The position numbers were made by a program, and so were the translations under genes. A stretch of 64,000 nt of DNA from Candidatus Multivoradales bacterium (lineage in GTDB: Bacteria; Acidobacteriota; Thermoanaerobaculia; Multivoradales; J023), in the NCBI GenBank assembly GCA_965248925.1, contig CBDFLE010000006.1, positions 576,001 through 640,000 on the forward strand. Reading direction: 5' to 3'. The notes under the pieces are model-generated. The model was not told the DNA's origin. It saw only the letters and a program-made list of their open reading frames with translations, and did no database searches. Shown piece after piece: positions 1 through 64,000 of the stretch; positions within the stretch are counted from its first letter, which is position 1, and each line of letters opens with the position of its first letter.

Positions 1-1
1 C

Positions 2-385
2 GTAGGGCAGACATTCGACCTCGGCGAGATTCGCGACCAAATCAACCAACAATACTTCGCTGGCCGCTTGCAGGTTCACATCACCTGGGGGCCGCGCCGG
101 CAGACCCGCCGCCGGCAGCGCAGCCTACGCCTCGGCACCTACCGCGCCGAGGACCGCTTGGTAAGGCTCCACCGCTGCCTCGACCGACCCGGCGTACCCC
201 GCTTTGTGGTCGAATCCGTGGTCTACCACGAGATGCTGCACGCTGCGGTTCCACCGCGACCGGGCCGCTTGCGGCGCAACGTACACAGCGGCGAATTCCG
301 CCGTCGCGAACGACTTTTCAGCGACCACGAAGCTGCTCAGAAGTGGATCCGTGATCACTTCGGCAAGCTGGTCGGCGGCTGCTAG
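2..385 (+). CDS. SprT/YgjP-like zinc metalloprotease, 5' end outside the window
   Basis: Frame open from base 2; HEMLH (HExxH) motif followed by H..EF. Confidence 0.75.
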   Translation, partial: VGQTFDLGEIRDQINQQYFAGRLQVHITWGPRRQTRRRQRSLRLGTYRAEDRLVRLHRCLDRPGVPRFVVESVVYHEMLHAAVPPRPGRLRRNVHSGEFRRRERLFSDHEAAQKWIRDHFGKLVGGC

Positions 386-1212
386 ACCAAGGAGAAGGAA
401 GCGCGGCCGGCCCAGGCAGGTTGCGGGGCGGTAGGTTCTTCGCGTCGGCCAAGACGCTTGGCGGCCAGCTCGATCTCTTCGGCCAGCAGCGAGTAGGCCA
501 GCGCGCCGGTGGCCAGCGCATCGTACTCAAAAATGTTCTGGCCAAAGGCGGGTGCTTCGGCCAGACGAACATTGGTCCGCACTTCGATGGCGAACACTTT
601 GTCGCCAAAGCGCTGGCGAATAGCTGCGACATTGGCTCGCGTGAGCCGCACTCGATAATCCACCACGGTCAGCATGATGCCGAGAAAGCGCGCCGCCTCG
701 CCCAGCTTGTGGCGCAGACGCTCGGCGGTGGCCACCAGCTGCTCGAGCCCTTCGAGGGCCAAGAATTGAGGCACTGCCGGCACCACAAAAGCATCGGCGG
801 CGGCCAGCGCATTGCGGCTCAGCAAGCACATCGAGGACGGGCAGTCGAGAAAGATGTAGTCATAGTCCTGGCGCACCGGCCACAGGCGTTCGGCGAGCAA
901 CTTCTCGCCACCGCTCCCGGTGTTGACCTCGGCCTCGAAACTGCGCAGGTCTACCGATGCCGGGATCAGCTCGAGCCCGACTGTAGCGGTTGGCCGAACC
1001 GCCTCGCGCACCGTCACTTGGCGATGCAAGATACCGGCAGAGCCCGGACCAAAAGTGCCACGCTTGGCGCCCAACGACAAGGACGCGCCAGCGTTCGGAT
1101 CCAGATCGACGAGTAGTACTCGGTGACCGGCACGGGCCAGCGCCGCCGACAAGTTGACTGACGATGTGGTCTTCCCCACACCGCCTTTCTTGCTCACTAA
1201 AGCGATGATCAC
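382..1212 (-). CDS. ParA/Soj family ATPase (orphan)
   Basis: KGGVGKTT deviant Walker A, VDLDP, DCP, LAEAP motifs; GTG at 1212 chosen as start, ORF open to 1242. Confidence 0.9.
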   Translation of the reverse strand: MIIALVSKKGGVGKTTSSVNLSAALARAGHRVLLVDLDPNAGASLSLGAKRGTFGPGSAGILHRQVTVREAVRPTATVGLELIPASVDLRSFEAEVNTGSGGEKLLAERLWPVRQDYDYIFLDCPSSMCLLSRNALAAADAFVVPAVPQFLALEGLEQLVATAERLRHKLGEAARFLGIMLTVVDYRVRLTRANVAAIRQRFGDKVFAIEVRTNVRLAEAPAFGQNIFEYDALATGALAYSLLAEEIELAAKRLGRREEPTAPQPAWAGRASFSLV

Positions 1213-1324
1213 GGTATTGACATTCCGCCTGTTTGAACACATTTCGCGACCCTGAGTCGAAGACTTTGCTCAACGAAGAGAATAGCTTAGCACGAATCCA
1301 ACGAGCCGGAATAGGACCCGAGCC

Positions 1325-2824
1325 TCAATCCGGGTAGGCCGCGGATGTGGTCTGCTTCAGATAGTGCAGCAAGTCGTCGGCGGCAAGGGGCTTGCCGGTG
1401 GCGCGCTTGATCAGCTGGTCGGCTGACAGCAGGCTGCCATGGCCATGCACATGCCGGCGTAGCCAACCCAAGAGATCACCGAATTCACCAGCGGCAAACG
1501 CGGCCTCCTGATCGCCGAGGTCGCGCTCGGCGGCGGCGAAGAGCTGCGCCGCCGCCATCGTGCCCAGGGTGTAGGTCGGGAAATAGCCGAACAAGCCGAT
1601 CGACCAGTGGATGTCTTGCAGCACTCCCTGCGCCGGATCGGCCGGACGGATGCCGAGCAGGGAGTCGTATTGGTCGTCCCAGAAGCGCGGCAGGTCGGCC
1701 ACTTCGAGGTCGCCGCTGAACAGCGCTCGCTCGATTTCGAAACGAATCACAATGTGCAGATTGTAGGTCGCTTCGTCAGCATCGACGCGAATCAAGGACG
1801 GCTTGACGGTGTGCAACGCCGGCCACAGCCGGTCGAGATCGGGTGCGGCCTGCGGCGTGAAGGCAGTGGAGAAACGCGGCAGCGCCCAGCGCCAAAAACC
1901 CCGGCTACGCCCCACATGGTTCTCCCACAGGCGCGATTGCGATTCATGCACTCCGAGCGACACCGCATCGCCATGGGGCAGGCGTCGCAACGCCTCGGGC
2001 AGTCCTTGCTCATAGAGTCCATGCCCAGTCTCGTGCAAAATGCCGAAGAGAGCGGGGCGAAAGTCGTCCTCCTGCCACCGCCAGGTCATCCGCACATCGC
2101 GGCGACCTATGGCAATGCAGAAGGGATGGGTCGCCGGATCGAGCCGGCCGTCCTTGAAGTCAAAACCTATCGCCCGCGCCACTGAGCGGCCAAAATCGAG
2201 CTGCGCCGCTTCCCCGAAGTGCCCCAACGCAGGCGACTCGTCCACCACCACTCCGCGCTCAGCGACCTCACGAACGATCGGCGTCAAGGCATCCCGCAAG
2301 CTGCTGAAAAGAGGCTCAAGCGAAGCTTCCTTGGCCCCCGGTTCGAAGATGTCGAGCAGCGCGTCGTAGGCTCGGCCGCCAGGCAGCAAGGCGGCGGCTT
2401 GCTCCCGCTTGAGCCGTACCAGCTCTTCGAGTTGGGCGGCAAACAGGGAGAAATCTGCCTGCTCGCGAGCTGCTCGCCAAGCCACCATGCCAACGCTCTT
2501 GGCCTCCGCCAAAGCCCGCATCAGCTCGGCCGAGACTAAAGTTGCCCGATCCACCTCGCGGCGGGCACAGCGCACCATGGCGGTGATTTCCGGATCGTCC
2601 CCGGCATGGTGCGCACAAGCTGCCAAGACGTCGCCCAGCTCAAGCGCCGCCAGCCGCTGATGCTTGATCGCCGCTAGCGTCCCCAGCACCTTGCCGCGCC
2701 TCTCCTGACCGCCGGTCGGCATGTTGGTTTCTTGGTCCCACTCGAGAAGATCTTCGGCGGAATTGAGATCCTCGATCTCGGCCCACAGCTGGCAGAGGCG
2801 GTCGACGGCGGCTTGCTTGTCCAT
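1325..2824 (-). CDS. M32 family carboxypeptidase
   Basis: HPF, HETGH, HESQ, IRVDAD, QDIHW and GYFPTY motifs. Confidence 0.95.
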   Translation of the reverse strand: MDKQAAVDRLCQLWAEIEDLNSAEDLLEWDQETNMPTGGQERRGKVLGTLAAIKHQRLAALELGDVLAACAHHAGDDPEITAMVRCARREVDRATLVSAELMRALAEAKSVGMVAWRAAREQADFSLFAAQLEELVRLKREQAAALLPGGRAYDALLDIFEPGAKEASLEPLFSSLRDALTPIVREVAERGVVVDESPALGHFGEAAQLDFGRSVARAIGFDFKDGRLDPATHPFCIAIGRRDVRMTWRWQEDDFRPALFGILHETGHGLYEQGLPEALRRLPHGDAVSLGVHESQSRLWENHVGRSRGFWRWALPRFSTAFTPQAAPDLDRLWPALHTVKPSLIRVDADEATYNLHIVIRFEIERALFSGDLEVADLPRFWDDQYDSLLGIRPADPAQGVLQDIHWSIGLFGYFPTYTLGTMAAAQLFAAAERDLGDQEAAFAAGEFGDLLGWLRRHVHGHGSLLSADQLIKRATGKPLAADDLLHYLKQTTSAAYPD

Positions 2825-2930
2825 GGCTGGATTCTATCCGCCCAGGCCGAGGAGCCAAGCCCGGAGAGAGAAAAGCAGCCGTCACTCGACGTGCTGGGCA
2901 ACGGCTGCTGACTGGAGCACTCAGCAGCGC

Positions 2931-5927
2931 TCAGGGAGCGATATACGCTGTCGGCGGGTTGAGCACCTCACAGTCGGCGATCATCTCCCGCACCCGTTTC
3001 TCGTACATCTGACGATTGTCAGCGGCGTCTTCGGCCTCGATGCGCAAGATATCGTCGTTCAGCAGGCCGTTGACCTGCACCACGAAGGAACCGTTGATCA
3101 CCACCGTGTTAGCGACGCTGCCCCACAGATTGCCGTTGATCTCGAGCGACAGATCAGTGATGTAGCCACTATCGTCCCAGGTACCGATGCGTATCTTCCC
3201 TACGGTGCAGCTATCGTCGGCCAGGGCAAAATCTACCGTCGGGTGGAAGCGGTCAATCTTGGCGCCGCGCAAAGGGCCGTGGTCGCGTGGCATGTGGTTG
3301 TCGATCCAGCGACCCAGGGTGTGGACCCAACGTGCTTTGGCGAGATCGCTGCTAGCGCACAGACCCGGAGTCTGGGCGTGGCTAGCAGTGAAAAAATATC
3401 CATAGTCGCTGGCCCCCAGATTCTTCTGGAATTTGGGGTCGCTATTCAACCGTCCGTCGGCGCGCTGCCCCCGTGCCGCCCAGAACAGTGGACTGCCCAA
3501 GGCCCCTGCCCGCGAGTTGGCGTAGTGGCGATTGGTGACCTGATTGTAGGCATCGAGCTCGTCACTGTAGCCAAAGGCCTGGATCGACGGCGGCGTGCCA
3601 ATGACTTGCTGGGTGCTATGACAAGCGCCGCAGTAGAGATCGAGCCCGCTGAAAAGGTCCGCCTTCCACTCCGGTGACACCAGGGCTGGCCACGGCGAGT
3701 TCTTGATCATCGGTTTGCATTGAGCATCGTAGTCGACATAGGAAGTACCGTTGACCATGTCTAGGGGGCCCGCGATATCGGCGTCGGTGCCGGCAAAGGT
3801 GTAGCTCTGCTGTCCCAACTCGTGCTGATGACAACCGCCGCAGTTGGTACGAGTCTCCCGCGGTTTCAGAGAATGCCAACTTCGCACGTCGGTAAGCTTG
3901 AGCCCGTAGTTGCGATCCAAGAGCTGGAACTCGAACGGCGTTTGGGCCGGTATCAACGCCTGGAACGACTGATCGTCGCGTTCATTGTTGCGAATGTCGT
4001 AGACCCCGAGCAGTGTAGAGGTCTCATGCCTGCCACCGAAGGTCTGGTAGCCGGACTGGCCACCGGGATAGCCAAAGCGCACATCGGGTTTGTTGCTGGT
4101 GATCTGCACCGCGATGCCCAACACCAAGTTGGGATCCAGGTCGAGGCAGGGATTGGCCGGATCCTTGACGTAGGTCAATCCGTCGGTGTTGCGAATCACA
4201 AGGTCTTTCTCGGAGTTTATGTTGTTCGAACTCTTGCCAGGCCGGAAAGGGGCGAAAGACGGGCTCTGCATCCACAACCAGCAGTCAAAGGGCTTGCGAT
4301 CTGTATTCCACAATGCAGCGGTGCCGACCTGGGCGTGCGGCACCCCCGGCTGGATGGTCGACCGGGGATCGATCGTCGATGGCGCCGAGCGTTGCACCAC
4401 ATCGCCATTGCTACGCTTCGACCAAGGCACCATCGGCGCCGGCCACACCAGGCTGTAGGTCTTGGTCGAGTCAGAGACCACCGGCCACAGTCCAGTACCG
4501 TTCTGGAAGCTTACCGGGTCGAGTGGGTGGAAAGGCTGAAGATCAGGCCGGAAGGCGATGTAGGACTCAAAGACATGTTTGTTGTTCTCCGGGTCTGGTA
4601 CTCGACCGTTGGCGCTGGTGCGTGTATACGCTACGAAGAGTTCGTTCGGGCGGGCGCAGCGCGGGGTGGTCAACTTACCAACATAAACCCCGTTGACTTT
4701 TGGTGACGGGTCGTCGTTGTCAGAAACCTGCTGCGAGATCTTTGATGAGCCCCATTGCCGGGGGCGGGCGCCGGAACCGGTGAGATCATTGTACTCATTG
4801 ACTCCGACCTTAGCCATCTCCTGCTTGTAAATCGCCCCGAAGCCTTCGTTATTGAGGTTGTAGTAGCGAGTGGCCACAAAGTAGTCGCCGCGTAGTTCCT
4901 GATTGGGATTGCTGGTGTCGACGCAGAAAGTACCAAGGTGAAAGAGCCCAGGATTAGAACCGAAACCGATCAGCGGCGCCCAACGGCCCGCCGAGTCGGA
5001 CGATTGGATATGCCAGTTGCGGTAGTCTTCGGTAGTCGCCTGGTAAGAGAAGGCAACCCCGTCGCGCAGCCGCGTCGGCGACATCGTCGAGGTAGTGGTG
5101 TAATACTGGAATTGCTGTTTATTGACCAAATTCCCTTCGTTGGAGATCTCGGCGGTATGCAAGTTGAAGTTGTGGTTAGAGTAGCTGCTGGCCTGATTGT
5201 TCGAGCCACGCATGCGGCGCTCGTCACTGGCATAGATCAATTTCAGCCGGCCGCCCTGACGCATCTCCGTGGCATGCATGTAAACCGTGCCCCAGTTGTT
5301 AAGACTGGTGTTGGCAGCGATTCCGTAGTTCATCGCCGTGCGCTGATGATCGGTCGGCACCTGCTGACCATTGACGATGGTGCGATCGGTCAGCCGAGTC
5401 ACCGTCAGGGAAGCCGGATTGTAGGCCGAGTTGCCAAGCAGCGGCTCCAGATCAAGGCGGTAGAGGTCTGCGCCGAGCACCGGCAAGTAGGTCTGACTAG
5501 CTTTGTTGTCGGCATCGTGGAAGTAGGAGAAGTAGAGCGTCTTGCCGTCTTCCGAGACATTGGGCTCCACCACCGTGCCTTTGAAGAGTTCATTCGCCGA
5601 AGTGAGAATCTTGCCGCTCTGGGCATGGGTCGGCAACGGGAAAAGCTTCTTGACCGCGCCGTTGGCTAGCAAGATGTAGAGATGGTGACCGCCGCGAGGA
5701 TTGTTGGCCGCCAACACATCGGTGCCGATGCTGTCGTTACTGTTCGGCCGCACCAGCGCGGCGACGAATGCCACCGCGTAGGGCGGTTGATGGTAGCCGG
5801 GGTCGGTAGCGGCGGTCTTCCAGGTCTGTCCCTGCGCCCCGGCCGCCCACCAGCAGCAAGACGAGAGCGTAAGGGCGATTGCCAGCCGCCAGGCTGGGCT
5901 ACGGCGCGGTGCGAGAGTTTTCTTCAT
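2931..5927 (-). CDS. Secreted hydrazine-synthase-alpha-like protein with two c-type heme motifs
   Basis: AGGAGG RBS and signal peptide at MKKTL; SF..LIPA.TP..FQLLD...W....P.E..CGGCH segment; second CGACH motif. Confidence 0.7.
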   Translation of the reverse strand: MKKTLAPRRSPAWRLAIALTLSSCCWWAAGAQGQTWKTAATDPGYHQPPYAVAFVAALVRPNSNDSIGTDVLAANNPRGGHHLYILLANGAVKKLFPLPTHAQSGKILTSANELFKGTVVEPNVSEDGKTLYFSYFHDADNKASQTYLPVLGADLYRLDLEPLLGNSAYNPASLTVTRLTDRTIVNGQQVPTDHQRTAMNYGIAANTSLNNWGTVYMHATEMRQGGRLKLIYASDERRMRGSNNQASSYSNHNFNLHTAEISNEGNLVNKQQFQYYTTTSTMSPTRLRDGVAFSYQATTEDYRNWHIQSSDSAGRWAPLIGFGSNPGLFHLGTFCVDTSNPNQELRGDYFVATRYYNLNNEGFGAIYKQEMAKVGVNEYNDLTGSGARPRQWGSSKISQQVSDNDDPSPKVNGVYVGKLTTPRCARPNELFVAYTRTSANGRVPDPENNKHVFESYIAFRPDLQPFHPLDPVSFQNGTGLWPVVSDSTKTYSLVWPAPMVPWSKRSNGDVVQRSAPSTIDPRSTIQPGVPHAQVGTAALWNTDRKPFDCWLWMQSPSFAPFRPGKSSNNINSEKDLVIRNTDGLTYVKDPANPCLDLDPNLVLGIAVQITSNKPDVRFGYPGGQSGYQTFGGRHETSTLLGVYDIRNNERDDQSFQALIPAQTPFEFQLLDRNYGLKLTDVRSWHSLKPRETRTNCGGCHQHELGQQSYTFAGTDADIAGPLDMVNGTSYVDYDAQCKPMIKNSPWPALVSPEWKADLFSGLDLYCGACHSTQQVIGTPPSIQAFGYSDELDAYNQVTNRHYANSRAGALGSPLFWAARGQRADGRLNSDPKFQKNLGASDYGYFFTASHAQTPGLCASSDLAKARWVHTLGRWIDNHMPRDHGPLRGAKIDRFHPTVDFALADDSCTVGKIRIGTWDDSGYITDLSLEINGNLWGSVANTVVINGSFVVQVNGLLNDDILRIEAEDAADNRQMYEKRVREMIADCEVLNPPTAYIAP

Positions 5928-6094
5928 CGGTCTATGCCTCCTTCGTTGGTTTGGCCGCATCGATCTGAGTTTGATCCGGCCTTCGTCATGTACAAGCGGA
6001 AATCGAGGCAAGATTCGATAATCGGCACCCTGGCCCGGCCTACCAGCAGCGAAATCGCTAGCCCGTAGTGACGACTGAGCTAGAATCCTGAGCG

Positions 6095-7464
6095 ATGATG
6101 GACTCGAGCACGGCACGTTTTCGACTGCGCGGCACGATCGCTGAACAACGGCATTGGTTTGATCTGGCTCCAGGTCAGAATCGCGTCGGCAGCGAGTCAG
6201 ACAACGAAATCCAGCTCGCCGAAGCTGGCGTCTCCCGCCACCACGCCTTGCTGATCGTCGGCGCCCGCGGCCTGCGGGTCGAGGATTTACAGAGCAAGAA
6301 CGGCACCGGTCATGGGGCGATTTCGACTACTGTTCTCCACCAAGGCGCGGATCGGGTGGCACTGCGGGTTTGGCACTGCGGGTTTGGGGGGATTTTGCCC
6401 AACGTCAGCGGGCGGCGGTGCTGTTTCGCATCTTGGTGCAGCTGATCGCCCGCTACCGTCGACCCACCCTGTCGCGGCAATCGCCCGAGGTGCCGACTCC
6501 CTCCGGCCTGCGCTTGCCGCGGGGCTACGTAGCCGGCAGCTCGAAGGAGACCTCGACCCTGCACCAGCTCCTCGTCACCTTGGCTCAAGGCGACTTGCCA
6601 GTGTTGGTGGTTGGCGAGACTGGCACCGGCAAGGAGTATGTCGCCCACATTCTCCATGCCTCGAGTCCGCGCCGCGACGGCCCCTTCGTGGCCCTGAATT
6701 GCGCCGCCATGCCGACCGAGCTGTTGGAGGCCGAACTCTTCGGTATCGCCAAGGGAGTCGCCACCGGAGTTAGCGCCCGGCAGGGACAATTCCAGCAGGC
6801 CGCCGGCGGCACCCTATTTCTCGATGAGATCGGCGAGCTGCCCCTGAGCTTGCAGCCGAAGCTGCTGCGGGTGTTGCAAGAAAAGGTGGTGCAACCGGTC
6901 GGCGGCTCGCCGAGACCGCTCGAAGTTCGCCTCTTGGCAGCAACCAACCAGGCGCTCGACCAGCATATTCACGCGGGCAAGTTCCGCGCCGATCTCTATT
7001 ACAGACTAGCCGGTGCTCTCATTCAAGTGCCGGCGCTGCGCCAACGCCGCGAGGATGTAGCCGCCCTGGTGGAGCACTTTCTGCGGCGCACCTGCGAGCA
7101 GCTACACAAGCCGATTCGCGGCCTCTCGGTGCGCGCCCTAGAGGTGCTGGCGGCCCAGTCCTGGCCAGGCAATGTGCGCCAGCTCGAAAACGAGGTGCAG
7201 CGCCTGGTCTACACTTGCCCGGCTGGTGGGGTGATCGAGTCGTCGATGATCGCTCCAGCTGTCCTCAACAGCGACCAGCGGGCCGGACGGCTACCGGAAA
7301 TGGTGCGACAGATCAGTGAATTACGCTGGGAGCGGATTGAGCGGGCGGTGGTCGAGGAAGCCCTGCGCCGCACCCGTGGCAACCAGGTCCAGGCCGGCAA
7401 GCTGCTCGGCATCTCGCGCACCGCCGTCCGCCGCCACTTGGCCCGGTGGTCGGACGAAGAATGA
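6095..7464 (+). pseudogene. FHA-domain sigma54-dependent activator, frameshifted and with a truncated FHA domain
   Basis: FHA motifs VSRHHA and DLQSKNGT; then GETGTGKE, GVATGV (GAFTGA variant), LFLDEIG, WPGNVRQL and a Fis-type HTH; frame broken by a 14-bp duplication at 6357-6384. Confidence 0.85.
6357..6384 (+). repeat. Perfect 14-bp tandem duplication TGGCACTGCGGGTT x2
   Basis: Directly visible; removing one copy puts the two ORFs in the same frame. Confidence 0.95.
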
Positions 7465-7479
7465 GGTAGACAGATATTA

Positions 7480-7505
7480 ACTACTGCACGCAAGCGTGCA
7501 GTAGT
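7480..7505. terminator. Hairpin downstream of the activator gene
   Basis: ACTACTGCACG-caag-CGTGCAGTAGT, perfect 11-bp stem; no U tract, so it may be an operator instead. Confidence 0.4.
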
Positions 7506-7620
7506 GCACGTAAACGAGCGGTTCGAAGATCAAAAACGACCTTTCGTCCCACGCGGACGACCTCCCGCAGGTCCTCTCGATCTCTACAATCGAAGTCACC
7601 GAGGAGCATTGTCCGCGTCC

Positions 7621-9869
7621 ATGCCTGAGAATCCCGCTCTACCGCGCGTCATCGACCCAGCCACCGTGACCTTGGCGGCGGCGAACTCGCCTCGACACGT
7701 GGTCGATCGAGAGAACTTTAGCCGCGGCGACACCATCGGCCGCTATGTGGTGTTAGACGCGGCGGGCAGCGGTGGCATGGGGGTGGTCTATGCCGCCTTC
7801 GACCCCGAGCTCGACCGCAAGGTTGCCATCAAGCTGCTGCGCCGCGGTACCTCCAAGGCCCAAGGAACAGCTGTTGCGCGAAGCCCAAGCGCTGGCCCGC
7901 CTTGACCACCCCAACGTGCTCACTGTCCATGACGTCGGCTTGGTCGATGGCCGGGTCTTCCTGGCCACCCTGGCCATAGCGCTGGCAGCTGCCGCTGGCT
8001 GGGGCTATCAGCGCTCCCATGCCACTCGCCAGGCCCTCTGCGGCGGCGGCAAAGCCAAGATCGCCGAACTGTGAAACCCGGCTCGAATCAGCTCCCTCGA
8101 AGCAGCCTTCAGCGCCGCCGATGAGCCCTTTGCCGAGGATGTCTGGAATACCACCCGCGGCACCCTGAGCGGCTGGAGTCAGGAGTGGGCCGCGGCGCAC
8201 CGAGAAGCTTGCGCGGCCACCACTCTGCGCGGCGAGCAATCGACGGCGTTACTGGATCGGCGGATGGCCTGCCTCAACCAGCGGCTGCACGAGTTAGGCA
8301 CCTTAGTCAAGCTGCTAGAACAACCGAATCCAGCGCTGATCAGCCGCGCCGCCGATGCTGCCTCAGGGCTCTCACCGATAGAAAACTGTGCCCAAACCGA
8401 ATCCCTGCCGCTACCGCCGAACGGCAAGTCCGACGATCTCGAAGCCCTCGGCCTGCGCCTGGCCTCAGCTCGCGTCCACATTCTGCTCGGCACCTATGAA
8501 GCGGGTGCCGAACAAGCTCAACAGTTGGTCGCGGAGGCTCGCGAGCTCGGCTACCGTCCCGTGATCGCCGATACCCTCCTGCTTCCTAGCACAGCTGCAA
8601 ATGGTGCTCTTCCAGCATGACCAGGCTGCCACGAGCCTCGATCTGGCGCTCGCCGCAGCTGCCGCCGGCCACCATTTGAAGGCTACCGCCAGGATCTTTG
8701 TCGAACGCATTCAACTGGCGGCCAGTACTGGCGACCTCGAGCGCGGACTGCGGGTGGTGGCGGATGCCGAAGCGTTGATCGCCAGCTTGGCCGAGCCCGG
8801 GCCGCTGATTCTGGAGCTGGCCAAAAGCCGCACCCTCCTATGGCGCGAGACCGGCGACTTCGAACGCGCTCTCGAAGCCGCCAACCAGTCCCTGGAGTTG
8901 GCCCGCGACCAGCACGGTGAAAACAGCCTCGATGGCGCTTGGCTCCGCACCCTCATCGGCGACCTGGAGAGCGCCCGTGGTCACCTGACGATCGCCCGCG
9001 AGCAGCAGCAGGCGGCGCTCGCCATCACCGAAGCCAGGCTCGGCCCCTACCACCCCAACGTAGCTCTGGCCCTCGACCGCATCGGTCAGGTGGCCAGCCA
9101 AGCCGGTGACTTTGCAACCGCCTTAGAATCCCATCAGCGAGCACTGGAGATTCGGCAGACAAGCTCAGCCGACAACGACACGGTAGAGATCGCGGCTTCC
9201 CTACTGCACGTCGGCGCCGCCGAAAGCGGCCTTGGTCACCATCAACTAGCCCACCAACATCTAGCACGGGCTGGGAAGATATTCGAGCAGGCCCTCGGCG
9301 CCGAGCATCCCTACGTCGCGGTGGCCCTGATCAATACTGCCATCACTCTGGTCGAACTCGGCCGTGAGCGGGAGAGCGTCGAACTCTGCCGGCGAGCGAT
9401 GGCGATCCGCGAAAAGGTCTATAGCGGCGATCACCCGAAGGTGGCCAAGGTCGCCTATAACTTGGGCCTAGCACTGCGCAAGAGCGGCGCCCCAGCCGCG
9501 GCTTTGCCCGAACTCCGCCGAGCGCTGAGCATCTGGGAGCAAAATCTGGCGCCAGACCATCGCGTGCGCGGCGCCGCTCTGACCGCCATTGGCGAGACTC
9601 TGCTCGATCTGGAGCGACCGCTGGAGGCCCGGCCCCTGCTCGAGCAGGGGCTCGCAATCTCCACCGCCGCCGAGACCAGCCCCGACCTCCTGGGCATCGG
9701 TCAATTCGCCCTTGCTCGAGTCCTCGACGCTCTGGATCGCCAGCCCTCCAGATCCCTGGAACTAGCTCACCAAGCACGGCAGCAGTTTCTCCGCGTCGCC
9801 GGCATCAGCCGCCGCGAGCTGGCGGCAGTAGACCGCTGGTTGGCCAGCCACCAACCCGCCGGCGACTAG
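7621..9869 (+). pseudogene. Membrane Ser/Thr kinase with TPR repeats, disrupted
   Basis: GSGGMGVVY, VAIK and REAQALARLDHPNV, then an abrupt jump to the TM helix (HRD/DFG region absent); frameshift near 7864, in-frame TGA at 8072-8074, frameshift near 8586; TPR part 8601-9869 open. Confidence 0.85.
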
Positions 9870-9871
9870 GT

Positions 9872-9886
9872 TGGCACCCATCGTGC
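9872..9886 (+). promoter_or_regulatory. Putative sigma54 -24/-12 promoter
   Basis: TGGCACCCATCGTGC with GG-N10-GC spacing, about 57 bp upstream of the ATG at 9943, near a sigma54 activator gene. Confidence 0.6.
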
Positions 9887-9942
9887 CTTAAATCCTCTGC
9901 AGAGAGAGAGACCATGTTCATTGAACGAACTAGAAAGGCAAC

Positions 9943-11085
9943 ATGATCCGACACATCACTAGACTCTTCCTACTGACCTTCATCTTGACCATTACGCCTC
10001 TGGCAGCCAACGAAGACTTCTTCCAAACCGTGACCGGAGTCAAGGTTACCTTCACCGAGACCGAGCTGCTGGCCAACGACGGATTTTCCTCCTTCCTCGG
10101 CTTCATCGGTACCCCCGCTCACGGCACCTTGTCTCTCGCTAGCGGCATCTGGACCTACCAACCAAATTCCACCTGCTACGGCTGGGAGGAGCTGTCCTAC
10201 AGCACACCGAGAAAGGTGGAAAAAGTCTGGATTAGGATCAGTCCCCTAGTCGTACCGCTCGCTGGCGATTGGAACAACGACGGCTCGGGACAGCTCGGCT
10301 TTTACAACTCCTACTACGGCGTCTTTTATCGCTGCGACACCGTGTTGACAACAGGAGCCACCTACAGCCTCAGCTGTACCAGCCTACAGTGGCCGGGTAC
10401 CGGTATCGGTTGGATACCCTTGGCCGGCGATTGGGATGGCGATGGCGACGACGAGTTCGGCGTTTGGGACCCGGCCAGCCGTACCTTCTACCAACTAGAG
10501 GACGGCTTCGGAACCGCAAATCCGCACTTGCCGCTGCAAGTCGAACTCTCCTTCAATTTTGGTAGCTCGCGGGCGACGCCCATAGCTGGCGATTGGGAAA
10601 CCGGCGTCGGCGCTGATGACCAGGATACGGTCGGCATGTTCGAGCCCCAGCAGGGCAACTTCTATCTGCCTGCTCAACATCCGGTCATCACCGAACCGCT
10701 ACCCTTCTCTTTCACCGCTGTCGGGGCGACCCTCGCTTGGTCTATCCCTTGCACTGGATCGGGAGTCGGCCACGACAGCGTGGCGGTCTTCGATCCTGGC
10801 AACCTTGAGATGATCGGCCGCGGCGACGCTGGCCAAGCCGGGTCCGTCGCCACCTACCCTAACGAAGCCGGCTCCGCGGGGGCTCTTGTGTTGAGAAATG
10901 CGCCCCTGGCAGCGAACCAGCTGCTGTGGTACAACCGTGCGCTGCACAAGGTTCAACTCGGGGGCAATGGCGCTGCATTGTCCTTCAACTGTGCCAGCCC
11001 GCCAACCACCGCCAGTGGCGGCTCTGGCGGCGGTCTACTCGCCAACCTGGCGCCACCACCGGCTAGCCCGCCGCCGAACTCCTAG
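9943..11085 (+). CDS. Secreted protein with a cadherin/Ig-like domain and GDWxGDG repeats
   Basis: Signal peptide; LLAND...P.HGTL...TYQP segment; three PLAGDW/PIAGDW repeats. Confidence 0.7.
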   Translation: MIRHITRLFLLTFILTITPLAANEDFFQTVTGVKVTFTETELLANDGFSSFLGFIGTPAHGTLSLASGIWTYQPNSTCYGWEELSYSTPRKVEKVWIRISPLVVPLAGDWNNDGSGQLGFYNSYYGVFYRCDTVLTTGATYSLSCTSLQWPGTGIGWIPLAGDWDGDGDDEFGVWDPASRTFYQLEDGFGTANPHLPLQVELSFNFGSSRATPIAGDWETGVGADDQDTVGMFEPQQGNFYLPAQHPVITEPLPFSFTAVGATLAWSIPCTGSGVGHDSVAVFDPGNLEMIGRGDAGQAGSVATYPNEAGSAGALVLRNAPLAANQLLWYNRALHKVQLGGNGAALSFNCASPPTTASGGSGGGLLANLAPPPASPPPNS

Positions 11086-11100
11086 ACCCGATCCTGCAAC

Positions 11101-11124
11101 CGGACCCAAGCCCACTTGGGTCCG
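11101..11124. terminator. Hairpin between convergent genes
   Basis: CGGACCCAAG-ccca-CTTGGGTCCG, 10-bp stem. Confidence 0.55.
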
Positions 11125-11137
11125 CTCTTTCCCGTGA

Positions 11138-12223
11138 TCAAGACCGCTGCGTCCGCTGACGCAACATGTGGTCGGCCAGCACCAGCGCCACCATCGCTTC
11201 GCCCATCGGCACAAAGCGCGGCAGCAAGCAGGGATCGTGACGACCCTTGACCGTCAGCGTGGTGGCTTGGCCCTCGCGGGTCACGGTGTCCTGCTGGCGC
11301 GGGATCGAGCTGGTGGGTTTGAGGGCGGTGCGCAGGATGATCGGCAGACCGGAGGAGATGCCGCCGAGCATTCCGCCGTGGCGATTTGAGGAGGTGGTGA
11401 TGCCCGCCTCACCCGGCACGAAGGGGTCGTTGTTCTTGCTACCACGAGCCTTGGCGACCGCGAAACCAGCGCCGTATTCCACTCCCAAGACCGCTGGCAG
11501 GCTGAAGAGTGCCTTGCCCAGGTCGGCCTTGAGCTTGTCAAACACCGGCTCGCCCCAGCCCGCCGGCACGCCGCTGGCGACGATCTCAGCCACTCCGCCG
11601 ATCGAATCACGCTCGCCGCGCAGCCTCTCGATGAGCTCGATCATGCGCTTGGCAGCGTCCACGTCCGGGCAGCGAACAACACTAGCCTCGACCTGCTCCA
11701 AAGTCACCGCCGCAGGCTCGGGCACCGTGGCGACGATCTCGCCGACTTGTTTGACGTAGCCCACCACCCGGATACCGTGAGCAGCGGCCAGGAGTTTCTT
11801 GGCCACCGCTCCAGCCGCCACCCGCACCGAGGTCTCGCGCGCGCTGGCGCGGCCACCGCCACGATAGTCGCGAAAGCCGTACTTGGCGTCGAAGGTGAAG
11901 TCGGCATGGCCGGGGCGGTATTTGTCGCGGATCTCGGCATAGTCGCGCGGTCGCTGGTCGGTATTCTCGATCAGGATGGCGATTGAAGTGCCGGTGGTGC
12001 GACCTTCAAACACTCCCGAGAGTATCCGCGGCTGGTCGGCCTCTTGACGCTGGGTGGTGATCTGCGACTGGCCCGGACGGCGACGCGCAAGATCGGGAAG
12101 CAAATCTTCTTCCGCCAACTCCAGTCCCGCCGGTACGCCATCGATAATCACCACATTGCCGGGACCGTGGCTTTCGCCCGCGGTGGTGATCCGCAGTAGC
12201 CGCCCGAAACTGTTGCCTGCCAT
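11138..12223 (-). CDS. aroC: Chorismate synthase
   Basis: GESHG, RPGHAD, GGGRASARET and GRHDPC motifs. Confidence 0.97.
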   Translation of the reverse strand: MAGNSFGRLLRITTAGESHGPGNVVIIDGVPAGLELAEEDLLPDLARRRPGQSQITTQRQEADQPRILSGVFEGRTTGTSIAILIENTDQRPRDYAEIRDKYRPGHADFTFDAKYGFRDYRGGGRASARETSVRVAAGAVAKKLLAAAHGIRVVGYVKQVGEIVATVPEPAAVTLEQVEASVVRCPDVDAAKRMIELIERLRGERDSIGGVAEIVASGVPAGWGEPVFDKLKADLGKALFSLPAVLGVEYGAGFAVAKARGSKNNDPFVPGEAGITTSSNRHGGMLGGISSGLPIILRTALKPTSSIPRQQDTVTREGQATTLTVKGRHDPCLLPRFVPMGEAMVALVLADHMLRQRTQRS

Positions 12224-12462
12224 GGCGAAGAATCTACCAGAGAGCCGAGCGGTGAGAGCGACGGTCGAACTTGGAATATCACCGCCGCGGGCACCGTTAC
12301 AATTGTTGAGCAGACAAGTAGCTTCTGCACCAGCTTCTGGACTATCGACTTCACACCGCCCGAATCGTCTACTTCGCGAGCCGCTTGCTAGCCGCTTCCG
12401 CTCCTCGGCTCGACCGGCCTCAATTTCGTGTGGCGCACCGCGCCGCTCAAGGAGAATTACCG

Positions 12463-13359
12463 ATGAGCAGCGCCCCACCAGCGAAGAGACGCCCGGAAAC
12501 CACGGTTCACACCTTGCAGGACAAGCGCGACCAGGGACTGCCGATCACCATGGTGACGGCCTACGATTTCCCTTCTGCTCGCACCGCCGATGGCGCCGGC
12601 ATCGACGCCATTCTGGTGGGCGACAGCCTGGCCATGGTGGTACTCGGCCATGACTCCACCCTACCGGTGACCATGGACGAGATGCTGCACCACGCTAAAG
12701 CGGTGCGCCGCGGTGCGGAGCGAGCCCTGTTGATCGGCGATCTACCGTTTATGAGTTACCAGGTCAGTGCCGAGCAAGCAGTGCGCAATGCCGGCCGCTA
12801 CCTGCAGGAGGCCGGCATGAGCGCAGTCAAGCTCGAGGGTGGCCGTCACATGGCCGCGACGGTGCGGCGAATCGTCGACTGTGGCATCCCGGTACAGGGA
12901 CACATCGGCCTGACGCCGCAGAGCTTGCGGGCGATGGGCGGCTACAAAGTCCAGGGGCGCGACCACCGAGCCGCTCGGCGGTTGCTCGACGATGCACGGG
13001 CACTCGAACAAGCAGGCTGTTTCTCGTTGGTTCTCGAAGGGGTGCCGCAACGTCTGGCCAGCCATATCACCGCCAGCCTGAACATTCCGACGATCGGCAT
13101 CGGAGCGGGACCCGGAACCTCGGGCCAGGTGCTGGTTTTTCACGACTTGCTGGGGCTCGAAGATCGCTTCCGGCCACGTTTCGTCAAGCGCTGGGCAAAC
13201 TTGGCGACGGATGTCCACCAAGCCCTCAGCGCTTTTCGCCACGAGGTCGAAAACGGCACCTTCCCGGCCGGCGAGCACAGCTACTCGATGGCCGACGAAG
13301 AGTGGCGCGCCTTCCTCGACGACGCCTCCCCGACACCGCTCAAGGCGGTCGAGGGTTGA
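12463..13359 (+). CDS. panB: 3-methyl-2-oxobutanoate hydroxymethyltransferase
   Basis: TAYD, LVGDSL, VKLEGG, GHIGLTPQ and IGIGAG motifs; AGGAG RBS. Confidence 0.97.
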   Translation: MSSAPPAKRRPETTVHTLQDKRDQGLPITMVTAYDFPSARTADGAGIDAILVGDSLAMVVLGHDSTLPVTMDEMLHHAKAVRRGAERALLIGDLPFMSYQVSAEQAVRNAGRYLQEAGMSAVKLEGGRHMAATVRRIVDCGIPVQGHIGLTPQSLRAMGGYKVQGRDHRAARRLLDDARALEQAGCFSLVLEGVPQRLASHITASLNIPTIGIGAGPGTSGQVLVFHDLLGLEDRFRPRFVKRWANLATDVHQALSAFRHEVENGTFPAGEHSYSMADEEWRAFLDDASPTPLKAVEG

Positions 13360-13367
13360 GTCCGGAG

Positions 13368-14342
13368 ATGGGTCAACCGGCCAAGATCGCGGTGCTGGGA
13401 ACCGGCGCCCTGGGCACTCTGCTGGCTGCGCGCCTGGCTCGCGCCGGCCATGCAGTGACCTTCAGTGGCACTTGGCCAGCAGCACTGCAAACCGCCGCCA
13501 GCGACGGTCTGGGGGTCGTCGAGGCCGATGATCGCAGCTGGCAGACCGCGGTCGAGACCTGCCACCGCCGCGACCTACAAGGCGGCTATTCACTGGTGCT
13601 GGTGCTTACCAAGAGCTTTTCAACCGAAGATTGCGCCCCCGCCGCGGCCCGAGGGCGGGCGCCTGGTGGCTTGATTCTCAGCTTGCAGAATGGCCTGGAT
13701 AACCTAGAAATCTTGAGCGCCATCGCCGGCAGCGGGTCAGTAGCAGGCGGCACCACGGATTGCGCCGCCACACTGCTCGGACCGGCTCATGTCCGCGCCG
13801 CTGGTGGCGGCCGGGTAGTTCTCGGCACCCTGCCGGGCGGTGCTACCCAACCGCAGCTAGATGCCACCGCCGAGCTGCTGGCTAGCGCCGGCCTGAAGGT
13901 CAGCCAAGAAGACGATCTCGAAGCGGCCCGCTGGACCAAGCTGGCGATCAACTGCGCCATCAATCCCCTCGCCGCCCTCGGCCGATCGACCAATGGTGAG
14001 TTAGTGCGGTCCGCGCCGCGGCGTGAGCTGCTCGCCGCGATCGCCGAAGAGACCGGCCGTATCGGTCGTCGTATCGGCTTCGATCTGCCGCACGATCTCG
14101 GCCAACGCACCGTCGATTGCGCCCAACGAACCGCCAGCAACCACTGCTCCATGTTGCAAGACATCGAGCGCGGCCGACCGACCGAGATCGACGCCATTTG
14201 CGGCGCCGTGGTCACCCAAGCCTACCGGCTCAAGATGACGGCGCCGCTGAACAAATACCTGGCCGGAGCGGTGACCGAACTGACCCGCCACCCGACCCTA
14301 CCAATCGTCGACCTCGACCAACTCGCCGGAGCCCTGCTGTGA
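13368..14342 (+). CDS. panE: 2-dehydropantoate 2-reductase
   Basis: GTGALG, LQNGL, KLAINCAIN and SMLQD...RPTEID motifs; operon context. Confidence 0.93.
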   Translation: MGQPAKIAVLGTGALGTLLAARLARAGHAVTFSGTWPAALQTAASDGLGVVEADDRSWQTAVETCHRRDLQGGYSLVLVLTKSFSTEDCAPAAARGRAPGGLILSLQNGLDNLEILSAIAGSGSVAGGTTDCAATLLGPAHVRAAGGGRVVLGTLPGGATQPQLDATAELLASAGLKVSQEDDLEAARWTKLAINCAINPLAALGRSTNGELVRSAPRRELLAAIAEETGRIGRRIGFDLPHDLGQRTVDCAQRTASNHCSMLQDIERGRPTEIDAICGAVVTQAYRLKMTAPLNKYLAGAVTELTRHPTLPIVDLDQLAGALL

Positions 14343-15214
14343 CCGAGCTGCGCTTGGCTCGCAGGGTGGCGGAAGCCCGAGCATGGCGCCGCGCCGCCAC
14401 CGGCTCGGTCGGCCTGGTACCGACCATGGGCTATTTGCACGAGGGCCATCTGGAGCTGATTCGCCAGGCAGCCCGGAGCTGCGAGCAAGTGACGGTCAGC
14501 CTGTTCGTCAACCCGGCGCAGTTTGATCGCACCGAAGACCTCGACCAATACCCGCGCGCCTTGAAGCGCGACCTCGACCTGCTGCGTCGCGCCGGGGTCG
14601 CATTGGCCTTCGTTCCCGAACCCTCTGAGCTTTATCCGCCAGGCTTCGACACTTGGGTCGAGCCCGGCCGAGTGGCCGCGGAGCAGGAAGGCCGGCACCG
14701 CCCTGGACACTTCCGCGGCGTCGCCACCGTGGTGCTCAAGCTGCTCGGCGTCCTCGCGCCGCAGCGTGCTTACTTCGGCCGCAAAGACGCCCAACAGCTG
14801 GCGGTGATCCGCGCTCTAGTGCGCGATTTCGACATCGACTGCGAGATTGTGCCGGTGGCCACCGTACGCGAGACCGATGGCCTGGCGATGTCGAGCCGCA
14901 ATGCCCGCCTGGCCCCTGCCGAGCGCGCGGCGGCCGTGGTGATCTACCGTGCCCTCAACCAAGCCCACCAAGCCTGGCAAGCCGGTGAAGGCGACGCCGA
15001 GGCCCTGCGCCAGGTGGTTCGCCAAACTGTAGCTAGCGAGCCTTTGGCAGAACTCGAATACGTCAGCATCGCCGATCCCGACACCATGAGCGAACTCAGC
15101 AGCACTGACCGACCGGCCCTGGTTTCCCTTGCCGCACTGGTCGGGCCGGTGCGATTGATCGACAACATCCTCCTCGACGAGAGATCGGCGAGCAGCACCA
15201 ACTCAGGACTCTAG
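14339..15214 (+). CDS. panC: Pantoate--beta-alanine ligase
   Basis: [22 protein letters not shown] and GLAMSSRN motifs; GTGA overlap with panE. Confidence 0.97.
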
Positions 15215-15228
15215 GAGCCCTTCCCGAT

Positions 15229-15621
15229 ATGCAACGCACCCTCCTGCACAGCAAGATCCACCGCGCCCGAGTCACCGGCGCGGACCGCGAATACGTCGGT
15301 AGCATCTCCCTCGACCAGGAACTCATGGAGGCTGCCGGCATCCTGCCCCACGAACGGGTGCAGGTGGTCGACGTGACCAACGGCTCGCGGCTCGAAACCT
15401 ACGCCATCCCGGCCCCGGCGGGCTCCGGCATGGTGCAACTCAACGGTGCCGCGGCGCATCTGGTCGAAGTCGACGATCTGGTGATCGTGATGAGCTACGC
15501 CACCATGGACGAGGCCGAGGCGCGGACCTTCCAACCTACTGTTGTACACGTCGACGAGCGCAACCGGCCGACAGAGGTGCTCCGGTACGTGCAGCTCAGC
15601 GCGACAGCAGCCGCTGTCTGA
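15229..15621 (+). CDS. panD: Aspartate 1-decarboxylase
   Basis: KIHRA, YVGS cleavage site and NGAAA motifs. Confidence 0.97.
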
Positions 15622-15706
15622 AGCCCCACAGGATCCCGGTTCTCGCATCCACCGCCGTATACCTACAACTTGCGTGCTGCTCAGAACTACGGATTCCGAA
15701 CACAGA

Positions 15707-15751
15707 AAAGCGGACGGTCAAAGGCCCCGCATAGGAGCGACCGTCCGCTTT
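15707..15751. terminator. Bidirectional intrinsic terminator
   Basis: AAAGCGGACGGTC...GACCGTCCGCTTT inverted repeat between convergent genes. Confidence 0.7.
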
Positions 15752-15812
15752 CAAGCCTCGGCAACCAGCTCAGAGCTGCTCGCCGCCGCAGGCCACCTTG
15801 GCAAAGCCCCTT

Positions 15813-18221
15813 CTATTTACAGGTCTTGTTGCCGTTCGGGCCCTTGCACTTGTCCGAGCAGCAGTCGCTGTTCACCGTGCACGAGGCACCGACATCGAAA
15901 CAGCCACCCGTGTCGCACACCGGGTCGCCCAGGCAACTGATATCGGCACAGTCGATGTCGCCGTTGCAGTCGTCGTCGATGCCGTTGTCGCAGATCTCGG
16001 CACCAGCTGAGCAGTCAAGGGCGCAGTTGGCACAGCTCTCGCCAACGTCGCAAGTCAGGTCACCGCAGCAGAAGCTGCCCGGTACCGCTGGGATAGTAGT
16101 GCAGGTGACCCCGCCGCTGGTGCAGCGCGAGTCTGAGCACGACACTGGGTTGGTGCCCCCGCCGTCGCCGCAGCAGTAACGGTTCGAGGGCTTGCCGCTC
16201 TGCCGACCGTTGCAGTCGGCGGCACAGGTCAGGCAGTTCTCGCCATTGCCGGCTTCGCAGATACCGTTGCCGCAGGACGCACCGCTGGTGGTGCCCGAGG
16301 GGCAGTCGCTGCAGTTGTTGCAGTCCTCGCCGAGCTCGCAGATACTGTCGAAATCGCAGATCGGGCAATCGAAACAGCTCGAGGTGTCGAAGCCGTCACA
16401 GGTTGCGTTGCAAGACAAGATGCCGCCGCCGGAACAGCTCTGGGAAGTACAGCTCTCGCCGCCCAGGTCGCCGCCATCGCAGACCTCGTTGCCTTCGATC
16501 ACCCCGTTGCCACAGACCGTCGGCACTACCGAGCAGCTCGAGGTCGAGAACGAGCCGATGTAGGTCGCCCAATTGCTGACCGCGCCACCATTGTCGCGCG
16601 AGTACTCGCCGATGTACCAGAAGGTCACACCATCCGGGTCGACGGCCATTTGTGTGTAGTCGCCCCAACGGTGGGGCGGCGGGTCGTTGGAGAACGAGGT
16701 GTAGGTGACCTCGCCAGCCTTGAGTAGCAGCTCGCCCTGGACGGTGCCCGCCGGGTCGCCGGCTTCACGCAGCGAGACGTAGGTCGCAGCGAAAGTAGTA
16801 GAGCTTCCTTTGGAGTAGCCAATCGCCATGTCGTCGCAGTGGTTGGCGGCGTTGCTCGGGAAGACGCGGTACTCGCCGTTGCTGGCAATGACGCCGGCAT
16901 CGAGCACGGTCAGCGTGGCGGGCTCGATCTGTGCCCAGCGCACGCAATTCACCGTACCGCTGCCTGGGTTACAGGAGATGGCGTTCGACATCCACAGGTT
17001 GCCGTTGCGCCAGGTGGTGCTCTGACCACGGAAGTCGTTGCCCTGCAGGTTGGCGCTCGAGCCGGCCTGCGGCCAATCGATGGTCTGGCCGGCGGTGACG
17101 CCGGTGGCGGTGGTCAGGTTGACGTTACCGATACGGGTCAGGGTGTTAGCGCCGAACGGATCGGCCCAGCTCCAGATGGTGTGGTTATTGCCGTCAAAGA
17201 CCTCGGTCATGATGTAGTGCGGACCGCTGCTCGGCCATGTACCGGTGTTGAAACCGGTCAACTGGGCCGGCTGCGGCGTGCCGTCGTTGCCGGTGCTCTG
17301 GCTGACCACGGTCAGCGAGCCCGAGCCGGCGTAGAGCGCCGTCTTGTCGATGGCGAATACCCGCGCCTCGGCGAAGCTCACCTGGCCAAACTGGTTCGAG
17401 CCCATGTAGATCGCGTCGAGACCGACGCCGATGTGCGGGAAGTCGAAGAAGTTGCCGCCGATATCGGTGGCGAAGCCGTAGCGGTTCCAGGTACCGGTAG
17501 GATCGGAGCCGGTGGTGGCGGCGATGCAGTAGTCGGTGCCGCCACCGTCGATACCGATGACGAAGCGGTCGGTCGACTCGTCGTAGCGCGCGTTGGGATC
17601 GAAGACGCCGGTGTTGGAGCAGCCGCTGGTACCGGCGAAGAAGCTCGAGAAGGTGGTCGCCGCGGTCAGCACGGTGCCGGTCTTGTCGTAGATCTCGAAG
17701 GCCACGTTGGTGACTGCGATGATGTGGTTCGGGCCAACCGCCAGCTCCGGATCCGGCGGCGCGGAGCCGCCGCCGCCGCAGCACTCGGTGAAGTTGATCG
17801 CTTCGAAGCCGACGCCAGCCGACACCGACTTGCTGAGGTTCGGGCCGACGATGTGGATCTTGTCGCTGGGCGGCAGGCTCATCGCCGCTTCACGCTGCCT
17901 GGCCATCTCCTCGTCAGAGATCGGCGAATCGATCCGGCCGCCGCCGCGGAAAGGCTGATCACGCTTGTTGTGTGGATCGAAGACCCCGGCTGGAACCGAC
18001 GCCAGGTCGATCGGGAAAGGGCCGGTGGCCTGGTAGGTCAGCGATTGCGCCGCCGGCAGTCGTCCGGTGGCCTTGAAATCTGCCCGGTCGGCCGGCGACT
18101 GGGCGCCGGGAGCTGCGGCTATCTCTACCGATGCCGCCGGGCTGGGAGCGGGGACAGTGCTACAGCTGACCACTAAAGCAGTCAGCGCGAGAAACAAGCA
18201 AACCGTCAGGACTCTACGCAT
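15813..18221 (-). CDS. Putative lipoprotein with a PPD/RWGDY domain and a Cys-rich C-terminus
   Basis: VVSC lipobox-like site; PPDP..AVGPNH, DFP and RWGDY motifs; CGNG..E..E.CD repeats and EICDNGIDDDCNG. Confidence 0.75.
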   Translation of the reverse strand: MRRVLTVCLFLALTALVVSCSTVPAPSPAASVEIAAAPGAQSPADRADFKATGRLPAAQSLTYQATGPFPIDLASVPAGVFDPHNKRDQPFRGGGRIDSPISDEEMARQREAAMSLPPSDKIHIVGPNLSKSVSAGVGFEAINFTECCGGGGSAPPDPELAVGPNHIIAVTNVAFEIYDKTGTVLTAATTFSSFFAGTSGCSNTGVFDPNARYDESTDRFVIGIDGGGTDYCIAATTGSDPTGTWNRYGFATDIGGNFFDFPHIGVGLDAIYMGSNQFGQVSFAEARVFAIDKTALYAGSGSLTVVSQSTGNDGTPQPAQLTGFNTGTWPSSGPHYIMTEVFDGNNHTIWSWADPFGANTLTRIGNVNLTTATGVTAGQTIDWPQAGSSANLQGNDFRGQSTTWRNGNLWMSNAISCNPGSGTVNCVRWAQIEPATLTVLDAGVIASNGEYRVFPSNAANHCDDMAIGYSKGSSTTFAATYVSLREAGDPAGTVQGELLLKAGEVTYTSFSNDPPPHRWGDYTQMAVDPDGVTFWYIGEYSRDNGGAVSNWATYIGSFSTSSCSVVPTVCGNGVIEGNEVCDGGDLGGESCTSQSCSGGGILSCNATCDGFDTSSCFDCPICDFDSICELGEDCNNCSDCPSGTTSGASCGNGICEAGNGENCLTCAADCNGRQSGKPSNRYCCGDGGGTNPVSCSDSRCTSGGVTCTTIPAVPGSFCCGDLTCDVGESCANCALDCSAGAEICDNGIDDDCNGDIDCADISCLGDPVCDTGGCFDVGASCTVNSDCCSDKCKGPNGNKTCK

Positions 18222-18538
18222 TCTTTCGTTCTCCTAAAGCTCATCTTCTCAAGAGCCACCTCGGCCACTCCGAGACGTTCTCTTCGGGAGGAATCCACCA
18301 AGCTGGATGGGCTGCAGCGGAAGCCCAGCGGAGCTGGCTGCGCCACACACCCGTAATAATCCGACTCGCCGAGGCACGGAAGGCTCCCGGACAGACTGCT
18401 CCTTTAGATCTAAAGGGTGTCGCAGCTCAGCGTTTGATATAGGTGAGCAGAACTTTCTGCTCTGGACCGGCTACTGAGCGCTAGTGCAGCGCAGGAATCT
18501 CGCCCTCAAGCATCACCTTTCCTACAGCCCTCGCCGAC

Positions 18539-21500
18539 CTACTGCCAATAGCCGGCCAGAGTTCGCGGGGTCAGTCCGCGGCCGGCGACCTCGATGTCGA
18601 CATCGCGCCAAGCGGCGTTGCTTTGCTCGCTGGGGTAGTAGGTCAGCAGGTATTGGGAGCGCAGCTCCTGCTCGATGTCTTCGTAGACCTCATCCAGGTT
18701 GCGGTAGTCCTTGGCGTAGTACAAGCGACCGCCGACTGACTCCACCAGACGGCTGGCGCGGGAAGTGAAGGAACGGGTAAAAAGGGTCAGGCCATCGCTC
18801 TGGGGCTCGTGCTTCATCAAGATCAGATAGACCGGCACACCCATGCGCTTGGCGATTCTGAGGCAGGAGCGGAAGGGGAACTCGTCGTCTTCGTCGGCGC
18901 CGTCAGAAAACACCACCAACGCCTTGCGACCCCGCACCCCTTGCAGCTGCACCAGCGAGAACACCACCGACTCCCACAACGCCGTGCGGCCGTCGGCCGA
19001 CAGGTCGTCGATGGCGCGCAGCATGCGGGAAAGGTCCCCTGTGGTGCCGCGGGCCAAGCGCGGTTTACTATCGAAGTCGACCAGGAATGCGCGATCCGTT
19101 GCGGTGAAGGTCGATTGCAAAAAGCGCGCCGCCGCCTGCTGCACCAGCGGTAGCTTGACGAACATGCTGGCTGAGGAGTCGATCGCCATGCCGAGGGTCA
19201 GGGGCAGCTCGGAGGCGTCGCTGAAGCTGGCGATCCGCTGCTCGACCCCCTCTTCGCGAATGCGGAAATCTGCCTTCTTCAGCCCCCGTACCGGTCGGCC
19301 GCGACGATCGGTGACGACGACGTTGAGTTCCACCAAATTGACGTTGACCTGCTCGCTGGCCTCCGGTCCATTGACGAAGACAACATCCTCGGCCACGCTA
19401 CCGTCATCGAGCAACGCCACCACCCGCACGTAACCCACCGGCGAATTCTCGGGCACCACCACCCGATGGACAAAAGGCGCCCGATACAGGGTCGCGACCT
19501 GGCGGTTGTTCCAGAAAAAAAGCACCCGATCGAGTTGCCTCTCCAAGGGCACCGTGACCGACGCTTCGAACTCGATCGGACCGGTGCCGCGCAACTTGGA
19601 TGGACGCACGATGTCGACCGCCAGCCCACCGCCGCCGGCATTGAGCACCACTGAATCGCGACCCAGCTCGTCGCCGCGGGCGTCGTAGGCCACCGCGGTG
19701 AGAGTGCGGCGATGAGGATTGCGACCGAGCCCAATCCTGGCCCCGAAGGGTGCCCGATCGCGCTCCGCGACCTCGCGCTCATCGAGCAAGTAAACCACCC
19801 GGACAACTTTTGGATCGTAGACCTCGGCATCGAATTTTACCCGACCGCGCAACAGCTGGTCTTCAGGACGCAGAATCTCGATCACCGTCGGCGGTGGGAT
19901 GAACTCCTCATCGGCCTCTGCCCAGCTGCCAGCCACCACCGCCGCCAACGAGCCGCCCCACAATCCACCGTCGAGATCCTCCACCAGGACCGCTGCTTGG
20001 CGAGCCTCGCCGGGCAACTCGATGGCGGTGCGGTAATACCAATCGGCCAGGCCACGCAGATCCTGGGGCGCCAACAGCTCGCTACGCACCCACGGTTCAC
20101 CACCGGGCAAGGCCACCGCGACGGTGACCCGCAGCAATGCCTGATCGAAGCTCAGATCGTCGACGGCCAGGGATTTCAGGCTGACCCGCGCTTCGAGATC
20201 GCCCGCCGCCGGTAAAGCTAGACCTTCTTCGAGTCGCAACACGGCGGCAACATCGAGCCCGCCCTCGGCCTCACTACCGGCTAGCAACCGCCCCATGCGT
20301 GCTCGGCTGACCGCCAGGGGAGTGCCGTGCGCAGCCCAGCGCCGACTTCGCGCCACCAATCCCGGCCGGTTAGTGGTGACTTCGACCCGGCGCAACTCGC
20401 CATCGGCCGGCGCAAGATAGTTGTAGACCACCTCCAAACGACCGTCGAGGCGGCGCAGGGCATCGCGCAAGCCAGAGTCGCTTTCGACCACTTCGCCACC
20501 ACTGGCAATCGCCAATTGGCGTAGGGGCTGCAACGGCCGAACCAGCTCGACGACTGGCGTTGGAGCCTCCTCAGCACGAGCTTCACGACGTTCACGACGA
20601 CGGCGCAGCAACTCTCCGGGACGTACCGTCACCCCTGGCGTCACCGTGCTCTCACCCCGTTGGTCGGTGGTCTCAAGAGTCGAGAAGCGGTCGCCAAGCC
20701 CACCGTCTTCAACCGGCAGAACTAGTGGCAAGACAGTCCAACCGAGGGCGGAGAGCGCCCGCGCGGTGGTCGCCACCTCCTCGCTCAGAACCTTGCTCGG
20801 AGCAGCTCCGCGGAGCAGCTCGCCGAGGGTCACGGGGCTCAGCCGAGCAGCCCAGAATCCGAACGGGTCGAGATCGAAACCATCTTGCACTAGCACCAGC
20901 AGCCGCGGACCACGGGCGGGACGATCGCCGGCCCAAGCCAAGATCGAACTCTGCTGGCGGCGAACCAGAGCGATCTCGCGATCGATCGCGGCCCGCACCA
21001 GCTCGGCCGCTGAGCCCGCTACTGAATCCGCGGCGGCGAGTTCGGCGAGAGCCGAGCGGCGTAACTCAAGAATCTCCTGGCGGCCAGACCGCTGCAAGGC
21101 CAGCAGCGAGAGGCGCTCGCCCAAGGCCAGCGAATCGCGACTCTCGAACAAGGTCTCGGGCTCCGGATCGGCGACGACTATCTCGACTTCGCCAAGTCCG
21201 ACCAACTCCGCCGCCACCGCCGACAACGCCTCGACACCGCGGCGCAGAGTGCTGGAGCGGGCCAACACCGGGTCGAGATAGAGCGCCACTCGCACCGCTT
21301 CATGGGGTGCCCCGAGAGAACTCACCGCAATGGCCTGACCGCCGTCGAAGGCACTCAGCTCGCCGCTCTGCAAGTTGTCAGGCCGGCGCCCGCGGGCATC
21401 GGCCACCTCCAGCCACAATCGCACTTCGCGTTCGATTGCTGCCGCAGCTGCCGGCTCCTGTTGCGCAACAGGAGCCGACTGCGGCCCGAGCAAAGTCAAG

Positions 21501-21589
21501 AGCAGCGTCAAGATGGCCGCCACCCGCCAACGAGGCGTGAGTCGAGGTCCGAGCAAAGAAGCTAAGAGGGTAGGCGAGAGAGCTTTCAT
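18539..21589 (-). CDS. Acidobacterial-type VWA domain protein with Ig-like domains
   Basis: VVVTD..G..V.GL...DF...E.G..Q segment, DSSAS MIDAS, TAL, SDG.D and QYLL.Y. Confidence 0.85.
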   Translation of the reverse strand: MKALSPTLLASLLGPRLTPRWRVAAILTLLLTLLGPQSAPVAQQEPAAAAAIEREVRLWLEVADARGRRPDNLQSGELSAFDGGQAIAVSSLGAPHEAVRVALYLDPVLARSSTLRRGVEALSAVAAELVGLGEVEIVVADPEPETLFESRDSLALGERLSLLALQRSGRQEILELRRSALAELAAADSVAGSAAELVRAAIDREIALVRRQQSSILAWAGDRPARGPRLLVLVQDGFDLDPFGFWAARLSPVTLGELLRGAAPSKVLSEEVATTARALSALGWTVLPLVLPVEDGGLGDRFSTLETTDQRGESTVTPGVTVRPGELLRRRRERREARAEEAPTPVVELVRPLQPLRQLAIASGGEVVESDSGLRDALRRLDGRLEVVYNYLAPADGELRRVEVTTNRPGLVARSRRWAAHGTPLAVSRARMGRLLAGSEAEGGLDVAAVLRLEEGLALPAAGDLEARVSLKSLAVDDLSFDQALLRVTVAVALPGGEPWVRSELLAPQDLRGLADWYYRTAIELPGEARQAAVLVEDLDGGLWGGSLAAVVAGSWAEADEEFIPPPTVIEILRPEDQLLRGRVKFDAEVYDPKVVRVVYLLDEREVAERDRAPFGARIGLGRNPHRRTLTAVAYDARGDELGRDSVVLNAGGGGLAVDIVRPSKLRGTGPIEFEASVTVPLERQLDRVLFFWNNRQVATLYRAPFVHRVVVPENSPVGYVRVVALLDDGSVAEDVVFVNGPEASEQVNVNLVELNVVVTDRRGRPVRGLKKADFRIREEGVEQRIASFSDASELPLTLGMAIDSSASMFVKLPLVQQAAARFLQSTFTATDRAFLVDFDSKPRLARGTTGDLSRMLRAIDDLSADGRTALWESVVFSLVQLQGVRGRKALVVFSDGADEDDEFPFRSCLRIAKRMGVPVYLILMKHEPQSDGLTLFTRSFTSRASRLVESVGGRLYYAKDYRNLDEVYEDIEQELRSQYLLTYYPSEQSNAAWRDVDIEVAGRGLTPRTLAGYWQ

Positions 21590-21892
21590 CAAGGGTCGGG
21601 TTTCCTTGTCCACCCATCGGTTACGCAGCCAACAGGAGCATGGTTCTGGATAATGGCATTGCATCCGCCAACGCACGCGGCAAATGGCGGCCTGGCCAAC
21701 TCAAAGGGGTATGCAAGGCTGGTTCCACCGCCACCGACCCAACCTCTCGACCCGCCGCAGCGACTATATCCGTCAGGTGTCGCAAACATCGGACAGCCCT
21801 GTCGACCCAGGCGAGAACTGCCGGTTGACCCGGGTGCCAGGGTTACCTTCCCCTGCTATGATCTGCGAGTTCTCAACCCTAGAGGTTTGTTT

Positions 21893-22978
21893 ATGGAAGA
21901 TTTCTACGGCCAACTCGAAAACTGGTCCGGAGAAGGTGTGGTTGTCCGTCACGACTCCCTCACCGGCAGCCGCTTTCTCATCGCCTTGCACGACAGCACC
22001 TTCGGCCCAGCTGCCGGTGGTACGCGGATGAAGAGCTATCCGACCCCGGACGACGCCCTCTGCGACGTGCTGCGGTTAGCCGAGGGGATGACCTACAAAT
22101 GGACCGCCCTCGGCCTGGAGTATGGCGGCGGCAAGGCGGTGATCGATATCCCCAGCGGACTCGATGACAACGCTAGGCGCGGTCTGCTGGAGCGCTACGG
22201 CGAGTTGCTGCAAACTCTCCGTGGCAGCTACATCACCGGCGCCGACCTCGGCACTTCAGCAGACGACATGGCTTTGATCGCCACCCGCACCCACCATGTG
22301 CTCGGCGTCGATCACCGCAGCGGTCGTGGCTTCGATCCGGGCCAATACACCGCCCACGGTGTCCATCAAGGGATCCGCGCCGCCCTCGAATCGGTCTTCG
22401 GCAGTCCCGACCCGGCGGGCCGTACTATCTTGGTCCAAGGCCTCGGGGGAGTCGGCGGTCCGCTGGCTCGCGCCCTCGCCGCCGCGGGTGCCAGGCTGCT
22501 GCTCTCCGACCTAGACAGCCAGCGGGCCGAGAAGTTCGCCGCCGAAGTGGGTGGCACGGCGGTCGCCGGCGACGCGGTCTACGGCTGCGAGTGTGACCTC
22601 TACGCTCCTTGCGCCATCGGCGCCACCCTCAATCCCGATTCCATCCCCCGTTTGCGGTGCCGAATCGTCGCTGGCGCCGCCAACAACCAATTGCTCACCG
22701 ACGCAGACGCCAAGCGCCTGGCCCAACGCGACATCCTCTACGTCACCGACTACGTGATAAACGGTGGCGGTGCCCAAGCCATCGCCCTGATGCATCAGGG
22801 AATCTACGATCGCCAAGAACTGATGACTCGCATCGCCACCATCGGTGACACCGTCGCCCGCATCCTGAGCGAGGCAAGCGAGACCCACACCGATCCCTTG
22901 GCAGTCACCCGCCGCCAAGTCAAGCGCAAGCTAGCCGAGCGGCGGGCAGAGACAGCAGGCGTGGTCGTCGAAGTCTGA
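21893..22978 (+). CDS. Glu/Leu/Phe/Val dehydrogenase (leucine dehydrogenase-like)
   Basis: GPAAGGTRM, GMTYK, GGGKAVI, QGLGGVG and GAANNQL motifs. Confidence 0.92.
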   Translation: MEDFYGQLENWSGEGVVVRHDSLTGSRFLIALHDSTFGPAAGGTRMKSYPTPDDALCDVLRLAEGMTYKWTALGLEYGGGKAVIDIPSGLDDNARRGLLERYGELLQTLRGSYITGADLGTSADDMALIATRTHHVLGVDHRSGRGFDPGQYTAHGVHQGIRAALESVFGSPDPAGRTILVQGLGGVGGPLARALAAAGARLLLSDLDSQRAEKFAAEVGGTAVAGDAVYGCECDLYAPCAIGATLNPDSIPRLRCRIVAGAANNQLLTDADAKRLAQRDILYVTDYVINGGGAQAIALMHQGIYDRQELMTRIATIGDTVARILSEASETHTDPLAVTRRQVKRKLAERRAETAGVVVEV

Positions 22979-22998
22979 GGATTCAGCGCTTTGCTCTC

Positions 22999-23250
22999 TT
23001 GCGGTCGACGAGGTGGCAGTCAGGAAGTCTGCGAGGCCCGTACCTGCTCTTCTTCTCTAGCAATGAGGAAGACGAACCGCCGCACATCCATGTGCAGCAC
23101 AATCGCAAATTGGCCAATTTCTGGCTCGAGCTCGTCCGGCTGGCCGCTTCGACCCACTTCAGCACCCACGAACTCAACCGGCTTCGACAGGTCGTCGAGA
23201 ACAACGAGACCCTACTCTTGGAGGCATGGAATGAGCACTTCCGTCGCTGA
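22999..23250 (+). CDS. DUF4160-like protein (putative toxin), start uncertain
   Basis: GPY..FF.SNE..EPPHIHV and AW.EHF motifs; overlaps a DUF2442-like gene. Confidence 0.7.
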   Translation: MRSTRWQSGSLRGPYLLFFSSNEEDEPPHIHVQHNRKLANFWLELVRLAASTHFSTHELNRLRQVVENNETLLLEAWNEHFRR

Positions 23251-23494
23251 AGATCGCGCCCTGGCCCGCCGGGTCAAGGTCACGGAAGACGAATTGCAGG
23301 TCGAGCTGGACGATGGCCGGAAGCTCACCGTGCCATTGGCCTGGTTTCCACGTCTGCTCCGAGCTTCGCCCGCAGCCCGCGGAAAGTGGGAACTCCTCGG
23401 CCAAGGTGAAGGTATCCACTGGCCAGAAGCCGACGAGGATCTTAGCGTCAGTGGATTGTTAGCCGGCAGGGGTAGAGCAATTCCCGCCAGCTGA
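23231..23494 (+). CDS. DUF2442-like protein (putative antitoxin)
   Basis: L.DGR...VPL.WFPRL..A and GIHWP..DEDLS motifs. Confidence 0.85.
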   Translation: MSTSVAEDRALARRVKVTEDELQVELDDGRKLTVPLAWFPRLLRASPAARGKWELLGQGEGIHWPEADEDLSVSGLLAGRGRAIPAS

Positions 23495-23498
23495 TCCC

Positions 23499-25253
23499 TC
23501 AGATAATCAGCCGCACGCCGCCCAGGTCGGCGAGACCGTAGGGAAAGCGGTCGCCGGGGGAGCCGATGAACATGAAGTTCTGCGGGATATCCCACTTCGC
23601 CGACAGCTCATTGATTAGATCAGGTCCAAAATCACCGTCCACGACTTCAAAGTCGATGCTGATCTGGGGATAGATCTCGTCGAGATTCTTGATGTCTTGT
23701 TCGAGACGATCGGGAATGTCGGCTTCGTCGGTGGCGGCGAGCACCACCTTGATGTTGTTCGTGTGCTCGTTGCTCTTGACGTAAAGCATGGCGCGGTTGA
23801 GGCTGGCGATGCTGTCGCCACGGGTGAAGAAAACCACCTGCTGCCCATTGATCGCTTCAATCTTCAGCCGTAGCTTCTCGGACACCCCACTGGCCCAACG
23901 CAATACCACCTTGCTCACCGAACGGACGGTGAACATCAAGGCATTGAGCAGACCGATGCGCCCGAGCATGATGAGAATGATCGCCATGGTTGGCAGGAAG
24001 TAGTAGAGGAAGACCCCGACGTATTTCGGATTCATGGTCGCGTTGCCGATCAGCGCTGCCAGCACCGCGGTGATACCAATGAACAGTGAGAACCAGCTCG
24101 CCCGCTCGGGACGAGGCAAGCGACGACGACGAACCTTGAGCAAGATGTTACCGATGCCGAACAACGCCATCACCGCCAAGAAGGAGAGGGTGTAGACCCC
24201 GGCCAAGGCGCCGAGTTCACCCTTGGTCAACAGCAGCACCGAAACACAGAGCACGAAGAAGCCGAGGATGATGCGATGAGAAGTGCCACGCCGATTGGTC
24301 ACCAGCAGGTTCTGCGGCAAGCAGCGGTCGAGCGTCATCCGTCGCATCAAACCGACCACGCCGACAAAGGAGGTCAACACCGCGCCGCTGAGCACCAGAG
24401 AGGCGTCCACCGAGATCACGATGGCCAACCAGTCGCCGCCAGCGATCCTTCCCATATGCGACAGCAGCGCCTCCCTATGCTCTCCAACATCGGCCAGCGG
24501 TACCAGCGACAGGGCCAGCAGGGCAATCGCCGGGTTGAAAAAACCGACCGTCAGCCACATGTTGCGCAACGTCTTGGGGAACACTCCCTTGTCCTGCTCC
24601 TCGACGAAATTAGCCGAAGACTCAAAGCCTGAGATACCGAGCATGGCGGCCGAGAAGCCCAGGAAGAGGGCCTGCGGGATGCTGCCCGTCACCGGCTCCG
24701 CCAGATTCAGGCTGAGCGTCTCGGTACCACTGCGCAGCAGCCACAGACCGCCGACCACCAGCAGCAGGACCAACGAGGTGAGGTGGGTGATGAAGATCAA
24801 CACCGCCACCTTGGCCGACTCGCCGATGCCGATCACACTGAGCACGGCGAATAGGGCCAGCAGCGCGATGGTGGTGGCCATCACCGGCATGCCGTGCCAC
24901 AGCGAGTGCGCATAGTGGATCGCTTCACTGGCTGAAATCACCGCGGTGGCCATGTAGGAGAGGATGGTCAGGCAAGCCGCCACCGAAGCCACCCGCTTGC
25001 TGGTGGTGTTGAGCAGCGCGTTGTAGGCGCCGCCGTTGAGCGGTAGCGCACCGACCACCTCGCCGTAGATGCCGCGGAAAAAGAACAGCACCGCGGCGAC
25101 CATCAGCAGAGCCACCGGCGCCAACTTGCCGGCATACATGATCGACAAGGCCGAAACGTAGAGGCAAGACGAAGAGATGTCGTTACCGCAGATCGCGGTC
25201 GCCAGCAGTTGCGTCAGCTTCTGCGGCTTATGCTCCGTGAGTTGTTTGGCCAT
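23499..25253 (-). CDS. APC family amino acid permease
   Basis: About 12 hydrophobic segments; GND..SS.LY, NGGAY and SGFE motifs. Confidence 0.9.
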   Translation of the reverse strand: MAKQLTEHKPQKLTQLLATAICGNDISSSCLYVSALSIMYAGKLAPVALLMVAAVLFFFRGIYGEVVGALPLNGGAYNALLNTTSKRVASVAACLTILSYMATAVISASEAIHYAHSLWHGMPVMATTIALLALFAVLSVIGIGESAKVAVLIFITHLTSLVLLLVVGGLWLLRSGTETLSLNLAEPVTGSIPQALFLGFSAAMLGISGFESSANFVEEQDKGVFPKTLRNMWLTVGFFNPAIALLALSLVPLADVGEHREALLSHMGRIAGGDWLAIVISVDASLVLSGAVLTSFVGVVGLMRRMTLDRCLPQNLLVTNRRGTSHRIILGFFVLCVSVLLLTKGELGALAGVYTLSFLAVMALFGIGNILLKVRRRRLPRPERASWFSLFIGITAVLAALIGNATMNPKYVGVFLYYFLPTMAIILIMLGRIGLLNALMFTVRSVSKVVLRWASGVSEKLRLKIEAINGQQVVFFTRGDSIASLNRAMLYVKSNEHTNNIKVVLAATDEADIPDRLEQDIKNLDEIYPQISIDFEVVDGDFGPDLINELSAKWDIPQNFMFIGSPGDRFPYGLADLGGVRLII

Positions 25254-25302
25254 GGCGCGCTATCTTGCCGCAAATCGCCGCCACGGGGCAAGCACATAAC
25301 AA

Positions 25303-25332
25303 TTGACTATAGTCATGACCATGGTTAATAAT
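25303..25332 (+). promoter_or_regulatory. TA promoter with tandem palindromic operators
   Basis: TTGACT -35 and AATAAT -10, overlapped by TGACTATAGTCA and TGACCATGGTTA. Confidence 0.7.
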
Positions 25333-25338
25333 ACCGCA

Positions 25339-25566
25339 ATGAAGACTATCAACGCTTCGACCTTCAAGAGTCAGTGCCTGCAACTGATGGACCGGGTGGC
25401 GAGCACCGGAGAGAAGCTGGTGATTACCAAGCACGGCAAACCGGTATCGCTACTATCGCCTTTCCCAGAGCGCTCATCGACCCTTTTCGCTCGCCACCGC
25501 GAGAGTCTGACCATCCACGGCGATATCCTCGCGCCGATCGATGAATCGTGGGACGCCGAGCAGTGA
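25339..25566 (+). CDS. Phd/YefM family antitoxin
   Basis: MKTINAS.FK, ITKHGKPV; overlaps the PIN gene. Confidence 0.9.
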   Translation: MKTINASTFKSQCLQLMDRVASTGEKLVITKHGKPVSLLSPFPERSSTLFARHRESLTIHGDILAPIDESWDAEQ

Positions 25567-25964
25567 TCCTGCTGGACACTCACACTTTGATCTGGCTCGA
25601 CAAGGGCGACCGGCGGCTGGGCTCCAAGGCCCGTCAGATGGCCGACGCCGCCTATCAAGACGGTGAGCTGGCAGTTTCGGCGATCTCCTTCTGGGAAGCT
25701 GCCATGCTGGTAGATCGCCAGCGGATCGAACTCGCCATGCCAATACTGCTGTGGCGTCAGGATTTGCTGGCGGCCGGATTGATCGAGGTCAAAATTAGCG
25801 GTGAGATCGGCATTGTGGCGGCAACTCTAGATTCCTTCCATGGTGATCCAGCAGATCGGCTGATCACCGCCACAGCGGCGGTTAAACAGGCGCGGCTGGT
25901 CACCGCAGACCGCAAGATCCTCGGTTGGAAGGGCAGCCTACAGTGCCAGGACGCGAGGCATTGA
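25563..25964 (+). CDS. VapC PIN-domain toxin
   Basis: ILLDTH, S.WE, H.DPADR and LVTAD motifs. Confidence 0.92.
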   Translation: MILLDTHTLIWLDKGDRRLGSKARQMADAAYQDGELAVSAISFWEAAMLVDRQRIELAMPILLWRQDLLAAGLIEVKISGEIGIVAATLDSFHGDPADRLITATAAVKQARLVTADRKILGWKGSLQCQDARH

Positions 25965-26009
25965 TCCCCGATTAAGGCACTACGCATGGGCAAGAGCTTC
26001 AGAACTCGC

Positions 26010-26666
26010 TTAAGGAGCCTTCTCGGCCACCGGCACGGCCTCGAGATTGACCGTGATCTTGATCACCTCGCCGAGCACCGTCGTGCCCTGATCGAGCACC
26101 TCATTCCAAGTGATGCCGTAGTCGCTGCGGTTGATGTGGAAGGTGGCCGAGAAACCGGCCTTGGGACCTTGGGGGGTGTCCATCACGCCAATCACTTGGA
26201 CCGGAACGATGACGTTCTCCACCCGGCCGCGGAGCTTGAGCTGGCCGGTGATCATCAGCACCCCATCGTCGTCGACTACCCGAGTGCTCTTGAAAGTCAG
26301 GGTCGGATAGTGCTCGACGTCGAAAAAGTCTTTGGAGCGCAGGTGCCGGTCGCGCTCCGGGTTGTTGGTGTCGACCGAGGCCGCGGCCACCACCAACTCG
26401 ACCCCTGAGCGCTCTAGGTCGTCGGCATCGTAGACGATGGTGCCGGACACCTCATTGAAACGCCCCGGCACTTGGGTGAGGAAATGCCGGACCGAGAAAC
26501 CGACGTGGCTGTGCACCGGATCGACAGTCCAAGTAGCCGGCTTGGCCAGCGCCGCCGGCACCCCCAACATGGTCGCCAGCAGGGCGATCCCCAGCACCCA
26601 CACCGGCGACAAGTACGACCTCTTCAGTCGCCGTGAAGGCTCAGTTGTATCAGTCCCGTAACGCAT
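26010..26666 (-). CDS. YceI family lipid/polyisoprenoid-binding protein
   Basis: Signal peptide; W.VDP.HS, RD.HL...DFF and RSDYG motifs. Confidence 0.92.
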   Translation of the reverse strand: MRYGTDTTEPSRRLKRSYLSPVWVLGIALLATMLGVPAALAKPATWTVDPVHSHVGFSVRHFLTQVPGRFNEVSGTIVYDADDLERSGVELVVAAASVDTNNPERDRHLRSKDFFDVEHYPTLTFKSTRVVDDDGVLMITGQLKLRGRVENVIVPVQVIGVMDTPQGPKAGFSATFHINRSDYGITWNEVLDQGTTVLGEVIKITVNLEAVPVAEKAP

Positions 26667-26704
26667 GTCTATCTCCTGCTTCTCGTTCGGCTGGGCGGGG
26701 CAAT

Positions 26705-28111
26705 CTAAAGGTAAGGCACCAGCTCATCCCAAGAGCCGCTCTCGAGCGTATCTTTGACCACCTTCATGAAATGGTCGGCGTCGGCACCGTCGATCAGGCG
26801 ATGATCGAAGGTGATGGCGAAGTAGGACATCACCCGGATCGCCAAGGCGTCGGCGCCGTCGGCATCGGTGATCACCACCGGCCGCTTTTCGATCGTGCCA
26901 GTGCTCAAGATCGCCACCTGCGGCTGGTTGATCACCGGCGTACCAAATTGGCTGCCGAAGACTCCGGGATTGGTTACCGTGAAAGTGCCCCCCTGGGTCT
27001 CCTGCGGCTTGAGCTTCTTACCCCGCGCGCGCTCGGCGAGGTCGTTGGCGGCACGGGCCAGGCCGACGACATTGAGAGAGTCGGCGTTCTTGATCACCGG
27101 CACGATCAGGCCGCGGTCGAAGGACACCGCCATACCCAGATTGACGTCTTTCTTGTAGATGATGTTGTCGCCGTCGATGGCGGCATTCAGCTGTGGGAAT
27201 TTACGAATCCCGCGGCCCACCGCCTTGAAAATAAAGGGCATGTAGGTGAGCTTGGTACCAACTTGCGCCAGAAAGCGCTCCTTGGCCCGGCGACGCAAGT
27301 TGTCGACCCGGGTCATGTCGATGTGAAAGACCGTCGTTACATGAGCCGAAGTCGCCTTCGAATAGGTCATGTGGGCGGCGGTGAGCTGGCGAATGCGCGA
27401 CATCGGCACCACCTCAACGTTCTCGTGGGCGCCGTAAGCCGCCACCGAGTAGCTGCCGGCAGGGCGTGCAGCGCCGGTAGGCGCCGCCGCGGCCACGGCG
27501 GGCTTGGCAACCGCCTCGGCGGCCGGCTGCTCCACCTCGCCGGCGGCCCGACGTTCCAGGTAGGCGAGGATGTCTTTCTTGGTCACCCGACCATGGACGC
27601 CACTGCCCTCGACGGCGCTCAGCTCGACCCCCTCCTGTCGCGCGATGTTGCGGACCAGCGGACTGGAAAAACGGCGGATGCGCTCTTCCAGGCTAATCTC
27701 ACCGCTACCAGGCTCGATGGGGATCTCGACCGAGTCAGTCGGTGTCACTCTCACCGTCGTCGTGGTAGCCGCCGAAGCAGCGGTCTCAGCGGGCAAGTCC
27801 GGCGCCATCTCCCCCGCCGCCGCACTTGTTTTCTCTCCGGTTTTCTCTCCGGTTTTCTCCCCGGCCTTCTCCCCGGCCTCACCAATCCGAGCGACGATCT
27901 CGTTGACCGACACGGTCACCCCTTCGCCGTGGATAATCTCCAGCAGAATCCCTGATTCCGGACTCGGAATCTCGGAATCGACTTTATCGGTCGAGATTTC
28001 CAACAGTGGTTGCTCGCGCTCGACGCGCTCGCCGACCTGCACCAACCAACGGGTGATGGTGCCCTCGGCGATCGACTCGCCCATTTGGGGCATCAAGACT
28101 TCGGTTGCCAT
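26705..28111 (-). CDS. sucB: 2-oxoacid dehydrogenase E2 (dihydrolipoamide acyltransferase)
   Basis: Lipoyl TDKV site, E3-binding GSG..GRVTK.D, catalytic DHRLIDG; substrate specificity is inferred. Confidence 0.8.
   Translation of the reverse strand: MATEVLMPQMGESIAEGTITRWLVQVGERVEREQPLLEISTDKVDSEIPSPESGILLEIIHGEGVTVSVNEIVARIGEAGEKAGEKTGEKTGEKTSAAAGEMAPDLPAETAASAATTTTVRVTPTDSVEIPIEPGSGEISLEERIRRFSSPLVRNIARQEGVELSAVEGSGVHGRVTKKDILAYLERRAAGEVEQPAAEAVAKPAVAAAAPTGAARPAGSYSVAAYGAHENVEVVPMSRIRQLTAAHMTYSKATSAHVTTVFHIDMTRVDNLRRRAKERFLAQVGTKLTYMPFIFKAVGRGIRKFPQLNAAIDGDNIIYKKDVNLGMAVSFDRGLIVPVIKNADSLNVVGLARAANDLAERARGKKLKPQETQGGTFTVTNPGVFGSQFGTPVINQPQVAILSTGTIEKRPVVITDADGADALAIRVMSYFAITFDHRLIDGADADHFMKVVKDTLESGSWDELVPYL
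27829..27876. repeat. 12-bp tandem repeat x4 encoding GEK(T/A) in the E2 linker
   Basis: TTTTCTCTCCGG x2, TTTTCTCCCCGG, CCTTCTCCCCGG. Confidence 0.85.
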
Positions 28112-28148
28112 AGCCTGTGGTCTCCTGCTCAGCTAACGTCCGTCAATC

Positions 28149-29552
28149 TCAGCTGTGAATGCTGTGGCCAAAAGCAGCGTGAGCTGCTTCCATGACACCT
28201 TCGCTGAGGGTCGGATGGGCGTGCATGGTGCGGAAAAGCTCTTCGGTGGTCGATTCGACTTGCAAAGCCACACAAGCCTCGGCGATCAAGTCGGTGGCGT
28301 GGGCGCCAAGAATGTGAACGCCGAGCAGCTCATCATAGCGGGTGTCGCGAACGATCTTCACGAAACCCTCCGGATGGCCCAGAATCCCCGCCTTGCCAAG
28401 AGCGCTGAAAGGGAATTTACCCACCGCCACTTGATGGCCACGGCGCTCGGCCTCGGTCTCGGTCAAGCCAACGCTAGCCACTTCAGGGTGGCAGTAGGTG
28501 CAAGAAGGCACCCGGTCGTAGTCAATCGGCCGCACCTTCTCGCCGGCCATGTGCTCGGCCGCCAAGATGCCTTCGTGCGAGGCGACATGGGCCAGCCACG
28601 GGGTGTCTACCACATCGCCGATGGCATAGATCCCCGGCACGCTGGTCTGCATCTGAGCATTGATGCCGATGTAGCCACGCTCATCGACCTTGACCCCGGC
28701 GGCGGCCAGACCGATCGACGAACTCAGCGGCGCGCGGCCGGCGGCAACCAGCAAGGTGGCGACTTCGAGCTTGGCTTCTTCTCCCTCTTTGTCGAGAGTC
28801 AGCTCGAGACCGTTTTCGGTCGGCAGGATGCGCGCCAGCCGAGTGTTGGTGCGGCAATCGATACCGCGCTTGCCCAGCGCCCGCTCGAGCTCGGCAGAGA
28901 TCTCCTGGTCTTCGATCGGCAACACCTGCGGCAGCATCTCGATCAAAGTGACCTGCGAACCGAAGGAGTTGAATACCGAGGCGAACTCGGTACCCACCGC
29001 CCCAGCCCCAAGCACCGCCAGGCTCTCGGGCACCCGGTCGAAGGCGAGAATCTGATCAGAGTTGACAATGCGCTCGCCATCTACCGGCGCGAAGGGCAGC
29101 GCCCGAGGCACCGAGCCGGTGGCGATCAATACGTTCTTGGCTTGGTAGAGCATGGTCGAGTCAGTGCCTTCGACCTCGACTTCATGGGCTCCCACTAAGC
29201 GGCCAAAGCCGTGCAAACCATCGATCTTGTTCTTCTTGAACAGCAACTCGATGCCGCGAGCGTTCTTGTCGACCACCCGGCTCTTGTAAGCCTGAGCCTT
29301 GGGCAGGTCGAGCTGAGGCTCGCCCAACTCGACGCCAAACTGGGAAGCCTGGCGAGCAGCGTCGAGGGTGGCGGCGGTGTGCAACAGGGCCTTGGTGGGA
29401 ATGCAGCCGCGGTGCAAGCAAGTGCCGCCGAAGGCCGGGTCTTTCTCCACCACCGCGACCCGCAGGCCAAGTTGAGCGGCGCGAATCGCCGCCACGTAGC
29501 CACCCGGACCACTGCCGACGACTATCAAATCGTAGTTTTTGACTGAACTCAA
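28149..29552 (-). CDS. lpdA: Dihydrolipoyl dehydrogenase
   Basis: GSGPGG, GGTCLHRGCIP and HAHPTLSE motifs; TTG start after GGAG. Confidence 0.96.
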   Translation of the reverse strand: MSSVKNYDLIVVGSGPGGYVAAIRAAQLGLRVAVVEKDPAFGGTCLHRGCIPTKALLHTAATLDAARQASQFGVELGEPQLDLPKAQAYKSRVVDKNARGIELLFKKNKIDGLHGFGRLVGAHEVEVEGTDSTMLYQAKNVLIATGSVPRALPFAPVDGERIVNSDQILAFDRVPESLAVLGAGAVGTEFASVFNSFGSQVTLIEMLPQVLPIEDQEISAELERALGKRGIDCRTNTRLARILPTENGLELTLDKEGEEAKLEVATLLVAAGRAPLSSSIGLAAAGVKVDERGYIGINAQMQTSVPGIYAIGDVVDTPWLAHVASHEGILAAEHMAGEKVRPIDYDRVPSCTYCHPEVASVGLTETEAERRGHQVAVGKFPFSALGKAGILGHPEGFVKIVRDTRYDELLGVHILGAHATDLIAEACVALQVESTTEELFRTMHAHPTLSEGVMEAAHAAFGHSIHS

Positions 29553-29597
29553 CTGAGATTCTCCGCTAGGCCGCGCGACACGCGGCAATGGAACGGT

Positions 29598-30494
29598 TCA
29601 GGGGATGGCCTCGGCGATGGCTGGCGGCACTACTGATTGGTAGCGCCCCGGCTTGACCTGCCGCAATTTGCCGATCGGATGCTCGACCTCGTGGCAGAAG
29701 AAGCACCACCAATCTTCGGCCGCGGCGCGCGGCAACCAGCGTTCCTTGTTGGCCATGGTGTCGAGCGGATAAAGATCGAAGCCCATCACCCAGGGATAGG
29801 GCAAATGGGCGGTTGTCGGTACCAAGTCGGCCCAGAAGACGGCTTTGTTGACCTCACCAGCTGCCGCTTCACCACCGTCGAGCAGGACGATGCACATATC
29901 AGCATTGTGCCCCGGCGCGCGCACTGCCTCGACCCCCTCGATCGGCCGGGCGTGGTCGTCGAACAACTCAACTACCCCAGCCTCCAGCAGGGGCTCCCAG
30001 TTGCGGGCATCGTAGGAGGCCCGGTCGCGCGCATTGGGCTGCCGGGCATGGAGGAGTTCATCTCGCTGCAGCCAGTAGCGGGCGTTCGGAAAGGTCGGCC
30101 GCAGCTCACCGCCGATCTCTCGGGTGAGCCAGCCACAGTGATCGAAATGCAGGTGTGTGGGCAAAACGTGGGTGATATCGCCAAGTTCGTAGCCCGCCTG
30201 GCTGATCTGTTCAGGCAAGCGGACGGCGTCTGCCGGCATGCCGAATTGGTCGTAAAATCGCCGATCGTCGTGCTTGTCTCCGATGCCGGCATCGATCAAC
30301 AACAAGTCCTGGCCACGCTCCACCAGCAGGCAGTTGGTGGTCATGGCGATCCGGTTTCGCGAGTCAGCAGGTTTTTGGCGCTCCCACAGCACCCGCGGGA
30401 CAACGCCGAACATGGCGCCGCCATCGAGCCTGAAGCCGCCATCGTCGACGAGCTGCAAGCGGAGGTCTCCGAGCTGGATCGCTGGCTGATTCAC
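29598..30494 (-). CDS. MBL-fold metallo-hydrolase (YtnP-like)
   Basis: LDGGAMFGVVP, THLHFDH and PGH motifs. Confidence 0.9.
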   Translation of the reverse strand: MNQPAIQLGDLRLQLVDDGGFRLDGGAMFGVVPRVLWERQKPADSRNRIAMTTNCLLVERGQDLLLIDAGIGDKHDDRRFYDQFGMPADAVRLPEQISQAGYELGDITHVLPTHLHFDHCGWLTREIGGELRPTFPNARYWLQRDELLHARQPNARDRASYDARNWEPLLEAGVVELFDDHARPIEGVEAVRAPGHNADMCIVLLDGGEAAAGEVNKAVFWADLVPTTAHLPYPWVMGFDLYPLDTMANKERWLPRAAAEDWWCFFCHEVEHPIGKLRQVKPGRYQSVVPPAIAEAIP

Positions 30495-30687
30495 GACTCT
30501 TGATAGATCTGGGAGTAGGTCGGGTCGAGGCGGTCGATCCGACCGTTGAGCGAGCTGAGGCAGGATAGCATGACTAGCCATTGATCACGACCGGCAGACC
30601 GCGCCAGAACCCGCTAGAATCCCCCCCGTCGGCGAGGCTGCGAAGCCTTGCTCAGCCTTCTGCGACCGCGATTTCCGGAGGAAAACC

Positions 30688-31731
30688 ATGTCACTCGATA
30701 GCCTGCAAGATGTCGCCCGCGCCTTGGTTGCGCCCGGCAAGGGAATCCTCGCTGCCGACGAGAGCAGCGGCACGATCAAGAAGCGTTTCGATTCGATCAA
30801 CCTGGAGTCCACCGCGGCAACCCGGCGCGCCTACCGCGATCTGCTCTTCACCGCCGCCGAGGTCGATAACTACTTCAGCGGGGTGATTCTCTTCGACGAA
30901 ACTCTGCGCCAAGACTCACTCGCCGGCAAGTCCTTTCCCCGCCTGCTGACCGAGCGCGGCATCCTGCCCGGCATCAAAGTCGATATGGGCGCCAAGGCCC
31001 TCGCCGGAGCGGCGGGCGAAAAAGTCACCGAGGGCCTCGACGGCCTGCGTGAACGTTGTGCCGAATACCGCTCGTTGGGTGCCCGCTTCGCCAAGTGGCG
31101 GGCGGTAATCACCATCGGCGGGGACAAGCAGGGAAAAACCATCCCCAGCGACTACTGCCTGGAAGCCAATGCCCACTCCCTGGCGCGCTACGCCGCGCTG
31201 TCGCTGGAACAGGACCTGGTACCGATCGTCGAGCCCGAGGTGTTGATGGACGGCGGCCACAGCATCGAGCGCTGCGAAGAAGTCACCGAGCGCATTCTGG
31301 CGCGGGTGTTCGCGGCACTGCGCCAGCAGCGGGTGCCCCTGGAGCAGATTCTGCTGAAACCCAACATGGTCCTTTCCGGCAGTGATTGTCCGCGGCAAGC
31401 CAACGTCGCCCAGGTCGCCGAGGCCACGGTGCGCTGTTTCCGCCGCCACGTGCCGGCAGCGGTAGCAGGCATCGTCTTCCTCTCAGGCGGCCAGCCGGAC
31501 ATTGTCGCCACCGCTCATCTGGGCGAGATGAACCGCCGCTTCGAGCTGCCCTGGGAGCTGAGCTTCTCCTACGGCCGAGCCCTGCAAGCCCCGGCCCTGG
31601 CAGCCTGGCAAGGCCAGCCAGAGAAGGTTGCCGAGGCGCAACAGGCCCTGCAACATCGCGCCAAGCTCAATAGCGCCGCCCGCGCCGGCAGCTACAGCGA
31701 AACCATGGAGACCGCGGCAGCGGCTTCCTAA
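30688..31731 (+). CDS. Class I fructose-bisphosphate aldolase
   Basis: GILAADES, FAKWR, PIVEPEV, LLKPNM, FLSGGQ and FSYGRALQ motifs. Confidence 0.96.
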   Translation: MSLDSLQDVARALVAPGKGILAADESSGTIKKRFDSINLESTAATRRAYRDLLFTAAEVDNYFSGVILFDETLRQDSLAGKSFPRLLTERGILPGIKVDMGAKALAGAAGEKVTEGLDGLRERCAEYRSLGARFAKWRAVITIGGDKQGKTIPSDYCLEANAHSLARYAALSLEQDLVPIVEPEVLMDGGHSIERCEEVTERILARVFAALRQQRVPLEQILLKPNMVLSGSDCPRQANVAQVAEATVRCFRRHVPAAVAGIVFLSGGQPDIVATAHLGEMNRRFELPWELSFSYGRALQAPALAAWQGQPEKVAEAQQALQHRAKLNSAARAGSYSETMETAAAAS

Positions 31732-31775
31732 AAAAACTGCACTTGACGACAGCCAACCCGACGAGATCCAGGGCC

Positions 31776-33044
31776 ATGAACTCCACCCACCTCAAGCACT
31801 ACGCCCGCCTGCTGGTCGAGCACGGCGCTGGCGTGCGCGCCGACCAGGAGGTCTTTGTTCATGGCGAGCGCATCCACCGCGATCTAGCGCTACACGTCGG
31901 CGAAGCGGCCTATGACCTCGGCGCCCGGGCGGTGAACTATTGGTTCAAGGATCCCCTGGTATCCGCGCAGCGTATTCGCCGTGGCCAAATGGAGAGGATC
32001 GAACTCGGCCACCAAGCCGAGCGCCAGTGGTTTGGCCGGATACTCGCCAGCCGCGGTGCGTTGATCTCCCTGCGCGGCGACGAATACCCGGACCTGCTGG
32101 CGGAAGTAGCCCGCAGCCATGCGGCCGCACATGAGGTCTACACCCGCGGCCAGCGCTCGGTGGCGGTCGCCTTCCACCACCATGGCATCAACCGCAGCCT
32201 GTGCCCGTGGGTGGTGGCTGGAGCACCGACCGCGGCTTGGGCCGCCAAGGTCCGACCGGCCCTGGACAAAAATCCAGCCGCCGCCCTCGACCGGCTGACA
32301 GAGCTGATTTTCCGTTTCACCTTCGCCGACCGCGACGACGCCTTGCAGCTGGCCGCTGAGCGCGATCGCCAGCTGCACGCTCGCCGCCGATTGCTGGATG
32401 AGCTGGCGATCGAGGAATTGCGCGTCCTTGGCGGCGGCAGCGATCTGCGAGTTTGCCTGACCCCCCAGGCGCGCTGGCTCGGCGGCAGCAAGCAGACCAC
32501 CGACGGGCAGACCTTCAACGCCAACCTACCCAGCCTGGAGAACTACACCACTCCCGACCACCGACTGACCCAAGGTCGGCTGGCCGCCACCATGCCATTT
32601 CGCACCAAGAGTGGCGTCTTGGTCGAAGGTCTGGTGCTGGAATTCGAGGACGGCCGGGTGAGTTCATTCACCGCCAGCCGCGGCAGCGAAGGATTCGCCC
32701 GCTGGATCGATAGCGACCTAGGCGCGCGCCAGCTCGGCGAGTTCGCCTTGGTGGGCAACGACTCACCGATCGCCCAGAGTGGCCTGTTCTTCGAGCACAC
32801 TCTCTTGGATGAAAACGCCTGGTCCCATGTGGCCCTGGGCAAAGCCTACGCCAATGGGCTGCGCGACGGCGCTCGAATGAGCTTGGCCCAGCTCCGCCAG
32901 CTGGGCTGCAACGAGTCGGTCATCCACACCGACATCATGTTCGGCTCCCCCGAAGTGTCGATCACCGCCAGCCGCAGTCGTCGCGGCGCGGTGCCGCTGA
33001 TCGTCCGCGGCCAGTGGGTCGAAGAACTTCGCCAGCCCAGTTGA
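31776..33044 (+). CDS. M29 family aminopeptidase
   Basis: NLPS.E, LGEFALV, LDENA..H.ALG and N.S.IHTD motifs. Confidence 0.9.
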   Translation: MNSTHLKHYARLLVEHGAGVRADQEVFVHGERIHRDLALHVGEAAYDLGARAVNYWFKDPLVSAQRIRRGQMERIELGHQAERQWFGRILASRGALISLRGDEYPDLLAEVARSHAAAHEVYTRGQRSVAVAFHHHGINRSLCPWVVAGAPTAAWAAKVRPALDKNPAAALDRLTELIFRFTFADRDDALQLAAERDRQLHARRRLLDELAIEELRVLGGGSDLRVCLTPQARWLGGSKQTTDGQTFNANLPSLENYTTPDHRLTQGRLAATMPFRTKSGVLVEGLVLEFEDGRVSSFTASRGSEGFARWIDSDLGARQLGEFALVGNDSPIAQSGLFFEHTLLDENAWSHVALGKAYANGLRDGARMSLAQLRQLGCNESVIHTDIMFGSPEVSITASRSRRGAVPLIVRGQWVEELRQPS

Positions 33045-33232
33045 TCTCTCCCCGTCCGCGGCCCACGGGCCTTGATATCCTCTCTCCTAAGCTAGATCTC
33101 TAATCGAACCGAGAGGCGGCATCTGCTTCCGCGGTGTCTGGCGTGGAGCGCGCCGGGGCCCTGGTAAGGCTGCACCAGCCCTGCCAGAGGAAGTCAGATG
33201 GCCGGACTTTCGGCAACCAAAGGGACCAAAAA

Positions 33233-33748
33233 ATGGGCACCGACCTGCTCGATTTTCTCGACTACAGCCCAATGTCTATCTACATGTGCCTGATGGCCGG
33301 CGCGCTGATCAACTACGGCCTGATCGCCAAACATTGGGTCTGGCCACGGATAAAGACCATGCCCCGCAAGGCGGCCCTGCAACCGCTGTTGCAACTCGAA
33401 GGCTTCCGCTACCTCGGTCTGTGCACGCTGGCGCCGAGCCAGGTGAGCGGCGAGCTGCCGCGGACCTGGGCTCATGCCACCGCCCTCGGCGATTTGACCT
33501 CGGCGGTCTTGGCATTGATCTCGCTCTACGGCCTGCGTGCTGGCTGGAAGAGGATCAACCTGTGGCTTTGGGCCTTCTTCCTGATCGGCAGTTACGATCT
33601 CATGCAGTCCTTCATCGTCGCTTTGCAGCTGAAGGTACCGGATCAAGCCGGCAGCATGATCTACATCATCTCGACCCTCTACGCACCGGCCGGCCTGATC
33701 ACCCTGGTGTTGATCGGCATGCTGCTCTGCGGCCGCGGCCAGCGCTAG
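33233..33748 (+). CDS. Hypothetical membrane protein (4-5 TM segments)
   Basis: Several hydrophobic segments; GDL motif in the third helix. Confidence 0.65.
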   Translation: MGTDLLDFLDYSPMSIYMCLMAGALINYGLIAKHWVWPRIKTMPRKAALQPLLQLEGFRYLGLCTLAPSQVSGELPRTWAHATALGDLTSAVLALISLYGLRAGWKRINLWLWAFFLIGSYDLMQSFIVALQLKVPDQAGSMIYIISTLYAPAGLITLVLIGMLLCGRGQR

Positions 33749-35976
33749 TTGAAGCGTAGGGCAAAGTCGACGCCGTAGGTGCGCGGGTCGCCGATGACCA
33801 GGGCGTCGAAACCAAAGTCGGCGGCGCTGAAAGAATTGGCGACGTAGACCTCGTCCGCCAAGTTCTTGCCCCACAGAGCCACCGACCAACGGCCGGCGCC
33901 GGCAGCATCGAAAGCCAGCCGGCCGTTCCACAGGCTGTGGGCGGCGCTGGCCAGGCGCTGGAGGTTGGCCGGATCCAAGAAACGGTCGTCGGCATAACTA
34001 AAATCGGCGAAGGCGCGCAGCGTGCCACGCTCACCGAGCGGTGTGGAGTAACCGACGCGGCCGTTCGCGCTCCATTCGGGAGCAGCAATCAGGCGATTGC
34101 CGGAAAAATCGAGACCGTCGGCGCGGACATAGCTCTGGTACTCGGCATCGAGCCAACCGAGGCCGAGGCGTAGATCTAGCCCCGCCGCTGGCCGCGCCTC
34201 AAGTTCGAATTCGACCCCGGCGACGCGAGCGTCCGAAGCATTGTCCAGCACCTCCACCGGCAAGCCGCCAGTGGCGTCGATATCGAACACCTGTAGATCC
34301 GTATAGTCGTAATAGAAAGCTGAGGCGGCCAAGCGCAGCCGGCGCTCTAGCAACTCGGAGCGCCAGCCAAACTCATAGCTGGTAACAAACTCCGGCTCGA
34401 CCGGGGTCGCCTCCGCCGCCAAGAAACGGGCACCACCATTGAACCCACCACTCTTGAAACCGCGACTGAGCGAACCCCAAACCAGCAGACCCGGCCGCGG
34501 CTGCCACGATAGACCAAGATCGCCGGAAAACTCAGACGCATCGATCTGGCGCTCCAAACCAACGATCGCCGGCACCTCGAAGAGAGGCTCGACAAAGGCG
34601 GTATCGAGCCGCAGCTCTTTCTCTTCGCGAGAAAAACGAGCTCCACCGCGCACCGTCAGATGATCCGCCAAGCGGTAGGTGAGCTGCCCGAACGGCGCCC
34701 AGCTGGTAGTTTCCTGGTCGTAGACTTGGCGAAAACCAAAAGGGCTGAACGGTGGATTGAAAGGGATCCCGAAGGGCCGCAAGGAGCCCAGCACATCAAA
34801 GAAATTCTCTACCTCGAGACTCTCGTCAAAGTAAAACAGGCCGGCGATCCAATCAAGATCACCGCCGCTCTTGGAGGTCAGGCGAAACTCTTGTGAAAAC
34901 TGTTCTGAGTCGTTCGACCAATCGCTGTGCAGCAGAGCATTGGGACTCGCGTCGGTGTCTTCAAGCACCAGTCGATCGGCTTCGCGCCAGGCGCTGATCG
35001 AAGTCAGATCAAAGCTAGAACCGGCGTGAATCACGGTCATCGAAGCGCCCCGGGTATTAACATCGGTGCGGGTCGGTCGATCATAAGAACCGGTGAAGGG
35101 ATCGGGGCTTTCGACATATCCCAAGGCATCGGCACCGCCGAACAACCCCTGGCTTTGGTATTGCCTTGCCGCCGACCGGTTGGCCCCGCCATCGACCGCC
35201 CAGCGCAGCGACAGTCGGTCGTTGGGCAACCACCTCAGCTGTAAGCGGGCGGCGCGGGCATCGAGGTCGTTCTCGTCGTTGCCATTGAGCAGGTTGCGAG
35301 TAATGCCGTCGCGCTGGCGTAGATTGGCCGCTAGCCGCACCGCGACGCGCCCCTCGGCGCTGGCCATCTCGGCACCGCCCTCCACATCGAGCTGATCGAA
35401 CCGCCCCCAACCGAGGCGCAAACGCCCCCCGTTCTGCCCGCTCGGCTTACGGGTCACCAATTGCACCGCGCCGCCGGTGGTGTTCTTGCCAAACAACGTA
35501 CCTTGCGGACCGCGCAGCACTTCGATCCGTTCGAGATCGAAAAACTCCAAAACCTGACCGGTGGGCGAACTCAGATAAACCTCGTCAGCGTAGAAACCCA
35601 CCGCACTACTGGTATTGGAATTGAAGTCGTTGAGACCCACGCCACGCAGAAAGATCATCGGATTCGAGGCAGCGAAACTCTGTTTGATCTCCAGGTGAGT
35701 GGTCTGGGCGGCAATCTCACTACTGCTGTTGAGGCGCAGAGACTCGAGATCCTCGGCACTCAACACGCTCAAGGACATCGGCACATCCCGCAAACTCGCT
35801 TGCCGTTTTTGCGCGGTGACGGTGATCTCGCCACCGACCACCGCCGCGGGCGGCGCGGAGACTGTCTGGGAATTCTCATTGGCCGGCTCCTGATCAGCCT
35901 TCAGCTGCTGGCCCGAGGCTGCCGGCGCCATGCTCAGAATACAGATCAAACAGGCTACTTGGGTGAGCTGCTGCAT
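33745..35976 (-). CDS. TonB-dependent receptor
   Basis: ITVTAQKR, plug IEVLRGPQGTLFG.N..GG, terminal PRTYG.....F. Confidence 0.95.
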   Translation of the reverse strand: MQQLTQVACLICILSMAPAASGQQLKADQEPANENSQTVSAPPAAVVGGEITVTAQKRQASLRDVPMSLSVLSAEDLESLRLNSSSEIAAQTTHLEIKQSFAASNPMIFLRGVGLNDFNSNTSSAVGFYADEVYLSSPTGQVLEFFDLERIEVLRGPQGTLFGKNTTGGAVQLVTRKPSGQNGGRLRLGWGRFDQLDVEGGAEMASAEGRVAVRLAANLRQRDGITRNLLNGNDENDLDARAARLQLRWLPNDRLSLRWAVDGGANRSAARQYQSQGLFGGADALGYVESPDPFTGSYDRPTRTDVNTRGASMTVIHAGSSFDLTSISAWREADRLVLEDTDASPNALLHSDWSNDSEQFSQEFRLTSKSGGDLDWIAGLFYFDESLEVENFFDVLGSLRPFGIPFNPPFSPFGFRQVYDQETTSWAPFGQLTYRLADHLTVRGGARFSREEKELRLDTAFVEPLFEVPAIVGLERQIDASEFSGDLGLSWQPRPGLLVWGSLSRGFKSGGFNGGARFLAAEATPVEPEFVTSYEFGWRSELLERRLRLAASAFYYDYTDLQVFDIDATGGLPVEVLDNASDARVAGVEFELEARPAAGLDLRLGLGWLDAEYQSYVRADGLDFSGNRLIAAPEWSANGRVGYSTPLGERGTLRAFADFSYADDRFLDPANLQRLASAAHSLWNGRLAFDAAGAGRWSVALWGKNLADEVYVANSFSAADFGFDALVIGDPRTYGVDFALRFN

Positions 35977-36095
35977 GTCATAAGACCCCGTGTCATCGCG
36001 TGGCGGGTCGCCTCGATCACTGCGGGCCACGGTTAACAAGTAAAACCAATAGAAGATGAGAGTAGCGAGGAAATACCGACCAAACTGTAGCACGA

Positions 36096-39000
36096 TCAGC
36101 CGGCTAAAGCATCCAGCGCGGAGAGCTCACCTGCTGCTCCCAACTCAGCAAATATTCGCCGCGCCGCGTCGAGATGGTAAGCACGCCGCGAGCCGTCCGC
36201 GCTGAGGCGACGTCCAAGTTCAGCGTGCGCCCGAGCTTGCTCAAAAGGCATCTTCAACTCTTCAGCCTCCACCAAACTACGGCGCAGCAGCCGCAGAGCT
36301 CGCCGCTGGCGACCCCCCAGCCAGGCTACCCTACCGGCGAAAAGACGGGCCGCTGGCCGGCCGATGGGGAAAACCCAGCTGAAGGTGCGCAGCCGGCCGG
36401 CCATCTCCCGCACCCGCTGCCCGAGCTCCGCTCGCTCCGGCGCCGCGTTGGCCACCGCCTCAGCCCACAACTCGAGATAGACTTCGGCGCATCCTTGATA
36501 TCCCCACAAGGTCGAGAACACGGTGGGGGGCGAGGTCCTGGCGATGTGCTCCCGCGCCACCTCGGCCGCGGCGCGGGCCGCGTCCAGCTGCCCCAGCTGC
36601 CAGCGCGCCAGGGCCAACTGACCATGGGCAATCACCTGGGTCCAGCCGTCAGGGCTGTCGGCCGCTAGTGATATCACCTCTTCACAGAACTCGGCGGCGG
36701 CCTGGGCATCGCCGCTACGCAGGGTCGCCACCGCCAAATAATTTCGGCTCCAGGCACGGCGCAAGCGATTGTCCAAACGCTGAAAAGTCTCATAAAGAGA
36801 CTCGCAGAGTTCGACGGCACGCCGTTGGCTGCCCTCCAAGATCAAGGACGCGGCCAGCACCGAAGCGGTATCACCCCACAGGCGGTGGGCACCGAGGCGC
36901 TGAAAGATCCGCTGACCTTTGTCCAGTCGCAGGCGCACCTCCTGCCACTGGCCGACACCAACCTTGTAGAGGCCAATCATCAGCTGCACCTGCGCCTGGG
37001 TCGTCTGATGGTCGACCTTGCTCGCCATGCGATCCGCCAAACGCCGATAGAGTTCCGCCAAACGGTGCAGCGACAGCATCCCGACCAAAGTACAGATAGT
37101 GCTGTAACCCACCGCCAGCCGCTCCGCTGAGTTGGCGGCGCGCTCGGCGGCGTTAAGGCAAGAGAAACCACAGTGGAAAGCCGCCAGCGATTCGGTGTTC
37201 AGGTATGCGACTTCGGCGAGATCGTGATAATGCCCGGCCAATTGCAGGAGATCTTCGCGCCGGGCCTGCGAACGCGGAACGACAGCGCCGCCGGGCCGCA
37301 AGCGATGCACCAGCTGCCTCCCCAGCTGGCCAAACAGAGCCAACACCCGGCTGCCCTTACCCTCGGCCACTCGCTCGCCTAGCAGCTCAATCGCCGCGTG
37401 GTAATGCTCTTTCGCTTTGGCCAGCCGGCCAAGGCCGAAAAACGCCTGCCCGGCACCGCCGTGCCATTCCGACTTCTTACTCGGGCTGGTCGTCGAGGCA
37501 CCCAGCGAGAGCCTCTCTTCGAACTCCAGAATCTGCTCGAAGAAACCCGCCGCTTCGGGGTTGGCAAAGTTTCGTAGCGCTTCGGCCGCGGCTTGCTCGA
37601 GACACGCCACGGCTTTCGCCACGAGTTCTTGAGGCGGCTGGCGCACCTCCTCGAGGGTCTTGGTCCAATGGTGGGCCAGCAAGGGATAGATCCCCGCCGC
37701 CCCAGCCTCGTGGTGGGCCTCATACCATTCCGCCACCCGCTGATGCAGCTCGCGGCGTTGGGCGAAGAGCATCATGTTGTAAGCCACTTCCTGGGTGATG
37801 GCGTGCTTGAAGATGTAACTCAGATCAGGTTCTGGGGTCTCCAAATGGGTCAGGTCGAGGCGCTGCAAACAATCCAGCGAAGCACGCAAAAGATGCCGCG
37901 TTTCGACGCTCGGATAGACCTCGTAAAGGGGTTGGTGAAAGAACACTCGGCCGAGCACGCTGGCCACCTTGACGGTCAACTGCTGCTCGGGACGCAGTCG
38001 GTCGATACGACCGGTGACCACCCCCTCGATAGTGTCTGGAAACTGAGTCTGCGCCAAGTCGGTCACGCCAGGAGCCAGCTTGCAATGCCCGTCGTCGATG
38101 CGGATCAAATCAGCATCGCGCAGAGCATTGGCCAGCTCTTCGCTGAAGAACGGGTTGCCCTCCGCCTTGTCGCTGATCAAGCGTGCCACGGGCTCCGGCA
38201 AACCGCTGACTCCGAGCCGCCGACAGACCAGCAGCAAGGACTCCTGGCGCGACATGCTGCCAAGCAGCAAATGCTCGCCCGACTCGATTTGCTGGCGCAG
38301 CTCAGACGGCGCGGCATCGCCCATCGGCCGGGTCGCCAGCACCAACAGCCAGCGCCCGGGCGAACGCGCCAGCTGAGCGATCAAAGCCCACGACGCCGAG
38401 TCGGCCCAATGCAGGTCATCGAGCACCAGCAGCCGCGGCCGCAGCGCGGCGGCCTGCTCGACAATCGCCCGCAACAGCCGATGGGTGTTATCCGCCCGCA
38501 CCTGGCCGCTGAGCTGCGATGTGAATTCGTTATCGGGCAGATCTAGGGCCAGCAAGGGGCCGAGCAGCGGCCCGAGCTGCGCTTGCCGATCGTCGAGCCG
38601 CGCGCTGAGCCAGCTGTCGATAGCCGCTGGCGAAAGGTCGCCGCTGTGCTCAGCCCCGAGCAAGGTGGTGAAGATAGACCGCCACACGAAGTAAGCCGTG
38701 GCGCTCTCGACCGCATCCGCGATTCCGACATGGACCTCCAGCGGTTCCTCGGCGGTGCGGCAGCCGCGCAGCAGTTCCTGCAACAAACGTGACTTACCGA
38801 TCCCCGCCTCGCCTTCGACAACCACCACCCCGGCTTGCCCCCGGAGCAGCCTGGCAAGTGCTTCACGGAGCACCCCCCGCTCTTTTTGCCGGCCGACGAT
38901 CGCCCCATCGGCCGCGGCTTCAATCGCCCGCGACGCCGACCGACGGTCGGGGCGGAGTTCAAAAATGGGCATCGGCTCGCGCTTGCCCTTGGCCTTGAAG

Positions 39001-40226
39001 TGCCCCAGGTCGAGTAGGTGGAAGCGGTCGGCCAAGGCCTCGGCGATACGGCCACTGATCAAGATCTGCCCCGGCTCGGCCCGGCTCATCAAGCGGGCGG
39101 CCACATTGGTCTCATCACCCAGCACGGAGTAGGTACGGCGGGTGACGCTACCCGTCTCGCCGGCGCGCAAACGGCCGCGACTTATCCCGATCCGCAAGTC
39201 GCGCACGAAGCTCAGATCGGCCGGTGGGCGCATGAGCTGCAACGCCGCCGCCGCCGCCCGCTCGGCGTCGTCCTCATGCGCCACCGGAGCACCGAACACG
39301 GCATAAAAATAACTCCCCTTGTCGCCGCTAGTGAGGTCGATCAGCGAGCCACCGTAGCGCCGCAATAGTTGGTCGACCCAGCGGATCCACCGGTCGAGCT
39401 TGCCCCCGACCTGATCGTCGCGATCATAGTCAAGCCCAGCAAAACTGACGAAGAGAGCGATCGCGAAGCGCAACTCGGCCAGGAAGTGCCCCTGGCCAGA
39501 GAGCAGTCGTTCATAGACTTCCGGCAGCAGAAAGGGACGCACCCTGGCGGCATCTAGCGGCTCAGCCTCAATCTCAGGCCAGGGATCGGCTGCCACCGAG
39601 GCGAAGACAGCGACAACGCCATACGAGCGTCCCTCACCATCGCGACGCAACTCAGCGAGCGACAGATCCCGACCCAGCCGCTCCATCACCGCCGGTCCGG
39701 CAATCACTTCACCCTCGCTGGCCAGTCCCTCTCCAGCCGCCATCCGGTCGAGGGGGGCGCCGGCCAAGACGTCGAGCAAGCGGACCTCCGGGTCGCCGAC
39801 CAGCAGCCGCCGAACCGGCCCCGCCGCCACCGCCGCCTTGACTCCCAGAGCCACGGTATAGCCGCTGGGAGTCTCGATCGCCGCTTGGCGGCCCACCACT
39901 TGCTGCATGGCGATCGCCGCCGACAATGCCCGCCGACCTTGATCGCCCTCGAAAAAGCAGGTGATCGCATCGCCGCTGAAACCGATGACACAGCCCCGTT
40001 GTGCATGCACCTCGTGGATCAGCGCGCCATACACCCGGTTGAGATGCTGAGTGAGTTCCTCGGCACCGCGGCGGCGGCCAAGCTCCCGCACCAGGGTCTC
40101 GGTCAGCGGGGTGAAGCCGGAAACATCGGCGAACAGCACCGCGCCCTCGGCCCTCTCGGGCAGAGCGTGACCCGCGGCCATCGACCGGCGACGGTCGATC
40201 GGCAGATAAGCGTCGAAGCGCTTCAT
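36096..40226 (-). CDS. Class III adenylate/guanylate cyclase with two cyclase domains, a STAND NTPase and TPRs
   Basis: FADVSGFT and GDA; second domain with GDKG, N.AARLM and KGK; GEAGIGKS; LDDLHWAD; GNPFF; helical repeats. Confidence 0.9.
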   Translation of the reverse strand: MKRFDAYLPIDRRRSMAAGHALPERAEGAVLFADVSGFTPLTETLVRELGRRRGAEELTQHLNRVYGALIHEVHAQRGCVIGFSGDAITCFFEGDQGRRALSAAIAMQQVVGRQAAIETPSGYTVALGVKAAVAAGPVRRLLVGDPEVRLLDVLAGAPLDRMAAGEGLASEGEVIAGPAVMERLGRDLSLAELRRDGEGRSYGVVAVFASVAADPWPEIEAEPLDAARVRPFLLPEVYERLLSGQGHFLAELRFAIALFVSFAGLDYDRDDQVGGKLDRWIRWVDQLLRRYGGSLIDLTSGDKGSYFYAVFGAPVAHEDDAERAAAAALQLMRPPADLSFVRDLRIGISRGRLRAGETGSVTRRTYSVLGDETNVAARLMSRAEPGQILISGRIAEALADRFHLLDLGHFKAKGKREPMPIFELRPDRRSASRAIEAAADGAIVGRQKERGVLREALARLLRGQAGVVVVEGEAGIGKSRLLQELLRGCRTAEEPLEVHVGIADAVESATAYFVWRSIFTTLLGAEHSGDLSPAAIDSWLSARLDDRQAQLGPLLGPLLALDLPDNEFTSQLSGQVRADNTHRLLRAIVEQAAALRPRLLVLDDLHWADSASWALIAQLARSPGRWLLVLATRPMGDAAPSELRQQIESGEHLLLGSMSRQESLLLVCRRLGVSGLPEPVARLISDKAEGNPFFSEELANALRDADLIRIDDGHCKLAPGVTDLAQTQFPDTIEGVVTGRIDRLRPEQQLTVKVASVLGRVFFHQPLYEVYPSVETRHLLRASLDCLQRLDLTHLETPEPDLSYIFKHAITQEVAYNMMLFAQRRELHQRVAEWYEAHHEAGAAGIYPLLAHHWTKTLEEVRQPPQELVAKAVACLEQAAAEALRNFANPEAAGFFEQILEFEERLSLGASTTSPSKKSEWHGGAGQAFFGLGRLAKAKEHYHAAIELLGERVAEGKGSRVLALFGQLGRQLVHRLRPGGAVVPRSQARREDLLQLAGHYHDLAEVAYLNTESLAAFHCGFSCLNAAERAANSAERLAVGYSTICTLVGMLSLHRLAELYRRLADRMASKVDHQTTQAQVQLMIGLYKVGVGQWQEVRLRLDKGQRIFQRLGAHRLWGDTASVLAASLILEGSQRRAVELCESLYETFQRLDNRLRRAWSRNYLAVATLRSGDAQAAAEFCEEVISLAADSPDGWTQVIAHGQLALARWQLGQLDAARAAAEVAREHIARTSPPTVFSTLWGYQGCAEVYLELWAEAVANAAPERAELGQRVREMAGRLRTFSWVFPIGRPAARLFAGRVAWLGGRQRRALRLLRRSLVEAEELKMPFEQARAHAELGRRLSADGSRRAYHLDAARRIFAELGAAGELSALDALAG

Positions 40227-40336
40227 AGATTCCTCAACCCACAGTCTATAGAGAAGAAATGCCAGCTTAGACCTCCCTAGACTAGAGTCGACCCGGCCGC
40301 AGCACAAGCAGCCACTTGGGCCGAGAATGGCTCAAT

Positions 40337-40442
40337 CCTCTGCCGACGTCCCGCAACTTTGGCTTAGGAAGGCTTCGGCGCCACCGACTCACCGGCTTGC
40401 AACTCCCGGCCATGGATCCTCCAGAAACTGGCTCGCTCGGCC
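40337..40442. repeat. Left copy of the 106-bp direct repeat (3' end of the GMC oxidase gene)
   Basis: Aligns without gaps to 48214-48319 with 7 mismatches. Confidence 0.92.
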
Positions 40443-40574
40443 GAATCGCCAGGGAGGGCATGTATAGATGCCCGCTTGCAGACCCGAGCGACTTTGTTAG
40501 TCGGGTGGTGCTTGAATGCTCTGCTGCTGTTTTCATGGCTACGATCTACAGCGTTGTTACTACAGTTGCGGCCG

Positions 40575-40814
40575 ATGAGCGACCCACGACCGATTCAGGA
40601 AACCGCCTCGGCCGAGCTGACCGAGAGCTACATGCGGGCGGTGGTGCTAGAAGCGTTTGTCGAGTCCGAGCTGCGGCGCCTGGAGTACCGGCTAGTCCGT
40701 TGGGTGGCAATGCTCCCAGATCAGCTCCCTGAGCCGGCCCATCGCGGCGATCTAGCCAAACGGGAGCTAGCGAGCGTCGAGCTTCGCTCGCCAACCCTTC
40801 CCCTGGGTTCCTAG
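40575..40814 (+). CDS. Small hypothetical protein with an N-terminus paralogous to 46471
   Basis: MSDPRPIQETA versus MNDPQPILEVA; shared upstream DNA. Confidence 0.55.
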   Translation: MSDPRPIQETASAELTESYMRAVVLEAFVESELRRLEYRLVRWVAMLPDQLPEPAHRGDLAKRELASVELRSPTLPLGS

Positions 40815-40837
40815 CTTCCAGTCGCGAGCCTCACCCC

Positions 40838-41260
40838 GTGCGAACGGTGTTCACTCCCAGCCTCGACGATGTGGCGAACCTGTTGCTGCTGGCGGAAGAT
40901 ACGAGCCCTGAGATCGGCAGGATGGCGTGGCATCTTCTCAGAAGAGATGCGCTGACCGGACTGAAACTCAAAGAGCTGCTGGAGCTGGCTCGGGACGCAG
41001 GGATCAGGGTTGGCAGTCAGCATTGGAGCCTCTCAGCGCTGGTGATCAATCAGCAAGTAGACAGGCTGGTCACTTCCGATGGCCGCACTTGGAAGGATGC
41101 ACACGACCTACTCGACCCCGGTCGCGTAGAGGGAGTGGACTACCGAGGGCTGCTTCGCGTGCTTGACGCGCGCCTTGCGCGCTACAGTGCCAACAAGGTG
41201 CGTATGCAGCGACTTCGAGAGCGATTGATTCGGGAGTCAGGGATGACGCGGGCAACCTAG
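40838..41260 (+). CDS. Hypothetical protein
   Basis: 140-aa ORF with helical composition and no recognised motif. Confidence 0.5.
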   Translation: MRTVFTPSLDDVANLLLLAEDTSPEIGRMAWHLLRRDALTGLKLKELLELARDAGIRVGSQHWSLSALVINQQVDRLVTSDGRTWKDAHDLLDPGRVEGVDYRGLLRVLDARLARYSANKVRMQRLRERLIRESGMTRAT

Positions 41261-41440
41261 CGAGCCGTTGCTGGGGGATTGGCCTTCGACAGTCACTGGG
41301 TCGAAAAACTACGCTAAGGGTTATCCTGGCCGCCGGCCGGCCGCGAGCGGAGCTGGTGCTGGCCGAGTCGGTCGAGCGGGCCGCAGCAAACACCCCGCCA
41401 GGCCCGCGCCGGCGAGGTGCTGCGGTCTAAGGCGGTGCGG

Positions 41441-41923
41441 CTAGCCGGTTGATCGAGGCTCGGGCAAGGGCCTTGCCGCTGCTAACCCACACAAGAAACC
41501 GCCGCACGGTTGAACGCAGATTGAGGAAGAGTCGCTGTTGACCTGTGAGAACCCACCATGCGCGAAGATCGTCGAGTTGGTGTGGCCCCGGATCTGAAAT
41601 GGGCAGATGCCCGTCCCCGAGTAATGAGTGGTAGTTCTATTGCCATCCATATAGAGCCCTCCCGTATCTGAGAAAAACCCGACTCTCGGGAACTGGCCGT
41701 TACAACTCATAGATGTGAACATCTCGTAGATGTAGAAGTTACCGACCCGTCCTGGCTCGACTTCGGCATAGCTGAACACATGGAACGTCATGAACTGCGT
41801 CGGAGTTCCGAAGCCGCAGCAGCTGACCGCATCCGTGGTAGCGTTGGTCCTCACGAGAAGGCCGTGGCTGGCAGAGGCAGAAAAAAGCGCAATCGCCGCG
41901 ATCAGAGGGAGGATGGTTCTCAT
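41441..41923 (-). CDS. Secreted Cys-containing hypothetical protein
   Basis: AGGAG RBS, signal peptide, ATGA overlap with the upstream gene. Confidence 0.7.
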   Translation of the reverse strand: MRTILPLIAAIALFSASASHGLLVRTNATTDAVSCCGFGTPTQFMTFHVFSYAEVEPGRVGNFYIYEMFTSMSCNGQFPRVGFFSDTGGLYMDGNRTTTHYSGTGICPFQIRGHTNSTIFAHGGFSQVNSDSSSICVQPCGGFLCGLAAARPLPEPRSTG

Positions 41924-42522
41924 GGTTGCTCTCCTAGAGTTGTACTCGTCTCTTTCGTAGCACGGCGTTCGAACTCGCCGACGATGGCGAAGAAATCGGC
42001 ATCGAGCGGCTTGTCCGATGTCATATTGGTTTGCTGCGCGATCTCTCCTTCGATCATGTTGTCGATCCCGTCTGTCGTGCTGCCGAACTCTGCGAGGTCG
42101 GATTTCAGGCGGTGGTAGATGTCACCGAGGGCACCCGCCTCCCCTTTCCTAAACTGAGTCCGCCGAGCCTTGAGCGCCACCGGGTCTTCCCGGAGCAGCG
42201 TCAGCTCCCGTTCGCGGACTGCTTTCTCGGCCTCGCTGGGGAGCAGGGCTGCAAACGCTTCGATGGAGCGAGCAAAGGCATCTTCTTCCTCGGAGCCGAC
42301 CTTGAGCCCCATGCGTTCGACAAACTGATGGTAGAAGACCCTTTCATCCAGCTGATAGCGCATGAGGGCGTTTTCGTAAAACGTTAGTACCAGGTAGTAG
42401 CGAGGGATCTGCCGCCCGGTGAGTTGGATGAGCTGACCCTCGGTCGCGGGCGAGGCAGCCAGGGGAGCGGTAGTCACCAGACCGAGGGTCAGGATCAAGA
42501 GCAGAGACAAGCCAATTCGCAT
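41920..42522 (-). CDS. Secreted hypothetical helical protein
   Basis: GGAGG RBS; MRIGLSLLLILTLGL...LAA signal peptide. Confidence 0.7.
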   Translation of the reverse strand: MRIGLSLLLILTLGLVTTAPLAASPATEGQLIQLTGRQIPRYYLVLTFYENALMRYQLDERVFYHQFVERMGLKVGSEEEDAFARSIEAFAALLPSEAEKAVRERELTLLREDPVALKARRTQFRKGEAGALGDIYHRLKSDLAEFGSTTDGIDNMIEGEIAQQTNMTSDKPLDADFFAIVGEFERRATKETSTTLGEQP

Positions 42523-44436
42523 TTCGAACCTCCAAGCAGAAAAAATGGATGCGAAGCGGAAGGCTTCGCGCCAAGTACTCTTCTTGCTAACACATAGGAA
42601 GCTAGCACGGAAGTGCAAATAGTACTTGATAAGGGAGATTTCTACAGGACGAGGCTACGCTCTCTCGGTAGTGGAGAAAGTAAAAGTGACCAAAAAGGCG
42701 TACAGAAAATGCGAGAAATTCTATTCTGAAGCTGTTTTGTTGGTACTGCTGTGGGATGCGCAGATCCCAAATCGCTAACTCGGCTCGTCAGCTGAACCGA
42801 CGATCGCCAGCTCGGCCCGTAACGGCCACTGGCTAGACTCCCACCGGACACACTGCCCCGTGCCCGAACAATTCAGCTCGGCCAGGGTGGCGGCGTGTCG
42901 GGGAGTTTTCATGAGCGACCAGAGAAAAAGGCATTGGCGAGTTGACCCATTGATCGAGTCACACCACTTTGCCCCAGTCATCATGCCGGGCGGCATGCAT
43001 ACTGTGATCATTCCGGGCGGCTAGCGCCAGGTGGGCGGGCGGATGCCCTTGCACCGCTCGCCCTCCACAACCTCTCTCAGCACGATGACCGTTGCGGCAG
43101 TCACTTCGCCTCTTCGTGCGACGTAGGTGAAGCGCCTGATCGCTGCAATCGCTGTCTGGTTGTGGCGTAGTGGCTTCAGCAGGGCTGCCATTGTCTTGGC
43201 ACGCTCGGTAGCCTCGCTGGCTTGACCGGTACTGAGGAGTAGTTCGACGAGGTCGAGCGAGGCCAGAGCAAGGCTGAATGGGTCGGTGGCAACGAGCCCC
43301 TCGACTGCCAGCCGTAGGTAGGCTTCGGCGCGGTCGAGCTGGCCACGCCCCTTGGCCACCATGCCCACTGACCACTGAGCCATGGCCCGTGGGTAGAGCG
43401 TAGCCGGTGGAATCAGCGCCAGTGCTACCAGAAGGTGCTCTTCGGCTTCATCGAACTTCTTGTCCAACTCCCGAAGGTGGGCGAGCCCCTGATAAGCGGC
43501 AGCTCGGTGGCTCTTCTCGCTATCCGGTAGCAGAGCTAAAGCAACTTCATAGGAATCTCTTGCCGCTTCCCGATCTAACGCCACCGAAAAGACGCCCTGA
43601 TCTACAAAGACCTTACCCATGCCGGCTCTATCGCGTTGAGCGACGAAGATGGCCATGGCTTCGCCGGAAACTGTCAAGGCATCTTCGAACTCACCGTGAC
43701 CCCCGAGGACAATGCTGGTTCTTCGCAACAGATCAGCTCTTACTCGCGGCGGCGCCCAGTGGCCGATTTCGAGAGCCGTTTCCAGGCAGAAAGCGGCAGC
43801 CTCCATCGAAGCCGCCAGTCTGTGGCTTGAGCCCAGCGCACCGGCAGCGCGGCAGAATGCCTCCACACCCTCCGACCCTTTGATCCTCGGAGCGACCTCG
43901 GCCGCCAGGATCTGGGCCAGCTGCGCGGCTTCCAAGGGTGCGCGCAGTCGAAGCTCATCGAGGACTCTGGCGGCGCGCCTGATGGCGGTCAACGATCGCC
44001 ATTGCGGCATCTCTTGGAGCAGTTGCCGACGAAGGGTGAGCGGCCCGTGAAAGAGGAATGAGCGGGTATCTTGGGTGCTGAGTGCAGCTTGCCGTGGTTT
44101 CTCGGCCTGGTCGAAACGCTGGCCGGCGACCTTCCGCACTGCGGTCTGGAGGGCCAGTATTGGTGTGGGTGGACTCGGCAAAACGATCTTCCGATCTTCG
44201 TCCGCCTCTTCCTTCTTGGCAGCCCCGGTCTTTGCTTCGGGGGTCGCAGGTTGGGCTTCATCCTTCACTTCTGGAGTCTCGGCCTTCAGACGTTTTGCCA
44301 GTGTTTCCCACACTGGCGGTGTTCGTCGGCCATGGACAGCCTCGCGCGCTGTTCTGAGCAGCTCGGCCCCTCTGTGCCAATGTAAGTGAGACACTCAAGT
44401 ACCGAGAAATTAGTGAGGGTGTGGAGAGCAATCACC

Positions 44437-44850
44437 ATGGCGAGTCCAAGCCACGAGCTGCGAGATATGGGTGCTGACCGACCAGATCCCGAGGTAGCTG
44501 AGAAGGCGAAGCGGCGGCGGTACAGCGCGTCGTACAAGCTGCGCATCGTCCAGGCCGCCGACGCCTGTAGCAAGCCCGGCGAGATTGGCGCCCTGCTTCG
44601 CCAGGAGGGTCTGTATTCCTCGCTACTGTCGACGTGGCGCCGTCAGCGCGACACGGGAGCTCTGGCCGGTCTGTCGAAGAAGCGCGGTCGCAAGCGTCGA
44701 CCGGTCTCTGCCGAGGCCCGCCGCGTCGCGGAGCTTGAGCGTGAGAATGCCCGGCTCAAGCATCAGCTGTACAAAGCCGAGACGATCATCGATGTCCAAA
44801 AAAAACTTTCCCGGCTGCTAGGGATCGAGCCGAGCGAGAGCCAGCCATGA
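44437..44850 (+). CDS. IS3 transposase OrfA
   Basis: RRRYSASYKLRIV HTH, coiled coil LERENARLK, A8 run at 44798-44805. Confidence 0.9.
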   Translation: MASPSHELRDMGADRPDPEVAEKAKRRRYSASYKLRIVQAADACSKPGEIGALLRQEGLYSSLLSTWRRQRDTGALAGLSKKRGRKRRPVSAEARRVAELERENARLKHQLYKAETIIDVQKKLSRLLGIEPSESQP

Positions 44851-45968
44851 GCGCTGTGGCGCCGCTGGCCGAGACGGTGGGGGTGCAAGCAGCCTGCGTC
44901 GCCTTGGCGGTCCCCAGAGCCACTTTCTATCGCCGCCGTCGGCAGCAGAGCGCAGGGCCGCAGCTATCAACGCGGCCTCGACCGCCGCTGGCATTGACGC
45001 CCGCTGAACGCCAGGAGGTCCTCGATGTGTTGCACTCGGAGCGCTTCGTCGACCGCTCGCCGCGTCAAGTCTGGGCGGCGCTGCTGGACGAGGATCAGCG
45101 CCATATCTGCTCGGTGCGCACCATGTACCGGGTCCTGGAGTCTGAGGGCGAGCTGCGCGAGCGACGCCGTCAGCGGCGTCATCCCAACTACACCAAGCCC
45201 GAACTGCTGGCCACAGGGCCGAACGAGGTGTGGTCGTGGGACATCACCAAGCTCAAGGGCCCGGTGAAGTGGACCCACTACTACCTTTACGTAATTCTGG
45301 ACGTCTTCAGCCGCTACATCGTCGGCTGGATGCTCGCCTGCCGCGAGTCCGGAGGGCTCGCGAAGCGGTTGATCGCCGACAGTGTTGAGAAGCAAGGTGT
45401 TGAGCGAGATCGACTTACCTTGCACTCGGACCGCGGTTCGAGCATGACATCCAAGCCAGTGGCTCTACTGCTGGCCGATCTCGGGATGACACGGTCGCTG
45501 AACCGGCCCTACACGAGCAACGACAATCCGTTCTCTGAGGCCCAGTTCAAGACGCTCAAGTACCATCCGAGCTTTCCCGACCGCTTCGGATCACTGGAAG
45601 ATGCACGAGCATTCTGCCGCTCGTTCATCGGCTGGTACAACACGCAGCACTACCACACAGGACTCGGCTTGTTGACGCCAGAGACCGTCCACTACGGCCT
45701 CACGGCCTCAGTACTGGAGCAACGTCGAGAAGTCCTCGCCGCCGCCTCAGCCGCTCATCCAAGCCGCTTCAAGCGGCGAGCGCCGGCTTTGCCGGAGCCC
45801 AGTGACAAGGTCTGGATCAACCCGCCGACCACCGCCGCCAGCACTGACCCAGTCGATACCGAGAACGTAGTGACACACCGCGTACACAACGACGCACCAG
45901 GCGAGACCCCTGGCTGCGCGCCCTCGCTGAAAGCGATGGTGCCGGAGCCACTACCGATTCCGTACTAA
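44847..45968 (+). CDS. IS3 transposase OrfB (DDE)
   Basis: WSWDIT, HSDRG and DN..SE..FKTLK motifs; ATGA overlap with orfA. Confidence 0.93.
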   Translation: MSAVAPLAETVGVQAACVALAVPRATFYRRRRQQSAGPQLSTRPRPPLALTPAERQEVLDVLHSERFVDRSPRQVWAALLDEDQRHICSVRTMYRVLESEGELRERRRQRRHPNYTKPELLATGPNEVWSWDITKLKGPVKWTHYYLYVILDVFSRYIVGWMLACRESGGLAKRLIADSVEKQGVERDRLTLHSDRGSSMTSKPVALLLADLGMTRSLNRPYTSNDNPFSEAQFKTLKYHPSFPDRFGSLEDARAFCRSFIGWYNTQHYHTGLGLLTPETVHYGLTASVLEQRREVLAAASAAHPSRFKRRAPALPEPSDKVWINPPTTAASTDPVDTENVVTHRVHNDAPGETPGCAPSLKAMVPEPLPIPY

Positions 45969-46470
45969 TTCCCAGAAGAAAGTGTCTCACTTTCATTGAC
46001 ACATTCCGGGCCGGGCTGGTCGCGGTGAACTCGGCCAGCAGCTCGCCAGGGTCGAGTTCAAGCCCGCCCGCTGCGGTCAAGAACTGAATAAGGGTAAATC
46101 GGTGTGGTGACCGCAGGAACACTCGGCGACTCCATTGGGGGCTATGCCCACTGGCCCGGTCTATCTCGTGCTGGCGCCCACGGTGGAGTTTGAATAGGTG
46201 GCGCAGTCGGTCGCGGCTCTTGGCAGCGTCGAGGCGTGCAATCTCGCTTGGTTTCATCCCTGAACAACCCCCCTGGCGAATACTGGCTAGCGGTAAGAAC
46301 CTGCGAATAGTCGGACCATCGTAACCTATTCTCCTCGGCAAATCTTCTGGGAGGACATGTATAGCGGTCGCTCCTCCCATCTGAGCGACTGCTCTGGCTG
46401 AGCGATCCTTGAATGCGCGCCAGCTATTTCCATGGCCACGATTCGCCGCTCCATAGATACGGTGCGGCCC

Positions 46471-46845
46471 ATGAACGACCCACAACCGATTTTGGAAGTC
46501 GCTCCGCTCGAACAGGTGGAGATGGACACACGAACGAAAATTCTGCTGGTGGCCGCTGAGTTTCGGCGGCTAGAAGACAAGCTGACCGACCTGCTGGCGG
46601 AGCACCCAGGAGGCGAGGTAACGAGCGCCGAACTGCGACCACCCACACTCTTGGGAGTGATGGTCAGCGCGGTGGAGCTGGCAACTGAGCAGGTCGGTAC
46701 CACGATCGGTCTATTGAGAGACGCGGCCGCGATTACGCAGAACGAACTCTTCGAGCGCTGGCTAGAGCGCCGTGGTGCGGAGTATCGCGCCCGATTGACC
46801 GCGCTGGTGAGTTCCAGAGTCCGGCCATTGAGACTGGTGCAGTGA
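46471..46845 (+). CDS. Hypothetical helical protein divergent from the HTH-TPR gene
   Basis: First ORF of the coupled chain; start supported by the paralog at 40575. Confidence 0.65.
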   Translation: MNDPQPILEVAPLEQVEMDTRTKILLVAAEFRRLEDKLTDLLAEHPGGEVTSAELRPPTLLGVMVSAVELATEQVGTTIGLLRDAAAITQNELFERWLERRGAEYRARLTALVSSRVRPLRLVQ

Positions 46846-46919
46846 TCCCGCCCGAGGCTCATGCCGAGGTGGTGTGGTGGGTCGATCGGGTGACCTGTGC
46901 GGCCGTGAAGGCTGAGTGA
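46842..46919 (+). CDS. Putative 25-aa micro-ORF
   Basis: GTGA overlaps at both ends; MIPPEAHAEVVWWVDRVTCAAVKAE. Confidence 0.4.
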   Translation: MIPPEAHAEVVWWVDRVTCAAVKAE

Positions 46920-47434
46920 TGGCGATGTCGCCAGAGAGGCGAGCCGATTTGGTGACGTTGATTGATCTTGGGTCGGTGGTGAGTGTTGGCATCACCGACC
47001 ATTGCTACCGGCTAGCCGTTCATCTGTACGAGCCACCCGATCTCACCGACCTGGCCGAGGTGGCGACCCCCGGACCGAAGACCGAAGCGGCGATCGAGGA
47101 CGTGCGCGAGGCGCAGCGTTCGGCCGCTGCCGGCGTGCAAATCCTGGAGCAATTGCGGACCACGCTACAGCGCCACGCGCTTCGATTTGTAGGCCAACCA
47201 GACGACGACGCGGGCGCCGCACCGCGTGCTGTGCTCTGGAGCCAGCTCCGGCAATCGATCGATCAGCTCGATGGGCTCATAGACCAGCTGACCGCTGTCA
47301 CGTTGACCGCTGCCGGCGCGGGGCCGATCCGTCCAGAGGGGAAGGAAGCGCGCCGCTTGTTTCCCGACCTTGGCGAGCTGGTCGCCCAGCTGCTCGTCGG
47401 TGGTGCGGGCGACGACAGCGAGTCGGACGCATGA
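46916..47434 (+). CDS. Hypothetical helical protein
   Basis: 172-aa ORF with 4-nt overlaps on both sides. Confidence 0.6.
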   Translation: MMAMSPERRADLVTLIDLGSVVSVGITDHCYRLAVHLYEPPDLTDLAEVATPGPKTEAAIEDVREAQRSAAAGVQILEQLRTTLQRHALRFVGQPDDDAGAAPRAVLWSQLRQSIDQLDGLIDQLTAVTLTAAGAGPIRPEGKEARRLFPDLGELVAQLLVGGAGDDSESDA

Positions 47435-47886
47435 GCGTCAAGACACTGGTCTGGGATTGCGGCCGAATGCTGATTCCGGCGCCCCTCCTGCTCGGCGAAA
47501 TGTGGACCGAGGGGCCACTGATATCTGCGGCCGAGGGTGCCTTGCTGGTGAGTCCGCTACGGGGTCCCGCCGGCATTGTATTCCTCGGTTGCGACCGCGT
47601 GCCATTCGCCCATGCTCGCGTGCTGAGCCTGCGGATGTTGGATGGTCCCGCCGTCGTCAATGCCGGTCGCCAGGTCAATGCCGGCGCGCTGCTCTTGTGG
47701 TCGAGCTGCCGGCTGTCGAATGACGACTTGGCCACCGTGCGACCGGTGGCGCTGGCGGCACGGCGAGAATCATTCCCGGTGCTCGATGTTGTGGAAGTAG
47801 TACCCGGCGAGCCGTCTCGCTCACACGCCCCGTGGCGCTTTAACCAGAACCCGGCCTGGCTGGAGGGTTGGAAGTTCCCCCGATGA
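47431..47886 (+). CDS. Hypothetical protein
   Basis: ATGA-coupled start MSVKTLVW. Confidence 0.55.
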   Translation: MSVKTLVWDCGRMLIPAPLLLGEMWTEGPLISAAEGALLVSPLRGPAGIVFLGCDRVPFAHARVLSLRMLDGPAVVNAGRQVNAGALLLWSSCRLSNDDLATVRPVALAARRESFPVLDVVEVVPGEPSRSHAPWRFNQNPAWLEGWKFPR

Positions 47887-48213
47887 AATCTCTCCGCCTG
47901 GCCGAGCTCGCATCTGCCAACTGCTCACGGGGCCATCCGATCTGAGCCTCTAACTTCTAGGCGGCCTGGTCGGTGGTCGAGAGCGCGTCCCCTCGCAACC
48001 CTCTCACGGCCACCGGCCAGACTCTTTTGTGACAGCACTTCGCTAGGACGCGGTGAGGGCTTCCCGCCTCACTTCTTCGTCCGCCGGCCGCGGCCGTCGA
48101 TATGCGGCGCAATTCCCCGCCGTGGTCGCGCGCCGGTTGTTCTTACCCCCCCTCAGTATCGAGATCTCCCGAGCTAGCCACGGGAAACCGCGTCTTCATG
48201 CCCTGTGGATACC

Positions 48214-48319
48214 CCTCTGCCGACGCCCCGCAACTTTGGCTTAGGAAGGCTTCGGCGCCACTGACTCGCCGGCTTGCAGCTCCCGGCCATGGATCATCCA
48301 GAAACTGGCCCTCTCGGCC
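48214..48319. repeat. Right copy of the 106-bp direct repeat
   Basis: Contains the last codons and stop of the GMC oxidase gene. Confidence 0.92.
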
Positions 48320-49866
48320 AACGCGGCGATGGTCATCGACGGGTTGATCGCCAAGGCGGTGGGGATCATGCTGCCGTCGATCACATGGAGACCGGGATAA
48401 TTCCACACCTGTCCGCGGCCGTCGACCACACTATCGGCCGCGCTATCGCCCATGAAGCAGCCCCCCAGGGGATGAGCGGTGATCGTCTTGCGCAACGGCC
48501 AGGGCCAAACCATGCAAGGAACGTAGCGTCCCCCCAACTGCTCCACCATCTTGCGCATGGCCACCTGCATCTGGTCGTACATCGGCTTCGACAGCTTAGG
48601 ATTCCACCGCAAGTCGATCTCACCCCTGGTAAGCCGCAGCTGGCCATCCGCGGCATCCGAACCCATGCCGAGGAATGGCAGGAAGTGGCTGACACTGCCG
48701 CCCGCCAAGATCTGCTTAATCTGACGCTCGAGCATGCTGGTGGCAGGGGCAACGCCAAACATGGCCAGCAAATAGTCCTTGGCCAGGCGCAGCATGTCGG
48801 CGAACTTGGTCGGTGCTTGGATGCCGGCTAACAACCAGGCGAGTGGATTGGGCAGGCCGACGTCCTCGATAAACATCGCGTACTCCGCGGTCGACACATC
48901 GACCCCGGCGCTAATCGCCGGTCCCTGGGTGGGGTCGATCAAACGGTCACTTTCCAGCGAGCCGGCATAGGCAAAGTCGCCGTTGCCGGAGAAGCGCTGG
49001 CCAAGCTGCTCGCCGAGTTCCGGCAAGGTGCCATGCTGATCGCGGCAGCGCAGCAGCAACTCGCTGGAGCCGAGGGTACCGGCGGCCACCACCACCGTCT
49101 TGGCGGCATAGGAGAAGTCCTCGCGCGACACCGTTCCGGGATCGATCAAACGGCCGGAGACCCGATAGCCACCGCCCTTGAGCGGCTCGATCTGCCGCAC
49201 CCGATGGTGCTCGCGAATCACCGCACCGTGGCGCTCGGCGAGGGGCAGATAGTTGGTGTCGAGGGAGTTCTTGGAGCGCACCCGGCAGCCCAGCAGGCAG
49301 TTGGAGTTGTAGTTGCACGTTGCCTGCTCTTCGCCGGTGTAGGGGTTGCTCCGCGGAGCGCCGTTGTCGGCGAAATAGACCGCCAGATCCAGCAACTCGG
49401 GATCGCCGCCAGCGCCCTTGCTGGCGGCGAGAAAAGCCTGGGTGCGGGCTGGCAGCGGGCTACGCTCGGTAGCGGGCACTTTCTGCACCGCCAGCATCTT
49501 CGCCACCACGTCGTAATAAGGATCGAGCACTTGGCGGCGAATCTCCCGCGGCCACACCTGCTGCTCGAAAATCCGTGCCTGGGCTCGCTCGGTAACCGCG
49601 AAATAGTGCAGTGAGCCACCGCCGACGCCGACCCCGTTCATCACGTCCATGCCACGGAAGATCTTGTATTCGATGAATCCGTCGGTCTTATCCTTGATCC
49701 AGAACCCTGCCGCCACTTGGCCGGTTGAACGAGGGAAGTGATCAGCGGGCCAACGCCGCCCCTGCTCGAGAATCAACACCGAACGGCCTGCCTGCGCCAG
49801 CCGGCAAGCGGTCACCGCGCCCCCAAACCCGGAACCGACAACGACGACATCGTATAGCTCTGTCAT
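48241..49866 (-). CDS. GMC oxidoreductase, cholesterol oxidase (ChoD)-like
   Basis: GSGFGG, GVGGGSL, C..GC....KNSLD.NYL, TAHPLGG and NPS.TI.ALAER motifs; no signal peptide. Confidence 0.88.
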   Translation of the reverse strand: MTELYDVVVVGSGFGGAVTACRLAQAGRSVLILEQGRRWPADHFPRSTGQVAAGFWIKDKTDGFIEYKIFRGMDVMNGVGVGGGSLHYFAVTERAQARIFEQQVWPREIRRQVLDPYYDVVAKMLAVQKVPATERSPLPARTQAFLAASKGAGGDPELLDLAVYFADNGAPRSNPYTGEEQATCNYNSNCLLGCRVRSKNSLDTNYLPLAERHGAVIREHHRVRQIEPLKGGGYRVSGRLIDPGTVSREDFSYAAKTVVVAAGTLGSSELLLRCRDQHGTLPELGEQLGQRFSGNGDFAYAGSLESDRLIDPTQGPAISAGVDVSTAEYAMFIEDVGLPNPLAWLLAGIQAPTKFADMLRLAKDYLLAMFGVAPATSMLERQIKQILAGGSVSHFLPFLGMGSDAADGQLRLTRGEIDLRWNPKLSKPMYDQMQVAMRKMVEQLGGRYVPCMVWPWPLRKTITAHPLGGCFMGDSAADSVVDGRGQVWNYPGLHVIDGSMIPTALAINPSMTIAALAERASFWMIHGRELQAGESVAPKPS

Positions 49867-49977
49867 GCGGCAGCCTCCTGAAGAGTGAATAGAAACCTTC
49901 CAGACTGACCGGTGATTCCCGTCCGCGCACCGCCGCACGAACGGCAAGCCCACGCCCCTCACCAATCACTGAATGAA

Positions 49978-49992
49978 TGGCGCCCATTGTGC
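49978..49992 (+). promoter_or_regulatory. Possible sigma54 promoter
   Basis: TGGCGCCCATTGTGC with GG-N10-GC spacing; 13/15 identical to the site at 9872. Confidence 0.4.
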
Positions 49993-50175
49993 GCCTAAAA
50001 CCGGCTGGGAGCAAACGTCCGACCCGCCGGCGAGAAAGTGCGGAACGAATCAGCTCTTTCACCCTCCTCTTGCGCGTCAGTGGTTGGAAGACGGTCCACA
50101 ACTGTCGGCGCCGTTGGGCAGCCGCTGGCCTTCCGAACTTGGGGAAGTGAAGCCAAGCCGTTACGAGGAGAAAAA

Positions 50176-51849
50176 ATGAAGCATTCGAAGCGATCCAGCT
50201 ACAACTTGATCCGCTGCCTGATAACCCTGGCCGTCCTGACTACCCTGGCGAGCCCGCTCGCCGCCCAAGTGGAGCAGGAATTCAGCGACGACTTCCCGCG
50301 TCTCGAAATCCGCGGTCGGTGGCCCCGCGGTATCAGATGTGTGGAGGAAACTCGCAAAGTCTGCCTTCCAGAAGGCTGTACCTTGGATCTCAGCCGGAGC
50401 CACAGCACGAGCCAACACGAAGGAGGCTTCGGCCAAGGCGGACCGGGGTATGGAATCTTCATCTCCTCGCTCAACCGCCCGGGTGGCGGCAACGCCACCT
50501 ACCACCTCGACGCCGCGAGCCGCTGCCTGATCTCCAGAGTCAAGGTCTGCGGCTTCGCGCGACAGCGCGGCTGGTATGAGGGGCGGCACGTCATCTACGG
50601 CCGCTGCCAAGGTGATTGTGCCTGTAGCGAAGACCAGGACTGCGCCCTGGGCCAGGTCTGCGAAACCACGGTGCTGGGCGACTGTGATTCGCCAAGGCGC
50701 CACTGCGTGCCCGGCTGCCGGGCGGGTGCGCGGGGCTGTGCGGGCGGTGACCAATGCTCCCAAGTCGTCTGCAAAACATGCCCCTGTCCCGACCTCTGTG
50801 AATCTCTCGATCCACCCATCTCAACCTGCAAGTGCCCCGAGGGCCATTGGTACGACAACAACCGCCAAAGCTGCGTCACCACCGCCTGCGAAAGCGTCCC
50901 CGGCCTGCCCGATGGCGACAAAGGCGGCGGCTACTTCGCCTGGAGCGGCCACCTCTTCATCGACACTCCGGGAGCCGACTGTGGCGAGGATTTGACGGTC
51001 ACGGCTACACCGACCGTCGAAGTCGGCTGCGATCGATTCGGTGGGACCAAGACCGAAGTAGAGATCCAGATCAATGGCGGCAGCGGCCCCTACACTTGCC
51101 AAGGCCCCGCCTCCAACTTTCCGCTGCAGGTGACCGGTTCCGTCTGCCTTGCAAAAGCGGTTCCTTTTGGTACCCAGACCTTCACCATCGTCGATGCCAA
51201 TGGGCAAGAAGCCAAGGTCGATGTGGTGCTGAAGGACGCGATCACTTTGCAGGCTGGCACCACCAACCCTCCCTCTTGCTGCGATTGCGCCGATGGCTCC
51301 GCATCGGTGATCGCCAGCGGCGACAACGGGCCCTTCAGTTTTCGTTGGAACGATCCGGCAGTTACCCAGACCATCGAGGCCAGCGAGGCCAGCGAGGCCA
51401 GCGGTCTCGCCGCCGGCACCTACTCGATCCTCGTTTCCGATCAGCAGGGCTGCTTCCGAAAGATCGAGGTCACTGTCCCCAAGCTACCCGGCTGCTCAAC
51501 CTCTGAACCACCGGTGGGCCCTCCAGATAACAACATCAGCTACTGGCGCTTGGGCCAGCTGCAAGTCGGCCGGATCTACCCGACAACGGTCACCGCCAAG
51601 AACATCAATTGCAAAGGCAAGCGCGACTTCGAAGTCAGCATCGAAGACACACCCTGGTTCAGGGTGACCGGCCCCACGGTGCTGCGCAAGATTCGACCGG
51701 GGAAGAGCTTGGTCACCGAAGCGGCAGTCGACCTGCGCAATGTCGAGCCCGGCGAGTACCGTGGCCGGATGGTGGTGCGTTGTCTGAACTGCCCACCGCG
51801 CTGTAAACAAAGTCAGTCGATCTTCGAACTACAAGTCACCGCGGAGTGA
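50176..51849 (+). CDS. Secreted Cys-rich mosaic protein with SprB-like repeats
   Basis: GAGGAG RBS and signal peptide; Cys-rich modules; GG.GPY and GL.AGTY...V.D..GC segments. Confidence 0.75.
   Translation: MKHSKRSSYNLIRCLITLAVLTTLASPLAAQVEQEFSDDFPRLEIRGRWPRGIRCVEETRKVCLPEGCTLDLSRSHSTSQHEGGFGQGGPGYGIFISSLNRPGGGNATYHLDAASRCLISRVKVCGFARQRGWYEGRHVIYGRCQGDCACSEDQDCALGQVCETTVLGDCDSPRRHCVPGCRAGARGCAGGDQCSQVVCKTCPCPDLCESLDPPISTCKCPEGHWYDNNRQSCVTTACESVPGLPDGDKGGGYFAWSGHLFIDTPGADCGEDLTVTATPTVEVGCDRFGGTKTEVEIQINGGSGPYTCQGPASNFPLQVTGSVCLAKAVPFGTQTFTIVDANGQEAKVDVVLKDAITLQAGTTNPPSCCDCADGSASVIASGDNGPFSFRWNDPAVTQTIEASEASEASGLAAGTYSILVSDQQGCFRKIEVTVPKLPGCSTSEPPVGPPDNNISYWRLGQLQVGRIYPTTVTAKNINCKGKRDFEVSIEDTPWFRVTGPTVLRKIRPGKSLVTEAAVDLRNVEPGEYRGRMVVRCLNCPPRCKQSQSIFELQVTAE
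51375..51403 (+). repeat. 9-bp tandem repeat CGAGGCCAG x3 (encodes EAS)
   Basis: Directly visible and in frame. Confidence 0.85.
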
Positions 51850-51899
51850 AGCCTCAAGTAATCATCAAAGACCCTAGAACTCGGATCGAGGAAAAACCC

Positions 51900-53486
51900 A
51901 TGAATCGCACGCAAGCAATCATCGCAATCTTAGCCCTGGCATTAACCTGTCCGTTGACGTCCTTTGCAACCACATTTCACATTACCGACTCTGCTGATGA
52001 CTTCACCCCCAACGGCAACTGCACCTTGCGAGAGGCAATCGTCGCGGCGAACCTCGATCGGATGGTCGATGAATGTCCACCGGGCTCTGCCGGAGATCTC
52101 ATCGAGTTGGACAACCAGATCTACACCCTCACGTTAGGAGGAGAAGACGATTTCGGAAAATATGGAGATCTCGACATCACCGAAGATCTCATCATCGAAG
52201 GCAATGGTGCCCTAATCACTATCGATCTAAATTCAGACTTTGTCGGCCAGCGAATATTCGAAATCTGGAATAATGTCGAGATCCACAACCTGGTGATTCG
52301 TGGGGCCTACGCAGCGCAGGAAGGAGCTGCGTTCGCGATCCGCCAATACGGCACCTTGAAACTGACGGACAGCCTGGTGCTCGACTGCCACAGTGATCAA
52401 GGCGGCGGAGCGGCCTACGTTGGTGTTGGTGCTGAGCTAACCTTGGGAAACGCTCGCTTTATTCGCAACTCCACCGGCCGCATAGGTGGCGCTTTGTGGA
52501 TCGACGGCGGCGAAGTCAGTGTTGTCTCCCAGGTGATTCTGGGTGGCAATAGAGCCGATGTCGAGGGTGGTGGCTTGTATATCAGCAGCGGCACGTTAAT
52601 GGGTAGCGGTCTGCGGATCCTGGCCAACCGCGCAGGAGACAGCGCTGGCTTCGTCTTCGAAGGAGCGACGGTAAACCTTGAGAATCTCAATCTCGCGTCG
52701 AACGAAGCAGAGTTCGCTTTCTCGATTGGCCGAATCTCGGCAAGTGATGTGCAGCTGAACCGGGCCGACCTCCGTGCCAATCGAACGGTCGACTTATCAA
52801 CGATACCTTGGGCGCTCCTCTTCTCCGAGCACTCTCAGGTGCGAATCGAAGATTCGAGGATCGCGGGCAACCAAGGAAGCATTCAAATAGACTACAACGC
52901 CTCGGTTACATTATCCAGATCTTCGATCACTGGCAATAAGATCGGAGGTAGCGCGGTCCGGGATGGAGCGGTGCTAGCCGTCGACGGGGCGGAACTCTTC
53001 CTCACCAACGTAACGGTAGCTGAGAACACCGCAATGCACGGCTCGGTCGAGCATGCGGTGAAGGGTGCCAGCCTGATCTCCAGCAGCACCCTACTCGGCG
53101 GGCATGTATCCGGGCGGATTCGTAACAGTATTATCGAGAGTTGTGAAACACTGGGGATCACTTCATTTGGCAACAACATAGTTCGCGGGCCGGGGTGCCA
53201 TGGGGCAGCCGCCTCTGATCTCACCGGAGTCAACCCACTCGCACCAGGTCTGCGCAACTTTAGTGGCCTAACCTCAGTTATGACCCTCGACCCAGGCAGC
53301 GTGGCGATCGATGGCGGCGATTCTGCCGGCTGCCTGGACGAGGCTGGTCAAGCGCTCGCTGTGGACCAAACCGGGCACCCGCGACACATCGGTCAGTCGG
53401 GCGCAGGCAGATGCGATATCGGGGCCTTCGAATTCGATCCTGATCGCCCGCCAGCAGGCGGCGGCAGCGGCCCGCCCCACATCTGA
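51900..53486 (+). CDS. CSLREA-domain beta-helix protein with a choice-of-anchor-Q-like C-terminus
   Basis: Signal peptide; CTLREAI, N.A..GG repeats, DQ.G.PR...CDIGAFE. Confidence 0.85.
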   Translation: MNRTQAIIAILALALTCPLTSFATTFHITDSADDFTPNGNCTLREAIVAANLDRMVDECPPGSAGDLIELDNQIYTLTLGGEDDFGKYGDLDITEDLIIEGNGALITIDLNSDFVGQRIFEIWNNVEIHNLVIRGAYAAQEGAAFAIRQYGTLKLTDSLVLDCHSDQGGGAAYVGVGAELTLGNARFIRNSTGRIGGALWIDGGEVSVVSQVILGGNRADVEGGGLYISSGTLMGSGLRILANRAGDSAGFVFEGATVNLENLNLASNEAEFAFSIGRISASDVQLNRADLRANRTVDLSTIPWALLFSEHSQVRIEDSRIAGNQGSIQIDYNASVTLSRSSITGNKIGGSAVRDGAVLAVDGAELFLTNVTVAENTAMHGSVEHAVKGASLISSSTLLGGHVSGRIRNSIIESCETLGITSFGNNIVRGPGCHGAAASDLTGVNPLAPGLRNFSGLTSVMTLDPGSVAIDGGDSAGCLDEAGQALAVDQTGHPRHIGQSGAGRCDIGAFEFDPDRPPAGGGSGPPHI

Positions 53487-53496
53487 CCCTGGACTG

Positions 53497-56157
53497 CTAT
53501 TCACTTTCCAAGGCCGCTGCCTGCCCGGCGCGGCCAGTTTGCCGGTAGAGAGCCGCCAGGCGCGCCGTCGCCTCGCGGCTCTCTTGCGACTTGGGCCTGG
53601 AATTGAGCCCCTCTTGGCTGGCGCGCAAGAGCGACTCTGCTGCCACCAGCCGGCCTTGTTCCAACAATGCACCGCCGAGGACACTCTCGGCGCGCGAGAT
53701 CTGCCACCGCCGGTCACCCTCGGCCGCTCGCTCCAACGCTATCGCCTCGCGTATCAGCCTCTCTGCTACATCTGGCCGGCCGAGGTCGAGTTGCACATTG
53801 GCGAGATGGTAGAGGTTGGTTGCCAACAGCCCGGCAGCCCCTTCCTCAGCGCGAAAAATCAGTAGGGCTTGCTGTAACATCGCCTCCGCCTGGCGCGGCT
53901 CACCGAGTGCTCTCAGCACTACCGCCAGGCTGGTCAGGCTGCGGCCGATTTCCGGATGATCAGCGGAATAGACCCGGCGACGGATATCGAGGGACTCGCG
54001 GAAGAGGTCGCGAGCGCGCTCGATCTCCCCTTTGCGCCAGTGGGTGGAGGCCAGGCTGAAAAGCACCACCGCAATCTTCGGATGCGGCCGGTCGAACAAC
54101 TGACGCAGAATCGCCAACGCCTCCTCCTGCAACCGTTCGGCATCGGACAGGCGGCCCTCGGCGAGGTGCAGGTTGGCCAGATTGGACAGGATCCTCGCTT
54201 CGTCGAGCGGCCGCGAGCCCAAGTCGCGAAAGATCTCCAAAGCCTGCTGGTAGCTCAGTAGCGCTTCCTCTATCCGGCCCTGGCTTCGCAACGTGGTGGC
54301 CAACCGATCGTGGGTGGTGGCCACCTTTGGGTGAGAGCCTCCCAGCAGCGCACGGTAACTCGCCAGGTTATCCTGCAACAGCCTTTCAGCCTCTTGCACC
54401 CTGCCTTGATACCGACGCACCTGGGCCAGCTCGTCCAACACCGCCAGACACCGCGCATCGCCAGCTGCCAGCGGCTCGAGCAGACGCTTCGCTTCGGCCA
54501 ACGATTGCTCGGCAGCATCGACCTCGGCGAGCTGCAAGTCGATGGAAGCGGTCAAGACCAGGGCACCGGCCAACTCTGAGTGATCGCTGAGCTGGCGGGC
54601 AATGGCGCTGGCCGCCGCCGCGTGCTGACGCGCCTCGCCATAGAAGCCGAGAGCCCGATAGATCTCCGCCAGGGTTAGGTGAAAGCCCATCCCGGTGCGC
54701 GGCTCCACCGCCAGAGAACCAGCGAGCAATAGCCGACCTCCACGGTCGAGCATCTCGCGGACGGTCAGCTGCTCCTTGCCGGTGGCTCGATTGGAGGCCT
54801 CGAACAAGCTCTTCAGGAAGCCGCTCAGCTGCTCCGCACCCCGCTGCGCCTCAGCCGCCCGGTCCCGCTCGCGGACCACCTCCCCACGTTGCATCGCCAT
54901 CGCCAAGCCAAAGCCCAGAACGGCGAGGAACAAAGCCGCCCCCAGACCCACCGCCATGGCATTGCGGCGCAGAAACTTGCTCCAGCGATAGCCCAGCGAA
55001 TCGCCGCGCGCTCGCACCGGCAAGCCGCGGCAATGCAGGTCGAGGTCATCAGCTAGCTCGGCGGCTGATTCATAGCGTCGATAGGGCTCCTTGCGCAGCG
55101 CCTTGAGCACGATGGTGTCGAGATCACCGCGCAGAGCACGGCGCAAACGTGCCGGCTCGGTACCGCGGGCAGCGGCTAGCTGTTGCACGTCTACCGAGTC
55201 GCCTGAGGGCGACGCCGACCGGTCTACTACCGTGCTCGGCCGATCAGGCATTCGCCGACAGACCTGCTCGACGACCTCGGCCGGCGAGCAGCCTGCGAGA
55301 TTGTAAGGCGGCCGGCAGGCGAGCAGGCGGTAGAGCAACACGCCGAGAGAATAGACATCGGCGGCGGTGGAAATCGGCTGCCCCAGCATCTGCTCCGGGC
55401 AAGCGTACTCGGGAGTCATCAGCTGCATCACTTCCGAGGTCGGCACGAAAGACTTAGCCGACAACTCGGGGTTGAGCAGCTTGGCGATACCGAAGTCGAG
55501 CAGCTTCACCCTGCCCGTAGAATCGACGAGGATATTCGACGGTTTTAGATCGCGATGGACGACCAGATTCTGATGGGCAAAATGCACCGCCGCACAGACC
55601 CGCCGAAAGAGTTCCAAACGCTCTTCCAGACGCAGCTTGCGCGAGTCGCAGAAATGGTCGATCGGCTCACCTTCGATGAACTCCATCACCAGATAGGGCA
55701 AACCGTCCTCGGTGGTGCCGCCGTCGAGCAGCCGGGCGATATTTGGATGGTCGAGAGCCGCCAGAATCTGCCGTTCGGCCTGAAGGCGCTTGACCCAACC
55801 CTCCCCTTCGAGCCCACGCCGCAGCAACTTGATGGCAACCCGCTTTTGGAACTCCGCATCCGCCCGCAGCGCCAAGTACACCGCTCCCATGCCGCCATCA
55901 CCGAGGCGCCGCTGCAGGCGATAGGCACCCAAACGAGAGCCGAGCCGCGAGTCGGCCAATGACTCGGAAGCGGCAATCGGTGATTGCTCGAGGAAGTCCG
56001 CCGCTTTGCCGTGGGCGGTCAGCAGCGAAGCGACTTCGCGACCGAGTTCATCATCGGCCGCGCACGCTGCCGACAAATAGTCTTCGCGCTCCTCCGGCGA
56101 CCGCTCTAGGGCGGCACCGAAGATCTGCCGTGCGCGAGCATAGAACTCAGCTTTCAT
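53497..56157 (-). CDS. Membrane Ser/Thr kinase with TPR repeats
   Basis: GDGGMG.VY, VAIK, HRDLKPSN, DFG and PEQ motifs; TM helix; TPRs. Confidence 0.95.
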   Translation of the reverse strand: MKAEFYARARQIFGAALERSPEEREDYLSAACAADDELGREVASLLTAHGKAADFLEQSPIAASESLADSRLGSRLGAYRLQRRLGDGGMGAVYLALRADAEFQKRVAIKLLRRGLEGEGWVKRLQAERQILAALDHPNIARLLDGGTTEDGLPYLVMEFIEGEPIDHFCDSRKLRLEERLELFRRVCAAVHFAHQNLVVHRDLKPSNILVDSTGRVKLLDFGIAKLLNPELSAKSFVPTSEVMQLMTPEYACPEQMLGQPISTAADVYSLGVLLYRLLACRPPYNLAGCSPAEVVEQVCRRMPDRPSTVVDRSASPSGDSVDVQQLAAARGTEPARLRRALRGDLDTIVLKALRKEPYRRYESAAELADDLDLHCRGLPVRARGDSLGYRWSKFLRRNAMAVGLGAALFLAVLGFGLAMAMQRGEVVRERDRAAEAQRGAEQLSGFLKSLFEASNRATGKEQLTVREMLDRGGRLLLAGSLAVEPRTGMGFHLTLAEIYRALGFYGEARQHAAAASAIARQLSDHSELAGALVLTASIDLQLAEVDAAEQSLAEAKRLLEPLAAGDARCLAVLDELAQVRRYQGRVQEAERLLQDNLASYRALLGGSHPKVATTHDRLATTLRSQGRIEEALLSYQQALEIFRDLGSRPLDEARILSNLANLHLAEGRLSDAERLQEEALAILRQLFDRPHPKIAVVLFSLASTHWRKGEIERARDLFRESLDIRRRVYSADHPEIGRSLTSLAVVLRALGEPRQAEAMLQQALLIFRAEEGAAGLLATNLYHLANVQLDLGRPDVAERLIREAIALERAAEGDRRWQISRAESVLGGALLEQGRLVAAESLLRASQEGLNSRPKSQESREATARLAALYRQTGRAGQAAALESE

Positions 56158-56197
56158 CGCGCACCTCGGCCCCCCCTAGGACGGTAGAAAAGTTCCT

Positions 56198-56770
56198 TCA
56201 GTCGGCAGCCATCTGCCGATAGAGCCATGCCTTGGCCATATTCCAATCAAGCTTCACGGTGGCCGGCGACACACCTAGGACCACTGCCGCATCGGCAATG
56301 GTGAGGCCGCCGAAATAGCGTAGCTCGACCACCTTGCTCTGCCGCGGCGCGAGCTTGTTCAGCGCCTCCAAGGCGTCGTCAAGCGCCACCAGATCAGTGC
56401 CGCGTTGGCTCACCCCGCCCAGGGCCTCGTCAAACACCACGGTCAGCGCCCCGGCACCGCGTTTGGCCGACAGCCGGCGGCGGGCGTGGTCGACCAGCAC
56501 CCGGCGCATTGCCTGGGCGGCGAGGCCGAAGAACTGCGCTCGGTTGCGCCAATCGACCCGATCTTGATCGACCAAACGCAGGAATGCCTCGTTGACCAAG
56601 GCGGTTGGCTGCAAGGTGTGCTCGGCCCGTTCGCGACGAAGCAAAGAGGCGGCGCGCCAGCGCAGCTCACCGTAGACGCTCTCGATCAGCGAGTCGAGCG
56701 CCATAGCATCACCGCGGCTCCAATCGAGCAACAACTGAGTGACATCGTGCGAATTCGCCGCGGTTTGCAT
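56198..56770 (-). CDS. ECF sigma factor, kinase-associated type
   Basis: HTLQPTALV.EA.L.L and VELRYFGGL motifs. Confidence 0.93.
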   Translation of the reverse strand: MQTAANSHDVTQLLLDWSRGDAMALDSLIESVYGELRWRAASLLRRERAEHTLQPTALVNEAFLRLVDQDRVDWRNRAQFFGLAAQAMRRVLVDHARRRLSAKRGAGALTVVFDEALGGVSQRGTDLVALDDALEALNKLAPRQSKVVELRYFGGLTIADAAVVLGVSPATVKLDWNMAKAWLYRQMAAD

Positions 56771-56890
56771 GGGTTAGGGCGCAGCCTACCACCCCATTGG
56801 CAAACCGCGGCGCGATGGAATCCGCACCTGAGTCGCGGCTTGGGTACAATCGGTCTTCCGATCCCACGTACCCTCCGAGGAGAGATCTCG

Positions 56891-57679
56891 ATGACCGAAG
56901 ACACCCGCGACGTCGTGCTGCTCGAGCGCCAAGGCCGCGTAGCCCTCTTGACCGTCAATCGCCCCGACAAGCTCAACGCCCTCAACCAGGCGGTCCGCGA
57001 TCGCACCATCGAGCTGCTCGAAGAGGTCGAAGCCGACGACGACCTCGGCGTGGTGGTGGTCACCGGTGCGGGAGAGAAAGCCTTCATCGCCGGCGCCGAC
57101 ATCGGCGAATTCGCCGGCCGTTCGCCGATGGATCAGCGCCACGCCATGCGCTTCCCCCGCATCTACGACGTCATGGCGGGATTCTCCAAACCGGTGATCG
57201 CGATGATCGGCGGCTTCTGTCTCGGTGGCGGCTGCGAAGTAGCGATGTCCTGCGACATCCGCATCGCCTCGGCCAAAGCCCGTTTCGGCCAGCCCGAGAT
57301 CAAGCTCGGCCTGATCCCCGGCGGCGGCGGCACCCAACGCCTCCCACGGCTGGTGGGAGTAGGACAGGCGATGAAGCTGATCCTCACCGGCGACCTGATC
57401 GACGCCCAAGAAGCCCTGCGCATCGGCCTGGTAGACGAGGTTCACCCCGCCGAAGAGTTGCGCCAGAAGACCCTCGAGCTGGCCGACAAGATCGCCAGCA
57501 GGAGCCCGCTGACCACCCGCATCGCCAAAGAAGCGATCCACGCCAGCCAGCGCCTGCCGATCGACGAAGGCTCCCGCTATGAGCGCGAACTGTTCAGTCT
57601 GCTGTTCTCCAGCGAGGATAAGGCCGAAGGGGTCGATGCCTTCCTCAACAAACGCAAGGCGGAGTGGAAAGGACGCTGA
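56891..57679 (+). CDS. Enoyl-CoA hydratase/isomerase
   Basis: FIAGAD, GGGCE and PE..LG..PG.GG motifs. Confidence 0.93.
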   Translation: MTEDTRDVVLLERQGRVALLTVNRPDKLNALNQAVRDRTIELLEEVEADDDLGVVVVTGAGEKAFIAGADIGEFAGRSPMDQRHAMRFPRIYDVMAGFSKPVIAMIGGFCLGGGCEVAMSCDIRIASAKARFGQPEIKLGLIPGGGGTQRLPRLVGVGQAMKLILTGDLIDAQEALRIGLVDEVHPAEELRQKTLELADKIASRSPLTTRIAKEAIHASQRLPIDEGSRYERELFSLLFSSEDKAEGVDAFLNKRKAEWKGR

Positions 57680-57752
57680 AGCTGGTCTAGTCAGTATCGG
57701 CTGTAGAAGCGTTCTAGGCGGCCCGGCGCTATACTCACCTGAAGAGAGAGCT

Positions 57753-59039
57753 ATGTACATCCTCGACGCAACAATCCAGAACCTGCGCTCGATCCGACGG
57801 CTGCACTGGCAGATACCGAGGGCGAGGGCGGCCGGCTGGCACGTCGTGTTGGGACCCAATGGCTCTGGCAAGAGCTCATTTCTACAAGGACTGGCGCTGG
57901 GAATCGTTGGTCAGGATGGGAAGCAGATGGCGGCGCTTCCCTCGGACCCATGGGAGTGGATTCGTTTCGGCGAGCAGCAGCTTTCGACGCAGCTTCAACT
58001 CCACTTCGACGATCAATGGGACGCGGTATCGGGCTCCCACAAAGAGCTGACGGTCGGCTTCGAGGTTAGTCGAAACAAGACGCGAAGGTTCCCAGATAGC
58101 AGTTCTGTTTGGCATGCTCCAAGTGGGCCTGCCGAAGAGCCGTTCTCAGACGCCAAGGGCTGTTTCAGCGCATCGTTCGGCCCGATCCGGCGCTTTACTG
58201 GCAGCCGGCGAGAGCAGGAGAAAGGCGCCGCCAGGCACTCGTTGTTGGCGCCTCACCTACCGATCTTCGACAACAGCTACGTATCCGGAGAATCTGTCGA
58301 GTGGTTGCAATACCTTCGCCTGCGCCAACTTGAGGATCCAGGGAATGGCTCGCTCCTCAGTGATCTGGTGCGATTCGTCAACCAACCCGATCTACTGCCA
58401 TTCGCAACTCGCCTCGAGGAAGTGAATTCCGACGGAGTCCTCTTCATCGATGGTCAGCAAAACCGGGTCGAGATGGACGACCTCAGCGATGGATACCGCT
58501 CTATTCTCAGTCTGACCCTCGAGCTGGTCCGGCTGCTAGCTCGCATCTTCGACGAGAAGAAGATCTTCTCTAAGGGTGATCCAATTCAGGCATTCCCGCC
58601 CGGCGTCGTATTGATCGACGAGATCGACGCCCACCTGCACCCCAGCTGGCAGCGAGAAATTGGTTTCTCCCTACGCCGGCTATTTCCAAATCTGCAATTC
58701 ATCGTCACCACCCACAGCCCGCTGATCTGCCATGCGGCGGTCGACGGCAGTGTCTTCGTACTTCCCGAGCCGGGCAACGAAGAAAGTGGTGAGATGCTTG
58801 ACGGAGTGGCACTCGATCGGCTGCTCTACGGCGATATCTTGGAAGCCTACGCCTCCGGTGCCTTTGGCCTCAGCGGCGCCCGACCCGAGAATGCGCAGCA
58901 GCAACTTGACCGGCTCGCCAAGCTCAACTTGCAAGAGCTCGACCAGGGACTCGCCCCGGCTGAACGCGATGAACGGGATGCGCTTAGGGCCAAGTTTCCC
59001 AACGCGGCGCATCCCTTGGCCCATGCTTCAAATACCTGA
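57753..59039 (+). CDS. ABC-type ATPase, PtuA/Septu-like
   Basis: GPNGSGKS, LSDGYR, VLIDEID.HLHP.WQ and TTHSP motifs; no TM partner. Confidence 0.85.
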   Translation: MYILDATIQNLRSIRRLHWQIPRARAAGWHVVLGPNGSGKSSFLQGLALGIVGQDGKQMAALPSDPWEWIRFGEQQLSTQLQLHFDDQWDAVSGSHKELTVGFEVSRNKTRRFPDSSSVWHAPSGPAEEPFSDAKGCFSASFGPIRRFTGSRREQEKGAARHSLLAPHLPIFDNSYVSGESVEWLQYLRLRQLEDPGNGSLLSDLVRFVNQPDLLPFATRLEEVNSDGVLFIDGQQNRVEMDDLSDGYRSILSLTLELVRLLARIFDEKKIFSKGDPIQAFPPGVVLIDEIDAHLHPSWQREIGFSLRRLFPNLQFIVTTHSPLICHAAVDGSVFVLPEPGNEESGEMLDGVALDRLLYGDILEAYASGAFGLSGARPENAQQQLDRLAKLNLQELDQGLAPAERDERDALRAKFPNAAHPLAHASNT

Positions 59040-59832
59040 CCGCGACCTGTCAGTACCGGCAGCAGCCAAGCTACGGGACTACCAGGCCGACATCGACAAC
59101 CTGGACCAGTATTCGGCCAGGGTCCGCGAAGCCAAGAAGAGATTCAAGAGCCGCAATCGCGAGACCAACAAGACTTTCCGGGAGGTCCGAAAGACCCTCA
59201 GAGACATGTGTGGCGGGGTGTTGCGCTGCATGTACTGCGAGGACTCCTTGGCAGACCAGGTTGAGCACTTCAGGCCCAAGGCCCTCTATCCAGATGCGGT
59301 GTTCAGGTGGTCAAACTATCTGCTCATCTGCGGTCTTTGCAACCGCCTGAAAAGCAGCCGATTCTTGGTCTTGGAACCTGATTCCGGGCAGGTCTTGCAG
59401 ATCAGTCGCAGGCAATCAGAGCCCGTCACCCCGCCGCCGAACGGAAGAGCCGCATTAGTCTCTCCCCGCCGCGAGAATCCACTGGATCTCTTGCAGCTCG
59501 ACCTGATTGGTACCTTTCGTTTCCTACCTCGACTTGACTTGTCTTCAGTCGACCAGGAGCGAGCCGCGAAATCGATCGAGATCCTGGGTCTGAACCGACG
59601 CGATAATCTTCCAAGAGCCCGCCGTGACCAGTTCCAGGCCTACCTGGCTCTGCTGCATCGATACGGCGAGAAGATGCGAGCCGACGCGACGCCCGCAGCG
59701 CTGCTCCGCGTCAAGGAAGCCATTCTCAGCTTGCCGCATCCGACGGTGTGGGCAGAGATCAAGCGGCAGAAAGCGCATCTGCCGGAGATCGACGACCTGT
59801 TCAGTGAGATTCCCGAGGCCCTGGGATGGTGA
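59023..59832 (+). CDS. HNH endonuclease, PtuB-like
   Basis: CMYCE...VEHFRPK...W.N....C..CN..K; overlaps the ATPase gene. Confidence 0.85.
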   Translation: MLQIPDRDLSVPAAAKLRDYQADIDNLDQYSARVREAKKRFKSRNRETNKTFREVRKTLRDMCGGVLRCMYCEDSLADQVEHFRPKALYPDAVFRWSNYLLICGLCNRLKSSRFLVLEPDSGQVLQISRRQSEPVTPPPNGRAALVSPRRENPLDLLQLDLIGTFRFLPRLDLSSVDQERAAKSIEILGLNRRDNLPRARRDQFQAYLALLHRYGEKMRADATPAALLRVKEAILSLPHPTVWAEIKRQKAHLPEIDDLFSEIPEALGW

Positions 59833-60397
59833 GCGACTCCGAGAACCACCTCACCGAGCTGCTCGGGAGGTGGAGCGCGGGTGACCCGGCGGCACTCGAG
59901 GAGATGCTGCCGCTGGTCTACGACGAGCTGCGCCGCCTGGCCCGGCGGCATATGCGTCGGGAACGCTCGGCACACACCTTGCAGCCGACCGCGCTGGTGC
60001 ATGAGGTCTACTTGAAGCTGCTCGGCCAGCGCCGTGCCGAGTGGCAGGGGCGCACTCAGTTCTTCGCCATCGCCGCCCGCGTGATGCGGCGGGTGCTGGT
60101 CGATCACGCGCGCTCACGCAATTACCAGAAACGCGGCGGCGGCGCCCAGCGAGTGACCCTGGCCGACGATGCTATCCGCGCCGAGGCCCCGGCGGTGGAT
60201 CTGCTCGATCTCGACACCGCCCTCTCACGGCTGGCCGAATTCGATCCGCGCAAAGCGAAGGTGGTGGAGCTGCGGGTGTTCGGCGGCCTGACCATCGACG
60301 AGACCGCCAGCTCACTCGAGGTCGCCACCGGCACGGTGATCAACGACTACGCGGTCGCTCGCGCCTGGCTCTATCGCCAGCTCGGGGGCACCAGCGG

Positions 60398-60401
<4 letters not shown>
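59826..60401 (+). CDS. ECF sigma factor, kinase-associated type
   Basis: HTLQPTALVHEVYL.L and VELR.FGGL motifs. Confidence 0.93.
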
Positions 60402-63073
<2,672 letters not shown>

Positions 63074-63089
63074 GTGCCAAGGCCGCACC

Positions 63090-63722
63090 TCAGCCACTCG
63101 GCGGACACAATCCAGCAAGCTCACAGATCATATCCACATCCAGAGAGTCGACGCTGCCATCGTGATTGACATCTGAGCTGCAATCAGTGCCATTGGCTCG
63201 TACCACCACGAGTAGATCTGTGGGATCGAGACCACCACTCTCATCGATGTCGGCCATGGGGTGGTAGTCCGGATCTCCAAACCAGGCCATCTCCGCCAGG
63301 TGCTGATCGATGCCGGCAACGCGACCGTTGTGGTCGAGGTCGATGCGACATTGCAGACCCAGGTCAGCGGTGACCTGGTCGAGATCCTGCACATCGACCC
63401 CACCATCATCATTGAGGTCACCCTTGACTCCGCAATCGCCCCAGTTGCCGAGCAAGATGAGAAGATCGCCACGACCGACGAATCCGTTCTCATTGAAGTC
63501 CGCCTGGCAGCCGCCGCAAGCACCAAAACGTGCCACCAGGACGCCGACATCGTCGTAGTCCACCTGATGATCGCCGGTCAAATCCTTGCACCAGATCTCC
63601 TCCTCGATGGTGTCCAGGCCAGCCCACAGTGGTGTAGCGAGCACCAGTGGCATGGCGAACAGCAGGGGTGTGGCGAGCAACACGAGGACTTCCAGCGCGG
63701 TCGGGAGCTCCCGTCTGGTCAT
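63090..63722 (-). CDS. Secreted protein of dockerin/EF-hand-like Ca-binding repeats
   Basis: AGGAGG RBS, hydrophobic N-terminus, six D.N.DG.V...D-like loops. Confidence 0.75.
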   Translation of the reverse strand: MTRRELPTALEVLVLLATPLLFAMPLVLATPLWAGLDTIEEEIWCKDLTGDHQVDYDDVGVLVARFGACGGCQADFNENGFVGRGDLLILLGNWGDCGVKGDLNDDGGVDVQDLDQVTADLGLQCRIDLDHNGRVAGIDQHLAEMAWFGDPDYHPMADIDESGGLDPTDLLVVVRANGTDCSSDVNHDGSVDSLDVDMICELAGLCPPSG

Positions 63723-64000
63723 CGTTCTCCTCCTTTCCTAGGGTTATCTTCCGAGCGTAAAGGGTACGCCCTTTCCTGAAGACGCGACAAACCTCGGCGG
63801 ACTCACCAGCGGGCCTGCAAGAAAGTTGGGCAAAGAGAGCGCCGGCTCCCGACGGCACTCACCCCACCCCGAACCTGACCCCTCGCTCAACCCTGGCAGA
63901 TCGGTGCTGGACCGCCTTGAAATAGATAGGCGAAGAGGAAGGAGGGATCCACGATACTGGTGCTGCCGTCGCCATTTACATCGCCGCTACTACAGACCGG

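Follow-up and report, generated by a model that had tools for sequence, protein, structure and literature searches.

Integrative elements that repair their own target gene on entry are a familiar class, and, to our knowledge, nearly all of those described carry an integrase of their own and keep to one target. The defective prophage e14 encodes an integrase of its own next to the att site, and phage 21 is likewise integrated in icd. IMEX elements (CTX phage and its relatives) have no integrase of their own and use the host XerCD, inserting at dif, where they are bounded by dif-like 28-bp sites. Campbell-type integration of a plasmid by homology, through a chromosomal fragment that it has captured or that was cloned into it, directly duplicates exactly the common fragment and involves no element-encoded enzyme; most known examples are laboratory constructs and IS-mediated Hfr formation. 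CIMEs (cis-mobilizable elements) are decayed ICE or IME derivatives, each with a known cognate element of the same att specificity. We know of no described family in nature in which gene-end cassettes stay in a constant position beside a conserved element.

At icd of Escherichia coli K-12, according to one account, e14 has icd on one side and the C-terminal pseudogene icdC on the other, and its excision is visible as synonymous changes in icd; for e14 that account cites Hill et al. 1989 (PMC13626634). CIMEs, as described in a second source, have lost their integration and transfer genes, have kept attL and attR, and at the end of their target gene often form tandem arrays with other elements (PMC5704250). 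The locus compared with these systems here lies in the window, the whole stretch of 64,000 nucleotides that was analysed, and consists of 7.77 kb of DNA (40443-48213) enclosed by two copies of the 3′ end of a GMC oxidoreductase gene (Table 1). To judge from its sequence, this island is a decayed member of a small, otherwise unknown, multi-copy family of plasmid-related elements.

Table 1. Features of the island and its neighbours, in window coordinates.
Feature	Position	Strand	Basis or remark
Large adenylate/guanylate cyclase-AAA-TPR protein, downstream neighbour	36096..40307	-	ORF and Pfam
DR-L, displaced repeat	40337..40442	-	gene end without gene body; R at conserved hydrophobic site
A1, small B1-like gene, distal end of element	40476..40814	+	paralogy
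A2, 140-aa protein, no assigned function	40838..41260	+	family of ~10 genome copies
Candidate 3′ remnant of integrase gene, final ~23 codons and stop, C1/C3 type	41381..41452	+	protein match
Cargo ORFs s160 (41441-41923) and s232 (41920-42618)	41441..42618	-	unique in genome
TPR (C-terminal) part of HTH-TPR regulator gene	43021..44367	-	Pfam TPR_MalT, TPR_12
IS3-family IS	44368..46008	+	orfA 44386-44850, orfB 44847-45968
5′ part of that regulator gene, ~83 N-terminal codons, HTH-like	46009..46257	-	aligns with paralogue N-termini
B1 (46432-46845), B2 (46916-47434), B3 (47431-47886)	46432..47886	+	three-gene operon conserved in element family
CE, conserved non-coding element, ~190-200 nt	47947..48148	+	67 nt from proximal repeat
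DR-R, gene-proximal repeat	48214..48319	-	working 3′ end of GMC oxidoreductase gene
Target gene, GMC-family FAD oxidoreductase	48241..49965	-	Pfam GMC_oxred_N and GMC_oxred_C

Homologues of the target gene are named "cholesterol oxidase" or "GMC family oxidoreductase" in the sources, and its true start is probably at ~49866, since the public protein call is 541 aa. No close relative of the oxidase was found in any collection searched, the nearest non-self homologue being 54% identical. At the far end of the island, the probable start of the downstream cyclase gene lies ~30 nt or less from DR-L, and at an empty site this gene would come straight after the oxidase gene.

Repeat search and pairwise alignment yielded a single pair of direct repeats of 106 nt, identical at 99 of 106 positions, with identity dropping off sharply beyond either edge and exactly two copies in the 7.98-Mb assembly. 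Each copy holds the final 24 codons of the oxidase gene, its stop and 27 nt beyond, encoding in gene orientation AERASFW(M/R)IHGRELQAGESVAPKPS and then the stop; alignment and the ORF of the gene agree with the sequence-only reading, which had described the repeat as a duplicated gene end. The copies differ at repeat positions 8, 10, 24, 41, 52, 58 and 94. Six of the mismatches are coding, five of them synonymous (including a double AGG/CGA arginine change) and the other M/R, which bears out the excess of synonymous differences that had been claimed. With synonymous changes making up 0.24-0.29 of all single-base changes in the repeat codons, five or more among six has P = 0.004-0.009, and the Nei-Gojobori method gives pS 0.28 vs pN 0.018 (Fisher P = 0.0025), P values that are somewhat flattering because the pair had been picked post hoc in the sequence-only reading. 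The mismatches are spread unevenly, with six in the 5′ 58 nt of the repeat and one in the 3′ 48 nt, and positions 59-93 form a 35-nt perfect run around the stop codon. The arginine sits in DR-L, where 39 of 39 homologues have M, L or I, so that the displaced copy looks unselected today. The earlier claim that both copies evolved as functional gene ends accordingly holds for their past and not for the present state of DR-L.

The public runs, assembled as short-read contigs, break inside the 106-nt repeat; such contigs cannot bridge it and so allow both pairings of the four arms. Read depth is similar for the island and its flanks in three runs of one sample. The 5.2-Mb contig resolves 25 copies of the 1.6-kb IS, which by inference implies reads far longer than 106 nt.

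Within the island, the region upstream of A1 (40444-40545) is paralogous to 46341-46442, and two of the ~10 copies of the A2 family lie in tRNA-targeting islands with integrases. The cargo ORF s160 is Cys-rich with, by eye, an apparent signal peptide; neither s160 nor s232 gave a family match. Full-length paralogues of the HTH-TPR regulator measure 490-527 aa. The B1-B2-B3 operon is transcribed toward the target gene, and the CE beyond it, which has no match in Rfam, is predicted to fold into three hairpins, with compensatory changes among four copies at 4 of 45 predicted pairs. The IS shows the features of the IS3 family, namely terminal inverted repeats (44373-44395 and 45981-46003), HTH_Tnp_1 in orfA and rve (DDE) in the overlapping orfB (Pfam), and has 37 matches in the genome, 25 of them near-full-length including the island copy and 96-100% identical. 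By comparison with a paralogous locus, which is uninterrupted at the insertion point, it is a late simple insertion that splits the regulator gene and has no connection with the repeat.

No recombinase family was detected in any of the 76 stop-to-stop frames of at least 55 aa at 40300-48350 outside the IS (Pfam, E ≤ 0.05), and none of the matches from six-frame searches of the genome (37 to PF00589, 4 to PF00239) falls inside the island. The sequence-only reading had stated that the IS was the sole recombinase present and had proposed an HMM search for remnants of others. The statement stands for intact genes, and Pfam returned no remnant at E ≤ 0.05; a separate protein match suggests that the last 23 codons of an integrase gene may survive. 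This marginal trace (41381-41449, + strand; E 0.016-0.03) is identical in 13 of 23 residues to the C-terminus of a 395-aa tyrosine integrase encoded on two plasmid-like contigs, C1 and C3, and stops at the same stop codon. All remaining fragments of that integrase in the genome are C-terminal pieces. No integrase with an att sequence matching the 106-nt repeat occurs in the assembly, where the repeat is found only at its two sites. A bridge-RNA or guide-RNA system of the IS110-like kind was considered and rejected, there being no recombinase, no Rfam family and no CE-repeat match of 10 nt or more.

Relatives at other gene ends in the same genome rule out the island as a lone oddity. The first, at a GHMP-kinase gene (C6:2645370-2651804), is bounded by 130-nt repeats, 88% identical, that comprise the final ~43 codons of that gene, and no intact recombinase was found in it. 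It reads, in order, distal repeat, B1-like gene, cargo, TPR remnant, B1, B2, (Bx), B3, CE, proximal repeat and target gene. The oxidase and GHMP-kinase islands agree in order and orientation, and their element ends are homologous (80% over 147 nt at the CE end, 72% over 357 nt at the distal end). The second relative, at an MscS-like gene, has three repeat copies around two tandem units with TPR genes and CE-like copies, a CE-like sequence lying 19 nt from the proximal repeat copy. No match to B1-B3 was found there, and each unit contains the C-terminal 81-88 residues of the C1/C3 integrase. Its middle repeat is a mosaic of the outer two, switching within a ~50-nt identical stretch. A fourth CE copy lies 55 nt off the 3′ end of a 290-aa gene. 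Contigs C1 and C3 combine the TPR-B-CE module with ParA, a NikA-like mobilisation protein, DnaB and a resolvase, C1 being without B1, and each encodes the full-length integrase; as putative autonomous relatives, they would tie the island to ICE/IME descent.

The junctions of these islands are variable. The repeats are imperfect and 106-230 nt long, the spacing from CE to repeat is 67, 190 and 19 nt across the three islands, and the distal junctions of the oxidase and GHMP-kinase islands are offset by 67 nt. Among the 11 repeat pairs compared, no 9-mer recurs in three or more, and the repeats of the three islands show chance-level short matches only to one another and to the integrase 3′ region; since the repeats have no shared core, a single trans-acting site-specific enzyme cannot explain all the islands. 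Elsewhere in the genome, at least six more repeat pairs consist of gene-end duplications that enclose ordinary cargo, and scanning the larger ORFs in five of these revealed no recombinase. A genome-wide screen of 71 repeats found outward-facing gene ends in 25 and the opposite arrangement in 13, by which measure part of the list is noise.

With moderate confidence, we read the island as an integrative element of a lineage-specific family, decayed and non-autonomous, which came in through a single Campbell-type crossover and whose integrase was lost or supplied in trans. The repeat pair is the exact product expected when a circle and a gene end undergo a single crossover. Also in favour are the synonymous bias with its one amino-acid change in DR-L, the matching layout at the GHMP-kinase gene, the related island at the MscS-like gene, the fourth CE close to a gene end, the module accompanied by an integrase on C1 and C3, the candidate integrase remnant, and the e14 and CIME precedents. 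In this account, in which we infer the circular intermediate, the enzyme and the identity of the native copy, a circular form would have borne a copy of the oxidase 3′ end beside CE; the incoming DNA thus most likely carried its own gene end, as att-bearing elements do and as the sequence-only reading had proposed. One reciprocal crossover between the circle and the resident gene end would have produced the gene-completing copy at DR-R and the displaced far-end copy at DR-L. The cassette would derive from the GMC gene of another lineage at ~28% synonymous-site divergence, relative to which entry would be recent, because the displaced copy carries at most one damaging change. The crossover enzyme would most likely have been a tyrosine integrase of the C1/C3 kind, since lost from the island or never aboard and acting in trans, and the IS3-family element would later have inserted in the regulator gene. 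Several observations count against this account: the missing integrase of matching att specificity, the lack of a shared core, the variable CE-repeat and distal junction distances, the marginal character of the integrase remnant, and the break of the short-read contigs inside the repeat. The one mismatch in the 3′ 48 nt against six in the 5′ 58 nt also speaks against it, as simple orthologous divergence does not predict such a distribution.

A real, if minority, possibility is RecA-type homologous Campbell integration, in which a plasmid-like circle had captured a GMC 3′ end from a related host that it occupied before, perhaps through imprecise excision, and then recombined through the 35-nt identical stretch, the captured end setting the target and no site-specific recombinase being required. 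The sequence-only reading had named mobilisation in trans and homology-assisted capture, and both are compatible with the results. Several observations favour the homologous route: the oxidase and GHMP-kinase islands have no intact recombinase, close relatives sit at unrelated genes with no common core in their repeats, and neither CE nor the B1-like gene lies at a constant distance from the junction. The perfect run around the stop codon, the mostly synonymous differences expected of a cassette from a working orthologue, the additional duplicated gene ends with ordinary cargo (at least six, five of them scanned without finding a recombinase) and the mosaic middle repeat of the MscS-like island with its switch in ~50 nt of identity point the same way. 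The mosaic, however, is equally explained by unequal crossing-over after one site-specific event, and the excess of outward-facing gene ends genome-wide is no more than 25 vs 13 of 71. In all three repeat-flanked islands, moreover, the cassette lies beside CE in the same direction, and the fourth CE also adjoins a gene 3′ end, an adjacency that random capture would not predict. The 106 nt at 93% identity are a poor substrate for such recombination, and integrase fragments are present in the MscS-like island and perhaps also in the oxidase island.

It is improbable that B1-B2-B3 and CE form an undescribed integration module, whether its recombinase has escaped recognition or CE guides the process. 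The module does sit beside the intact target gene in the two best-preserved islands, by the gene-proximal att site, where integrases normally lie; CE is conserved and foldable, with compensatory changes at 4 of 45 predicted pairs, and the proteins are orphans, B3 having one outside homologue among 5.8 billion clustered proteins. Among 1.84 billion representatives B3 has no credible relative, its own-genome paralogue aside, and one borderline hit (E 5e-4) to a 29-residue stretch of a 2747-aa protein. Against such a role, these are small proteins (137-172 aa) without a hit in Pfam, PHROGs or PADLOC, structure prediction gives a bundle of long helices for B2 at pLDDT 60 and an unusable model for B3 at pLDDT 45, neither of the two islands has complementary stretches of at least 10 nt between the CE region and the repeats, the MscS-like island has a CE-like sequence without B1-B3, and B1 is missing from C1. 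Finally, two working paralogues would also diverge synonymously and short-read contigs permit both arm pairings, yet an origin without any mobile-element event, whether DR-L is all that is left of another oxidase gene, paralogous or xenologous, after deletion of its body, or the arrangement is a two-strain assembly join, is very improbable, because DR-L lies within 1 nt of the distal end defined for the element family (68 nt from the repeat in the GHMP-kinase island), where two unrelated deletion scars would not stop, and because island and flank depth are alike and the long contig by inference implies reads far longer than the repeat.

What sets the family apart is that closely related backbones occur at three to four unrelated protein genes, that three of these backbones each lie within a long, imperfect duplication of the local gene end, that a working recombinase is found in none, and that their proteins are orphans in public data. 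A broader reading, which we consider rather doubtful, is that an exchangeable gene-end cassette beside CE (oxidase, GHMP kinase or MscS-like channel) sets the target, so that the backbone could enter the 3′ ends of unrelated housekeeping genes and leave them unbroken with no recombinase encoded on the element, relying on homologous recombination by the host or on some unrecognised activity associated with CE. If true, this would be a naturally reprogrammable, homology-addressed integration, in which mobile DNA changes target simply by capturing a new gene end, and it would account for part of the genome's unusual number of duplicated gene ends. If the islands are instead decayed integrase elements, the locus would offer a clean, datable replacement gene end beyond the enterobacterial icd case and would help to set genomic-island boundaries in poorly studied phyla.

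Compared with known systems, the island resembles IMEX elements in being integrative without an integrase of its own; unlike them, the family is found at the ends of various protein genes, and its repeats have no core in common. As in CIMEs, attL/attR-like repeats are present and recombination and transfer genes absent, and the array of three repeat copies at the MscS-like gene resembles the accretion described for CIMEs; the difference is that the assembly holds no cognate integrase of the same att specificity and that the repeats are long and imperfect. Homologous Campbell integration is matched in the direct duplication of a shared fragment around what would be an inserted circle. While the island departs from e14 in having no intact integrase, in being plasmid-related and in having sister elements at other target genes, it agrees with e14 at icd in that its repeats correspond to the target ORF's 3′ end and the gene stays intact: an element at the 3′ end of a metabolic gene supplies the working end, and a displaced C-terminal remnant lies at its far side.

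The island belongs, in decayed form, to an undescribed family of plasmid-related integrative elements; the family is lineage-restricted, and its members lie behind replacement gene ends at the 3′ ends of protein genes. A repeat search of positions 38000-50500 retrieved one clear direct-repeat pair (40337-40442 and 48214-48319; 106 nt, 93% identity), whose similarity begins and ends abruptly in a pairwise alignment that included 87 nt of distal flank and 118 nt of gene-body flank. The right copy overlaps the 3′ end of a minus-strand ORF (48241-49965) displaying GMC_oxred_N, GMC_oxred_C, and FAD-binding domains, an oxidase of 541 aa in public gene calls. Read in gene orientation, each copy comprises the 24 final codons, the stop codon, and 27 nt downstream, and the 7.98-Mb assembly contains exactly two copies. 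They differ at seven positions (8, 10, 24, 41, 52, 58, and 94), with an unbroken identity of 35 nt at positions 59-93 that includes the stop codon.

Six of the seven mismatches are coding; five of these are synonymous, among them a double change in an arginine codon, and one replaces Met with Arg. This pattern had been reported in the sequence-only reading and is borne out. Given a synonymous share of 0.24-0.29 among all single-base changes in these codons, the probability of at least five in six is 0.004-0.009, and site counting yields pS 0.28 versus pN 0.018 (Fisher P 0.0025). The pair was chosen after being seen, which makes these P values slightly flattering; despite this post hoc choice, the synonymous bias is real. 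The tail is conserved in the protein family, and the variable residue is Met, Leu, or Ile, never Arg, in the 39 best non-self homologues; Arg occurs in the displaced copy (40337-40442). Because that copy carries a single amino-acid change where unselected divergence would have produced many, most of the divergence appears older than the duplication event. We infer that it arose largely between two working genes of different lineages and that the event would be recent by comparison. The 3′ 48 nt of the repeat (positions 59-106; 40337-40384 and 48214-48261) contain one mismatch and the 5′ 58 nt contain six. Of those 48 nt, 29 are stop codon and noncoding sequence; conservation there exceeds what synonymous divergence predicts, possibly through constraint (a recombination core or the promoter of a downstream cyclase) or partial gene conversion.

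Between the repeats lie the features collected in the table, with a G+C content similar to that of the flanks, and no tRNA gene was found in the window. The IS3-family element has 24 further near-full-length copies at 96-100% identity among 37 matches in the genome, and a paralogous locus is continuous across the insertion point; it thus inserted late, in a simple event that has no connection with the repeat. The remaining genes other than the regulator (A1, A2, s160, s232, and B1-B3) match no named family in Pfam, PADLOC, or PHROGs, and B1 has no usable match in a protein atlas. Structure models of B3 (pLDDT 45) and B2 (pLDDT 60, three long helices) were too poor for a fold search. A conserved motif of ~24 nt, located between the divergent HTH-TPR and B1 genes, precedes every B1-like gene and may be the operator of the HTH-TPR regulator.

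Features of the island and related sequences elsewhere in the genome (C1, C5, and C6 are contigs of the same assembly; all other positions refer to the window)
Feature	Position	Strand	Remark
A1	40476-40814	+	
A2	40838-41260	+	
s160 and s232	41441-42618	-	two ORFs found only at this locus
HTH-TPR regulator gene	43021-44367 and 46009-46257	-	split by the IS
IS3-family element	44368-46008		within the HTH-TPR regulator gene
B1-B2-B3 operon	46432-47886	+	
CE, noncoding	~47947-48148		followed by 67 nt to the proximal repeat
~24-nt motif copies	40444-40467; 46341-46364; C6 near 2651607 and 2648324		candidate operator
CE copies	47947-48148; C6:2645689-2645886; C6:3815579-3815775; C1:12373-12573		
Permuted CE copies	C6:3949532-3949764; C6:3964835-3965065		halves swapped; MscS island
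Further gene-end pairs	C6:4696599/4709575; C6:4138210/4162839; C5:1343108/1347160; C6:265247/271921; C6:1930870/1934860; C6:1045996/1060766		

Outside the IS, the island has 76 stop-to-stop frames of 55 aa or more, none of which matched a recombinase family in Pfam at E ≤ 0.05; the only matches were to TPR families, from the regulator, together with two weak ones that were irrelevant and below threshold. When the whole genome was searched in six frames, neither the 37 matches to PF00589 nor the 4 to PF00239 fell within the island, and the integrases nearest to it lie ~85 kb off, beyond the window. The earlier description of the island as integrase-less therefore holds for intact recombinases outside the IS. 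It is qualified by a reading frame at 41381-41449 (plus strand), which resembles, at a marginal E of 0.016-0.03, the final 23 residues of a 395-aa tyrosine integrase encoded on contigs C1 and C3 and shares its stop position. Other fragments of this integrase occur at eight places on C3, C5, and C6, all of them C-terminal pieces and never N-terminal. At C3:36519-39235 (locus L043, 6520-9236), the 3′ end of the integrase gene is repeated four times within 2.7 kb, the full gene being followed by pieces covering residues 282-385, 320-376, and 342-376; the arrangement resembles a short array whose units are each delimited by an integrase gene end. A separate gene, for a 372-aa tyrosine recombinase, has at least 14 nearly identical copies. 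Most are spaced at ~7.6-12 kb in two arrays (C5:923200-976003 and C6:3501654-3517752), which may be tandem arrays of one element.

A BLAST search with the island as query returned paralogous loci in the same genome. The best of these (C6:2645370-2651804) is flanked by a 130-nt direct repeat of 88% identity, both copies of which read as ~43 terminal codons of a gene. The copy on the side of CE, the conserved noncoding element, ends an intact GHMP-kinase gene, which we take from its motifs to be homoserine-kinase-like. This island runs from the distal repeat through a B1-like gene, cargo, a TPR remnant, B1, B2, an extra gene, B3, CE, and the proximal repeat to the target, the same order and orientation as at the oxidase. 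The two islands share 80% identity over 147 nt at their CE-side ends and 72% over 357 nt at their distal ends, and the repeat junctions are offset differently (67 vs 190 nt on the CE side, 1 vs 68 nt distally, oxidase island first). In the GHMP-kinase repeat, 6 of ~15 base differences are synonymous by hand count, with no clear excess. The sequence-only reading, in which incoming DNA brought its own replacement 3′ end by mobilization in trans or homology-assisted capture, is mostly upheld and needs widening from a single case to a family.

A third island of 25 kb (C6:3939992-3965313; loci L028 and L034) targets an MscS-like gene and has TPR genes and CE-like sequence in common with the oxidase island; B1-B3 have no match in it. 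Three copies of the final ~230 nt of the gene bound two tandem units that are 92-98% identical, and the CE-like sequence lies 19 nt off the proximal repeat. The units encode a ~1580-aa protein, an HTH-TPR protein, and the C-terminal 81-88 residues of the C1/C3 integrase (84-86% identity). The middle repeat is a mosaic that matches the distal copy in its 5′ part and the proximal one in its 3′ part, with the switch within ~50 identical bases; serial integration and unequal crossing-over both predict such a mosaic, so the pattern is equally expected from either mechanism. At the fourth CE locus, 55 nt separate CE from the 3′ end of a 290-aa gene, and a search within 50 kb gave no distal repeat. 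On C1 (29.5 kb) and C3 (48.9 kb), the TPR-B-CE module adjoins genes for ParA, a NikA-like mobilization protein, DnaB, a resolvase, a Tn3 transposase, and the full-length integrase, gene content that gives the island family plasmid-like or integrative and mobilizable relatives. C1 is not a simple 18.74-kb circle, as agreement at that period is limited to 75% of positions, and tblastx and blastn searches for a gene-end cassette after its CE found none.

CE itself measures ~190-200 nt and adjoins the gene-proximal end of each island. It has no match in Rfam, nor does any part of 39500-49000. The predicted fold of four copies comprises three hairpins, with compensatory changes at 4 of 45 predicted pairs, which is weak with four sequences. 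The C1 copy lies directly upstream of the NikA-like gene, and CE is possibly an oriT.

Of 300 genomes of the order, only this one was found to have B3, and 5.8 billion clustered proteins include one outside homologue of it, encoded on a 2.4-kb contig. Among 1.84 billion representatives it has no credible relative apart from its own-genome paralogue, the sole other match being a borderline one (E 5e-4) to a 29-residue stretch of a 2747-aa protein. Two metagenome B3 loci were discarded, each with only a 24-residue match and with neither other family genes nor CE. For the oxidase locus, the 41 genomes searched included none of the same genus and the best outside match was 44% identical; a metagenome scan returned no relative, and the nearest of 2452 oxidase homologues is 54% identical.

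The locus is represented in five public runs from two studies, four of them from one sample, as short-read Logan contigs; three runs of that sample were compared together with the fifth run, from the other study, which contains little other than IS-related sequence. Contigs end or begin at 40355-40379 and 48232-48256, within the identical part of the repeat, so that the four arms can be paired either as an integrated island or as an empty site plus a circle. Read depth is similar in island and flanks. The 5.2-Mb contig resolves 25 copies of the 1.6-kb IS, which, judged from the assembly rather than the reads themselves, suggests long reads able to span the 106-nt repeat.

Duplicated gene ends are common in this genome. 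A self-comparison yielded 71 low-copy direct-repeat pairs spaced 1.5-60 kb apart, of which 25 have only an outward-facing gene end within a repeat and 13 only the opposite arrangement, counts that mark the screen as noisy. Closer inspection identified at least six additional pairs as imperfect direct repeats of in-frame gene ends, stop codon included, which enclose 4-25 kb of ordinary cargo. Four of their targets are named by Pfam: a ribonucleotide reductase small subunit, a DUF4388 protein, a MacB/FtsX permease, and an LVIVD-repeat protein. A scan of larger ORFs covered five of these pairs, all but C6:1045996/1060766, and gave no recombinase. The genome also contains three canonical tRNA-targeting islands with integrases. 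Such abundance would fit either numerous decayed integrase elements or a more general homology-based route.

The repeat structure itself is well supported as the outcome of a single reciprocal crossover between a circle bearing a gene end and the resident gene end. That crossover may have been catalyzed by a site-specific integrase that has since disappeared or acted in trans: in every case the cassette is adjacent to CE in constant orientation, integrase-bearing relatives exist, integrase 3′ fragments persist in the MscS island and perhaps in the oxidase island, and e14/icd and CIMEs offer precedents. A single integrase is harder to reconcile with the varying junction offsets, the absence of a partner att site from the assembly, and the repeats of different islands, among which, or with the integrase 3′ region, no common core was found. 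These same three features favor integration driven by homology at the gene end, which may alternatively account for the crossover and to which the 35-nt identical run within the repeat would be suited. The same 10-mer does occur at the edges of the oxidase (48213-48222) and GHMP-kinase (C6:2645368-2645377) repeats (E 0.18); the edges are nonequivalent and in opposite orientation relative to the gene, and the sharing is probably chance. RNA guidance finds no suggestive pairing between the CE region and the repeats, where guide-like matches are only chance-level 8-10-mers.

What is new here is the family, with its conserved CE, near-identical backbones at unrelated targets, and no recognizable recombinase, and the enzymology of integration is the interesting part. 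The kind of element into which the island falls is known from e14/icd and the CIMEs. The e14 element lies between icd and the icdC pseudogene, and synonymous changes mark its excision (PMC13626634); CIMEs are by definition decayed elements that retain attL and attR (PMC5704250).
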